From contig QQUL01000260.1 in assembly GCA_008501565.1 (NCBI GenBank), positions 1 to 25,492 of the forward strand: DNA of 25,492 nucleotides, in the 5' to 3' direction. Positions 1 through 25,492 of the stretch are shown here, one piece after another. Positions within the stretch are counted from its first letter, which is position 1. Each line of letters starts with the position of its first letter. A program made the position numbers and the translations under genes. Under the pieces are notes generated by a model that was not told the DNA's origin, did not search any database, and saw only the letters and a program-made list of their open reading frames with translations. The stretch comes from Armatimonadota bacterium. Its GTDB lineage: Bacteria > Actinomycetota > Acidimicrobiia > Spongiisociales > UBA5794.

Positions 1-288
1 GGTTACCCGCACAACGGTGCCTCCGAGACCTACGGCCTCGATATTGGACGCGATGATCGCGGCCGCACTCCTGCTGTTCTCCACGAACACAGCCCGCTCC
101 GCTCCTCGACTCAACGACTCGAGGCCAAGCGATCCGGACCCTGCGAAGAGATCCAGAACCCTCGCACCCGGCAGCCGGTTGGCCAGGATCGAGAAGACCG
201 ACTCGCGCGCCCTGCCGGTCATGGGTCTCGTCCCCTTTGGCGGAGTCCTGATCGTCCTGCCCTTCGCCATGCCGGCAATGATCCTCAC
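1..288 (-). CDS. rsmD: 16S rRNA m2G966 methyltransferase RsmD, 5' part (runs off the window start)
   Basis: Hand translation from GTG at 288: MRIIAGMAKGRTIRTPPKGTRPMTGRARESVFSILANRLPGARVLDLFAGSGSLGLESLSRGAERAVFVE..., with the RsmD N-terminal RP..R.RE motif and the SAM-binding DLFAGSG motif. The GTGA overlap with the recG stop matches the usual recG-rsmD order. Not in the supplied ORF track. Confidence 0.93.
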   Translation of the reverse strand, partial: MRIIAGMAKGRTIRTPPKGTRPMTGRARESVFSILANRLPGARVLDLFAGSGSLGLESLSRGAERAVFVENSRSAAAIIASNIEAVGLGGTVVRVT

Positions 289-2486
289 TGCTCGACACCT
301 GCCTCGGCAGCCTCAGGGAGAGCGCCGAGGAACCGGTCGGCCTCCTCAAGCACTGCCATGACGAATGCAGAGTCTCGATCGGTACTGACTGCTTCGGCTG
401 CCACCGTGGCGGCGCTTTCGAGAATGTCGGCATCGCGCAAGATGTCGCCAAGGCGCAGATCGGCGACACCCGACTGACTCTCGCCGAAGACCTTGCCTTG
501 CCCACGAATCTCAAGGTCACGTGTGGCGAGCACATAACCGTCGTTCGATTCGAGCATGGCCGAGATTCTCGCGGCAGCGTCGTCGGTCGAAGCGTCAGCC
601 GCAAGAATGCATGCGCCGCGCTGATCTCCGCGCCCGACCCGACCTCTGAGCTGATGAAGTTGGCTCAGACCGAACCGTTCCGCATTGCGGACGGCGATCA
701 GGGTCGCATTCGGCACATCGATCCCCACCTCGATCACCGTTGTCGAAACAAGAACATCGAAGCCTCGGTCGCGGAACCTGAGCATCGTTTCTGCCTTGAC
801 TTCGGAACTCATCTGCCCATGGAGCAGCGCCACCCTGACATTGGGCAACGACGCTGAGATCCGTTCGAATTCCGAAACGGCCGACCTCGCACTGATCTTG
901 TCCGAGTGTTCGATCAAGGGGCATACAACGAACGCCTGCGCACCGGATGCGACATGGGCGGTGATCGCCTCGTCCACTGCTCGATCTGCATCCGGTCCCT
1001 CTTCCACCGTTGTCGTCGCGACCGGGAAACGTCCGACAGGCATCTCGGTGATGGAGGAGACCTTCAGATCACCGTACTGCACCATCGCAAGCGTTCTCGG
1101 AATCGGGGTCGCGGTCATCAGGAGCAGGTCCGGTACCGCGCCGTCGTCACGGGCGGCACGCAACTGGACTCGCTGGCCGACACCGAAGCGATGCTGCTCG
1201 TCAACAACAGCCAGGCCGAGCGAGCGCATGGACACATCGCGTTGAATCAATGCCTGCGTTCCGAAGGCGATGTCGATCGTCCCATCGGCGAGCCACGCAA
1301 GTCCCTGCGCACGACTGACATCACCGCGAATGAAGTTGACCGCCACCCGAGAGCCCGTGAACAGCCCGATCCGAACGGGTCGCGTCACGGGATCGCCGCC
1401 TCCGAACAATGGCGCGGTACCGCCAGCGGCAAGATCCTCAGGGGGTGGTGCCATTTGCGCATCACGCAGGATCTGCTCGGTGCCCAGGTAATGCTGCGTG
1501 GCCAGAACCTCGGTCGGGGCCATGACAGCGCCCTGATGGCCTCCCTCAACAGATGCCAGGAGGGCAACAACAACAACGATGGTCTTGCCGGAACCAACCT
1601 CGCCCTGGAGCAGCCTGTGCATCGGAGTATCTGCCACCATGTCCGCCTTGATCGACGCGAGAGCGTCCTTCTGCCCTGATGTGAGATCGAACGGGAAGTG
1701 CTCGATGAAGCGTGCGGTCAACTCTCCGGTCTCAACATTCCGGACTCCGCGGCGCGACAGATAGTCGTCGTGCTCGCGGGCCTTGAACACCATCTGGGCG
1801 CGGAGAAACTCGTCGAAGATCAGACGCTTCTTCGCTGGCCCGACATCGCGTAGCTCGCCGGGGAAGTGAATGTCCCTGAACGCCGTTGACCGGTCAACGA
1901 GCCCCATGGCAGTGCGCAGATCGTTGGGAATGACGTCATCCATCGGCAGGGAACGTCGCAACGCGTTGCTCACCGACTTGCGCAGATCCGCGAGTTTCAC
2001 ACCACCGACGCCGGGATGAATCGGGACCACGCGATCCGTGACCAACGAGTCCTCCTTCCCGTACTCCTGCATGTCGGGATTCGTCATCTGGCGTTTTCCG
2101 CGATACAGCTCCATCTTCCCGGCGAGCAGAACCTCGGCACCAATCGTTGCCTTCCTGTAGGGATTGAACCACACACAATCGACCCTGCTCGTGCCGTCAG
2201 ACACGCTCACCTTGACCATCGTCCGTCCACGCGAGATACGGATCTTGTCGAAACGCTCAACGACTCCCCCGATCGTGACCTCCTCTCCGATCGGAGCGGC
2301 CTGAATGTCGAACAGCTGATTGCGGTCGAGATACCGTCGCGGCGTGTGCAGCAACAAACGGGCGACCGTGCCGACATTGATTGCCTCGAGCTTCTTGCGC
2401 GTCGCCGCGCCGACCCCTTTGACCATGTCGACAGGAATATCGTCAAGATACGAAAGCGTCCGCTTCAGCGGAATCGGTTCGACCAT
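285..2486 (-). CDS. recG: ATP-dependent DNA helicase RecG
   Basis: SF2 motifs QGEVGSGKT, DEQHRFG, MTATPIPRT, QLRGRVGRG and TRG-like DLEIRGQG..QSG, with an N-terminal wedge/OB region. The start is placed at the ATG at 2486 (MVEPIPLK...); the extension to 2597 in the ORF track runs through repeat-rich intergenic DNA. Confidence 0.97.
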   Translation of the reverse strand: MVEPIPLKRTLSYLDDIPVDMVKGVGAATRKKLEAINVGTVARLLLHTPRRYLDRNQLFDIQAAPIGEEVTIGGVVERFDKIRISRGRTMVKVSVSDGTSRVDCVWFNPYRKATIGAEVLLAGKMELYRGKRQMTNPDMQEYGKEDSLVTDRVVPIHPGVGGVKLADLRKSVSNALRRSLPMDDVIPNDLRTAMGLVDRSTAFRDIHFPGELRDVGPAKKRLIFDEFLRAQMVFKAREHDDYLSRRGVRNVETGELTARFIEHFPFDLTSGQKDALASIKADMVADTPMHRLLQGEVGSGKTIVVVVALLASVEGGHQGAVMAPTEVLATQHYLGTEQILRDAQMAPPPEDLAAGGTAPLFGGGDPVTRPVRIGLFTGSRVAVNFIRGDVSRAQGLAWLADGTIDIAFGTQALIQRDVSMRSLGLAVVDEQHRFGVGQRVQLRAARDDGAVPDLLLMTATPIPRTLAMVQYGDLKVSSITEMPVGRFPVATTTVEEGPDADRAVDEAITAHVASGAQAFVVCPLIEHSDKISARSAVSEFERISASLPNVRVALLHGQMSSEVKAETMLRFRDRGFDVLVSTTVIEVGIDVPNATLIAVRNAERFGLSQLHQLRGRVGRGDQRGACILAADASTDDAAARISAMLESNDGYVLATRDLEIRGQGKVFGESQSGVADLRLGDILRDADILESAATVAAEAVSTDRDSAFVMAVLEEADRFLGALPEAAEAGVEQ

Positions 2487-2620
2487 AGATACAGAGATTA
2501 CGGATTTGACGATGCGTGGGGTCCAGCTTGCCGGACTCCAAGGAATCCAACGCAGTTGGGATCCCGATTTCAGATTCAACGCTGGTGGGATCCCCATTTC
2601 GGATCCGGACAGCAGATCGA
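2487..2620. repeat. Degenerate heptamer-type repeats (GATTACG/GATTTCA family) in the recG-rpmB divergent intergenic region
   Basis: agatacag-agattacg-gatttgac at 2487-2510 and gatcccgatttcagattca / gatccccatttcggatccgg further on resemble the units at 10121-10262, but are much more degenerate. Confidence 0.4.
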
Positions 2621-2643
2621 GGGGGCCGTTACTCGGGCCCTCC

Positions 2644-2652
2644 TGCTATCTT
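2644..2652 (+). promoter_or_regulatory. Candidate extended -10 promoter (TGcTATCTT) for rpmB
   Basis: TGn-TANNNT match about 30 nt upstream of the rpmB ATG; an AGGAGG Shine-Dalgarno lies at about 2665-2670. Confidence 0.45.
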
Positions 2653-2680
2653 TGCGAACGCCTCAGGAGGTCTACCCACA

Positions 2681-2869
2681 ATGGCATACAGATGCGAAGT
2701 TTGCGGCAAGGAGCCGTGGACGGGCAAACAGGTCAGCTTCTCGCACAAGCGTTCCTCGAAGACCTGGCGTCCCAACATCCAGAAGATTCGTGTGAAGTAT
2801 GGATCCAACTCGCGTCGAGCCCGAGTGTGCACGTCGTGCATCAAGGCGGGAAAGGTCGAGAAGGCCTAG
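2681..2869 (+). CDS. rpmB: 50S ribosomal protein L28 (zinc-ribbon, C+ type)
   Basis: MAYRCEVCGKEPWTGKQVSFSHKRSSKTWRPNIQKIRV...RVCTSCIKAGKVEKA, 62 aa, with CxxC...CxxC, SHKRS.K.W.PN and an AGGAGG RBS. Confidence 0.97.
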   Translation: MAYRCEVCGKEPWTGKQVSFSHKRSSKTWRPNIQKIRVKYGSNSRRARVCTSCIKAGKVEKA

Positions 2870-3081
2870 TGCCCTAGGGCGTCGTCAAGGTATACGACAG
2901 TGGCAGCGGTGTTGGCATCATCGTGCGCGACGATGACCGGTCCGAGGTGCTTCTCAAACCAGGCAGTCTCGACGGTTCCATGTTCCGCTTTCTCCGCCAA
3001 GGGCAGCGCGTTCGCTTCGACATGTCTGGCGACGAAACGCCCGTTGCATCAAACCTCCGCTTCGGCTCAGACGGCTACTGA
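2869..3081 (+). pseudogene. Cold-shock/OB-fold-like small protein gene interrupted by an in-frame TAG at codon 3
   Basis: GTG(2869)-CCC-TAG(2875-2877)-GGC-GTC-GTC-AAG... reads MP*GVVKVYDSGSGVGIIVRDDDRSEVLLKPGSLDGSMFRFLRQGQRVRFDMSGDETPVASNLRFGSDGY*. G.VK...G.G.I and LRQGQRV.F are cold-shock-domain-like. The GTG overlaps the rpmB stop codon. Confidence 0.7.
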
Positions 3082-3105
3082 GCGAGGCTGACGCCTCGCT
3101 GTTTC
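3081..3105 (+). terminator. Hairpin AGCGAGG-ctgacg-CCTCGCT followed by GTTTC
   Basis: A 7-bp perfect inverted repeat immediately after the stop of the rpmB/cold-shock unit, with a short U tract. Confidence 0.5.
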
Positions 3106-3206
3106 AGCTCTCAGCTCTCAGCTCCGAGCTTTTCGCAGCAGTGCCACGCCGCCATCACTCGGGGCTCATTTCTGGGCTGTGAGCCGTGAGCTGTAGGCTG
3201 TAAGCT
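3102..3206. repeat. Inverted pair of heptamer tandem arrays, (TCTCAGC)n at 3102-3136 and (AGCTGTR)n at 3175-3206
   Basis: tttcagc-tctcagc-tctcagc-tccgagc-ttttcgc, then ggctgtg-agccgtg-agctgta-ggctgta-agct; the two arrays are approximate reverse complements. Confidence 0.85.
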
Positions 3207-3213
3207 TCAACAT

Positions 3214-3447
3214 ATGGTTCAAGCATATGTTCTCATCCAGACAGACTCGGGGCGTGCTTCGGAAGTGGCAACAACGATTGCTGGCATCGAAGGAGTCACC
3301 TCATCAGAAGCGGTAACCGGGCCGTACGACGTCATCGTCTCGGCGACCGCTGAGGATGTTGACGCCCTCGGTCACCTCGTCGTTACAAAGATCCAACCGG
3401 TGGCAGGAATCGATCGGACGCTCACGTGTCCGGTCCTCAGGATCTGA
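3214..3447 (+). CDS. Stand-alone Lrp/AsnC ligand-binding (RAM) domain protein
   Basis: MVQAYVLIQT...VTGPYDVIV...IQPVAGIDRTLTCPV, 77 aa, the typical actinobacterial HTH-less AsnC domain found near ddl/rpmB. Confidence 0.92.
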   Translation: MVQAYVLIQTDSGRASEVATTIAGIEGVTSSEAVTGPYDVIVSATAEDVDALGHLVVTKIQPVAGIDRTLTCPVLRI

Positions 3448-3467
3448 GCGGCGTCGCTCAATCGCTG

Positions 3468-4511
3468 TCAGCGAATCGCGAGCTTGCCTCGCTCCTCGTG
3501 GCGGGAGAACGCCGCTTCGACCAGGTGGGTACAGAGGTCCTCGTACGTGAACCCTGAGGCGAGCCACATCTTGGGGAAACCCGAGATCGATGTGAAACCC
3601 GGCATCGTGTTTGCTTCGTTGAACAGGAACCGTTCGTTCGCCGTGTCGTAGAAGAAATCGATCCGGGCGAGTCCGGTCAGATCGAGCAGATCGAACACAG
3701 CCTCGGCCATTGCACGAACAGTCTTCGTTTCCTCGTCGGTGAGATCGGCGGGCGCTACGCACTCGCTGGTGTCGGACTCGTACTTTGCTTCGTACGTGTA
3801 CCACTCAGCTTCGATGATGATCTCCCCCGGTAGGGATGCCCTCGGGCCATCGAGGACCGCAACCTCGATCTCGCGACCGGCGATGCCCTCCTCAACCACA
3901 ACCTTCGTGTCATAGCGGAATGCGTTTGCGATGGCGGCCGCAAGCGCATCCGGGTTGGTGACCTTTGAGATTCCCACGGAAGAGCCTTGTGCCGACGGTT
4001 TGACGAACACGGGGAACCGAAGATCGGTCGCTACCGAGGACACGATGCTCTCAGGATCGAGATCCCAGTCGCGTCTACGAATTGCCCGCCAAGGCGAGGT
4101 AGCAAGGCCAGCTTGACTGACGAGTCGCTTTGTCAGATCCTTGTCCATGCACAACGCACTCGCCAACACGTCGCATCCGACGTACGGGGTATCACATACC
4201 TCAAACAGGCCTTGCACTGTCCCGTCCTCCCCCATCGGTCCGTGCAGCACCGGGAACACGACATCGAACTCGACAGTCTCCCCACCGACGCTGAGTACAC
4301 CGTCTGACACACGAAATGTCACCGGTCTGCCCTCGGCGCGGAACGGTCGATGGGCAGCGTCGACGAGAAACCATTGGCCGTCTCGATCGATCCCAACGGG
4401 GATGACCCGGTGCCCGGATCCCGTGAGCGCGTCGCTCACCGATACCGCCGATGCGCAGGAAACCTCGTGTTCGGATGATCTTCCGCCGAAGAGAAGAAGG
4501 ACTCTGGCCAT
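3468..4511 (-). CDS. ddl: D-alanine--D-alanine ligase
   Basis: Motifs LFGGRSSEHEVS, FPVLHGPMGEDGTVQG, FVKPSAQGSSVG, YTYEAKY, RIDFF and NEANTMPGFT. Confidence 0.96.
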   Translation of the reverse strand: MARVLLLFGGRSSEHEVSCASAVSVSDALTGSGHRVIPVGIDRDGQWFLVDAAHRPFRAEGRPVTFRVSDGVLSVGGETVEFDVVFPVLHGPMGEDGTVQGLFEVCDTPYVGCDVLASALCMDKDLTKRLVSQAGLATSPWRAIRRRDWDLDPESIVSSVATDLRFPVFVKPSAQGSSVGISKVTNPDALAAAIANAFRYDTKVVVEEGIAGREIEVAVLDGPRASLPGEIIIEAEWYTYEAKYESDTSECVAPADLTDEETKTVRAMAEAVFDLLDLTGLARIDFFYDTANERFLFNEANTMPGFTSISGFPKMWLASGFTYEDLCTHLVEAAFSRHEERGKLAIR

Positions 4512-4553
4512 CGGGTCAGATTACCGTGTGGCGCAACATCTTCAGGGGTTTGG

Positions 4554-6356
4554 TTGACCGTACAAGACGACCGTCTCATGATCGACTATCGAATCAGGGT
4601 GGTGCATACCGGCCTGATCGTGTCCTGGCTCGCCCTTTTGTCGCTTGGCCTGTGGGCGCTCGGGCTCACAACCGACGACCAAGGCCGCATTCTCATGGCG
4701 TTCGGGGGATTCGTCATTGCCCTGATCCTCCTGACCATTGTTCCGTGGCGTACCACCCTTGGAACGCCGATTGCGGATTGGCTCATTGCCATCTGGTGTG
4801 TGGCCGCGTTGCTTGCCCAACTCGCCATCGAGCTCCGCGTGAGTCACATTCCCACTGCAGTCGGCTTCCTGATGGTCCCCTTCTTCGCTGCGGCAACGGC
4901 GATAGCCGTGCAACCTGCACTCGCAGTCGGAGTCGCCGCGGTGGCGTCCTATTGGGTAGCGCTTGGCGAATCGACCGGATATGTGACCGCCGCGTCAAGC
5001 ACGGCACTCCTCGCCTTTGTGGGTGCAACCGTGTTCGTCATGTTGATTTCGGTACGGATTCGCAGCCAGATTCAGGAATCCTCAACCCGATACGAAGAGC
5101 TCGCAGCTCGAGAGTCAAAGCTCGTCGACCAGGAACAGGAGCTCTCAAAGCTCTACGACGTTTCCCTTGCCATCGGAGCTGGCACGAAGCTCAGCGACGT
5201 GCTCCCCGAACTTGTCGGCAGGGTCGCTGATTCTGTCGGTGCACGCATCGGTCTGGCGATGCTCTATGAACCCACGGACGAGACGTTGGGTCTGATGTCG
5301 CCTATCTGGGTGTCTGGACACACCGTCCCCGCCGACGATCTGATCCTCACCCTCGACGAACCCGGCCTGTCGCAGAGCGTCTTCATGTCAGGAGATGCAG
5401 CGACCATCAATTCCATGGACTTGGTCCACGAGTCCGATCGCCTCGCAGCAGAACTCCAGGCCGAACGGATAGCGGCCGTGTCGCTCCGGATCGAAGATCG
5501 CATCATCGGTGTGTTGCTCGTCGGCGACAAGAAGACCGACTTCACCGATGAGGATCTCCGCACATTGGAGGCCGTTGCCGCCCCGGCTGCATTGGTGCTG
5601 AACCAGCTGACTCGATACGAACAGGTGCGGATGTCAAGTGAGCGGATGGCTGAACTCGCCCAGATGAAGACGGACTTCGTCTCCGTCGTATCCCATGAGC
5701 TCCGTACACCGCTCACGTCCATCATTGGGGCTCTGAGCACGCTCAAGCGCCCGGAATTGGCTCCCGACGACCCACGAGCTCGACAGCTCATCGATATGGC
5801 AGACAAGCAGTCACACCGTCTCAGAACCCTGATTGAGGATCTCCTTGTGATGTCACGACTCGAAGCAGCGGCGCTTCCGGTACGGCCTGAGGACATCGAC
5901 ATCGAACCGTTTGTCAGAGAACTGCTTGCCGCGCTGCCCGATGCGGAGCGGGTCGATGTGATCGTCGACCCCGTCGCCCGCCGCATCGTATCGGATCCCG
6001 ACCTGTTCGCCCGGGTGATCACAAACCTCGTCGAGAACGCTCTGAAATACGGTGGTGGAAGCGATGTCGCGATCCGCACCGCGGGAGTGCGCGACGAGAT
6101 TCGGGTCAGTGTCATCGACCATGGGCCAGGCATCCCGTACGAGAAGCATGACCTGGTCTTCGAACGTTTCACCCAGCTCCAGCCCCACGCAACCCGATCA
6201 ACGGGTGGGGTGGGACTCGGTTTGTCGATTGTGAAGGGCCTCGCCGAAGCGATGGGCGGAAGGGTCTGGTTTGAACCGACCGTTGGTGGCGGCGCAACCT
6301 TCACCGTCGCACTTCCCTCCGATGGGGCTGCCCCGACTCCCGCCAGCGATTCCTAG
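4554..6356 (+). CDS. Membrane sensor histidine kinase (multi-TM, GAF-like, HisKA, HATPase_c)
   Basis: Several hydrophobic N-terminal helices, a GAF-like segment, H-box VSHELRTPLTSI, N-box NLVENALKY, DHGPGI and GGVGLGLSI. The start could be TTG 4554 or ATG 4578. Confidence 0.92.
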   Translation: MTVQDDRLMIDYRIRVVHTGLIVSWLALLSLGLWALGLTTDDQGRILMAFGGFVIALILLTIVPWRTTLGTPIADWLIAIWCVAALLAQLAIELRVSHIPTAVGFLMVPFFAAATAIAVQPALAVGVAAVASYWVALGESTGYVTAASSTALLAFVGATVFVMLISVRIRSQIQESSTRYEELAARESKLVDQEQELSKLYDVSLAIGAGTKLSDVLPELVGRVADSVGARIGLAMLYEPTDETLGLMSPIWVSGHTVPADDLILTLDEPGLSQSVFMSGDAATINSMDLVHESDRLAAELQAERIAAVSLRIEDRIIGVLLVGDKKTDFTDEDLRTLEAVAAPAALVLNQLTRYEQVRMSSERMAELAQMKTDFVSVVSHELRTPLTSIIGALSTLKRPELAPDDPRARQLIDMADKQSHRLRTLIEDLLVMSRLEAAALPVRPEDIDIEPFVRELLAALPDAERVDVIVDPVARRIVSDPDLFARVITNLVENALKYGGGSDVAIRTAGVRDEIRVSVIDHGPGIPYEKHDLVFERFTQLQPHATRSTGGVGLGLSIVKGLAEAMGGRVWFEPTVGGGATFTVALPSDGAAPTPASDS

Positions 6357-7144
6357 GCGTCGAGCCCTTCGTGGCGGCCAGCAGCATTGCCGTGGAATCC
6401 GCCGTCAACATGGACGATTTCGCCGGATGTCGCCAGAGCAAAGTCTGACATCAACACGCACGCCATCTTGGCAACGGGATCTGGATTGTGCGGATCCCAG
6501 CCGAGGGGAGCTCGTACCGCCCAGAGATTCTCGTACTGGGTGAAACCGGGTATTGACTTCGCAGCAACAGTTCCGAGGGGTCCGGCAGAGACGAGATTGA
6601 TCCGGATGTTGTCCTCGCCGAGATACCTCGCAAGATACCGGTTTACCGACTGGAGAGCTGACTTGGATACACCCATCCAGTCGTAGCCCGGCCAGGCGAC
6701 CGAGTTGTCGAAGTCAAGTCCGACCATCGCTCCCCCACCCGATTTCAGAAACAGAGGTCGGAGGCCGACGGTCAGGGTCTTGTATGAAAACGCCGACGTC
6801 AGGAAAGCGGTGGCTGCCGAGTCAGCTGGTGTATTGAGGAACTCCCCGCCAAGAGCGTCTGGCGGTGCGAACGCTATTGCGTGCAGTGCCCCATCCAATC
6901 CTCCCCACTTCTCGTCAAGGGCCGATACGAGAGCGTCCATGTGGTCGGCATCGTTGATGTCGAGTTCGTGCACGTCCGCTTCGCTCGGGAGTCGCTTGGC
7001 GGATCGACGGGTCAGCGACATCCCTCGCCCGAAGCCGGTCAGGACAACCTCGGCACCCTGTTCCTGGGCAACACGAGCCGTATGCCACGCAATCGAGTCA
7101 TCGGTGAGCACTCCCGTGATCAGGATTCGCTTTCCCTCAAGCAA
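6353..7144 (-). CDS. fabI: Enoyl-ACP reductase FabI/InhA-type
   Basis: LEGKRILITGVLTDDSIAW (InhA-like N-terminus), LHAIAFAP, catalytic YDWMGVSK and NLVSAGPLGT. The TTG start at 7144 has AAAGGA 6 nt upstream. Confidence 0.93.
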   Translation of the reverse strand: MLEGKRILITGVLTDDSIAWHTARVAQEQGAEVVLTGFGRGMSLTRRSAKRLPSEADVHELDINDADHMDALVSALDEKWGGLDGALHAIAFAPPDALGGEFLNTPADSAATAFLTSAFSYKTLTVGLRPLFLKSGGGAMVGLDFDNSVAWPGYDWMGVSKSALQSVNRYLARYLGEDNIRINLVSAGPLGTVAAKSIPGFTQYENLWAVRAPLGWDPHNPDPVAKMACVLMSDFALATSGEIVHVDGGFHGNAAGRHEGLDA

Positions 7145-7200
7145 TGCATGTCCTTTCGCAACGCGTGATGAGCCTAGGCGAATGCCAAGCGCTGGGTTCT

Positions 7201-7572
7201 TCAGCTCACATTCATCCAGGCGCGGATCCCCAAACCCATCACGAACAACAGCAGGATGCCGTAGGTCAAACCGGGTCGCTTCGCCATCGTCGAGCGATAG
7301 AGGTAGGCGAGAGTGAGCGTGATCGCGATCACCACACCGTAGAACACGTGGAATGAGTTCAAAGGGCGCAGATCGTTCGAATAGAGGATCACACCGGCAC
7401 CCACCTGAAGCAGGATGGCGGTGATGGCCACAGCGCGTGCATAGCCGAACCAGCGGGACGGTTCCCGCTTGATCACCGCAAGCACGACACCCCACACACC
7501 GACGACGCCACACGATCCGACGGAGACATAGAACCATTCCTGATGGAACCGGAGTACGGTGCTGATGTCCAC
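7201..7572 (-). CDS. Small integral membrane protein of unknown function (about 4 TM)
   Basis: GTG at 7572 with a GAGGGG RBS; 123 aa with four hydrophobic stretches and an FHVFYG motif; co-oriented with fabI. Confidence 0.8.
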   Translation of the reverse strand: MDISTVLRFHQEWFYVSVGSCGVVGVWGVVLAVIKREPSRWFGYARAVAITAILLQVGAGVILYSNDLRPLNSFHVFYGVVIAITLTLAYLYRSTMAKRPGLTYGILLLFVMGLGIRAWMNVS

Positions 7573-7659
7573 TTTTCCCCTCGCTCTTGCGACGGGAAGA
7601 TACCGCGCCGATCCGGCGTACCAGAATCTTCGGCTCGGTTGGAACGGTACGCTGCGGCG

Positions 7660-8895
7660 ATGATCGAACTCCACCCACACGACATGGCCCACGGCGGTGA
7701 AGCGGTTGCGAGAAGCGACGGAAAAGCGCATTTCGTTGCGGGCGCCATGCCGGGCGAAGTCGTCGTCGGAACAGTCATCGAGGACAAGGGTTCATGGGCC
7801 CGGGTTGCCCTCGTTGAGGTGCGCGAGCCGGCCGAAGGTCGCAGGGATGCACCGTGTCCGCATGCCGACCTGTGTGGCGGTTGTCAGTGGCAGTTTGCCG
7901 ACGAGTCGATCCAGCGAGACTGGAAGCGAACGACGATCATCGGCCAACTCGAGCATCTTGGCCGGGTGGCCTCCCCTCTCGTCCATCCGACGATCGACAC
8001 GGGTCATCAACTTGCGTATCGAAACCGGATGGACTTTCACATCGTCGATGGGAAACCCGCTCTGTACCGAGCACGGTCGAATGATCTTGTCCCGCTGAGC
8101 ACATGCCTTCTCCTGGCACCGCCGCTTCAAGAAGTATTCGATCGACTTGGCGACCTCGGCGGGGTCTCACGCCTGACACTTCGATGCGGGATCCGGACAA
8201 ACGACACGGTTGCTTTGATCGAAGGAGAGACACCAGATGATGTCGAGTCGTGGGGTGTCCCGGTGATCCACGTGGATGGAACTTCGTTGCGCACCGTGAT
8301 CGGCGATCCCGTGCTTTCGGAAATCGTCGACGATGTTCGGTTCGAAATCCCACCAGAGGGCTTCTTCCAGAACAACACATACGGCGCAGAGACGCTCGTC
8401 TCACTCGTGCGCGACATCCTTGAGGTCACGGAAGAAGAAACACTTCTCGATGGCTACTGCGGTATCGGCTTGTTCGGGGCGACGGTTGGTCGGGATGCAC
8501 ATCGCGTCATCGGTATGGACTCTTCACCGCGAGCGATCAAGTATGCACGACGCAACATGGCTGCAGCAGGTGTCGATGCACACATGCGTACCGGGTCGAT
8601 GACGAGGGACATCGAGTCGTTCGATGAGTACTGGGATGTCGCTGTCGTCGACCCGCCGCGCAAGGGCCTCGGGGAGCGGGGAGTTGCGGCGGTCACCTCC
8701 GCCATGCCGCGGACCATCGCGTACGTTTCGTGCGATCCTGCATCATTTGCGCGCGACACGAGGCTGCTCGCCGAGTCTGGCTACAGCTTCATTGAAGCGA
8801 CCCCGGTCGACATGTTTCCTCAGACGTTCCACGTCGAAATCGTGGGGAGATTCGATCGAGCACTTCTCGGCGACGACGAGGGTTCGGACGAATAG
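7660..8895 (+). CDS. TRAM-domain class I SAM-dependent RNA m5U methyltransferase (RlmD/RlmCD family)
   Basis: TRAM-like start MAHGGEAVAR..FV.GA.PGE, Fe-S motif CPHADLCGGCQWQ, YRNRM, FFQNN, DGYCGIG, DPPRKG and catalytic YVSCDP. TACGCT lies 6 nt before the ATG at 7660, suggesting a leaderless start. Confidence 0.92.
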   Translation: MIELHPHDMAHGGEAVARSDGKAHFVAGAMPGEVVVGTVIEDKGSWARVALVEVREPAEGRRDAPCPHADLCGGCQWQFADESIQRDWKRTTIIGQLEHLGRVASPLVHPTIDTGHQLAYRNRMDFHIVDGKPALYRARSNDLVPLSTCLLLAPPLQEVFDRLGDLGGVSRLTLRCGIRTNDTVALIEGETPDDVESWGVPVIHVDGTSLRTVIGDPVLSEIVDDVRFEIPPEGFFQNNTYGAETLVSLVRDILEVTEEETLLDGYCGIGLFGATVGRDAHRVIGMDSSPRAIKYARRNMAAAGVDAHMRTGSMTRDIESFDEYWDVAVVDPPRKGLGERGVAAVTSAMPRTIAYVSCDPASFARDTRLLAESGYSFIEATPVDMFPQTFHVEIVGRFDRALLGDDEGSDE

Positions 8896-8897
8896 CC

Positions 8898-9512
8898 CTA
8901 CATCCCGTCGAGAATCTCCTTGCGCTTGCGCTCGTACTCTTCCTCTGAGACCAGTCCTTCATCGCGCAGGGCTGCAAGTTTGCGGATCGCTTCAGCGCCG
9001 TCATCTTTCGGACGCTTGACGCCACCACCCGCCGCAAGATCCATCGAACGCGCTTCACGAGTCTTGTAGAGAATCGCCTGGAATGTGTCCGGGTGCGGGA
9101 TGTTGTCGAAGTCGCTCTGTCCGGTCTCCCCCGCCGACTCGACCAGGAGATCCCCCGCCCCGAGGATCCGTTCGAACACCGACTGGGAAAAGTTGACGTT
9201 TGCGATGCCCTCAAGGGGGATTTCGATTCCACGCTGGGCGATGAGGCCGCGGCGCGTGATCAATCGCTCTGTGGTGAGCACGTAGCGGGTGAACCACCAA
9301 TCGACGAGTGGCCTGACCACGAACCACACGAGAACGATGACCAGAGCGGCAACCTTGAACCAGAAGCCAGCATCAAACCAGTATGCGAGCAGCCCGAAGA
9401 CGACAAGTGCGCCGACCCCCCACAAGGCGGGAACGAACAGCAGTTTCCAGTGTGGGCGAAACGAAGTGACGATCGATTCGCCTTCGGTGAGTGCATCTTC
9501 GGGCCAAGGCAT
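8898..9512 (-). CDS. Membrane protein with bacterial PH domain (bPH_2) and C-terminal SHOCT domain
   Basis: FRPHWK start, two TM helices, YVLTTERLITRRGLI...IPLEGIANV...ERILGAGDLLVESAGE (bPH_2), and LAALRDEGLVSEEEYERKRKEIL (SHOCT). Confidence 0.9.
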   Translation of the reverse strand: MPWPEDALTEGESIVTSFRPHWKLLFVPALWGVGALVVFGLLAYWFDAGFWFKVAALVIVLVWFVVRPLVDWWFTRYVLTTERLITRRGLIAQRGIEIPLEGIANVNFSQSVFERILGAGDLLVESAGETGQSDFDNIPHPDTFQAILYKTREARSMDLAAGGGVKRPKDDGAEAIRKLAALRDEGLVSEEEYERKRKEILDGM

Positions 9513-9519
9513 GGGAGAG

Positions 9520-9638
9520 AGCTTACAGCTTTCGGCTTTCAGCTCACAGCTTCAGAGCAGGGAAACCGAACAGTGAACCACGACAACCATGGGGACGAAA
9601 CGACCCATGCTGAAAGCTGAAAGCTGAGAGCTGAAAGC
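9520..9638. repeat. Inverted pair of heptamer tandem arrays, (AGCTTTC)n at 9520-9558 and (GCTGAAA)n at 9609-9638
   Basis: agcttac-agctttc-ggctttc-agctcac-agcttca and gctgaaa-gctgaaa-gctgaga-gctgaaa-gc; reverse-complementary, same family as 3102-3206. Confidence 0.9.
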
Positions 9639-9661
9639 AACGAGCGAAGCGAGTCCACGCG

Positions 9662-9700
9662 AGAAACCCCAAGGAAGCCGGAGCCCCCTTGGGGTGTTCT
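9662..9700 (-). terminator. 3' terminal hairpin / intrinsic terminator of candidate ncRNA A
   Basis: Minus strand ACCCCAAGG-GG-GC-UCCG-GC-UU-CCUUGGGGU followed by UUCUC. Confidence 0.75.
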
Positions 9701-10024
9701 CAGTGCCAGCCCTTGCAGTCTTTCGACCTCCGGTCTGGCGCCCCGCCGGTGTTGCCACCTGCGGTGCGGTCGATGCGAACCGAGGCTCGCACCTGTACCT
9801 TCCGGTGACCCTCGCCGACCGAAGTCTGCGTGAGTAGGGCCGAAGCCCTGCGCCCGAGAGCGCTACCTTCCGGTGTTGGCTGGTCCGTCGCCTCCCCTTG
9901 CGGTTCGGTTCGGTTTCCCGCCCGTTCCCATCCGTTGCCGGTTGGGAACCCCGCTGATTGACGGTCCCCGGCTTGCGCCGGTTGCGTTCGAGCGGTCCGG
10001 TTTGGGTTTCCCCTCTCCGGTTCC
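9662..10024 (-). ncRNA. Candidate highly structured ncRNA A (~360 nt), family unassigned
   Basis: On the minus strand about 12 hairpins carry stable tetraloops: GGG-GAAA-CCC, CCGGC-GCAA-GCCGG, CCG-GCAA-CGG, CGG-GAAA-CCG, CC-GCAA-GG, ACC-GGAA-GGU (twice), AGGGC-UUCG-GCCCU, GAC-UUCG-GUC, UGCGAGC-CUCG-GUUCGCA, GGUG-GCAA-CACC and GUC-GAAA-GAC. It is bounded by a promoter and a terminator and has no credible ORF. Confidence 0.75.
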
Positions 10025-10027
10025 AGA

Positions 10028-10107
10028 ACAATGCCATGAGTCGTGCACCAATTCAAGCCAGATCGCTTGTTGGTTTTCGCGAGTGACGAGTAGTTTTCGC
10101 GAGGTGC
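10028..10107 (-). promoter_or_regulatory. Promoter of ncRNA A with upstream GCGAAAAC direct repeat
   Basis: -35 TTGAAT (10056-10051), 17-nt spacer, -10 CATTGT (10033-10028); GCGAAAAC at 10100-10093 and 10080-10073 (20-bp period). Confidence 0.7.
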
Positions 10108-10120
10108 GCAAAGGACAACC

Positions 10121-10262
10121 GATTACAGATTTCAGATCACGGACAGGACACCGTCGAACTCGCGGCACCCCGATTCCATTATCCAATATCGAGGTTCGTC
10201 TTGGTTTCGCTTCCGGAGTCTGAATCCAAAATCCGTAATCCGTAATCCGAGATCCCAGATCC
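10121..10262. repeat. Inverted pair of heptamer tandem arrays, (GATTACA)n at 10121-10146 and (GTAATCC)n at 10221-10262
   Basis: gattaca-gatttca-gatcacg-gacagga and tgaatcc-aaaatcc-gtaatcc-gtaatcc-gagatcc-cagatcc; a second heptamer family, lying between the two candidate ncRNAs. Confidence 0.85.
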
Positions 10263-10313
10263 AACAACAAACCCCAAGGAAGCTGTGGCCGAAGCCGTAG
10301 CCCCCTCGGGGTT
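10262..10313 (-). terminator. 3' terminal hairpin / intrinsic terminator of candidate ncRNA B
   Basis: Minus strand AACCCCGAGG-GGGCUAC-GGC-UUCG-GCC-ACAGCUU-CCUUGGGGUU followed by UGUUGUU; the stem is nearly identical in sequence to that of ncRNA A. Confidence 0.75.
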
Positions 10314-10542
10314 CGTTGCCCTGGATGCCCGACGGTCGCCCGCCCGGTTCCCAGGAGTGTCCTTTCGGCTGCCAGCTAGGCCGTCACGTCCGATTGGACT
10401 GATCTCTCGAAGGCTGGGCTCCCTCTTGAGATCGCTGCCTCTGCCGAAGCAGAAGCCCGGCCCCGGTTTCCCGGGTGGGTCAGCCGAAGCCGATCCCTGC
10501 CGCACTTTCCAGGTTCACCTCAAGGGTTCACCTCTCAAGCAC
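10262..10542 (-). ncRNA. Candidate structured ncRNA B (~275 nt), family unassigned
   Basis: Minus-strand hairpins UCGGC-UUCG-GCUGA, CCCGG-GAAA-CCGGG, UCUGC-UUCG-GCAGA, GAUCUC...GAGAUC, GUCC-AAUC-GGAC, CC-GAAA-GG, CGG-GCGA-CCG and AGG-UGAA-CC (twice). The 5' GUGCUUGA can pair with UCGGGCAU just before the terminator. It is bounded by a promoter and a terminator. Confidence 0.72.
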
Positions 10543-10547
10543 AAGCG

Positions 10548-10628
10548 AACCTAGAGGGGATCTCTGCGGGTCGCAACCGCGATCTCTGGTTGGTTTTCGC
10601 GTAATAGCAGGAGTTTTCGCGGAGGTGC
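10548..10628 (-). promoter_or_regulatory. Promoter of ncRNA B with upstream GCGAAAAC direct repeat
   Basis: -35 TTGCGA (10576-10571), 17-nt spacer, -10 TAGGTT (10553-10548); GCGAAAAC at 10620-10613 and 10600-10593, with the same spacing to the -35 as in promoter A. Confidence 0.72.
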
Positions 10629-10689
10629 TGAGAGCTGCCGTTGATGACCTCGCGAACACCGCAGCGTTCTTGAGGTCGGAATCCGAAAG

Positions 10690-10711
10690 TGTCACACGGT
10701 GGCGGTATGGT
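10690..10711 (+). promoter_or_regulatory. PafBC/RecA-NDp-like DNA-damage promoter (TGTCAC-N10-TATGGT), leaderless start
   Basis: TGTCAC 10690-10695, 10 nt, TATGGT 10706-10711; the ATG begins 7 nt after the -10 (10718). One mismatch to TGTCRG. Confidence 0.6.
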
Positions 10712-10717
10712 CATGCC

Positions 10718-11614
10718 ATGACCTCCGATACCCACGAACGAACAACCCTCACGACCCTCTCACCATCGCGGGCGAGCGATTTCAAGCAGTGCCCACAGAT
10801 GTACAAGTTCAAGTCGATCGACCGTATCCCGACGGAGCCAACGATCCATCAGGCACGGGGCACGGCGGCGCATCTGGCTCTCGAACGGCTCTTTGAACAG
10901 CCGAGGGCGCAGCGAACCCCCGAGGCTCTGTACCGCCTCTTCAGGGATGCATGGGCAGAACTCAAGAAGACGGAATACCCAGACCTGTTCGATTCTGTCG
11001 AGGACGAGCGAGCATGGGGAATCGAAAGCCTCGGGCTGCTTGCGGGATACTTCTCGATCGAGGACCCAACCTCCTTTGAGCCCGAAGCGCTGGAAATGGA
11101 CCTCACCGTCGCTATCGATGACATGACCATCCGAGGCATTCTCGATCGGATGGAACGCATCACGACAACCGCGCCCGACGGCACCGAATCCGAACTCCTC
11201 GTCATCACCGACTACAAGACGGGCAAGGCACCGCCTGAGCGATATGCATCCCAGGCCTTCTTTGCCCTCAAGATCTACGCATTGTTGATTCGCACGACGC
11301 AAGGCATCACACCCGATCGCGTCCGGTTGTTGTATCTCAACGGACCAACCGAGTACACGCTCGACATCACCGACAGCCAACTCGACGCGATGCATCAGCA
11401 GCTCACGGCGTTGTGGCAGGCAATCAACAAGGCGATCCGCACGGATACGTGGCCGACGAGTCAGTCAGTACTCTGCGACTGGTGCGACTTCAAGGACACC
11501 GTGTGCCCGGCATTCAATACCGCTGCTGAGATAGCAGTGAACCGCGCAGCGATTGACGCTGCAGCAGCCGCGAAGATCGCTCGACCAACGTCAGATTCTG
11601 TCAGTGGTACCTGA
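10718..11614 (+). CDS. Stand-alone RecB-family PD-(D/E)XK nuclease with 4-Cys Fe-S staple (resembles the mycobacterial Rv2119 type)
   Basis: LSPSRASDFKQCP, GTAAHLALE, RGILDRME, ITDYKTG and CDWCDFKDTVC; 298 aa from ATG 10718. Confidence 0.88.
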   Translation: MTSDTHERTTLTTLSPSRASDFKQCPQMYKFKSIDRIPTEPTIHQARGTAAHLALERLFEQPRAQRTPEALYRLFRDAWAELKKTEYPDLFDSVEDERAWGIESLGLLAGYFSIEDPTSFEPEALEMDLTVAIDDMTIRGILDRMERITTTAPDGTESELLVITDYKTGKAPPERYASQAFFALKIYALLIRTTQGITPDRVRLLYLNGPTEYTLDITDSQLDAMHQQLTALWQAINKAIRTDTWPTSQSVLCDWCDFKDTVCPAFNTAAEIAVNRAAIDAAAAAKIARPTSDSVSGT

Positions 11615-11620
11615 TACGTT
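11599..11620 (+). promoter_or_regulatory. PafBC/RecA-NDp-type promoter (TGTCAGTG-N8-TACGTT), leaderless start of adnA
   Basis: Matches the core actinobacterial TGTCRGTG-N8-TANNNT consensus; the ATG at 11627 begins 7 nt after the -10. It overlaps the 3' end of the upstream nuclease gene. Confidence 0.72.
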
Positions 11621-11626
11621 GCCTTG

Positions 11627-14587
11627 ATGGAAACGATCGACGTAGCAGAAACACGGATCGACCCATCTGAGTGGGACGCCCACATCGCTCCGCCCGGATA
11701 TGCGCAAATGGTCGTTGGGGGGCCGGGCACCGGAAAGACAGAATTCCTCTGCCGTCGTGTGGTGGCTGCGATCAACGACGGCTGCGATCCGGCATCGATC
11801 GCAGTTCTCACCTTCTCCCGCCGCTCGGTCAACGACGTCCGGACCCGGCTGTTTTCTGCAATCGGGTCGGCGTCGTATCGGGTGCAGGTCGCGACATACC
11901 ACTCGCTGGCGAACCGGCTGGTCGAAGCCCATCACGCTGCCCTCGGTTGGGCAGCTGCACCAACGGTGCTCGCAGGTCCCGAACATGAACGATTCGTCCT
12001 GTCGATCCTTGAGCAGGAAGACCCCAACAACTGGCGAGCCCCGTATCGACCAATCGTCAAAACACCAGCGATGGCATCGGAGGTCACCGACTTCATTCTT
12101 CGGTTCCACGAACAGACGATGACGATCGCCGATCTGGAACGTTCATCCGTGCCCGAGTGGGAGGGGCTGGCCGGGTTTCTTCGACGCTACGACGAGGAAC
12201 TCACCGCAACGGGTCGCATCGACTATGGCCGATTGCTGAACGAGGCCGTGCTGGTACTCGAAACGAACCCCGGCATCGTCGCGAGTTACTCCCATGTCTT
12301 CGCAGACGAGTATCAGGACACGTCCCACGCCCAGGCACGGCTGCTCTTCGGGCTCGCACAGCACTCGAAATCACTCACGGTCGCCGGGGATCCGTACCAG
12401 TCGATCTATTCGTTCCGTGGAACCGATCTCGACAACGTCCTCAACTTTCCCACCCACGCTGCCAGTCAACTTGGCACGAAAGCCGACCGGCTCGTCCTTA
12501 CGACCTCGTTCCGCGTTCCCGAGCAAATCCTTGAGGCAGCCGTCAACGTCACCGGCCGTGCACTTCCGGGTGCCGCCGGAAAGGTCAAGAGCATTCGCAC
12601 CCGTGGCTCCGTCGCGACACACGTGTTCGACAACCCCGACGCCGAAAGCGAGTGGATCGCAAGCGACATCGAGCGCCTCCACCTCGTCGACGGCATCGCG
12701 CTCTCCCGTATTGCGGTGTTCACCCGCTCGGGTGGAAGCTTTCACCATCGGGTGGCAGCATCCCTCGACCGGCGATCGCTCCCGCACACCCTCACCCTTG
12801 AACAACTCGAAGATCAGCCGGTGGTGCGGTTCGTCCATGATCTCGTTGCCGTCGCAGGATCCGACGAGAGCATCGTCGACCGGCCAGACGTCACGGACAC
12901 CATGCGAAGCATCCTGTTGGGGCCGTTCATGGCGGCAGCCCCAGCGACCGTGAACGCCGTCGTCAGGCGAGTGAACGATGGAGCGGAGTGGTCGACGGAG
13001 ATCGCTGAACGCATCCCACATGGGCGCGCAATCGCGTCGCTCCTCAACGACCACGCCTGGGCAACGGAGATGCCGGCCGAACAGGGACTTTGGCACCTGT
13101 GGAAGTCGCTCCCCCCACTCCACGGAATCGCGGTTGACGACGACAGAATCCCGGATCGGAGGGCGTGGTCTGCGTTCGCCCAGTCTGTGACCCGATTCGG
13201 TTCGCGCGCCCCGCACGCGACACTGCGCGACCAGCAGATCCTCTCGGCAACATCCGACATAGAGGCCGATCCCCTCTTCAGTTTCCGAGCCGGGCCGGCT
13301 GCAGGCGTGGCAATCGCCACTCTGCACGCTGCAAAGGGCACCGAGTACGACGCGGTGTACATAGCTCATGCTGTTGAGGGTTTGTTGCCCGATCTTCGGA
13401 CGAAGGACTCGCTGCTCAAGACTCGGCTGCTGAACCCTCAGCTACCCGAAGACCCAAGCGCGTATGTGCAGTTTCGCCTGAGTGAGGAGCGTCGCCTTGC
13501 ATACACGGCGATGACCCGGGCGACCGACCGCGTCGTGTGGACCGCGACCGTTGTCGACAACCCATCCGAGCAGATCGAACCGAGCCGCTTCCTTCGCCAG
13601 ATCGGTGAGCCGATTCGACCGGTCGGTGTCGATCGACCGCTGACACGTCGCGGCTACGAAGCTGCTCTCCGGCGGACAATGCACGATCCCCTCGCTCTTG
13701 ACGTTGAGCGGCTTGCCGCGATGATCATTCTCGCCGAGGGACCGGATCACGGTTTCGACAGTCCGACCGACCGCTATGGCGTAGCCGTCGAAGGCACCGA
13801 TCAAGGCTTTGTCCCGTCCGATCATCGGCTTTCCCCAAGCCAGGCGAACACCTATGACCAATGTCCACGCAGGTTTGCGTTTGACAGATTTGCGACTCGA
13901 TTGCAGACGTCAACGTTCAACATGGAACTCGGAACCCTCATCCACAAGGTGCTCGAGCTTGCAGAAGCGGAAACCATCGAGTCCGGTCGTGAACGAAGCA
14001 CCTTGGCGAGGGCATTGGAGATTCTGGAGAGCCTTTGGGACGAGTACGACTTCGGCTCTGCTCCGGTCGCTTCGTCGTGGCACCGCAGAGCCGTGTCAAT
14101 CCTTGAGCATCAGTATCAGAAGTGGCCGGCGTCCGGTCCTCCTGTGCGGGCAGAGGTCTCGCTGTCACTCCAACTCGACGGAACGAACTGGAAAGGGACC
14201 GTCGACCGGATCGAACGGATCGGGGACGCGTTGAAGATCGTCGACTACAAGACCTCGAAGTCGGTGCCGACAGTCGCGGAGGCGGCTGCATCCCTGCAAC
14301 TCGGGTTCTATGTCCTTGCGACGGCTGCCGATCCCGAGTTGGCAACCATCGGAACGGTCCGCGGAGCCGAGTTCTGGTTTCCTGCGCCCGAACCAAGCAA
14401 GGACGCCATCAAGACTCGATCGTTTGACATGACGAACCTTGACGCAGTCCGCGAGCGACTCGAAACGATCGCACACGCCGTCCACGACGAAGACTTCCCG
14501 GCGACCCCGAACAGTGACTGCCATCGCTGTGATTTCCTGTCCGTTTGCCCTGCACAGAAAGAGGGACGGGAGGCGTTTGCGAGATGA
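11627..14587 (+). CDS. adnA: AdnA-like UvrD/SF1A helicase fused to a RecB-type nuclease with Fe-S staple
   Basis: GGPGTGKT, DEYQD, GDPYQSIYSFRG, TTSFR, TLHAAKGTEY, YTAMTRA; nuclease LSPSQANTYDQCP, GTVDRIE, IVDYKTS, CHRCDFLSVC. It is the first of two tandem helicase-nucleases, as in the actinobacterial adnAB pair. Confidence 0.85.
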   Translation: METIDVAETRIDPSEWDAHIAPPGYAQMVVGGPGTGKTEFLCRRVVAAINDGCDPASIAVLTFSRRSVNDVRTRLFSAIGSASYRVQVATYHSLANRLVEAHHAALGWAAAPTVLAGPEHERFVLSILEQEDPNNWRAPYRPIVKTPAMASEVTDFILRFHEQTMTIADLERSSVPEWEGLAGFLRRYDEELTATGRIDYGRLLNEAVLVLETNPGIVASYSHVFADEYQDTSHAQARLLFGLAQHSKSLTVAGDPYQSIYSFRGTDLDNVLNFPTHAASQLGTKADRLVLTTSFRVPEQILEAAVNVTGRALPGAAGKVKSIRTRGSVATHVFDNPDAESEWIASDIERLHLVDGIALSRIAVFTRSGGSFHHRVAASLDRRSLPHTLTLEQLEDQPVVRFVHDLVAVAGSDESIVDRPDVTDTMRSILLGPFMAAAPATVNAVVRRVNDGAEWSTEIAERIPHGRAIASLLNDHAWATEMPAEQGLWHLWKSLPPLHGIAVDDDRIPDRRAWSAFAQSVTRFGSRAPHATLRDQQILSATSDIEADPLFSFRAGPAAGVAIATLHAAKGTEYDAVYIAHAVEGLLPDLRTKDSLLKTRLLNPQLPEDPSAYVQFRLSEERRLAYTAMTRATDRVVWTATVVDNPSEQIEPSRFLRQIGEPIRPVGVDRPLTRRGYEAALRRTMHDPLALDVERLAAMIILAEGPDHGFDSPTDRYGVAVEGTDQGFVPSDHRLSPSQANTYDQCPRRFAFDRFATRLQTSTFNMELGTLIHKVLELAEAETIESGRERSTLARALEILESLWDEYDFGSAPVASSWHRRAVSILEHQYQKWPASGPPVRAEVSLSLQLDGTNWKGTVDRIERIGDALKIVDYKTSKSVPTVAEAAASLQLGFYVLATAADPELATIGTVRGAEFWFPAPEPSKDAIKTRSFDMTNLDAVRERLETIAHAVHDEDFPATPNSDCHRCDFLSVCPAQKEGREAFAR

Positions 14588-17500
14588 CCCTTGTCCCGAC
14601 CAGCGAACAACACGAGATCATCGCCTATCCCAAGCGGCACGTCCGGGTCGCTGCCGGTGCCGGGACCGGAAAGACCACAACCATCGTCGAACGCCTTGGA
14701 GCGTTCGTTGAGGGTGGAACATCGCCGACGCGGGCACTTGGCATCACATTCACGGTGAAAGCAGCCGACGAGCTGAGGAATCGGCTCAGAGAGCGTCTGG
14801 CGTCCGAAACCGACAGCGAAGAGGTCGAAGTTGCCACCTATCACGGATTTGCGACGTCGATCCTCGACGAGTTCGGTCCGTTGGTCGGGTTTGAACCCTC
14901 GTCGCTGCTGCTTGACGACGGCCATCGATCCGAACTCGGACAGCTTGTCCTCAGATCGACACCATCCAATCTGGATCTCACCGCCATGGATGCACGGGTT
15001 GCAGACCTCCTCGATCTCAATGACGCCCTTGACCGTCACCTGCTGTCAACCCAACAGCTCATCGATGGCGCCCCCGCTCACGGCGACGACCGGACCATGG
15101 AGACGTGGGAAAAACGTATCGATTTGGCGACCGTGGCAGCCACGTACCGATCAGAGAAGGAGCGGCTCGGTCTCATCGAGTTCTCCGACCTGATCGCCAA
15201 GGCCGTGGAGGTGGTGACCTCGTACCCCGATATCGCAGCCGAACTTGCTGCACGCTATGACGTCGTGTTGCTTGACGAGTACCAAGACACCGACCCTGCT
15301 CAACGGATTCTCCTCACAGCCATCTTCGGCCCATCCGCCGCGGTAACAGCCGTCGGCGATTCCGACCAGACGATCTACGAGTGGCGTGGTGCGTCCCTTG
15401 ACAACTTCGATGCGTTCCCGGAGCACTTTCCACGCAGCGATGGCGAACCGACGGAAACACTCCCGTTGAGCCTGAACCGTCGCTCCGACCGACTCATCAT
15501 CGATCTTGCCAACACCATCAAAGCTGAGCTGCCGTCGATTGAGGGCTCTGAACCACTTGTCCCCCGCCCCGAGGCAGGCGACGGATCCCTGGTAGTTGCG
15601 TGGTTTGGCTCCGAACGTGAGGAAGCGGGCTGGATAGCCGAAGACATCCTGCGTCGACACGACGACGGCACCGCTTTCAGCGACACGGCCATCCTGGTGC
15701 GGAAACGTGCCTGGATCCCCTTGCTGGTTGCCGCGCTGCGTGAATTCGATATCCCGACGTCGGTCAGTGACCCTGGCACCTTGCTCCAGATTCCGGAGGT
15801 CGCAGATGTCCTGGCGTGGCTACGGATCGTGTCGAATCCCGATGCCGAGCCGGCACTGCTCCGAATTCTCATGGGAGGTCAATACCGGTTGGGATTGGCC
15901 GACCTCAACGCTCTCAAGGTGCACGCCGACACCATCGACGCCGATTCGATCATGGCATCGGTGATGACACCATCACAGGTCGACGGTCTCAGCCAGACGA
16001 CTGCTTCACAGCTCACTCGCTTCGCGGCGATCCATGAGGAGTTGATGCGGTACGCACAGGCAAACACAGTCGCCAATACGATCAATCAGATCATCACGAC
16101 GATCGGATTCTGGGACGAAGCGGCAGCGCTGCGTCCAGGCGAGGCGACGACGGCACGACTCAACATTGCCCGGTTCGTCAATGTGGCCAACGGGTGGCGA
16201 CCCATCGAAGGGCGACCCACGGTCAGCCGGTTCCTTCGCTACATCGATGCGTTGAACGAATCAGGGAGAGACGAAGCCCTCACCCCTCCCACAGCATCCG
16301 TCGTCGACGCGGTGGAACTCACCACCGTCCACGGGGCAAAGGGCCTCGAGTGGGGAACCGTCTATCTCCCCGGTCTTCAGGCGGATGGCTTCCCGATGTC
16401 TGCAAGGCGCCATGACGATCCCGACAGGCACGCCATGTTGCTTCCGTACGAACTCAGGCTCGACGCCGAGCACCTGTCAGAGCTCGCTGCAACCTCAGGG
16501 AACAGCCGAAAAGAACACCTCACTGAAAGAAACACGCAGAGCGAGCACCGGCTTGCGTATGTCGCCGTCACGCGCGCAAAGCACACGATCACGATGTCGG
16601 GTCACGTGTGGCAGGATCACCTCAAACGTCCGAAGAAGCCCTCGCCCTACCTGCTGATGGCACGGGACGTCCCGGGTGCCACGATTGGACCATGGGTCGA
16701 CGAACCGGGCGAACCACCAACGATTGCCCCGTTCTCCGACAGCGACACGGTTCCCGATCCGCTTTTCGGCCATGACGTGGGAACTGCCTTCCGCAAGATC
16801 ATCGCCGACCCGACCACCGTTGCCGCGGATTACCCAGAATTGGTCGATGCGGTGTCTGAGCGAACCCGTCAGCTCACGATTGAGATCGGAGATCTTTCAG
16901 AACCGACAGCCGATCCCACGCCGAAGCCCTTTTCGACTGCTGTGACGAACCTTGTCGCTCTTGCTCAGTGCCCTCTGAAGTTCAAGTGGGTGCACCACGA
17001 CAAACTCCCACGACGTCCGTCGAAAGCTGCCGTCCGAGGGACCGAGTTCCATCGAAAGGTCGAGCTCCACAACCTCGGAGTGATCTCCCTCGACGACGCT
17101 CTACCCGCCAGCTACGACGCCGTGGAGACTGACGAAGCGTTCGTCGACGAGGACTGGACGCCTTCGGATCCTTGGAGCGTCTTCGAAGCATCACGCTTCG
17201 CACACATGAGGGCCCGCTTCACCGAGGCACCGTTTGAATTCGCGATCGGATCGGGATCCATTCGAGGCAAAATCGATGCCATCTATGAACCATCACCCGG
17301 GATCTGGGAAATCGTTGACTACAAATCGGGACGACCCTCCGCAGATCCAGCCCGAATGGTCCAGCTCAAGGCGTATGCGGTTGCGGTCGCTGACGGTGCC
17401 GTGTCATCGGAGACACCCGAGGCGATGAGCGTTTCATTTGCCTACTTCGGCGGTACCGAAGCCGAAGAGATTTCCGAAGCCGTCGACGATCAATGGATTG

Positions 17501-17643
17501 CCGAGGCGAAGATCGAGATCGCCCGTCTGGTCGACATCGGCGCCGAGGGACCGTGGACCGCAACGCCATCACCCGCGTGCCGCTTCTGTGACTTCCTCGT
17601 CCACTGCGACGCAGGCAAGGCTTTTCTGACGTCTGACGTCTGA
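14584..17643 (+). CDS. adnB: AdnB-like UvrD/SF1A helicase fused to a RecB-type nuclease
   Basis: AGAGTGKT, DEYQD, GDSDQTIYEWRG, LNRRS, TVHGAKGLEW, YVAVTRAK; nuclease AQCP, GKIDAIY, IVDYKSG, QLKAYA, CRFCDFLVHC. ATGA overlap with the adnA stop. Confidence 0.87.
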   Translation: MTLVPTSEQHEIIAYPKRHVRVAAGAGTGKTTTIVERLGAFVEGGTSPTRALGITFTVKAADELRNRLRERLASETDSEEVEVATYHGFATSILDEFGPLVGFEPSSLLLDDGHRSELGQLVLRSTPSNLDLTAMDARVADLLDLNDALDRHLLSTQQLIDGAPAHGDDRTMETWEKRIDLATVAATYRSEKERLGLIEFSDLIAKAVEVVTSYPDIAAELAARYDVVLLDEYQDTDPAQRILLTAIFGPSAAVTAVGDSDQTIYEWRGASLDNFDAFPEHFPRSDGEPTETLPLSLNRRSDRLIIDLANTIKAELPSIEGSEPLVPRPEAGDGSLVVAWFGSEREEAGWIAEDILRRHDDGTAFSDTAILVRKRAWIPLLVAALREFDIPTSVSDPGTLLQIPEVADVLAWLRIVSNPDAEPALLRILMGGQYRLGLADLNALKVHADTIDADSIMASVMTPSQVDGLSQTTASQLTRFAAIHEELMRYAQANTVANTINQIITTIGFWDEAAALRPGEATTARLNIARFVNVANGWRPIEGRPTVSRFLRYIDALNESGRDEALTPPTASVVDAVELTTVHGAKGLEWGTVYLPGLQADGFPMSARRHDDPDRHAMLLPYELRLDAEHLSELAATSGNSRKEHLTERNTQSEHRLAYVAVTRAKHTITMSGHVWQDHLKRPKKPSPYLLMARDVPGATIGPWVDEPGEPPTIAPFSDSDTVPDPLFGHDVGTAFRKIIADPTTVAADYPELVDAVSERTRQLTIEIGDLSEPTADPTPKPFSTAVTNLVALAQCPLKFKWVHHDKLPRRPSKAAVRGTEFHRKVELHNLGVISLDDALPASYDAVETDEAFVDEDWTPSDPWSVFEASRFAHMRARFTEAPFEFAIGSGSIRGKIDAIYEPSPGIWEIVDYKSGRPSADPARMVQLKAYAVAVADGAVSSETPEAMSVSFAYFGGTEAEEISEAVDDQWIAEAKIEIARLVDIGAEGPWTATPSPACRFCDFLVHCDAGKAFLTSDV

Positions 17644-17650
17644 CGTCTGA
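17626..17650. repeat. (CTGACGT)x3.5 heptamer tandem repeat at the convergent adnB/dtd junction
   Basis: ctgacgt-ctgacgt-ctgacgt-ctga; it contains the adnB TGA stop. Confidence 0.85.
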
Positions 17651-17652
17651 GA

Positions 17653-18108
17653 TCAGAGGATCTTGCCTTCTCGGCTCTCGACGATGATGGTGACGGGCCC
17701 GTCGTTGACGAGGCTCACTTCCATCATCGATCCGAAGACACCGGTCTGCACTTCGAGCCCACGTGACGCGAGTTCGGTACAGAATCGTTCCACAAGGGGT
17801 TGTGCCTCCTCAGGTCGAGCTGCTGCGACGAACGATGGACGGCGACCCTTGCGAATGTCTCCGGCGAGCGTGAACTGGGATACGACGAGTACTCCACCCT
17901 CGACATCTTCAACTGACCGGTTCATCTTGCCTTCGCCGTCGCGGAAGATCCGTAGATCAGCAATTTTGGACGCGCACGCGACTGCATCGACATCGGAGTC
18001 TCCAACCTCAACACCAACGAGCACGACAAGCCCAAGCCCAATCTCACCGACGGTCAGCCCATCGATGTCCACTCGGCCAGTTCGGACTCGCTGCACGACG
18101 ATCCGCAT
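17653..18108 (-). CDS. dtd: D-aminoacyl-tRNA deacylase
   Basis: MRIVVQRV, KIADLRIF, VSQFTLAGD..KGRRPSF and the NDGPVT Gly-cisPro motif; 151 aa from ATG 18108. Confidence 0.96.
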   Translation of the reverse strand: MRIVVQRVRTGRVDIDGLTVGEIGLGLVVLVGVEVGDSDVDAVACASKIADLRIFRDGEGKMNRSVEDVEGGVLVVSQFTLAGDIRKGRRPSFVAAARPEEAQPLVERFCTELASRGLEVQTGVFGSMMEVSLVNDGPVTIIVESREGKIL

Positions 18109-18153
18109 CGTCAGTACCCCTTCTTCGGACAACGAGAACCTACACTCGCCACG

Positions 18154-19068
18154 ATGATTCTCGACTCCATCACATCGTTTGTGCGCGGCTTCGCCATGGG
18201 CACAGCCGATCTCGTTCCCGGCGTCTCGGGTGGAACGATCGCCCTCGTGTTCGGTATCTACGAGAAGCTTGTCGCATCGATCCGGGCCGGCTCTTCGGCC
18301 CTTGGCAGCCTCGTGCGAGCCGACGTGACTGGCTTCCGACGGTGGATGGGTGAGGTCGAGTGGCGATTCATCATTCCGCTCGGAATGGGGATCCTTTTCG
18401 CCGTCGTGTCTCTCGCACAGGTCATCAGTGATCTCCTCCACAACGAACCGGTCCTGATGGCGTCTCTGTTCGTCGGATTGGTTGCCGGGTCGATGGTCGT
18501 GGCGTGGAACATGATCAGGAGACCCGAAGCAGCACACCTGTGGATCGCACTCGCCGTCGGTGTGGTTGTCTTCTTCCTTCTTGGGCTTCGGTCCGGAACA
18601 ACCGAGGACACGGTGCAACAGGTCACTGATCCCGCAATGTGGGCCTATTTCGGCGCCGGAGCCATCGCGATCTGCGCCATGATTCTGCCCGGCATATCCG
18701 GTTCGTTCATCCTGATCATGCTTGGGATGTACACACCGGTGCTTGGAGCGGTCACCGACCGCAACGTCGGAGTCGTCCTCATCTTCATGGTCGGGGCGGT
18801 CGTCGGGCTCGCCCTCTTCTCCCAACTGCTCCACCGTGCCCTCACGACCCGCCACGACGTCGTGCTCGCTGCCCTGGTCGGCCTGATGGGTGGATCCCTT
18901 CGTGTCCTGTGGCCTTGGCCGCTCGGCGTCGATTCAACCAAGCTCGGCTCCCCCGACTCCGATGTCGCACTTGCACTCGTCATGGCTGTGATCGGCTTCG
19001 GGTTTGTGCTGGTCATCGCGAGATTCGCAGCGCAGATCGAGGAATCCAACGCACCGTCCACGGACTGA
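18154..19068 (+). CDS. DUF368 family membrane protein (undecaprenyl-phosphate translocase family)
   Basis: GFAMGTADLVPGVSGGTIALVFGIYE and the internal repeat AICAMILPGISGSFILIMLGMY are the DUF368 signatures. Confidence 0.92.
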   Translation: MILDSITSFVRGFAMGTADLVPGVSGGTIALVFGIYEKLVASIRAGSSALGSLVRADVTGFRRWMGEVEWRFIIPLGMGILFAVVSLAQVISDLLHNEPVLMASLFVGLVAGSMVVAWNMIRRPEAAHLWIALAVGVVVFFLLGLRSGTTEDTVQQVTDPAMWAYFGAGAIAICAMILPGISGSFILIMLGMYTPVLGAVTDRNVGVVLIFMVGAVVGLALFSQLLHRALTTRHDVVLAALVGLMGGSLRVLWPWPLGVDSTKLGSPDSDVALALVMAVIGFGFVLVIARFAAQIEESNAPSTD

Positions 19069-19069
19069 A

Positions 19070-20308
19070 CTATGACACCGGCTTCGTCGGTGCATCCACC
19101 GGTGCAGGCAACGGTGGTGAGAAGAGCCGGAACACGATCGGCGAGAGGATTGCCGTAACGCCGACCAGCAGTACCGCACCGGCAGACAAACCCTCATCGA
19201 TCACGCCAATCTGCACACCCACCTCGGCGAGGGCAATGATCACGCTCAGCTGACCGGCGAGCAGGACACCTGACCCGAGGGAGTCGCGAAACGACAGCCC
19301 GCGGAACATGAGCAGCGGGGAAGGCAGCATCTTTGCGAGCACCGCCACAACAATGATCGCCGCAGCGGTTCGCAGGACGGTGGAATCCTGCAATGCATCG
19401 AGCGGAAACGCCACACCGACGGAGATGAAGAAGATCGGGATCAGGAAGCCGTACGCGAACCCGGAGATCCGTGCCTCGAGGTCTCCCGATCTCCGGAACA
19501 CGAAGGCGAAGATCGCTCCCGCCATGAACGCTCCGAGGATTGGATCCATGTCGAGTGCGAGGGACAGCCCCACGAACACGAAGAGCAACGCCAACGCGAA
19601 TCTGATACCGAGCTCGTCGGGGTCGTGGGAGGCGAAGAGGCGCTCAGCCTGTTGGGGGAACCACCAGGCAAGGGTACGCATCAACCACAACGCAACAAGA
19701 AGAATGACTGCGAAGAGCGGGACCGCGAGCATCTCGATGCCCCATCCCGACCGAAACCACACGGAAAACACGATGATCCCGGTCGCCGCAAGGAACTCGG
19801 CGATGATCCCGAGAACAATCGTCAACTGACCCTGTCGGGTACCGGATCGATTCCCGGCACGAAGTGCGGGAATGATGATGCCGGCTGAGGCGGCTGACAC
19901 GAGGAGCGTCAGGAAGACACGCTCGTGCACAGTGTCGAGGCCGACGAAGCCGAACCCGATCCAGGCAAGCCCGACGAACAGTGCATATCCGATGAGCCCG
20001 CTGATGATGGGGCCCTTGCCTTCACGCTCAAGTGAATTGAAATCGATCTCGAATCCCGCAAGAAACATCAGCAGGAAAAGGCCGATCTCGGCGAGAACAA
20101 GAATGAACCCCTCGGACGTCGACTCGGCCGGGATCCAGCCGAAAACCTGGGGCCCGATGAGGAGACCAAACAGAATCTCAAGGACCACAGCGGGGATCCC
20201 GATGGCGCGGGCGACCAGGGGAAGAAGAAACGCTGCGAACCCTATGACCACAAATGTTGTTGCATTGGGGAGGACACTGTTTGCGGCTTCGACCGCGAAA
20301 ACGAGCAC
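19070..20308 (-). CDS. CPA2-family cation:proton antiporter
   Basis: About 12 TM segments, LAEIGLFLLMFLAGFE, ILGAFMAG, GFLIPIFFISVG. The probable GTG start at 20308 lies just after the RCK-USP gene stop. Confidence 0.9.
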   Translation of the reverse strand: MLVFAVEAANSVLPNATTFVVIGFAAFLLPLVARAIGIPAVVLEILFGLLIGPQVFGWIPAESTSEGFILVLAEIGLFLLMFLAGFEIDFNSLEREGKGPIISGLIGYALFVGLAWIGFGFVGLDTVHERVFLTLLVSAASAGIIIPALRAGNRSGTRQGQLTIVLGIIAEFLAATGIIVFSVWFRSGWGIEMLAVPLFAVILLVALWLMRTLAWWFPQQAERLFASHDPDELGIRFALALLFVFVGLSLALDMDPILGAFMAGAIFAFVFRRSGDLEARISGFAYGFLIPIFFISVGVAFPLDALQDSTVLRTAAAIIVVAVLAKMLPSPLLMFRGLSFRDSLGSGVLLAGQLSVIIALAEVGVQIGVIDEGLSAGAVLLVGVTAILSPIVFRLFSPPLPAPVDAPTKPVS

Positions 20309-20310
20309 GG

Positions 20311-21753
20311 TCAGCTCACCAACGGCACGAAGAGGACGGAACCCTGACCGCGTGCGGCAGCCCACACCGCTATTCCGGGATTCCACTTTCCCACTCGCCC
20401 TGGTGGCATTGACACCACAAGCAGGCGGTCGGGCGCCATGACGGATGTGATCACGCGCACCGGATTGCCTCGAACAACGTGCCGTTCAACGTGGACATCC
20501 TGCACCGATGCCTCGCGACGCAACCAATCGGTTGCGTGCTTCCTGTCCATGAGGTCGTCCCTGCCCATGAACGTTGGATTTGCAACGGCCACCCCGATGA
20601 CCTTCGCCCCGGAGCGCCTCGCAATGTCGATCGCTGCACGCCCGGCCGCGTCGGAAGAAATCGTTCGGCGGGCCGGGGCAACGATGTGGTCGAACTGCAC
20701 ATCATCCCGCGTGAGGAGCACAGGGACCCCCGCCGAACTCAGCCCATTGAGGACTTTCGGGATGCCGCTGTAGGGCCGAAAGAACGAACGCTTCGGCAGG
20801 GGCGCCACGATCGCACCAACGCTCTCCTCGCTGGCAACATCGAGCCGTGCCAAGTAGGGATCGCCATCGACCGCACGGAGCTCAACCTCGACGCCCAACT
20901 CGTCGGGCGTCACACGCGCAACAAGGGCCTCCAACTCCTCCGCCGAAGCTGAGTTCTTGATGGAATCCGGGTTGCGATAGACCACGACGACACTTGCCGC
21001 ATTCGAGTTTCGAACGAAATGTGCGGCTTCTGCGACGGGACCCGCGAGGTCGGCTTGTGATGAAAGAGCGACGACGACCTTACGTCCGAAATTCAGCGGG
21101 AACCGCGACACGCCACCGGCGAATGTTCGCACCAGGAGGGAGAAATCAGCAGCGGATCCAACGATCGTCACGCGATCACCGGTGAGGAGTCGTGTACCGC
21201 CGTGCGGGACAACAAGCTTGCCATCACGAAGAATGGCGGCCACAACCCACAGATCCGAGTGGATCTCCTTGAGTGCCTTGCCCTGTACCGGTGAGTCGGG
21301 GGTGATCTCAAACTCGATCGCCTCGGCCTTTCCCGCAGAGAAAGTCGTCGAAGCCAGCTTTCGTGGCTCCATGACGATCTCCATGTCGCGGGCTGCAAGC
21401 GAGGAGGGAACGATGACCCGAACGCCCGCGGCTCGATATTCGTCGGACCGTTCAGGTACCCGTGCGAGCGCAACGATGTGTTCGGCGCCTGCATCAGCAG
21501 CGAGCTTTGCCACCTCGAGATTCACCTCGTCGGATCCTGCCGCGGCGACAACTGTCGCCGCACTGTCGATGCCGGCACTGCGAAGGGTTACCGCGCTCGA
21601 ACCATCGCCGTGGATGGTCTCGACGTCACGGACGCGCTTGACTGCCTCAAGACGGGCGACATCGGTGTCAATCACAACGATGTCCCAACTGTCTCCGAGG
21701 CGTCTGATCAACTCACGCGTGGTGGCGCCTGCTCCAACGACGACCGCTCTCAT
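20311..21753 (-). CDS. TrkA-type RCK_N + RCK_C protein fused to tandem USP-like domains
   Basis: ATG 21753 with a GGAGGA RBS; MRAVVVGAG (Rossmann), IHGDGS...LRSAGI, SPVQGKALKEI...AILRDGKLVVPHGGTRLLTGDRVTIVG (RCK_C). The C-half has KVVVALS, DHIVAPA and HVVRGNPVRVI, which look USP-like. Confidence 0.82.
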   Translation of the reverse strand: MRAVVVGAGATTRELIRRLGDSWDIVVIDTDVARLEAVKRVRDVETIHGDGSSAVTLRSAGIDSAATVVAAAGSDEVNLEVAKLAADAGAEHIVALARVPERSDEYRAAGVRVIVPSSLAARDMEIVMEPRKLASTTFSAGKAEAIEFEITPDSPVQGKALKEIHSDLWVVAAILRDGKLVVPHGGTRLLTGDRVTIVGSAADFSLLVRTFAGGVSRFPLNFGRKVVVALSSQADLAGPVAEAAHFVRNSNAASVVVVYRNPDSIKNSASAEELEALVARVTPDELGVEVELRAVDGDPYLARLDVASEESVGAIVAPLPKRSFFRPYSGIPKVLNGLSSAGVPVLLTRDDVQFDHIVAPARRTISSDAAGRAAIDIARRSGAKVIGVAVANPTFMGRDDLMDRKHATDWLRREASVQDVHVERHVVRGNPVRVITSVMAPDRLLVVSMPPGRVGKWNPGIAVWAAARGQGSVLFVPLVS

Positions 21754-21835
21754 GATCCTCCGATTTGGGGGCGATGTCGGGCCATTATGCCCGGTTTTGC
21801 CAAAACGACGTACCGATGGCTCTCGTGGTCGGTGT

Positions 21836-22873
21836 CTAGTGAGTCCGAAAACGCGGCGCCGGTGCAGGTCTGGTGCCGTGCGGAGCCTCCACGATTGCAC
21901 CGCGTTCCGCGTTGTGGGGGTGATTCTCTGCTTCGGCGATCGTGAGCACCGGCGTCACGCACGCATCAGTTCCATCAAAGACGGACTGCCAATCGTCACG
22001 CGAGCGCTGCCCGAACGCCGTGGCAAACGTTGATGCCAACGCTGGCCAATTCGCACGATCCATGCGATCGGGAATCGACTGCTCATCGAGACCGAGTCCC
22101 GCTACGAGCGCCGAATAGAACGCTGGTTCCAGAGCCCCAACGGCCACGAATCTCCCGTCTGCCGTTGCGTAGGTTCGATAGAACGGTGCACCACCGTCGA
22201 GAAGGTTGGCTTCACGCTCGTCTGTCCACGCGCCAGCGTTGTGTAGTGCTCGGATGGGTCCGAGGAGCGACGCTGCGCCATCAACCATCGCTACGTCGAT
22301 GACCTGCCCCACACCGGTTCGGTTCCGCTCGAAAAGCGCTGCGGTGACTCCTGCGACCGCAAACATGCCGCCTCCTCCGTAATCGCCGACGAGATTGAGC
22401 GGTGGTATCGGCCTGTCTTGTGTGCCGATGGCGTGGAGTGCACCGGTCAGTGCGACATAGTTGATGTCGTGTCCTGCCATCGACGAGTAGGTGCCGTCCT
22501 GACCCCATCCGGTCACACGGGCAACCACGAGTCGAGGATTCAGATCCAGGAGGATCTCGGGGCCGAGACCGAGGCGCTCGAGGGTCCCGGGTCGGAAGCC
22601 CTCAATCACGACGTCGGCCTCGCGAATGAGTTCAAGGGCCCGCCTGACCCCGCCATCGGTTTTGAGATCGATCGCGATGACTTGACCCGTACCGTTTGAT
22701 GTCGTGCCAAGCCCACCGGGAAGCTGATTTCCCCCTGGACGACTGATGCGTGTGATCGCAGCCCCCATGTCGGCGAGAATGCCGCAGGCAAACGGAACGG
22801 GCCCAATGGCTTCGAATGCAACGATCCTGACGCTGTCGAGGGGACCGCTTCGCTGGTCGCTCGGGCTGCTCAA
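21836..22873 (-). CDS. Family III CoA-transferase fold, alpha-methylacyl-CoA racemase-like (CaiB/BaiF)
   Basis: IGPVPFACGILADMGA, ADVVIEGFRPGTLERLGLGP, GHDINY and NLVGDYGGG carry the His/Asp pair of Mcr/AMACR. Probable TTG start at 22873 through a TTGA overlap. Confidence 0.9.
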   Translation of the reverse strand: MSSPSDQRSGPLDSVRIVAFEAIGPVPFACGILADMGAAITRISRPGGNQLPGGLGTTSNGTGQVIAIDLKTDGGVRRALELIREADVVIEGFRPGTLERLGLGPEILLDLNPRLVVARVTGWGQDGTYSSMAGHDINYVALTGALHAIGTQDRPIPPLNLVGDYGGGGMFAVAGVTAALFERNRTGVGQVIDVAMVDGAASLLGPIRALHNAGAWTDEREANLLDGGAPFYRTYATADGRFVAVGALEPAFYSALVAGLGLDEQSIPDRMDRANWPALASTFATAFGQRSRDDWQSVFDGTDACVTPVLTIAEAENHPHNAERGAIVEAPHGTRPAPAPRFRTH

Positions 22874-23796
22874 AGGGAGCACCAGCTCGTCACGAGAAGC
22901 TCGAGAAATCGCTCCCGGTCGACATCGAACATGACGGTTGCGTTCGGCTCGGATCCGTCGGTCCGTTCGTACGTATTGCCCATCTCATCATCATTCATGT
23001 ACTCCATCGCCACGGACATACGCCTCCCGGTGAACAGCGTCGGATCTATGAGATACGCAACCGCACAGGGGTCGTGCATCGGTGCACCCTCCCAGCCGTA
23101 CTTGTCCATGTCGTACTGCTGATAGAAGTCGATCATTCCCGCACATGCGTGCGCAACGACCGAATCGTGCTCGCGGAGTCGTGTGATCTGCGACGGTGGG
23201 AACAGCGCCTTGTGGGTCACGTCGAGGGGCAGGATCGTCATGTCGATACCGCTGTTGAACACGATGGCACCCGCGTGCGGATCGACAACGGCATTGAATT
23301 CTGCGAGCCGTGTGGTGTTGCCCGGCTCGTCGAACGCACCACCCATCCACACGATCTCACGGATCTTCGGGATGATTCGTCGTTCCTTGGCGATCGCCAT
23401 CCCGACATTCGTCAGAGGCCCAACCGGTACCAGGGTCACGGAGTTGTCGTCCGCGTCCATACACGTATCGATGATGTGATCGACACCATGCTTCGACTCG
23501 GCGGACCGTGCTGATGGCGGGATGTCGGCACCGTCGATGCCGGTGTCACCGTGGACATACTCAGCGGTGTACTGCTCGACGATCAAGGGAAGCTCGCAGC
23601 CCCGATAGACGGGAATGTCGTCACGCCCAACGAGCGACAGGAGAGCCAGCACGTTGTCCGTGACCCGGGGCTGTGGCACGTTCCCCGCAACCGAAACCAC
23701 CGAGTGGACTGAGATTTCGGGGGCAGCGAGCGCGAGGTAGAGAGCAAGGGCATCGTCCTGGCCGGGATCAGTGTCGAGAATGATCGATCGTGGCAT
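22870..23796 (-). CDS. Inosine-uridine-preferring nucleoside hydrolase family (Rih-like)
   Basis: Motifs DTDPGQDD, VAGN, VHG..G, GPLTN, AEFN and MHDP. Confidence 0.94.
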   Translation of the reverse strand: MPRSIILDTDPGQDDALALYLALAAPEISVHSVVSVAGNVPQPRVTDNVLALLSLVGRDDIPVYRGCELPLIVEQYTAEYVHGDTGIDGADIPPSARSAESKHGVDHIIDTCMDADDNSVTLVPVGPLTNVGMAIAKERRIIPKIREIVWMGGAFDEPGNTTRLAEFNAVVDPHAGAIVFNSGIDMTILPLDVTHKALFPPSQITRLREHDSVVAHACAGMIDFYQQYDMDKYGWEGAPMHDPCAVAYLIDPTLFTGRRMSVAMEYMNDDEMGNTYERTDGSEPNATVMFDVDRERFLELLVTSWCSL

Positions 23797-23797
23797 G

Positions 23798-25033
23798 TCA
23801 GCCGCCTTCGGTTGTGATCTTGAGCAGTGTGCCTGTCTGGGTCACGATGTATACCTCGCCGTCGCTGCCGGTGCCAAAACCAGTCGGGTTCCTCAGTGGA
23901 CCGACGCTCGGTGACCAGTCGACAACGACGCCGGATTTCGAGACGCTCCAGAGCCGACCCGAGCAGTAGTCGCTGTACATGAACTGCCCTCGAAGGCTCG
24001 GGATGAGGTCGCCTCGATAGACCACCCCGCCAGTGACTGAGCATCCGGCGTTGTGGGAGTACTCGGCGATCGGAAGCGTGAGGCCGTCCGCTTCGCAGCC
24101 AGAGCGGAAGCAGGACGATCCTTCCATGATTGGCCATCCGTAGTTGAGGTTCGGAATCGCTACCGAGGTGACGTTGACTTCTTCGACGTCGTTTTGCCCG
24201 ACGTCCGCAATCCACACATCGTCACCGTCGAAAGCAAAGCGCCATGGATTACGAAGACCGATCGCCCACACCTCCGGGGCACCTCCACTCCCATCTGCAT
24301 AAGGGTTGTCAGCCGGAATCCCATACCGCTCAACACCCTCGACACCCACAGCGATTCTCAGCATCGCGCCAAGCAGCGTGGTCGGGTCCTGCCCGTTCCC
24401 GAACCGGTCATTCGCAGCCCCACCGTCACCCATCCCTATCCACAGGTATCCATCGGGACCGAACGCGATCATTCCGCCGTTGTGGTTGCTCGCCGGCTGA
24501 TCAATCTCGAGGATGACTCTGCGAGAAGCCGTGTCGAAGACGCCATCGACGACTTCGAATTGTTCGACGATCGACTTCGGACCCTCGCCGACATAGGCCA
24601 CATAGGCAAGGTGGTTGGTCGCGTGTTGCGGATGGAATGCGAGGCCAAGCAACCCCTGTTCACCGCCGAAGACCACATCGCTTGAGATGACGAGCACAAC
24701 CTCGTGTCCAGCACCGTCCGCCTTGACAATCGTTCCGGTCTGCTCGACAACGAGATCCGACCCGCCTCCCGGGTCCGCAACAAGGAGCACGGGGTTGCTG
24801 AAACCGATGTCGATCTCCTCAACCCTGAGCGCCACATTCTCGAGAGGTATCGTGGTTGTGGTCGATGGCTCTGGTTGCGTCGTCGACGTGGTCGAAGTAC
24901 TCGGTGTGGTCGCCGCCGTCGTGACGACGGGGGGCTTGATGGTCGTACTCGTTTGACCACCCGGTACAGGGCTGGAGGTGCAGCTCACCACGGCGAGGCC
25001 AAGACCCACTACTGCGAATGCGAAGGGTTTCAC
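23798..25033 (-). CDS. PQQ-dependent glucose/sorbosone dehydrogenase family beta-propeller lipoprotein
   Basis: Signal peptide ending LAVVSC, Thr/Pro-rich linker, GEQGLLGLAFHP, NHNGGMIAFGPDGYLWIGMGDGG, GLRNPWRF, DVGQ..EE and NYGWP. Confidence 0.92.
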   Translation of the reverse strand: MKPFAFAVVGLGLAVVSCTSSPVPGGQTSTTIKPPVVTTAATTPSTSTTSTTQPEPSTTTTIPLENVALRVEEIDIGFSNPVLLVADPGGGSDLVVEQTGTIVKADGAGHEVVLVISSDVVFGGEQGLLGLAFHPQHATNHLAYVAYVGEGPKSIVEQFEVVDGVFDTASRRVILEIDQPASNHNGGMIAFGPDGYLWIGMGDGGAANDRFGNGQDPTTLLGAMLRIAVGVEGVERYGIPADNPYADGSGGAPEVWAIGLRNPWRFAFDGDDVWIADVGQNDVEEVNVTSVAIPNLNYGWPIMEGSSCFRSGCEADGLTLPIAEYSHNAGCSVTGGVVYRGDLIPSLRGQFMYSDYCSGRLWSVSKSGVVVDWSPSVGPLRNPTGFGTGSDGEVYIVTQTGTLLKITTEGG

Positions 25034-25038
25034 CGTGA

Positions 25039-25491
25039 CTATTCGTAGGCCTCGGATTCCTGCTTGGCTAGGAATTCGTAGATCTCGACCATGTCAACCC
25101 CGGGAATTGTTTCGACCGGCATCGCTGCGAGAACATGAGAATTGGGGCGAACCGATGGCCACGCGTGGCCGTTCCAACGCTCGGCCATGGATTCACTCAC
25201 CTGGCGGCAACAATCGCCGTCCGGGCACTTCGAAACACTTCGCCGCTCCGTGTTCCACCCGCGGAACCACTTCGCATCCTCAAACTTCGCGCCAACGGTG
25301 ATCGCCGAAACAGGATCACGCGTGGACTCAACAAAGGTTGCACACCAATATGTTCCCTGGGATGTATCGGTGTACTGATAGTGGATCGTGTATCTGGCTT
25401 CGGACGAGAAGGCCTGACGGGTCCCCCACTCTCGACAGAGGCGCTGACCTTCGATCGCTCCGGCAGAGTTCTTGGGAAAGGGAACTCCGTT
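25039..25491 (-). CDS. C-terminal part of a probable XRE-family (RamB/ScfR-related) transcriptional regulator; 5' end outside the window
   Basis: An open frame not in the ORF track: NGVPFPKNSAGAIEGQRLCREWGTRQAF...YQYTDTSQGTYWC...KWFRGW...SKCPDGDCCR...WPSVRPNSH...PGVDMVEIYEFL*. The Cys-rich C-terminus resembles actinobacterial HTH-XRE regulators I recall; the family is not verified. Confidence 0.65.
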   Translation of the reverse strand, partial: NGVPFPKNSAGAIEGQRLCREWGTRQAFSSEARYTIHYQYTDTSQGTYWCATFVESTRDPVSAITVGAKFEDAKWFRGWNTERRSVSKCPDGDCCRQVSESMAERWNGHAWPSVRPNSHVLAAMPVETIPGVDMVEIYEFLAKQESEAYE

Positions 25492-25492
25492 G

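What the first reader, a model, noticed from the sequence alone, without database searches (positions are those of the whole stretch)
9520..10628. Tandem two-unit ncRNA cassette with duplicated promoter, operator and terminator but different RNA bodies
Seen: on the minus strand two units share the same layout. Each has GCACCTC(C)-GCGAAAAC-N12-GCGAAAACCAAC-N12-[-35]-N17-[-10], a tetraloop-rich body, a terminal stem ACCCC(A/G)AGGGGGC...GCUUCCUUGGGGUU, and then an inverted pair of heptamer arrays. The regulatory and terminal parts are near-identical, while the bodies (~275 and ~360 nt) share no obvious primary sequence. Inference: these are two co-regulated, independently transcribed structured RNAs, either an old duplication or two subunits of one RNA or RNP machine. 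The layout matches no actinobacterial RNA locus I can name, so this is the best candidate for an undescribed system in the window.
Basis: partly seen in the sequence, partly recalled or inferred. Interest (0 to 1): 0.86.

Follow-up and report, generated by a model that had tools for sequence, protein, structure and literature searches.

The report
Two sibling hairpin-chain RNA genes
The flagged stretch holds two neighbouring genes for tightly folded non-coding RNAs of an uncatalogued family found across one order of Acidimicrobiia; their promoters carry the same control boxes that sit in front of the DNA-replication genes dnaA and nrdJ, and what the RNAs do is still unknown.

Summary
On the minus strand two units (RNA-B about 10542-10263, RNA-A about 10024-9660) each have two CGCGAAAAC boxes 20 bp apart, a TTGNNN-N17-TANNNT-type promoter, a body made of short GNRA/UUCG-capped hairpins and a near-identical terminal stem. 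No Rfam 15 family matches. Both RNAs are conserved in all 10 genomes of the genus, with compensatory base changes (23 of 78 and 27 of 64 predicted pairs). The terminal stem occurs in 83 of 121 genomes of the order, usually as 2-4 tandem units between a divergent RecB-type nuclease gene and a bPH_2 gene. Metatranscriptome contigs cover only the RNA bodies, not the flanking genes. Substitutions show no codon pattern. In the window's own genome the four best box pairs are RNA-A, RNA-B, dnaA and nrdJ; relatives add dnaB. The heptamer arrays are a genome-wide repeat and not part of the cassette. My best reading is that these are sibling, abundant, trans-acting structured RNAs under a replication-linked activator, probably protein-binding; the function is inferred only. 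This scan had already found the same family, and the shared dnaA/dnaB/nrdJ element, on other genomes. This is a further instance, not a first sighting.

The parts
10593..10620 (-). Upstream box pair of unit 1 (CGCGAAAAC, 12 nt, CGCGAAAAC). Its centres lie near -55 and -75 of the promoter.
   Evidence: Exact pattern match, 0 expected by chance. Conserved in 66 promoters of the order. Second-best box pair in the whole genome.
10548..10576 (-). Promoter of RNA-B: TTGCGA, 17 nt, TAGGTT. The -35 begins 16 nt after the proximal box.
   Evidence: Sequence. TTGc and TAnnTT are conserved at fixed spacing in 66 units. An E. coli-type scan does not call it.
10263..10542 (-). RNA-B, about 280 nt. It has a 5' hairpin module, a chain of tetraloop hairpins, an invariant hairpin GAGGG[AGCCCAG]CCUUC and a terminal stem at 10311-10271.
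   Evidence: Fold z = -5.3. In 11 orthologues 27 of 64 pairs show compensatory change. The core 10350-10435 is present in RNA-library contigs of relatives. The ends are inferred, not mapped.
10121..10262 (.). Inverted heptamer arrays (GGATTAC type) between the units. This is a dispersed repeat, not part of the RNA genes.
   Evidence: TRF array at 10230-10249. Nearly absent at this place in G005.
10073..10100 (-). Upstream box pair of unit 2.
   Evidence: Best box pair in the whole genome.
10028..10056 (-). Promoter of RNA-A: TTGAAT, 17 nt, CATTGT.
   Evidence: Orthologues have TTGCGA/TTGCGG and CATTGT/CAGAGT at the same spacing.
9660..10024 (-). RNA-A, about 365 nt. It has a 5' hairpin module, a chain of tetraloop hairpins, and an invariant 3' element UGAGAACACCCCAAGGGGGCUYCGGCUUCCUUGGGGUUUCUC (stem at 9694-9666).
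   Evidence: Fold z = -6.8. In 10 orthologues 23 of 78 pairs show compensatory change. RNA-library contigs cover 9658-10012, for example a 291-nt contig at 9699-9989 with 2 differences, and the flanks have no coverage. There is no codon signal.
9520..9638 (.). Inverted heptamer arrays (AGCTTTC type) after unit 2. This is a dispersed repeat.
   Evidence: I1-I3, 83-94% complementary.. Copies on many other contigs.
8898..9512 (-). Conserved downstream neighbour: a membrane protein with bPH_2 and SHOCT domains.
   Evidence: Pfam. A unit lies directly upstream of this gene in relatives down to 50% protein identity.
10718..11614 (+). Conserved divergent neighbour: a stand-alone PD-(D/E)XK (RecB-type) nuclease, followed here by AdnA/AdnB-like helicase-nucleases (11624-17643).
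   Evidence: Pfam. The same divergent nuclease lies upstream of the units in 5 of 5 family-level loci tested.

Best explanation
These are two sibling genes of an uncatalogued family of stable, abundant, trans-acting structured RNAs specific to one order of Acidimicrobiia. Shown or strongly supported: each gene is transcribed on its own from a housekeeping-type promoter whose -35 lies 16 nt downstream of a tandem pair of CGCGAAAAC boxes. Each transcript starts with a conserved 5' hairpin, continues as a chain of short GNRA/UUCG-capped hairpins joined by 3-4-nt purine-rich linkers, and ends in a nearly invariant terminal stem. Inferred: an unidentified DNA-binding protein, probably an activator given the -55/-75 position, binds the box pair. 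It couples these RNAs to dnaA, nrdJ and dnaB, which carry the same pair upstream. The 5' hairpin and the 3' stem protect the ends and stop transcription. The sequence-invariant parts are the basal terminal stem with its kept A.C mismatch and the AGCCCAG loop of RNA-B. These are contact points for a partner, most likely a protein that the RNAs hold or titrate, as Rsm/Csr, 6S, Ms1 and CoRP RNAs do. The identity of that partner is not known.
For: - **Cassette geometry and rarity:**
- **Conservation:** both units are present in 10 of 10 genomes of the genus. The terminal stem is in 83 of 121 genomes of the order with a reversed-pattern control of 0. In the phylum sample it is in 7 of 7 genomes of the order, against 0 of 24 genomes from other orders of the class and 4 chance-like hits among about 370 genomes from the rest of the phylum.
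- **Structure:** 96% and 95% of cells are paired. Pairs with changes on both sides number 23 and 27, against 9.5 +/- 2.0 and 12.4 +/- 2.2 in shuffles (0 of 300), and at most 8 when partners are slid. The terminal stem is 95.4% paired in 64 copies, against 67% or less when slid.
- **Hairpin loops:** 504 of 699 predicted loops in 69 units are GNRA or UNCG; CTTCGG occurs 187 times against 5 expected.
- **Transcription:** RNA-library contigs cover 9658-10012 and 10350-10435 only. Depth is zero on both flanking genes and on the spacer. One contig reaches depth 419 in a 3-Mb run.
- **Not coding:** substitutions are flat across codon phases and close relatives differ by 1-nt indels.
- **Shared control element:** in the own genome the four best box pairs are RNA-A 38.2, RNA-B 34.1, dnaA 29.4 and nrdJ 27.9, and the next scores 22.2. 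Exact pairs lie upstream of nrdJ in 6 relatives, of dnaA in two other families and of dnaB in two more. The reversed-pattern control gave 2 hits in 401 genomes.
Against: - No end has been mapped, and the contigs carry no strand information.
- The exact RNA-B sequence was found only in one run that is probably DNA. Its transcription rests on relatives' contigs.
- The consensus structures were derived from the same alignments they are scored on, and the sequences are related, so the shuffle tests overstate support.
- The box-binding protein is hypothetical. At nrdJ and dnaA the pair sits about 280-400 nt before the start codon, and at nrdJ upstream of a separate NrdR-box promoter. It may therefore drive an upstream RNA rather than those genes directly.
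- No repeated single-stranded protein-binding motif was found in the bodies. Nothing here shows any protein contact.
Confidence: 0.55

Rival explanations
1. They are RNA-polymerase-binding RNAs and the local counterpart of 6S, Ms1 or CoRP RNA. By holding RNA polymerase they would tune transcription capacity with growth or replication state.
For: 6S RNA was not found in five genomes that carry the cassette. Actinobacteria are known to use lineage-specific abundant RNAs of 300-500 nt for this purpose: Ms1 (PMC9130861) and CoRP (PMC11077062). Ms1 homologues share no detectable sequence between genera, so the lack of a match does not exclude the function. The RNAs are abundant in RNA libraries.
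Against: The predicted and consensus folds are chains of short hairpins. They do not form a long rod with a central open bubble. The Ms1 neighbourhood of HAD-IB hydrolase and oxidoreductase genes is not present here. Unit lengths range from about 116 to 611 nt, which fits poorly with a fixed polymerase-mimicking shape.
Confidence: 0.17
2. They are base-pairing regulatory RNAs. The invariant exposed loop of RNA-B (AGCCCAGCC), and perhaps other conserved loops, would pair with target mRNAs, while the hairpin chain only provides stability.
For: The seven-base loop and its closing stem are identical in 11 orthologues across the family while neighbouring helices covary. Sibling sRNAs with shared promoters are a common pattern (PMC4211561, listed).
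Against: Most of each RNA is paired and the linkers are 3-4 nt long. RNA-A has no comparable invariant open loop. The loop is not kept outside the family, although the cassette is. No target was sought systematically.
Confidence: 0.13
3. The units are cis-acting leaders that control the downstream bPH_2 gene by regulated read-through of the terminal stem.
For: The last unit lies directly upstream of the bPH_2 gene, in the same orientation, across the order.
Against: Every unit has its own promoter and terminator. Upstream units are followed by another unit, not a gene. In some genomes a gene on the other strand separates the units. Some units are followed by other genes (L051 and L052). RNA contigs stop at the terminator, and the bPH_2 gene has no coverage.
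Confidence: 0.06
4. They are decaying repeats or a selfish element with no function for the cell.
For: The window is rich in dispersed repeats. Whole hairpins come and go between relatives. Some genomes carry 3-7 near-identical tandem copies.
Against: The units occupy a single conserved chromosomal site with the same flanking genes. They show compensatory changes, order-wide promoter and terminator conservation and expression.
Confidence: 0.03

Closest known systems
RsmX/RsmY/RsmZ and CsrB/CsrC protein-sponge RNAs (Gammaproteobacteria)
   Same: Both have several sibling genes, sometimes in tandem, each with a dedicated upstream regulator site and its own terminator. Both are very abundant, and both have a variable number of hairpins and a variable length between lineages.
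   Different: There is no sequence or Rfam relation. The loops here are GNRA/UUCG structural tetraloops, not GGA motifs. CsrA is missing from 4 of 5 genomes that carry the cassette. The upstream element here is shared with replication genes.
Ms1 (MTS2823 / scr3559) and CoRP RNA of Actinomycetia; 6S RNA
   Same: They are abundant, lineage-specific, 200-500-nt structured RNAs of Actinobacteria that stand alone with their own promoter. 6S RNA is undetected in these genomes.
   Different: The fold here is not a rod with a bubble. The Ms1 gene neighbourhood is absent. No Rfam hit was found. Polymerase binding is untested.
Sibling sRNA sets driven by one regulator site (OmrA/B, PrrF1/2, Qrr1-5, streptococcal csRNAs, GlmY/GlmZ)
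   Same: These are neighbouring paralogous RNA genes with near-identical promoter elements and terminators but diverged bodies.
   Different: Those RNAs are 80-200 nt, act through single-stranded seed regions and mostly need chaperones. The RNAs here are 116-611 nt and almost fully paired.
Orphan large structured RNAs (raiA motif, OLE, ROOL, GOLLD)
   Same: They have ornate conserved folds, high abundance and unknown biochemical function. The raiA motif RNA occurs in some Acidimicrobiia (PMC10861870).
   Different: No match to raiA or any other Rfam model was found. The bodies here change by gain and loss of whole hairpins rather than keeping one fixed multi-helix core.

Membership tests
6S RNA (RF00013) | Match to the 6S covariance model | tested here: not met
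   There is no hit in the window at the gathering score or at E <= 10. There is none in G000, G005, G007, G017 or G035, while the control genomes respond.
6S RNA (RF00013) | Long irregular rod closed by the 5' and 3' ends, with a large central bubble | tested here: not met
   The MFE and consensus folds are chains of short hairpins without a closing stem.
Ms1 RNA | Sequence/structure match in Rfam, which holds Ms1 according to PMC9130861 | tested here: not met
   No such family appears among the matches up to E = 10. This test is weak, because Ms1 homologues are not detectable between genera.
Ms1 RNA | Conserved neighbourhood: HAD-IB hydrolase and oxidoreductase genes | tested here: not met
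   The neighbours here are a bPH_2/SHOCT gene and a PD-(D/E)XK nuclease with AdnAB-like genes.
Ms1 / CoRP / 6S (function) | Binds RNA polymerase core or holoenzyme | not testable with these tools
   This needs RIP-seq or a pull-down.
Csr/Rsm sponge RNAs | Many GGA motifs displayed in hairpin loops | tested here: not met
   72% of 699 predicted loops are GNRA or UNCG tetraloops.
Csr/Rsm sponge RNAs | CsrA/RsmA partner encoded in the genome | tested here: not met
   PF02599 was found in only 1 of 5 genomes that carry the cassette.
raiA motif RNA (RF03072) | Match to the raiA covariance model | tested here: not met
   There is no hit in the window. The genome-wide search of 5 relatives found none, but its controls were silent, so that part is inconclusive.
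Sibling sRNA gene set with a shared regulator site (a kind, not a homology family) | Two or more paralogous RNA genes, each with the same upstream element, its own promoter and its own terminator | tested here: met
RNase P RNA / tmRNA / SRP RNA | This locus is the genome's copy of one of these RNAs | tested here: not met
   All three are found elsewhere in relatives with strong scores.

The most novel reading that the evidence does not exclude
An order of Actinomycetota runs a small replication-linked regulon. One still unknown DNA-binding protein, acting through tandem CGCGAAAAC boxes, would drive dnaA, dnaB, nrdJ and a set of very abundant hairpin-chain RNAs. The RNAs would then be effectors of that circuit, for example by holding a replication, repair or transcription protein in step with DNA synthesis. 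This would be a new class of cell-cycle-coupled bacterial RNA.
Probability: 0.3. Interest if true: 0.85.

Novelty: new variant of a known kind. Interest (0 to 1): 0.66.

Why it matters
Acidimicrobiia are widespread in water, sediment and wastewater, yet almost nothing is known about their RNA biology. I found no paper on non-coding RNAs of this class. This family is present in most genomes of one order, is among the RNAs readily recovered from metatranscriptomes, and has no catalogue entry. Its promoters share a rare, sharply defined control element with dnaA, nrdJ and dnaB. That gives a direct handle on two open questions: how replication genes are controlled in this lineage, and what large orphan RNAs do. 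The box pair can be used as bait to find the regulator, and the RNAs as bait to find their partner. The value of this particular window is lower because the scan has already reported the family from other genomes.

Tried and rejected
- **Rfam.** The window at gathering score, the region at E <= 10 and 15 related loci gave only noise (mir-80 and CRISPR-DR19 on the heptamer arrays).
- **Known RNAs.** RNase P, tmRNA and SRP identity is rejected because those genes are elsewhere.
- **Promoter and terminator scan.** The E. coli-type scan called neither unit. The -10 boxes are of the TANNNT type and the tails are U-poor, so promoter and terminator assignments rest on conservation.
- **Coding reading.** A 161-codon ORF overlaps RNA-A. 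It is rejected by flat codon-phase substitutions, 1-nt indels and stops in orthologues.
- **Heptamer arrays as part of the unit.** Rejected.
- **RNA-B loop pairing with RNA-A.** A 6-nt complement exists in this genome, but it is not conserved in orthologues (read from the alignment). Dropped.
- **Shared control of the divergent nuclease gene.** The distance from the boxes to the nuclease start is about 100 nt here and about 60 nt in G005, so there is no fixed geometry.
- **Repeated single-stranded motif for a sponge model.** Only short purine-rich linkers were found.
- **Operator mimicry.** The terminator tail (GGGGTTTCTCGCG) resembles an inverted box. I noted this but did not test it.
- **Naming the box-binding protein.** The box did not resemble any actinobacterial regulator site I could recall, so no candidate is offered.
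- **RNA-B in RNA runs.** A second search for RNA-B alone found only one doubtful run.
Full report
**What is in the sequence.** Read on the minus strand, the region 10628-9520 holds two units with the same layout.

- Unit 1 has CGCGAAAAC boxes at 10620-10613 and 10600-10593. TTGCGA (10576-10571) lies 16 nt after the proximal box, followed by a 17-nt spacer and TAGGTT (10553-10548). The body runs about 280 nt and ends in a stem at 10311-10271.
- Unit 2 repeats this: boxes at 10100-10093 and 10080-10073, TTGAAT at 10056-10051, a 17-nt spacer and CATTGT at 10033-10028. The body runs about 365 nt and ends in a stem at 9694-9666.
- The box pair occurs twice in the window, with none in 100 shuffles. 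It occurs nowhere else in the 2.14-Mb genome, even allowing one mismatch.
- Both bodies fold much better than shuffled sequence, z = -5.3 and -6.8.
- An E. coli-type promoter and terminator scan calls neither unit. These assignments therefore rest on conservation.

**It is not a catalogued RNA.**

- Rfam 15 gives no match at gathering score. Up to E = 10 it gives only noise, mostly on the heptamer arrays.
- Fifteen related loci also give nothing.
- RNase P RNA, tmRNA and SRP RNA lie elsewhere in relatives.
- 6S RNA was not found in five genomes that carry the cassette.
- raiA was not found either, but that search had silent controls.
- Three literature searches found no paper on non-coding RNAs of Acidimicrobiia.

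**Organism and distribution.**

- Relatives of the neighbouring bPH_2 protein come from uncultured Acidimicrobiia MAGs.
- DNA similarity finds both units in all 10 other genomes of the genus. The boxes and terminal stem also appear in other genera.
- The terminal-stem pattern CCCCRAGRGGG-N6-26-YCTYGGGGT occurs in 83 of 121 genomes of the order. By family the counts are f1 19/21, f3 20/21, f6 12/13, f9 19/21, f5 3/3 and f12 7/13, but f10 0/20. The reversed-pattern control gave no hit.
- In a phylum-wide sample the pattern is in all 7 genomes of this order and in none of 24 genomes from other orders of the class. Four other Actinomycetota hits lack the hairpin and look like chance.
- Absence of the exact pattern is not absence of the family. 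One f11 genome has a box-driven hairpin-rich RNA with a different end (L113).
- Copy number is 1-7, mostly 2-4 in tandem. Unit lengths run from about 116 to 611 nt.

**Structure.**

- Ten RNA-A orthologues give 78 consensus pairs, 23 with compensatory change. Eleven RNA-B orthologues give 64 pairs, 27 with compensatory change.
- In my own re-count, 96% and 95% of cells pair. Pairs with changes on both sides number 23 and 27, against 9.5 +/- 2.0 and 12.4 +/- 2.2 in column shuffles (0 of 300). They number at most 8 when partners are slid by 1-3 columns.
- These structures were derived from the same alignments, and the sequences are related, so the figures are supportive but not a formal test.
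- Across 64 distinct terminal elements, 95.4% of cells pair, against 67% or less when slid. There is GC/AU covariation at three positions, an otherwise invariant basal stem and a kept A.C mismatch in 35 copies.
- In 69 units, 504 of 699 predicted hairpin loops are GNRA or UNCG tetraloops. CTTCGG occurs 187 times against 5 expected.
- The linkers are mostly 3-4 nt long and purine-rich.
- Relatives differ by gain and loss of whole hairpins. RNA-B, for example, is 201 nt in G004 and G005 but 280 nt here.
- All units begin with the same module, an outer stem around a GGG-GNRA-CCC hairpin. RNA-A and RNA-B are therefore paralogues that share their end modules.
- The A and B body types are each recognisable across the family.

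**Not coding.** Substitutions between orthologues are spread evenly over the three codon phases, for example 6/6/9 and 18/16/17. Close relatives differ by 1-nt indels, and every frame has stops in some orthologue.

**Transcription.**

- Contigs from four metatranscriptome runs were laid on 9300-10900. They cover 9658-10012 (RNA-A) and 10350-10435 (the conserved core of RNA-B, on contigs whose flanks differ and so come from relatives).
- There is no coverage on the bPH_2 gene, the nuclease gene, the promoters or the spacer. The silent flanks argue against DNA carry-over.
- One 291-nt contig matches 9699-9989 with two differences. A 221-nt contig has depth 419 in a run of only 3.2 million letters.
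- The contigs carry no strand, and no end is mapped.
- The exact RNA-B sequence was found only in one run that is probably DNA.

**The control element.**

- Across 66 promoters the consensus is CGCGAAAac-N11-CGCGAAAAC-nAACCAGCGnTnTnGC-TTGc-N17/18-TAnnTT.
- In 401 genomes of the class the exact pair occurs in 88. The reversed control pattern gave 2 hits.
- Besides the RNA genes, the pair lies upstream of nrdJ (class II ribonucleotide reductase) in six relatives of five genera. There it sits ahead of a promoter with NrdR and DnaA boxes.
- It lies upstream of dnaA in 26 small AT-rich genomes of another order and in two genomes of family f12. It lies upstream of dnaB in two further genera.
- In the window's own genome a position-weight scan for box pairs ranks RNA-A (38.2), RNA-B (34.1), the dnaA upstream region (29.4) and the nrdJ upstream region (27.9). 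The next hit scores 22.2.
- At nrdJ the -35 again follows the proximal box by 16 nt.
- The pairs at dnaA and nrdJ lie 280-400 nt before the start codons. They may act on those genes directly, or drive upstream RNAs, as earlier notes of this scan suggest for nrdJ.
- The protein that binds the boxes is unknown.

**Context.**

- The last unit is followed by the bPH_2/SHOCT gene across the order.
- The first unit is preceded by a divergent stand-alone PD-(D/E)XK nuclease in 5 of 5 family-level loci. Here that nuclease is followed by AdnA/AdnB-like genes.
- The distance from the boxes to the nuclease start varies, about 100 nt here and about 60 nt in G005, so shared control is not indicated.
- The heptamer arrays after each unit belong to a genome-wide repeat: 336 period-7 arrays on 156 contigs, with copies on many contigs of relatives. 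They are reduced or absent at these sites in G005 and G007.

**Reading.**

- Firmly supported: these are two independently transcribed, conserved, non-coding, highly structured sibling RNA genes of an uncatalogued order-wide family.
- Well supported but indirect: their promoters share a rare control element with dnaA, nrdJ and dnaB.
- Inferred only: the boxes bind an activator, the end hairpins give stability and termination, and the RNAs act in trans by binding a partner.
- I favour a protein partner for three reasons. The RNAs are abundant. Their hairpin number is free to vary while a few elements are invariant in sequence. The closest working analogues (Rsm/Csr, 6S, Ms1, CoRP) all act that way.
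- Membership in each of those families was tested and not met.

**Earlier work in this scan.** Notes retrieved after my own analysis show that other windows from other Acidimicrobiia genomes already yielded the same family and the same dnaA/dnaB/nrdJ link. My results agree with them and were obtained independently on this genome. They add the ranking of box pairs in this genome and the silent-flank expression evidence for this locus.

Noticed in passing
window 3104-3206, 9520-9638, 10121-10262, 17625-17650; genome-wide: Period-7 tandem arrays are the commonest array period in this genome: 336 arrays on 156 contigs, in several unit families such as ACGTCAG, AAAGCTG and ACCGATG. They often occur as inverted pairs in intergenic DNA. 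Their origin and role are unknown.
   Followed up: partly
own genome G000:C229:2133-2560 (outside the window): The nrdJ upstream region carries a box pair (CGCGAAAGA, 10 nt, CGCGAAAAC) with TTGCGT 16 nt after it. A second promoter follows, with NrdR-type boxes and two DnaA-type boxes (TGTGGACAA) before the start codon. This makes two stacked promoters, and there may be a small RNA between them.
   Followed up: partly
own genome G000:C95:1434-1470 (outside the window): A box pair (CGCGAAAAC, 11 nt, CGCGAAACA) lies about 400 nt upstream of dnaA.
   Followed up: partly
L058-L063, L103 (G360 and G395, family f3): In one genus the box pair occurs at five or more dispersed sites. Each is followed by a conserved GGGCCC-CCCCC-CCACCACCGT..TTGGT..GACGCG element and a short hairpin region. 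This downstream unit differs from the hairpin-chain RNAs.
   Followed up: no
L009:500-1130 and L014:430-1130 (G009, G026): In some relatives a gene on the opposite strand, with a signal-peptide-like end, is inserted between the two RNA units. The units therefore need not be adjacent.
   Followed up: no
G060:C69:160765-162191, G418:C24:20168-20734, G800 (three contigs): Families f5 and f6 carry arrays of 3-7 near-identical units with periods of 263-693 nt. This suggests recent tandem amplification or gene conversion.
   Followed up: no
window 9657-9669 and the ends of most units in A2: The tail after the terminal stem, GGGGTTTCTCGCG, is conserved well beyond what a terminator needs. Its reverse complement (CGCGAGAAAC) resembles the upstream box. 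It could be a third, inverted box.
   Followed up: no
window 10684-10720: The nuclease gene appears leaderless. Its ATG is at 10718, 6 nt after TATGGT, and GTGTCACACGG lies upstream, as in PafBC-type DNA-damage promoters. A similar TGTGTCAC-N8-TAAACA lies after the box pair at nrdJ in relatives (L053, L055, L056).
   Followed up: no
own genome G000:C337:95-150: The fifth-ranked (weak) box pair is followed by TGTAATCCACAC, a DnaA-box-like word. It is possibly origin-proximal.
   Followed up: no

Follow-up and report, generated by a model that had tools for sequence, protein, structure and literature searches.

The Locus and Its Two RNA Units

Throughout this paper, the window is the whole stretch of DNA that we analyzed, 25,492 nucleotides of a contig from a 2.14-Mb MAG (G000) that is 84.6% complete. 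Within the window lies a 1.2-kb stretch that holds no credible gene, flanked on one side by a gene for a bPH_2-SHOCT membrane protein (8898-9512, minus strand; assigned by Pfam) and on the other by a gene for a PD-(D/E)XK (RecB-like) nuclease, which is followed in turn by adnAB-like helicase-nucleases. The nuclease gene likely starts near 10715 (MTSDTHERT...) and not at the GTG at 10475: the GTG-started ORF, 10475-11614, overlaps the second of the two units described below, and the PDDEXK_1 Pfam match covers residues 14-261 of the shorter form. The stretch carries two RNA units in tandem on the minus strand, and it is the first of them, RNA A (9661-10024, about 361-364 nt), with which we are mostly concerned; the case for it is built from folding, a census of tetraloops, covariation, and metatranscriptome contigs.

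Read in the direction of transcription, unit A opens with a putative operator (10074-10101, minus strand) of two direct CGCGAAAA boxes (10101-10094 and 10081-10074), set 20 bp apart from start to start, the proximal one ending 17 nt ahead of the -35. The predicted promoter (10028-10056, minus strand) has a -35 of TTGAAT (10056-10051), a 17-nt spacer, a TG (10036-10035), and a -10 of CATTGT (10033-10028). When 12 relatives—ten of the same genus and two of other genera—are aligned, both boxes are invariant in all 12, and the invariant promoter columns are the TTG of the -35, the TG of the extended -10, and A2 and T6 of the -10 (T55 T56 G57, T75 G76, A79, and T83); the boxes are present before nearly every homologue. 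A strict pattern scan for sigma-70 promoters and terminators, whose consensus is of the E. coli type, called neither the promoter nor the terminator of RNA A, and therefore both the promoter and the end were assigned from conservation. The invariant promoter letters set the 5' start at 10024-10021, where A10021 is itself invariant and lies 7 nt past the -10, and the 3' end falls within a UUUCUC tail, hairpin and tail stopping at about 9661. These conserved elements indicate that RNA A is transcribed from its own sigma-A-type promoter. A reading of the sequence alone, made before this work, had proposed an RNA on the minus strand at 9662-10024, and it had coordinates and strand right: the predicted ends agree with the promoter letters, the 3' hairpin, and the RNA contigs.

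The sister unit, B (10265-10621, minus strand), has its boxes at 10621-10594 and a promoter that reads TTGCGA-N17-TAGGTT; its RNA is about 280 nt long, and its 3' hairpin lies at 10312-10269. Its support comes from repeats (D1, D3, and D4) and from conservation in relatives, whose RNA contigs map to it at 10350-10435; our covariance model of the family (R1, described below) matches it weakly (10266-10491, E 1e-4). The bodies of the two RNAs differ, and what they have in common is the type of their 5' module and the 3' hairpin, which in RNA B is related to that of RNA A and has an inserted UUCG stem. The body of RNA A is single copy, a BLAST search of the whole gap against its own genome having returned no second copy and only dispersed heptamer arrays. 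For these two RNAs, small Acidimicrobiia genomes (~2-4 Mb) give over 1.2-3 kb of the locus to non-coding DNA.

Two further features of the spacers deserve mention. Repeats with a unit of 7 bp, (GCTGAAA)n and (GGATTAC)n, form inverted arrays just past each RNA, at 9521-9638 and 10121-10262, and the first type has about 50 BLAST matches on many contigs, which marks it as a dispersed element. Between B and A, most genera (loci L054, L058, L044, and L033) carry on the opposite strand an ORF of about 205-229 aa whose N terminus is signal-peptide/lipobox-like, and the window's genus does not.

Could the region of RNA A encode a protein? An ORF (9552-10037, minus strand) overlaps it and would specify an arginine-rich protein of 161 aa, and its frame is open in the window's genome. 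This ORF, however, has no Pfam match, and its frame is shifted by 1-nt indels in the nearest relatives, which are 85-91% identical over the aligned unit. Substitutions fall evenly over its codon positions (11/6/7, 9/7/8, and 20/19/17), with no third-position bias, and changes in the region are compensatory in stems. Judged by these comparisons, the coding reading is already refuted; we give it practically no chance and do not count the ORF as a gene. With neither its frame nor any codon-position bias conserved, the RNA is non-coding, as had been supposed.

A Chain of Local Hairpins

Among the checks that the sequence-only reading had named for itself were folding against dinucleotide-shuffled controls and covariation among homologues, and both come out in its favor. 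On the minus strand, 9662-10024 has a minimum free energy (MFE) of -181.8 kcal/mol, as compared with -151.7 +/- 5.5 for dinucleotide shuffles (z -5.45; 0 of 100 shuffles equaled it), and on the plus strand the folding z is -2.6. The minus-strand MFE structure has 13 hairpins, of which 7 are capped by GNRA loops, 3 by UNCG loops (UUCG, UUCG, and UCCG), and 2 by CUCG loops, so that GNRA or UNCG tetraloops close 10 of the 13; by type, the census lists GAAA, GCAA, GGAA, UUCG, CUCG, and UCCG. The plus strand has 0 such tetraloops and 200 dinucleotide shuffles average 0.32, with a maximum of 3, and the claim that the tetraloop signal is specific to the minus strand holds. The earlier count had been of about nine GNRA and three UNCG-like hairpins; the MFE shows seven GNRA loops, and about nine are reached when one counts a second GGAA hairpin and a GCAA hairpin, both of which are absent from the MFE.

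Base pairs covary. An RNAalifold consensus of 31 sequences contains 51 pairs, with two-sided changes in 28 of them. In the 3' domain (147 nt), 98% of alignment cells are paired and 13 pairs have changed on both sides, a number reached by 0 of 500 column shuffles; in a control in which the structures were slid by 1-3 columns, 1-5 two-sided pairs were found. The best-covarying helix of this conserved domain is the hairpin GGUGCGAGC-CUCG-GUUCGCAUC (9772-9793, minus strand), which has 9 pairs, 6 of them changed on both sides among 27 sequences, and 96% of its cells paired. Within the genus, the local hairpins show 12 two-sided and 35 one-sided changes vs. 38 breaks (465 cells), and several of those breaks concern pairs that were proposed by the single-sequence MFE alone. 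The pattern as a whole indicates that the structure of RNA A is under selection.

Which structure, though, is being kept? It had been suggested that RNA A might adopt two competing folds, in which a long-range pairing of GGAACC with GGUUCC would alternate with a local hairpin, GUUCCCA/UGGGAAC. The long-range pairing is broken in four of seven cells, and the segment is absent from the short forms of the family, which speaks against the suggestion; the local hairpin, for its part, is maintained within the genus by one two-sided and two one-sided changes that keep it paired. The consensus folds, whether of 18 or of 31 sequences, show local hairpins in a chain without a closing helix. A repeated 12-mer, TACCTTCCGGTG, does occur exactly twice, at 9796-9807 and at 9864-9875, as had been reported, and the concerted evolution of its copies was examined as a possible sign of a shared partner or of an alternative closing helix. 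The second copy is already altered in the closest relatives (to CGCTGGAAGGTA in G005 and G004 and to CGCCTAACGGTA in G008). As a feature of the family, the repeat was rejected: the longest common word averages 5.5 within species vs. 4.7 between species, and only two lineages show it.

What is constant across the family lies at the two ends. The 5' module, P1 (9997-10020, minus strand), reads CCGG-AGA-GGG-GAAA-CCC-AAA-CCGG—an outer stem, a 3x3 purine internal loop, a 3-bp stem, and a GNRA loop—and it stands at the 5' end of all homologues, with an outer stem that covaries (CCGC/GCGG, CUGA/UCAG, and CUGC/GCAG), and is tandemly duplicated in some genera. The 3' hairpin, or putative terminator (9662-9700, minus strand), consists of a 13-bp stem, ACCCCAAGGGGGC-UCCG-GCUUCCUUGGGGU (9695-9666), with an AGAA/UUCU extension; a tail, UUUCUCGCG, starts inside the 3' arm and continues beyond the listed end to 9658. 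Across 31 aligned homologues, this hairpin (with its UYCG loop) and the tail are letter-invariant except at loop position 2. The stem covaries at the level of the order only: in G280 it reads CCCCGAGAGGG/CCCUCGGGG, with GAGAAC and UUUCUCGCG unchanged. Seen as a terminator, the 3' end is a 13-bp GC-rich stem followed by UUUCUC (only three consecutive U), on which the strict scan makes no call, and it is where the RNA contigs stop.

Between these ends, whole hairpins have been gained and lost, and members of the family range from 268 to 493 nt. The transcript as a whole strings together 12-14 local hairpins, with GNRA, UNCG, or CUUG tetraloops at their tips. In the short forms (a local-pair alignment of 18 sequences, 268-324 nt), the 5' module has a 4-bp stem, a 3x3 purine loop that is usually AGA/GAA, and GGG-GNRA-CCC; it is sometimes duplicated, and a second module of the same type comes next, followed by about eight more hairpins with GNRA, UUCG, or CUUG caps, a purine-rich linker, and the terminal hairpin. 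The linker (GGAG/GGAA), unpaired and placed between two hairpins, is found in all members. RNA A of the window is a long form, in which additional tetraloop hairpins have been inserted in the 5' half.

Distribution and Synteny

How far does the family extend? The covariance model R1 matches 83 of the 133 genomes of the bacterial family, 44 of its 62 high-quality genomes, and 18 of its 30 genera, counts that are to be read with the model in mind, built as it is on the 3' 147 positions only, so that distant members keeping just the 5' part would escape it. A class-wide sample gave matches in 12 of the 39 genomes drawn from the same order, with three other families represented, and in 0 of 111 genomes of other Acidimicrobiia orders. 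Among the genomes searched, the RNA family thus appears to be confined to one order of uncultured Acidimicrobiia. A search for the exact 3' hairpin pattern in 185,579 species (one genome per species) found it in 30, nearly all labeled Acidimicrobiia, and in nearly every one of these, two boxes 20 bp apart sit 283-508 nt upstream of the hairpin. The same architecture recurs in more than 30 species.

Wherever a contig is long enough, the synteny is fixed: the divergent nuclease/adnAB genes, B, A, the bPH_2 gene on the strand of the RNAs, and a convergent methyltransferase gene. Even in G280, which belongs to another family, the gene order is the same over the extent of the locus that is present (with the methyltransferase gene unmatched), and both RNAs open with the 5' module type and close with the 3' hairpin. 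A public record named UBA5794, from the same genus as the window, is identical to G004 over RNA A. Two contigs with the full Acidimicrobiia synteny (L045 and L051) are filed in MAGs labeled Kiloniellales and Acidobacteria, probably through an error of binning or labeling.

Expression

Parts of RNA A are present in six metatranscriptome runs from four studies, and four of the six runs were compared with the window over 8800-11200. Two 3 Mb metatranscriptome assemblies, made from the same sample as the probable source of the DNA, each contain one contig of 221 nt (9705-9924), with word depths of 419 and 504, and no other contig on 2.4 kb. A marine-sediment run gave a 291-nt contig (9699-9989, with two differences), and a freshwater-sediment run covered 9691-10012 in pieces. 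Overall, the RNA contigs extend from 9658/9691 to 10012. In the four runs compared over 8800-11200, there were no contigs on the bPH_2 gene, the spacer at 10015-10338, or the nuclease gene, and the sole other piece, 35 nt long (8803-8837), fell within the methyltransferase gene, at the border of the region compared; the absence of contigs from the flanking genes argues against DNA carry-over. Neither the strand nor the exact ends of a transcript can be read from the contigs, and contig depth is no measure of relative abundance from gene to gene. RNA A is expressed as a discrete, abundant RNA. At least one of the two RNAs is among the few transcripts to be assembled from very small metatranscriptomes.

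An Operator in Common with Replication Genes

The exact CGCGAAAA pair occurs twice in the genome, both times at the locus of RNA A and RNA B. If up to one mismatch is tolerated in each box and the boxes may stand 11-13 bp apart, there are five sites (and 0 for a reversed control pattern), and these precede RNA A, RNA B, dnaA, dnaB, and nrdJ. The three sites away from the RNAs (loci L071-L073), which take the form CGCGAAAA-N11/12-CGCGAAAA, are at G000 C95:1435 (dnaA), C229:2134 (nrdJ), and C337:96 (dnaB), and the ORFs behind them are, by Pfam, DnaA, a class II ribonucleotide reductase, and DnaB. The nrdJ site matches the geometry of the RNA promoters, with 17 nt to TTGCGT and then 18 nt to TACAAC, and it recurs in G017. 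The dnaA site lies about 350 nt ahead of the start codon and recurs in G005, G007, and G017. The weakest of the five is the dnaB site, where each box is off by one letter and no promoter is clearly recognizable at the usual spacing.

Sites resembling the box pair with two mismatches were also seen in relatives (G017:C6:1025895-1025963 and G007:C2:437474). On contig C229 of G000, at about 2260-2330, between the boxes and the start of nrdJ, there are palindromes that by eye resemble NrdR boxes (ACACCCAACATCTTGGGGGTGT and CCCCATATGTTGTGTG); nrdJ would therefore have two layers of control.

Discussion

We have tried to settle what kind of gene occupies a stretch of bacterial DNA that holds no credible protein gene. 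In our judgment it is very probable that the minus strand at 10024-9661 encodes a stand-alone small RNA of about 364 nt, structured and abundant, which is member A of a tandem pair within a family of its own. The family is new and lies outside every catalogued one. The whole window has no Rfam match for RNA A at the gathering score, and 9300-10900 has no credible one at E ≤ 10, where only chance matches appear (mir-80, on the heptamer hairpin, and CRISPR-DR19, both on the first type of heptamer array, and others below threshold). Searches of the literature on Ms1 synteny, on ncRNA in the Acidimicrobiia, on UBA5794, and on structured ncRNA in Actinobacteria turned up no description of it, and the sole genomic study of the UBA5794 order is silent on non-coding RNAs. 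Actinobacteria are not generally known to have 6S RNA, CsrA, or Hfq, and little has been learned of the abundant structured RNAs that they do have. The family is ready for the RNA catalogues, with alignments A2 and A3 and model R1 as a seed; its host lineage is widespread and uncultured, and it offers two handles, an RNA with which to search for partners and a DNA motif whose binding factor, once found, would delimit a replication-linked regulon.

By kind, RNA A resembles the known stand-alone, abundant, structured small RNAs, and what sets it apart is that it is built as a hairpin array, that its genes come in a pair, and that its operator is linked to replication. Several identities were considered and rejected. 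RNase P RNA, tmRNA, and SRP RNA are all found elsewhere, with strong scores, in G005 and G017 (tmRNA and SRP RNA also elsewhere in G007, and SRP RNA elsewhere in G000). A sponge of the CsrB/Rsm type was also considered: CsrB/CsrC and RsmX/Y/Z, which act by protein titration, are like RNA A many-hairpin chains whose hairpin number varies by species and are often sibling genes under one regulator, but the loops of RNA A are generic GNRA, UNCG, and CUUG tetraloops that share no single motif such as a repeated GGA, its host is actinobacterial, and CsrA (PF02599) was not found in G000, G005 (99% complete), G007, or G017. Nor was the Ro/TROVE protein (PF05731) of Y RNAs found in the four genomes searched for it. 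An antitoxin of type III (ToxI-like) was set aside, there being no tandem repeat in the body of RNA A and a bPH_2-SHOCT membrane protein gene downstream of it, as was an RNA of a phage or mobile element, the body being single copy in the genome and unmatched in the phage and plasmid collections. The sibling pairs OmrA/B and PrrF1/2 likewise consist of neighboring genes that each have a copy of the promoter, operator, and terminator, but in the present pair the 5' module type and the 3' hairpin alone are common to both.

What, then, might such an RNA do? We propose that RNA A is a long-lived RNA that works in trans by binding protein, whether as scaffold or as decoy; that its frozen 5' module and 3' hairpin serve for recognition and protection; and that its level tracks the replication-gene programme set by the factor that binds the boxes. 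Such a stable scaffold or decoy, tied to the replication programme, is the most likely reading of its role, held tentatively. Protein binding is suggested because the frozen parts are structured modules at both ends, because the body evolves by gain and loss of whole stable hairpins, and because there is neither a conserved single-stranded seed nor any special complementarity to the co-regulated leaders. It counts against a scaffold or decoy that the loops are generic stable tetraloops and not one repeated binding motif, and the 3' hairpin may be invariant for some reason besides recognition by a protein. Taken whole—gene, uncatalogued family, and protein-binding role together—the explanation is one that we hold with moderate confidence, since great confidence in the gene and the family is there combined with much lower certainty on function.

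Other roles have to be weighed against this one. One of them had been raised at the outset: RNA A might be a functional analogue of Ms1 and 6S RNA, an abundant RNA that binds the core or holoenzyme of RNA polymerase and buffers its availability. The 6S model (RF00013) is unmatched at E ≤ 1 in G000, G005, G007, and G017, and so the niche looks unfilled; the size, abundance, and actinobacterial host of RNA A would suit the part, and like Ms1 (of Mycobacterium and Streptomyces) it is a structured, stand-alone RNA on the order of 300 nt with its own promoter and a poorly conserved sequence. Ms1 was itself discovered through synteny, not homology, its sequence being poorly conserved (PMC9130861), and its neighborhood holds an oxidoreductase and a HAD-IB hydrolase/phosphoserine phosphatase (PMC9130861). 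On each feature that was tested, however, RNA A fails to resemble these RNAs. The window has no match to RF00013 at the gathering score, nor has 9300-10900 at E ≤ 10; the long irregular rod, closed by pairing of 5' and 3' ends around a large central bubble, is missing, the only long-range pairing of the MFE being the one that is broken in relatives (four of seven cells); and the neighbors are the PD-(D/E)XK nuclease and the bPH_2-SHOCT protein. An operator common to dnaA, dnaB, and nrdJ would also not seem to be the stationary-phase pattern known for Ms1 and 6S RNA. We regard the analogy as unlikely. That same operator is what recommends a different possibility, a trans-acting base-pairing RNA that tunes the replication and cell-cycle genes with which it is co-regulated, in the manner of CcnA, the cell-cycle-controlled short base-pairing ncRNA of Caulobacter, whose promoter is likewise under the control that governs replication and cell-cycle genes; the purine-rich unpaired linker present in all members could serve such pairing. 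But we found neither a conserved single-stranded seed nor complementarity to a target, conservation is greatest at letters that are base-paired, and duplexes between RNA A and the dnaA, nrdJ, and dnaB leaders have energies within those of shuffles (z -0.83, +0.22, and -0.25, by a crude test). Since 360 nt of stable hairpins would in addition be atypical for RNAs that work by pairing, we think this role rather improbable.

The abundance of RNA A and its very high density of GNRA loops might bring to mind the self-assembling or tertiary-folded ornate RNAs, of the ROOL, GOLLD, and OLE kind, in which those loops would make contacts within or between molecules. With these RNAs and the raiA motif, RNA A has in common a well-supported covarying structure, high expression, and a narrow phylogenetic range. 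The raiA motif, OLE, ROOL, and GOLLD have multi-stem junctions and pseudoknots, whereas RNA A has local hairpins only, with no covarying multi-helix junctions or closing stems, no similarity to the Rfam models of any such class even at E ≤ 10, and no 11-nt tetraloop receptor that we could see in reading its sequence by eye. A hairpin number that varies freely (268-493 nt) is also hard to square with one precise three-dimensional fold, and we judge an ornate RNA very unlikely. The bPH_2-SHOCT gene is co-oriented with RNA A and lies 40-170 nt downstream of it in every genome, and terminated leaders can accumulate; one might therefore see in RNA A a cis-acting leader or attenuator of that gene, with the 3' hairpin as a regulated terminator. 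Against this stands RNA B, which has the same promoter, 5' module type, and 3' hairpin and in most genera faces the convergent lipoprotein-like ORF, with no co-oriented gene to lead into. The distance from RNA A to the bPH_2 gene, moreover, varies and here includes a heptamer-repeat insertion, no conserved pairing alternative to the 3' hairpin was seen in the alignments, and no RNA contig continues from RNA A into the gene. We would be most surprised if a leader were the answer.

A bolder reading would make RNA A and RNA B the RNA component of an undescribed replication/cell-cycle regulon of the Acidimicrobiia, in which they would stand with dnaA, dnaB, and nrdJ under CGCGAAAA-N11/12-CGCGAAAA and would form an abundant hairpin-array ribonucleoprotein acting on replication initiation, the nucleoid, or the box-binding factor itself. 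We consider this doubtful; if true, it would make of the two RNAs a new class of bacterial regulatory RNA. A hint of it comes from the conserved tail, UUUCUCGCG (9658-9666, minus strand), whose reverse complement when read as DNA, CGCGAGAA, is an inverted one-mismatch copy of the operator box. Read in that way, the tail (TTTCTCGCG) is a box-like sequence in inverted orientation. The inverted copy may be a third half-site or may be due to chance, and a CGCGAGAA variant also belongs to a box-pair match in G017.

What the first reader, a model, noticed from the sequence alone, without database searches (positions are those of the whole stretch)
10262..10542. Candidate ncRNA B: ~275 nt closed multibranch RNA with its own promoter
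Seen: TTGCGA-N17-TAGGTT predicts a start near G10542. The first 8 nt (GUGCUUGA) are complementary to UCGGGCAU just upstream of the terminator and would close a multibranch domain. Inside are three UUCG hairpins (one capping the terminator), three GNRA hairpins and a tandem GAGGUGAACC repeat (10525-10534, 10512-10521). The size is similar to RNAP-binding RNAs such as Ms1 or 6S and to large SRP RNA, but the SRP, tmRNA and RNase P signature motifs are absent. Any function is inference.
Basis: partly seen in the sequence, partly recalled or inferred. Interest (0 to 1): 0.74.

Follow-up and report, generated by a model that had tools for sequence, protein, structure and literature searches.

The report
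Uncatalogued structured small RNA gene
The flagged stretch is a real gene for a roughly 280-base non-coding RNA that folds into a chain of stable hairpins; it belongs to an uncatalogued family in uncultured Acidimicrobiia, carries the same upstream control element as the replication genes dnaA and nrdJ, and has no known function.

Summary
RNA B (10262-10542, minus strand) is a genuine non-coding RNA gene. Homologues occur in all 10 same-genus genomes searched and in about half of the family. The 5' domain shows strong compensatory base changes (35 of 42 pairs). There is no conserved reading frame and no Rfam match; 6S was not found, and SRP, RNase P and tmRNA lie elsewhere.

The proposed 5'-3' closing helix fails in homologues. 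The 5' end pairs locally, so the RNA is a chain of hairpins, not a closed multibranch. The tandem repeat is a duplication private to this genome.

B is the upstream unit of a tandem pair. The order is nuclease-adnAB (divergent), then B, then A, then a bPH_2 gene, and this order is kept across the whole taxonomic order. Each unit has a CGCGAAAAC-N11-CGCGAAAAC doublet and a conserved terminator hairpin. Degenerate doublets also precede dnaA and nrdJ.

Function is inferred: most likely a trans-acting protein-binding RNA, with RNA polymerase the leading candidate partner. Transcription of B itself is not shown.

The scan has already noted this cassette and followed up sister RNA A in this same genome. 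It has no record of it on other DNA.

The parts
10613..10621 (-). Upstream operator-like motif, distal copy (CGCGAAAAC)
   Evidence: the 9-mer occurs 5 times in the window against 0.38 expected; the doublet with 20-nt spacing occurs only before RNA A and RNA B in this genome. It is conserved before the homologous units.
10593..10601 (-). Upstream operator-like motif, proximal copy (CGCGAAAAC), 16 nt upstream of the -35 hexamer
10571..10576 (-). -35 hexamer TTGCGA
   Evidence: Homologues have TTGCGA, TTGACC or TTGCAC at the same distance.
10548..10553 (-). -10 hexamer TAGGTT, 17-nt spacer from the -35
   Evidence: Homologues have TAGGTT, TAGTTT, TACCTT or TACATT.
10262..10542 (-). RNA B, predicted transcript of about 280 nt (5' end inferred from the promoter, 3' end from the terminator)
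   Evidence: The ends are not mapped experimentally.
10502..10542 (-). P1, the 5' hairpin. The first 6 nt, GUGCUU, pair locally with AAGUGC. It contains the window-specific duplicated GAGGUGAACC (10512-10534).
   Evidence: MFE. P1 pairs covary (helices 1-2, 95-100% paired). The duplication is absent from relatives.
10459..10501 (-). P2, a three-way junction with a UUCG hairpin and a GGGAAACC hairpin
   Evidence: helices 3-6, all with double compensatory changes. It is deleted in G004 and G005.
10437..10456 (-). P3, a UUCG-capped hairpin
   Evidence: helix 7.
10401..10433 (-). P4, a hairpin with the 7-nt apical loop AGCCCAG (10414-10420), which is invariant in the 12-sequence alignment A2
   Evidence: helix 8: 8 of 11 pairs with double changes. 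The loop is invariant in the 12 sequences of A2.
10359..10399 (-). P5, an irregular hairpin. Its sequence is almost invariant within the genus; changes are confined to loops.
   Evidence: It is also present on RNA-library contigs of relatives.
10320..10355 (-). P6, a GCGA-capped hairpin; variable, and absent in G002
10264..10319 (-). Terminator hairpin (CCCCGAGGGGGC...GGCUUCGGCC...CUUCCUUGGGG) followed by a U-rich tail
   Evidence: This hairpin sequence occurs only at RNA A and RNA B in the genome and is conserved across families.
9665..10101 (-). Sister unit RNA A with its own doublet (10073-10101), promoter and matching terminator (context, not the finding itself)
   Evidence: An RNA-library contig of the same sample covers 9705-9924.

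Best explanation
RNA B is an independently transcribed non-coding RNA gene from a family that no database catalogues.

Anatomy: a sigma-A-type promoter lies behind two CGCGAAAAC motifs spaced 20 bp apart. It drives a transcript of about 280 nt that ends at a long, sequence-conserved intrinsic terminator. The RNA folds as a chain of local hairpins (P1 to P6 plus the terminator), not as a closed multibranch. P4, with its invariant AGCCCAG loop, and P5 are the constrained modules. P2-P3 and the insert hairpins come and go between species.

Context: B is the upstream member of an order-wide tandem pair (B, then A). Both share the doublet and the terminator with each other, and the doublet with dnaA and nrdJ. 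An unidentified DNA-binding factor therefore probably co-regulates these RNAs with replication and dNTP-supply genes.

Mechanism (inferred): B acts in trans as a protein-binding RNA through P4/P5. RNA polymerase is the single most likely partner, which would make B a functional analogue of 6S, Ms1 or CoRP. These genomes show no 6S match and no Ms1-type locus.

What is shown: the gene anatomy, conservation, structure, non-coding nature and shared motif. What is inferred: transcription of B itself, the regulator, and the partner.
For: Stability: MFE z = -5.9.

Conservation:
- Homologues in 10 of 10 same-genus genomes searched.
- The covariance model of the 5' domain gives one hit per genome in g1 (4 of 4) and g8 (3 of 3), and hits 9 of 19 family genomes.

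Structure:
- 95.6% of cells paired, against 33-53% when partners are slid.
- 35 of 42 pairs carry double compensatory changes, and 0 of 500 shuffles reach this.
- RNAalifold finds 25 of 42 and 25 of 75 pairs with compensatory changes.

Non-coding: there is no conserved ORF, and most indels are not multiples of three.

Promoter and locus:
- The promoter hexamers and the doublet are conserved in register.
- In the genome, the doublet allowing one mismatch per 9-mer and the terminator hairpin occur only at A and B.
- Synteny nuclease-adnAB | RNA1 | RNA2 | bPH_2 holds across seven families of the order.
- Degenerate doublets lie upstream of dnaA and nrdJ in this genome and upstream of dnaA in small-genome class members.

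Known families excluded:
- No Rfam match for B or its homologues.
- No 6S in five genus genomes.
- No CsrA or Hfq.
- The HAD-IB hydrolase (Ms1 marker) locus has no long intergenic region.

Expression (weak): RNA-library contigs from two sediment studies carry the P4/P5 core of relatives at depth 5-86.

Literature: Actinobacteria lacking 6S and Ms1 can have other RNAP-binding RNAs, such as CoRP (PMC11077062).
Against: - Transcription of B itself is not demonstrated, and its ends are inferred from sequence only.
- No open-promoter-like bubble or long closing stem, the feature that 6S and Ms1 use to bind RNAP.
- Length varies from 199 to 579 nt through gain and loss of hairpins. That is unusual for RNAs constrained by an RNAP footprint.
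- The B-specific fold is detected in only part of one family.
- The A3 alignment was fitted to the model, which inflates its pair counts.
- No protein partner and no regulator has been identified.
Confidence: 0.6

Rival explanations
1. B is a base-pairing regulatory RNA. Its invariant C-rich apical loop of P4 (AGCCCAG) is the seed and pairs with G-rich sites in mRNAs without a chaperone, as actinobacterial 6C RNA and firmicute RoxS/RsaE do. The other hairpins serve only stability.
For: The P4 loop is invariant in the 12 sequences of alignment A2 while its stem covaries. No Hfq gene was found, which fits chaperone-independent loop pairing (my own knowledge of 6C). Nearly all other nucleotides are locked in helices.
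Against: - At 280 nt with seven structured modules, B is far larger than known seed-loop sRNAs.
- P5, a 41-nt module, is also nearly invariant in the genus, including its internal loops, and a seed model does not explain that.
- No target was predicted or tested.
- A 7-nt seed is too short to find targets reliably in 2 Mb.
- Rfam's 6C model gives no hit.
Confidence: 0.15
2. B is a true, divergent member of the Ms1 or 6S family, homologous and not merely analogous, that profile searches miss.
For: It is actinobacterial and of Ms1-like size, with a sigma-A promoter plus terminator, conserved synteny and fast sequence drift. Ms1 homologues are known to escape sequence and Rfam searches (PMC9130861). 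No 6S was found in these genomes.
Against: - The defining long hairpin with a central bubble and a 5'-3' stem is absent from the consensus.
- The Ms1 flanking genes (HAD-IB hydrolase, oxidoreductase) are not here. The HAD-IB gene lies on another contig in a gene-dense stretch.
- No Rfam hit even at E up to 10.
Confidence: 0.05
3. The RNA product has little function of its own. Instead, the act of strong transcription from the doublet-controlled promoter, divergent from the nuclease-adnAB operon, matters through promoter interference or supercoiling. Alternatively, B is a leader or processing precursor for RNA A.
For: The divergent arrangement with the nuclease-adnAB operon is conserved across the order. 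The RNA bodies differ greatly between families, whereas the promoter and terminator are conserved.
Against: - Within the genus and family, the RNA body is under clear purifying and compensatory selection: P4 and P5 are invariant and 35 of 42 pairs covary.
- B has its own strong terminator, and A has its own complete promoter and doublet.
Confidence: 0.07
4. It is not a gene: a chance GC-rich structure, a small-protein gene, or a repeat or mobile-element remnant.
For: High-GC genomes give long spurious ORFs (108 aa at 10179-10505) and stable folds. Direct expression of B is not shown.
Against: z = -5.9 against dinucleotide shuffles. B is a single-copy, syntenic homologue in every genus genome searched. 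It shows compensatory changes and frame-breaking indels with no conserved ORF. The promoter and terminator are conserved.
Confidence: 0.02

Closest known systems
Ms1 RNA (Mycobacterium, Streptomyces; PMC4191392, PMC9130861)
   Same: Actinobacterial, about 300 nt, single copy, with a sigma-A-type promoter and an intrinsic terminator. The locus is conserved by synteny while the sequence diverges quickly. It occurs in a lineage with no detectable 6S.
   Different: Ms1 is a long hairpin with a central bubble plus two short end hairpins, and it sits next to a HAD-IB hydrolase. B is a chain of local hairpins with no closing stem and sits between nuclease-adnAB and RNA A/bPH_2. RNAP binding is untested.
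6S RNA (RF00013)
   Same: A structured stand-alone RNA of comparable size. It is a possible functional analogue, since these genomes show no 6S match.
   Different: No match to the 6S model in the window or in five genus genomes. No rod with a central bubble. The length varies three-fold among homologues.
CoRP RNA of Corynebacterium (PMC11077062)
   Same: It shows that Actinobacteria lacking 6S and Ms1 can carry a different abundant structured RNAP-binding RNA. CoRP works as two pieces (318 + 198 nt), loosely comparable with the A + B pair.
   Different: CoRP is one 516-nt transcript cleaved in two and is flanked by tRNA genes. A and B are two genes, each with its own promoter and terminator. 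No sequence or structure comparison with CoRP was possible here.
Tandem or paralogous transcription-factor-controlled sRNA pairs (OmrA/OmrB, PrrF1/PrrF2, RsmY/RsmZ, CsrB/CsrC; my own knowledge)
   Same: Two neighbouring or paralogous RNA genes, each with the same upstream regulator site and its own terminator. The ends are conserved and the bodies diverge. Numbers of hairpin modules vary.
   Different: Those RNAs are 80-150-nt Hfq-dependent base-pairers, or CsrA sponges with repeated GGA loops. Here neither an Hfq nor a CsrA gene was found, there is no repeated GGA-loop motif, and the RNAs are 200-580 nt long.
6C RNA (actinobacterial C-rich-loop sRNA; my own knowledge)
   Same: A conserved C-rich apical loop on a covarying stem, in a phylum without Hfq.
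   Different: 6C is under 100 nt with two C-rich loops. B has a single such loop among seven modules, and Rfam gives no 6C hit.

Membership tests
6S RNA (RF00013) | Match to the Rfam covariance model | tested here: not met
   No hit in the window at gathering score or at E up to 10 over 9400-11000. None in nine homologous loci. None in five genus genomes at E up to 1, while the control genomes ring.
6S RNA (RF00013) | Rod-like fold: 5'-3' closing stem, large central bubble, terminal loop | tested here: not met
   The consensus is a chain of local hairpins. The proposed closing helix is not conserved. The scan for long-range covarying helices found only promiscuous G/C-run pairings.
6S RNA (RF00013) | Binds sigma-A holoenzyme and templates pRNA | not testable with these tools
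   Needs RIP-seq, pull-down or pRNA sequencing.
Ms1 RNA | [quoted passage not shown] | tested here: not met
Ms1 RNA | Synteny with a HAD-IB hydrolase and an oxidoreductase (PMC9130861) | tested here: not met
   B is flanked by the PD-(D/E)XK nuclease-adnAB operon and by RNA A/bPH_2. The genome's HAD-IB gene is on contig C315 in a gene-dense stretch.
Ms1 RNA | Match to the Rfam Ms1 model | tested here: not met
   No family overlaps B at E up to 10. The model is known to reach only close relatives of mycobacteria (PMC9130861), so this is a weak test.
Ms1 RNA | Binds RNAP core; highly abundant in stationary phase | not testable with these tools
   Only assembled contigs of RNA libraries were available.
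CsrB/RsmZ-type protein sponge | Many GGA motifs in hairpin loops, and a CsrA/RsmA protein in the genome | tested here: not met
   The loops are UUCG, GAAA, AGCCCAG, CUA and GCGA. No CsrA in five genus genomes.
Hfq-dependent base-pairing sRNA | Hfq present; accessible seed plus U-rich 3' end | tested here: not met
   No Hfq in five genus genomes.
SRP RNA, RNase P RNA, tmRNA | Match to the Rfam model, being the only copy in the genome | tested here: not met
   No hit in the window. SRP RNA is at G000:C115:3079-3177, and at other loci in G005 and G007. RNase P is elsewhere in G005. tmRNA is elsewhere in G005 and G007.
New family 'Acidimicrobiia tandem hairpin-chain RNAs' (working definition) | CGCGAAAAC doublet, sigma-A promoter, structured body, conserved CCCCGAGRGGG...CCUCGGGGUUU terminator, position between nuclease-adnAB and bPH_2 | tested here: met

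The most novel reading that the evidence does not exclude
A and B together are the Acidimicrobiia counterpart of 6S, Ms1 or CoRP: a fourth, structurally different class of abundant RNAP-associating RNA, built as hairpin chains without an open-promoter mimic. Their synthesis is wired by a dedicated operator to the same regulator that controls dnaA and nrdJ, so that free RNA polymerase and replication and dNTP supply are set by one switch. A variant not excluded is that they bind the adjacent nuclease/AdnAB machinery instead.
Probability: 0.2. Interest if true: 0.8.

Novelty: new variant of a known kind. Interest (0 to 1): 0.55.

Why it matters
Acidimicrobiia are abundant, mostly uncultured Actinomycetota with no described regulatory RNAs. 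This work defines a conserved two-gene RNA locus with covariation-supported structure, a recognisable promoter/operator signature and a signature terminator, so it can now be annotated in hundreds of MAGs. Three things make it directly testable. First, the lineage shows no 6S or Ms1. Second, the literature proposes that every bacterium has some abundant RNAP-associating RNA. Third, the operator is shared with dnaA and nrdJ, which points to an unknown regulator linking stable-RNA synthesis to replication.

Tried and rejected
- Rfam at gathering and at permissive E-values found nothing relevant, on the window and on 25 homologous loci. The weak hits (mir-80, CRISPR-DR19, sok, H19) lie outside B or are chance.
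- A scan of A1 for any long-range covarying helix found only G/C-run pairings with the terminator arms.
- A pattern search for the P4 15-mer with one mismatch across the order gave as many matches for the reversed control pattern, so it was uninformative.
- Reading the doublet as a DnaA box is rejected. Canonical TTnTCCACA boxes cluster next to dnaA, and the doublet is a separate site about 380 nt upstream.
- The coding reading is rejected.
- Ms1 synteny is not present.
- Literature searches for the motif and for Acidimicrobiia 6S found nothing relevant.
- RNA libraries of the source sample (X18, X19; about 3 million letters each, kept as contigs) have a contig over RNA A (9705-9924) but none over B. 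No conclusion is drawn from the missing cover.
- The search of earlier findings by sequence and by words found no record of this family on other DNA.
- The complex-prediction and protein-structure tools were not used, because the object is an RNA.
- Genome G038 is flagged unpublished. No claim in this report rests on it; it appears only among genomes counted in tallies.

Full report
OBSERVATION. Read on the minus strand, the stretch holds:
- TTGCGA (10576-10571), a 17-nt spacer, and TAGGTT (10553-10548), with G10542 six bases after the -10 hexamer.
- A long GC-rich hairpin capped by UUCG (10319-10264), followed by UUUGUUGUUG.
- UUCG loops at 10488-10485 and 10448-10445.
- GAAA and GCGA tetraloops.
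- Two copies of GAGGUGAACC (10534-10525 and 10521-10512).

The 281-nt RNA folds to -151.8 kcal/mol, against -119.3 +/- 5.5 for dinucleotide shuffles (z = -5.9). Of the three claimed GNRA hairpins, only two are hairpin loops in the consensus. The third (CCGAAAGG) lies in an internal loop of P5 and is GACA in three relatives.

ORGANISM AND LOCUS. The window comes from an uncultured Acidimicrobiia MAG. Record titles of the nearest public contigs say so, and near-identical DNA is held in bioreactor and electrolysis-cell metagenomes. The 1.2-kb gap between a bPH_2/SHOCT membrane-protein gene (8898-9512, minus) and a stand-alone PD-(D/E)XK nuclease gene (10718-11614, plus) holds two tandem minus-strand units; the nuclease gene is followed by AdnA/AdnB-like helicase-nucleases. 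These are the flagged RNA B and, downstream of it, RNA A (about 9665-10020). Each unit is preceded by CGCGAAAAC-N11-CGCGAAAAC and ends in a near-identical terminator hairpin. In the 2.14-Mb assembly (85% complete) the doublet, even allowing one mismatch per 9-mer, and the terminator hairpin occur only at these two places.

HOMOLOGUES AND STRUCTURE.
- BLAST finds B in all 10 same-genus genomes searched, and finds fragments in other genera.
- Aligning ten genus members (A1) shows invariant blocks: GAGGGAGCCCAGCC, and a stretch of about 45 nt at 10357-10401. Between them lie variable hairpins.
- Two genomes lack P2-P3 and have a 199-nt RNA. Others carry extra hairpins, up to 579 nt including tandem hairpin modules.
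- RNAalifold gives only local helices.
- A 12-sequence alignment of the 5' domain that includes other genera (A2) has 25 of 42 pairs with compensatory double changes.
- The covariance model R1 built from A2 finds exactly one strong hit per genome: 4 of 4 g1 genomes, 3 of 3 g8 genomes and 9 of 19 family genomes. There are only weak hits in two other families.
- On the 21 model-aligned matches, 95.6% of cells pair, against 33-53% with slid partners. 35 of 42 pairs show double changes, and no shuffle in 500 reaches that. This alignment is fitted to the model, so the counts lean towards it; the MAFFT-based counts agree.
- Weak R1 hits also fall in the A-position unit of two genomes. This suggests that the two units are ancient paralogues.

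THE CLOSING HELIX FAILS. It drops to 3-4 of 8 pairs in the more distant genus members, and its partner is deleted in G002. A free duplex search between the 5' end and the pre-terminator region is no better than shuffled 5' ends in any genome. Instead, the 5' end pairs locally (GUGCUU with AAGUGC) in P1, which covaries. The RNA is therefore a chain of hairpins: P1 10542-10502, P2 10501-10459, P3 10456-10437, P4 10433-10401, P5 10399-10359, P6 10355-10320 and the terminator 10319-10264. The GAGGUGAACC repeat is a duplication private to this genome.

NOT CODING, NOT A KNOWN RNA. ORFs in the homologues differ in frame and position, and most indels are not multiples of three. Rfam 15 gives nothing for B at E up to 10, and nothing for homologous loci. 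The 6S model finds nothing in five genus genomes. SRP RNA lies elsewhere in this genome, and RNase P and tmRNA lie elsewhere in genus relatives. The Ms1 marker gene, a HAD-IB hydrolase, sits on another contig in a gene-dense stretch without a long spacer. CsrA and Hfq were not found.

REGULATION.
- The promoter hexamers and the doublet keep their register in all homologues.
- The exact doublet occurs once or twice per genome in 36 of 201 class genomes. The reversed control pattern matched only once, in one genome.
- Across seven families of the order, the arrangement adnA, nuclease (divergent), doublet-RNA1, doublet-RNA2, bPH_2 is kept, even though the RNA bodies are unalignable between families.
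- Degenerate doublets with 19-20-nt spacing lie upstream of dnaA (contig C95) and of class II ribonucleotide reductase nrdJ (C229) in this genome. Exact ones lie upstream of dnaA in the 1-Mb genomes of another family, and upstream of nrdJ in two family members.
- Canonical DnaA boxes sit elsewhere next to dnaA, so the doublet is a different site.
- The inference is that an unidentified factor co-regulates both RNAs with replication and dNTP-supply genes.

EXPRESSION. Only assembled contigs were available. RNA libraries of the source sample hold a 221-nt contig over RNA A at word depth 419-504. Sediment metatranscriptomes from two other studies hold 221-386-nt contigs that carry the P4/P5 core of B-like RNAs from relatives, at depth 5-86. 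This is weak support that the family is transcribed. B itself is not shown to be transcribed.

MECHANISM. What is shown: the gene anatomy, selection on structure, two sequence-invariant modules (the P4 loop and P5), and a regulon-like motif. What is inferred: the mode of action.
- Almost every base is locked in GC-rich helices, and the invariant parts include internal loops. There is no Hfq or CsrA. The lineage lacks a 6S match and an Ms1-type locus. Work on Corynebacterium shows that such Actinobacteria can carry other RNAP-binding RNAs, and it proposes that each species has one (PMC11077062).
- I therefore favour a trans-acting protein-binding RNA, at about 0.5 overall, with RNA polymerase the single most likely partner at about 0.2.
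- Against RNAP: there is no bubble or rod, and the length is very variable.
- A seed-loop base-pairing mechanism through AGCCCAG (about 0.15) and a mainly transcription-level role (about 0.07) remain open.

COMPARISON AND NOVELTY. B works most like the actinobacterial structured RNAs Ms1 and CoRP, and it is organised like tandem factor-controlled sRNA pairs (OmrA/B, PrrF1/2, RsmY/Z). It fails the testable defining features of each, so it is not filed under any of them. It is a new family with a new locus architecture inside the known kind 'stand-alone structured bacterial regulatory RNA'.

CAVEATS. All genomes are MAGs. Relatives are not statistically independent. The transcript ends are predicted. 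The function is inference.

Noticed in passing
window 9665-10101 (minus): This is sister RNA A, with the same doublet (10073-10101), promoter type and terminator. A 221-nt contig from RNA libraries of the source sample covers 9705-9924 at word depth 419-504.
   Followed up: partly
G000:C95:1435-1463 (L111) and G000:C229:2134-2161 (L112): Degenerate CGCGAAA doublets with 19-20-nt spacing lie upstream of dnaA and of class II ribonucleotide reductase nrdJ. Exact doublets lie upstream of dnaA in 1-Mb class members (L037-L048) and upstream of nrdJ in L058 and L059.
   Followed up: partly
after unit terminators, e.g. window 9655-9668; L064, L065, L057: The terminator tail GGGGTTTCTCGCGT is conserved at 33 of about 53 unit terminators, mostly A-position units. 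It resembles an inverted operator half-site (GTTT[C]TCGCG compared with the reverse complement of CGCGAAAAC). RNA B of the window lacks it.
   Followed up: partly
window 10121-10262; L007:~1780-1860; L005, L013, L035: Tandem 7-nt arrays follow the B-position terminator in several genera, with different unit sequences: GGATTAC-like here, CGTCTAC x11, TCAGCTT x4, CTCCAGT x4 and CGGTAGT x4. The 7-nt period is kept but the sequence is not.
   Followed up: partly
L030:704-1281: The B homologue of this MAG is 579 nt long and contains at least five tandem hairpin modules of about 50 nt each, capped by GGGGCUUCGGCC. This shows growth of the RNA by module duplication.
   Followed up: no
L003:1508-1705 and L004:1470-1667: The two closest relatives (G005, G004) lack the whole P2-P3 domain, leaving a 199-nt RNA in which the 5' GUGCUC pairs directly with GAGCAC. 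P2-P3 is therefore dispensable.
   Followed up: partly
G000:C28:~100-220: A cluster of four operator-like TCGCGAA(A/T) sites lies at a contig end. The neighbouring gene is not known.
   Followed up: no
window 10718-17643 (plus): A stand-alone PD-(D/E)XK nuclease followed by AdnA/AdnB-like helicase-nucleases is transcribed divergently from RNA B. This pairing with the RNA locus is kept across seven families of the order.
   Followed up: partly
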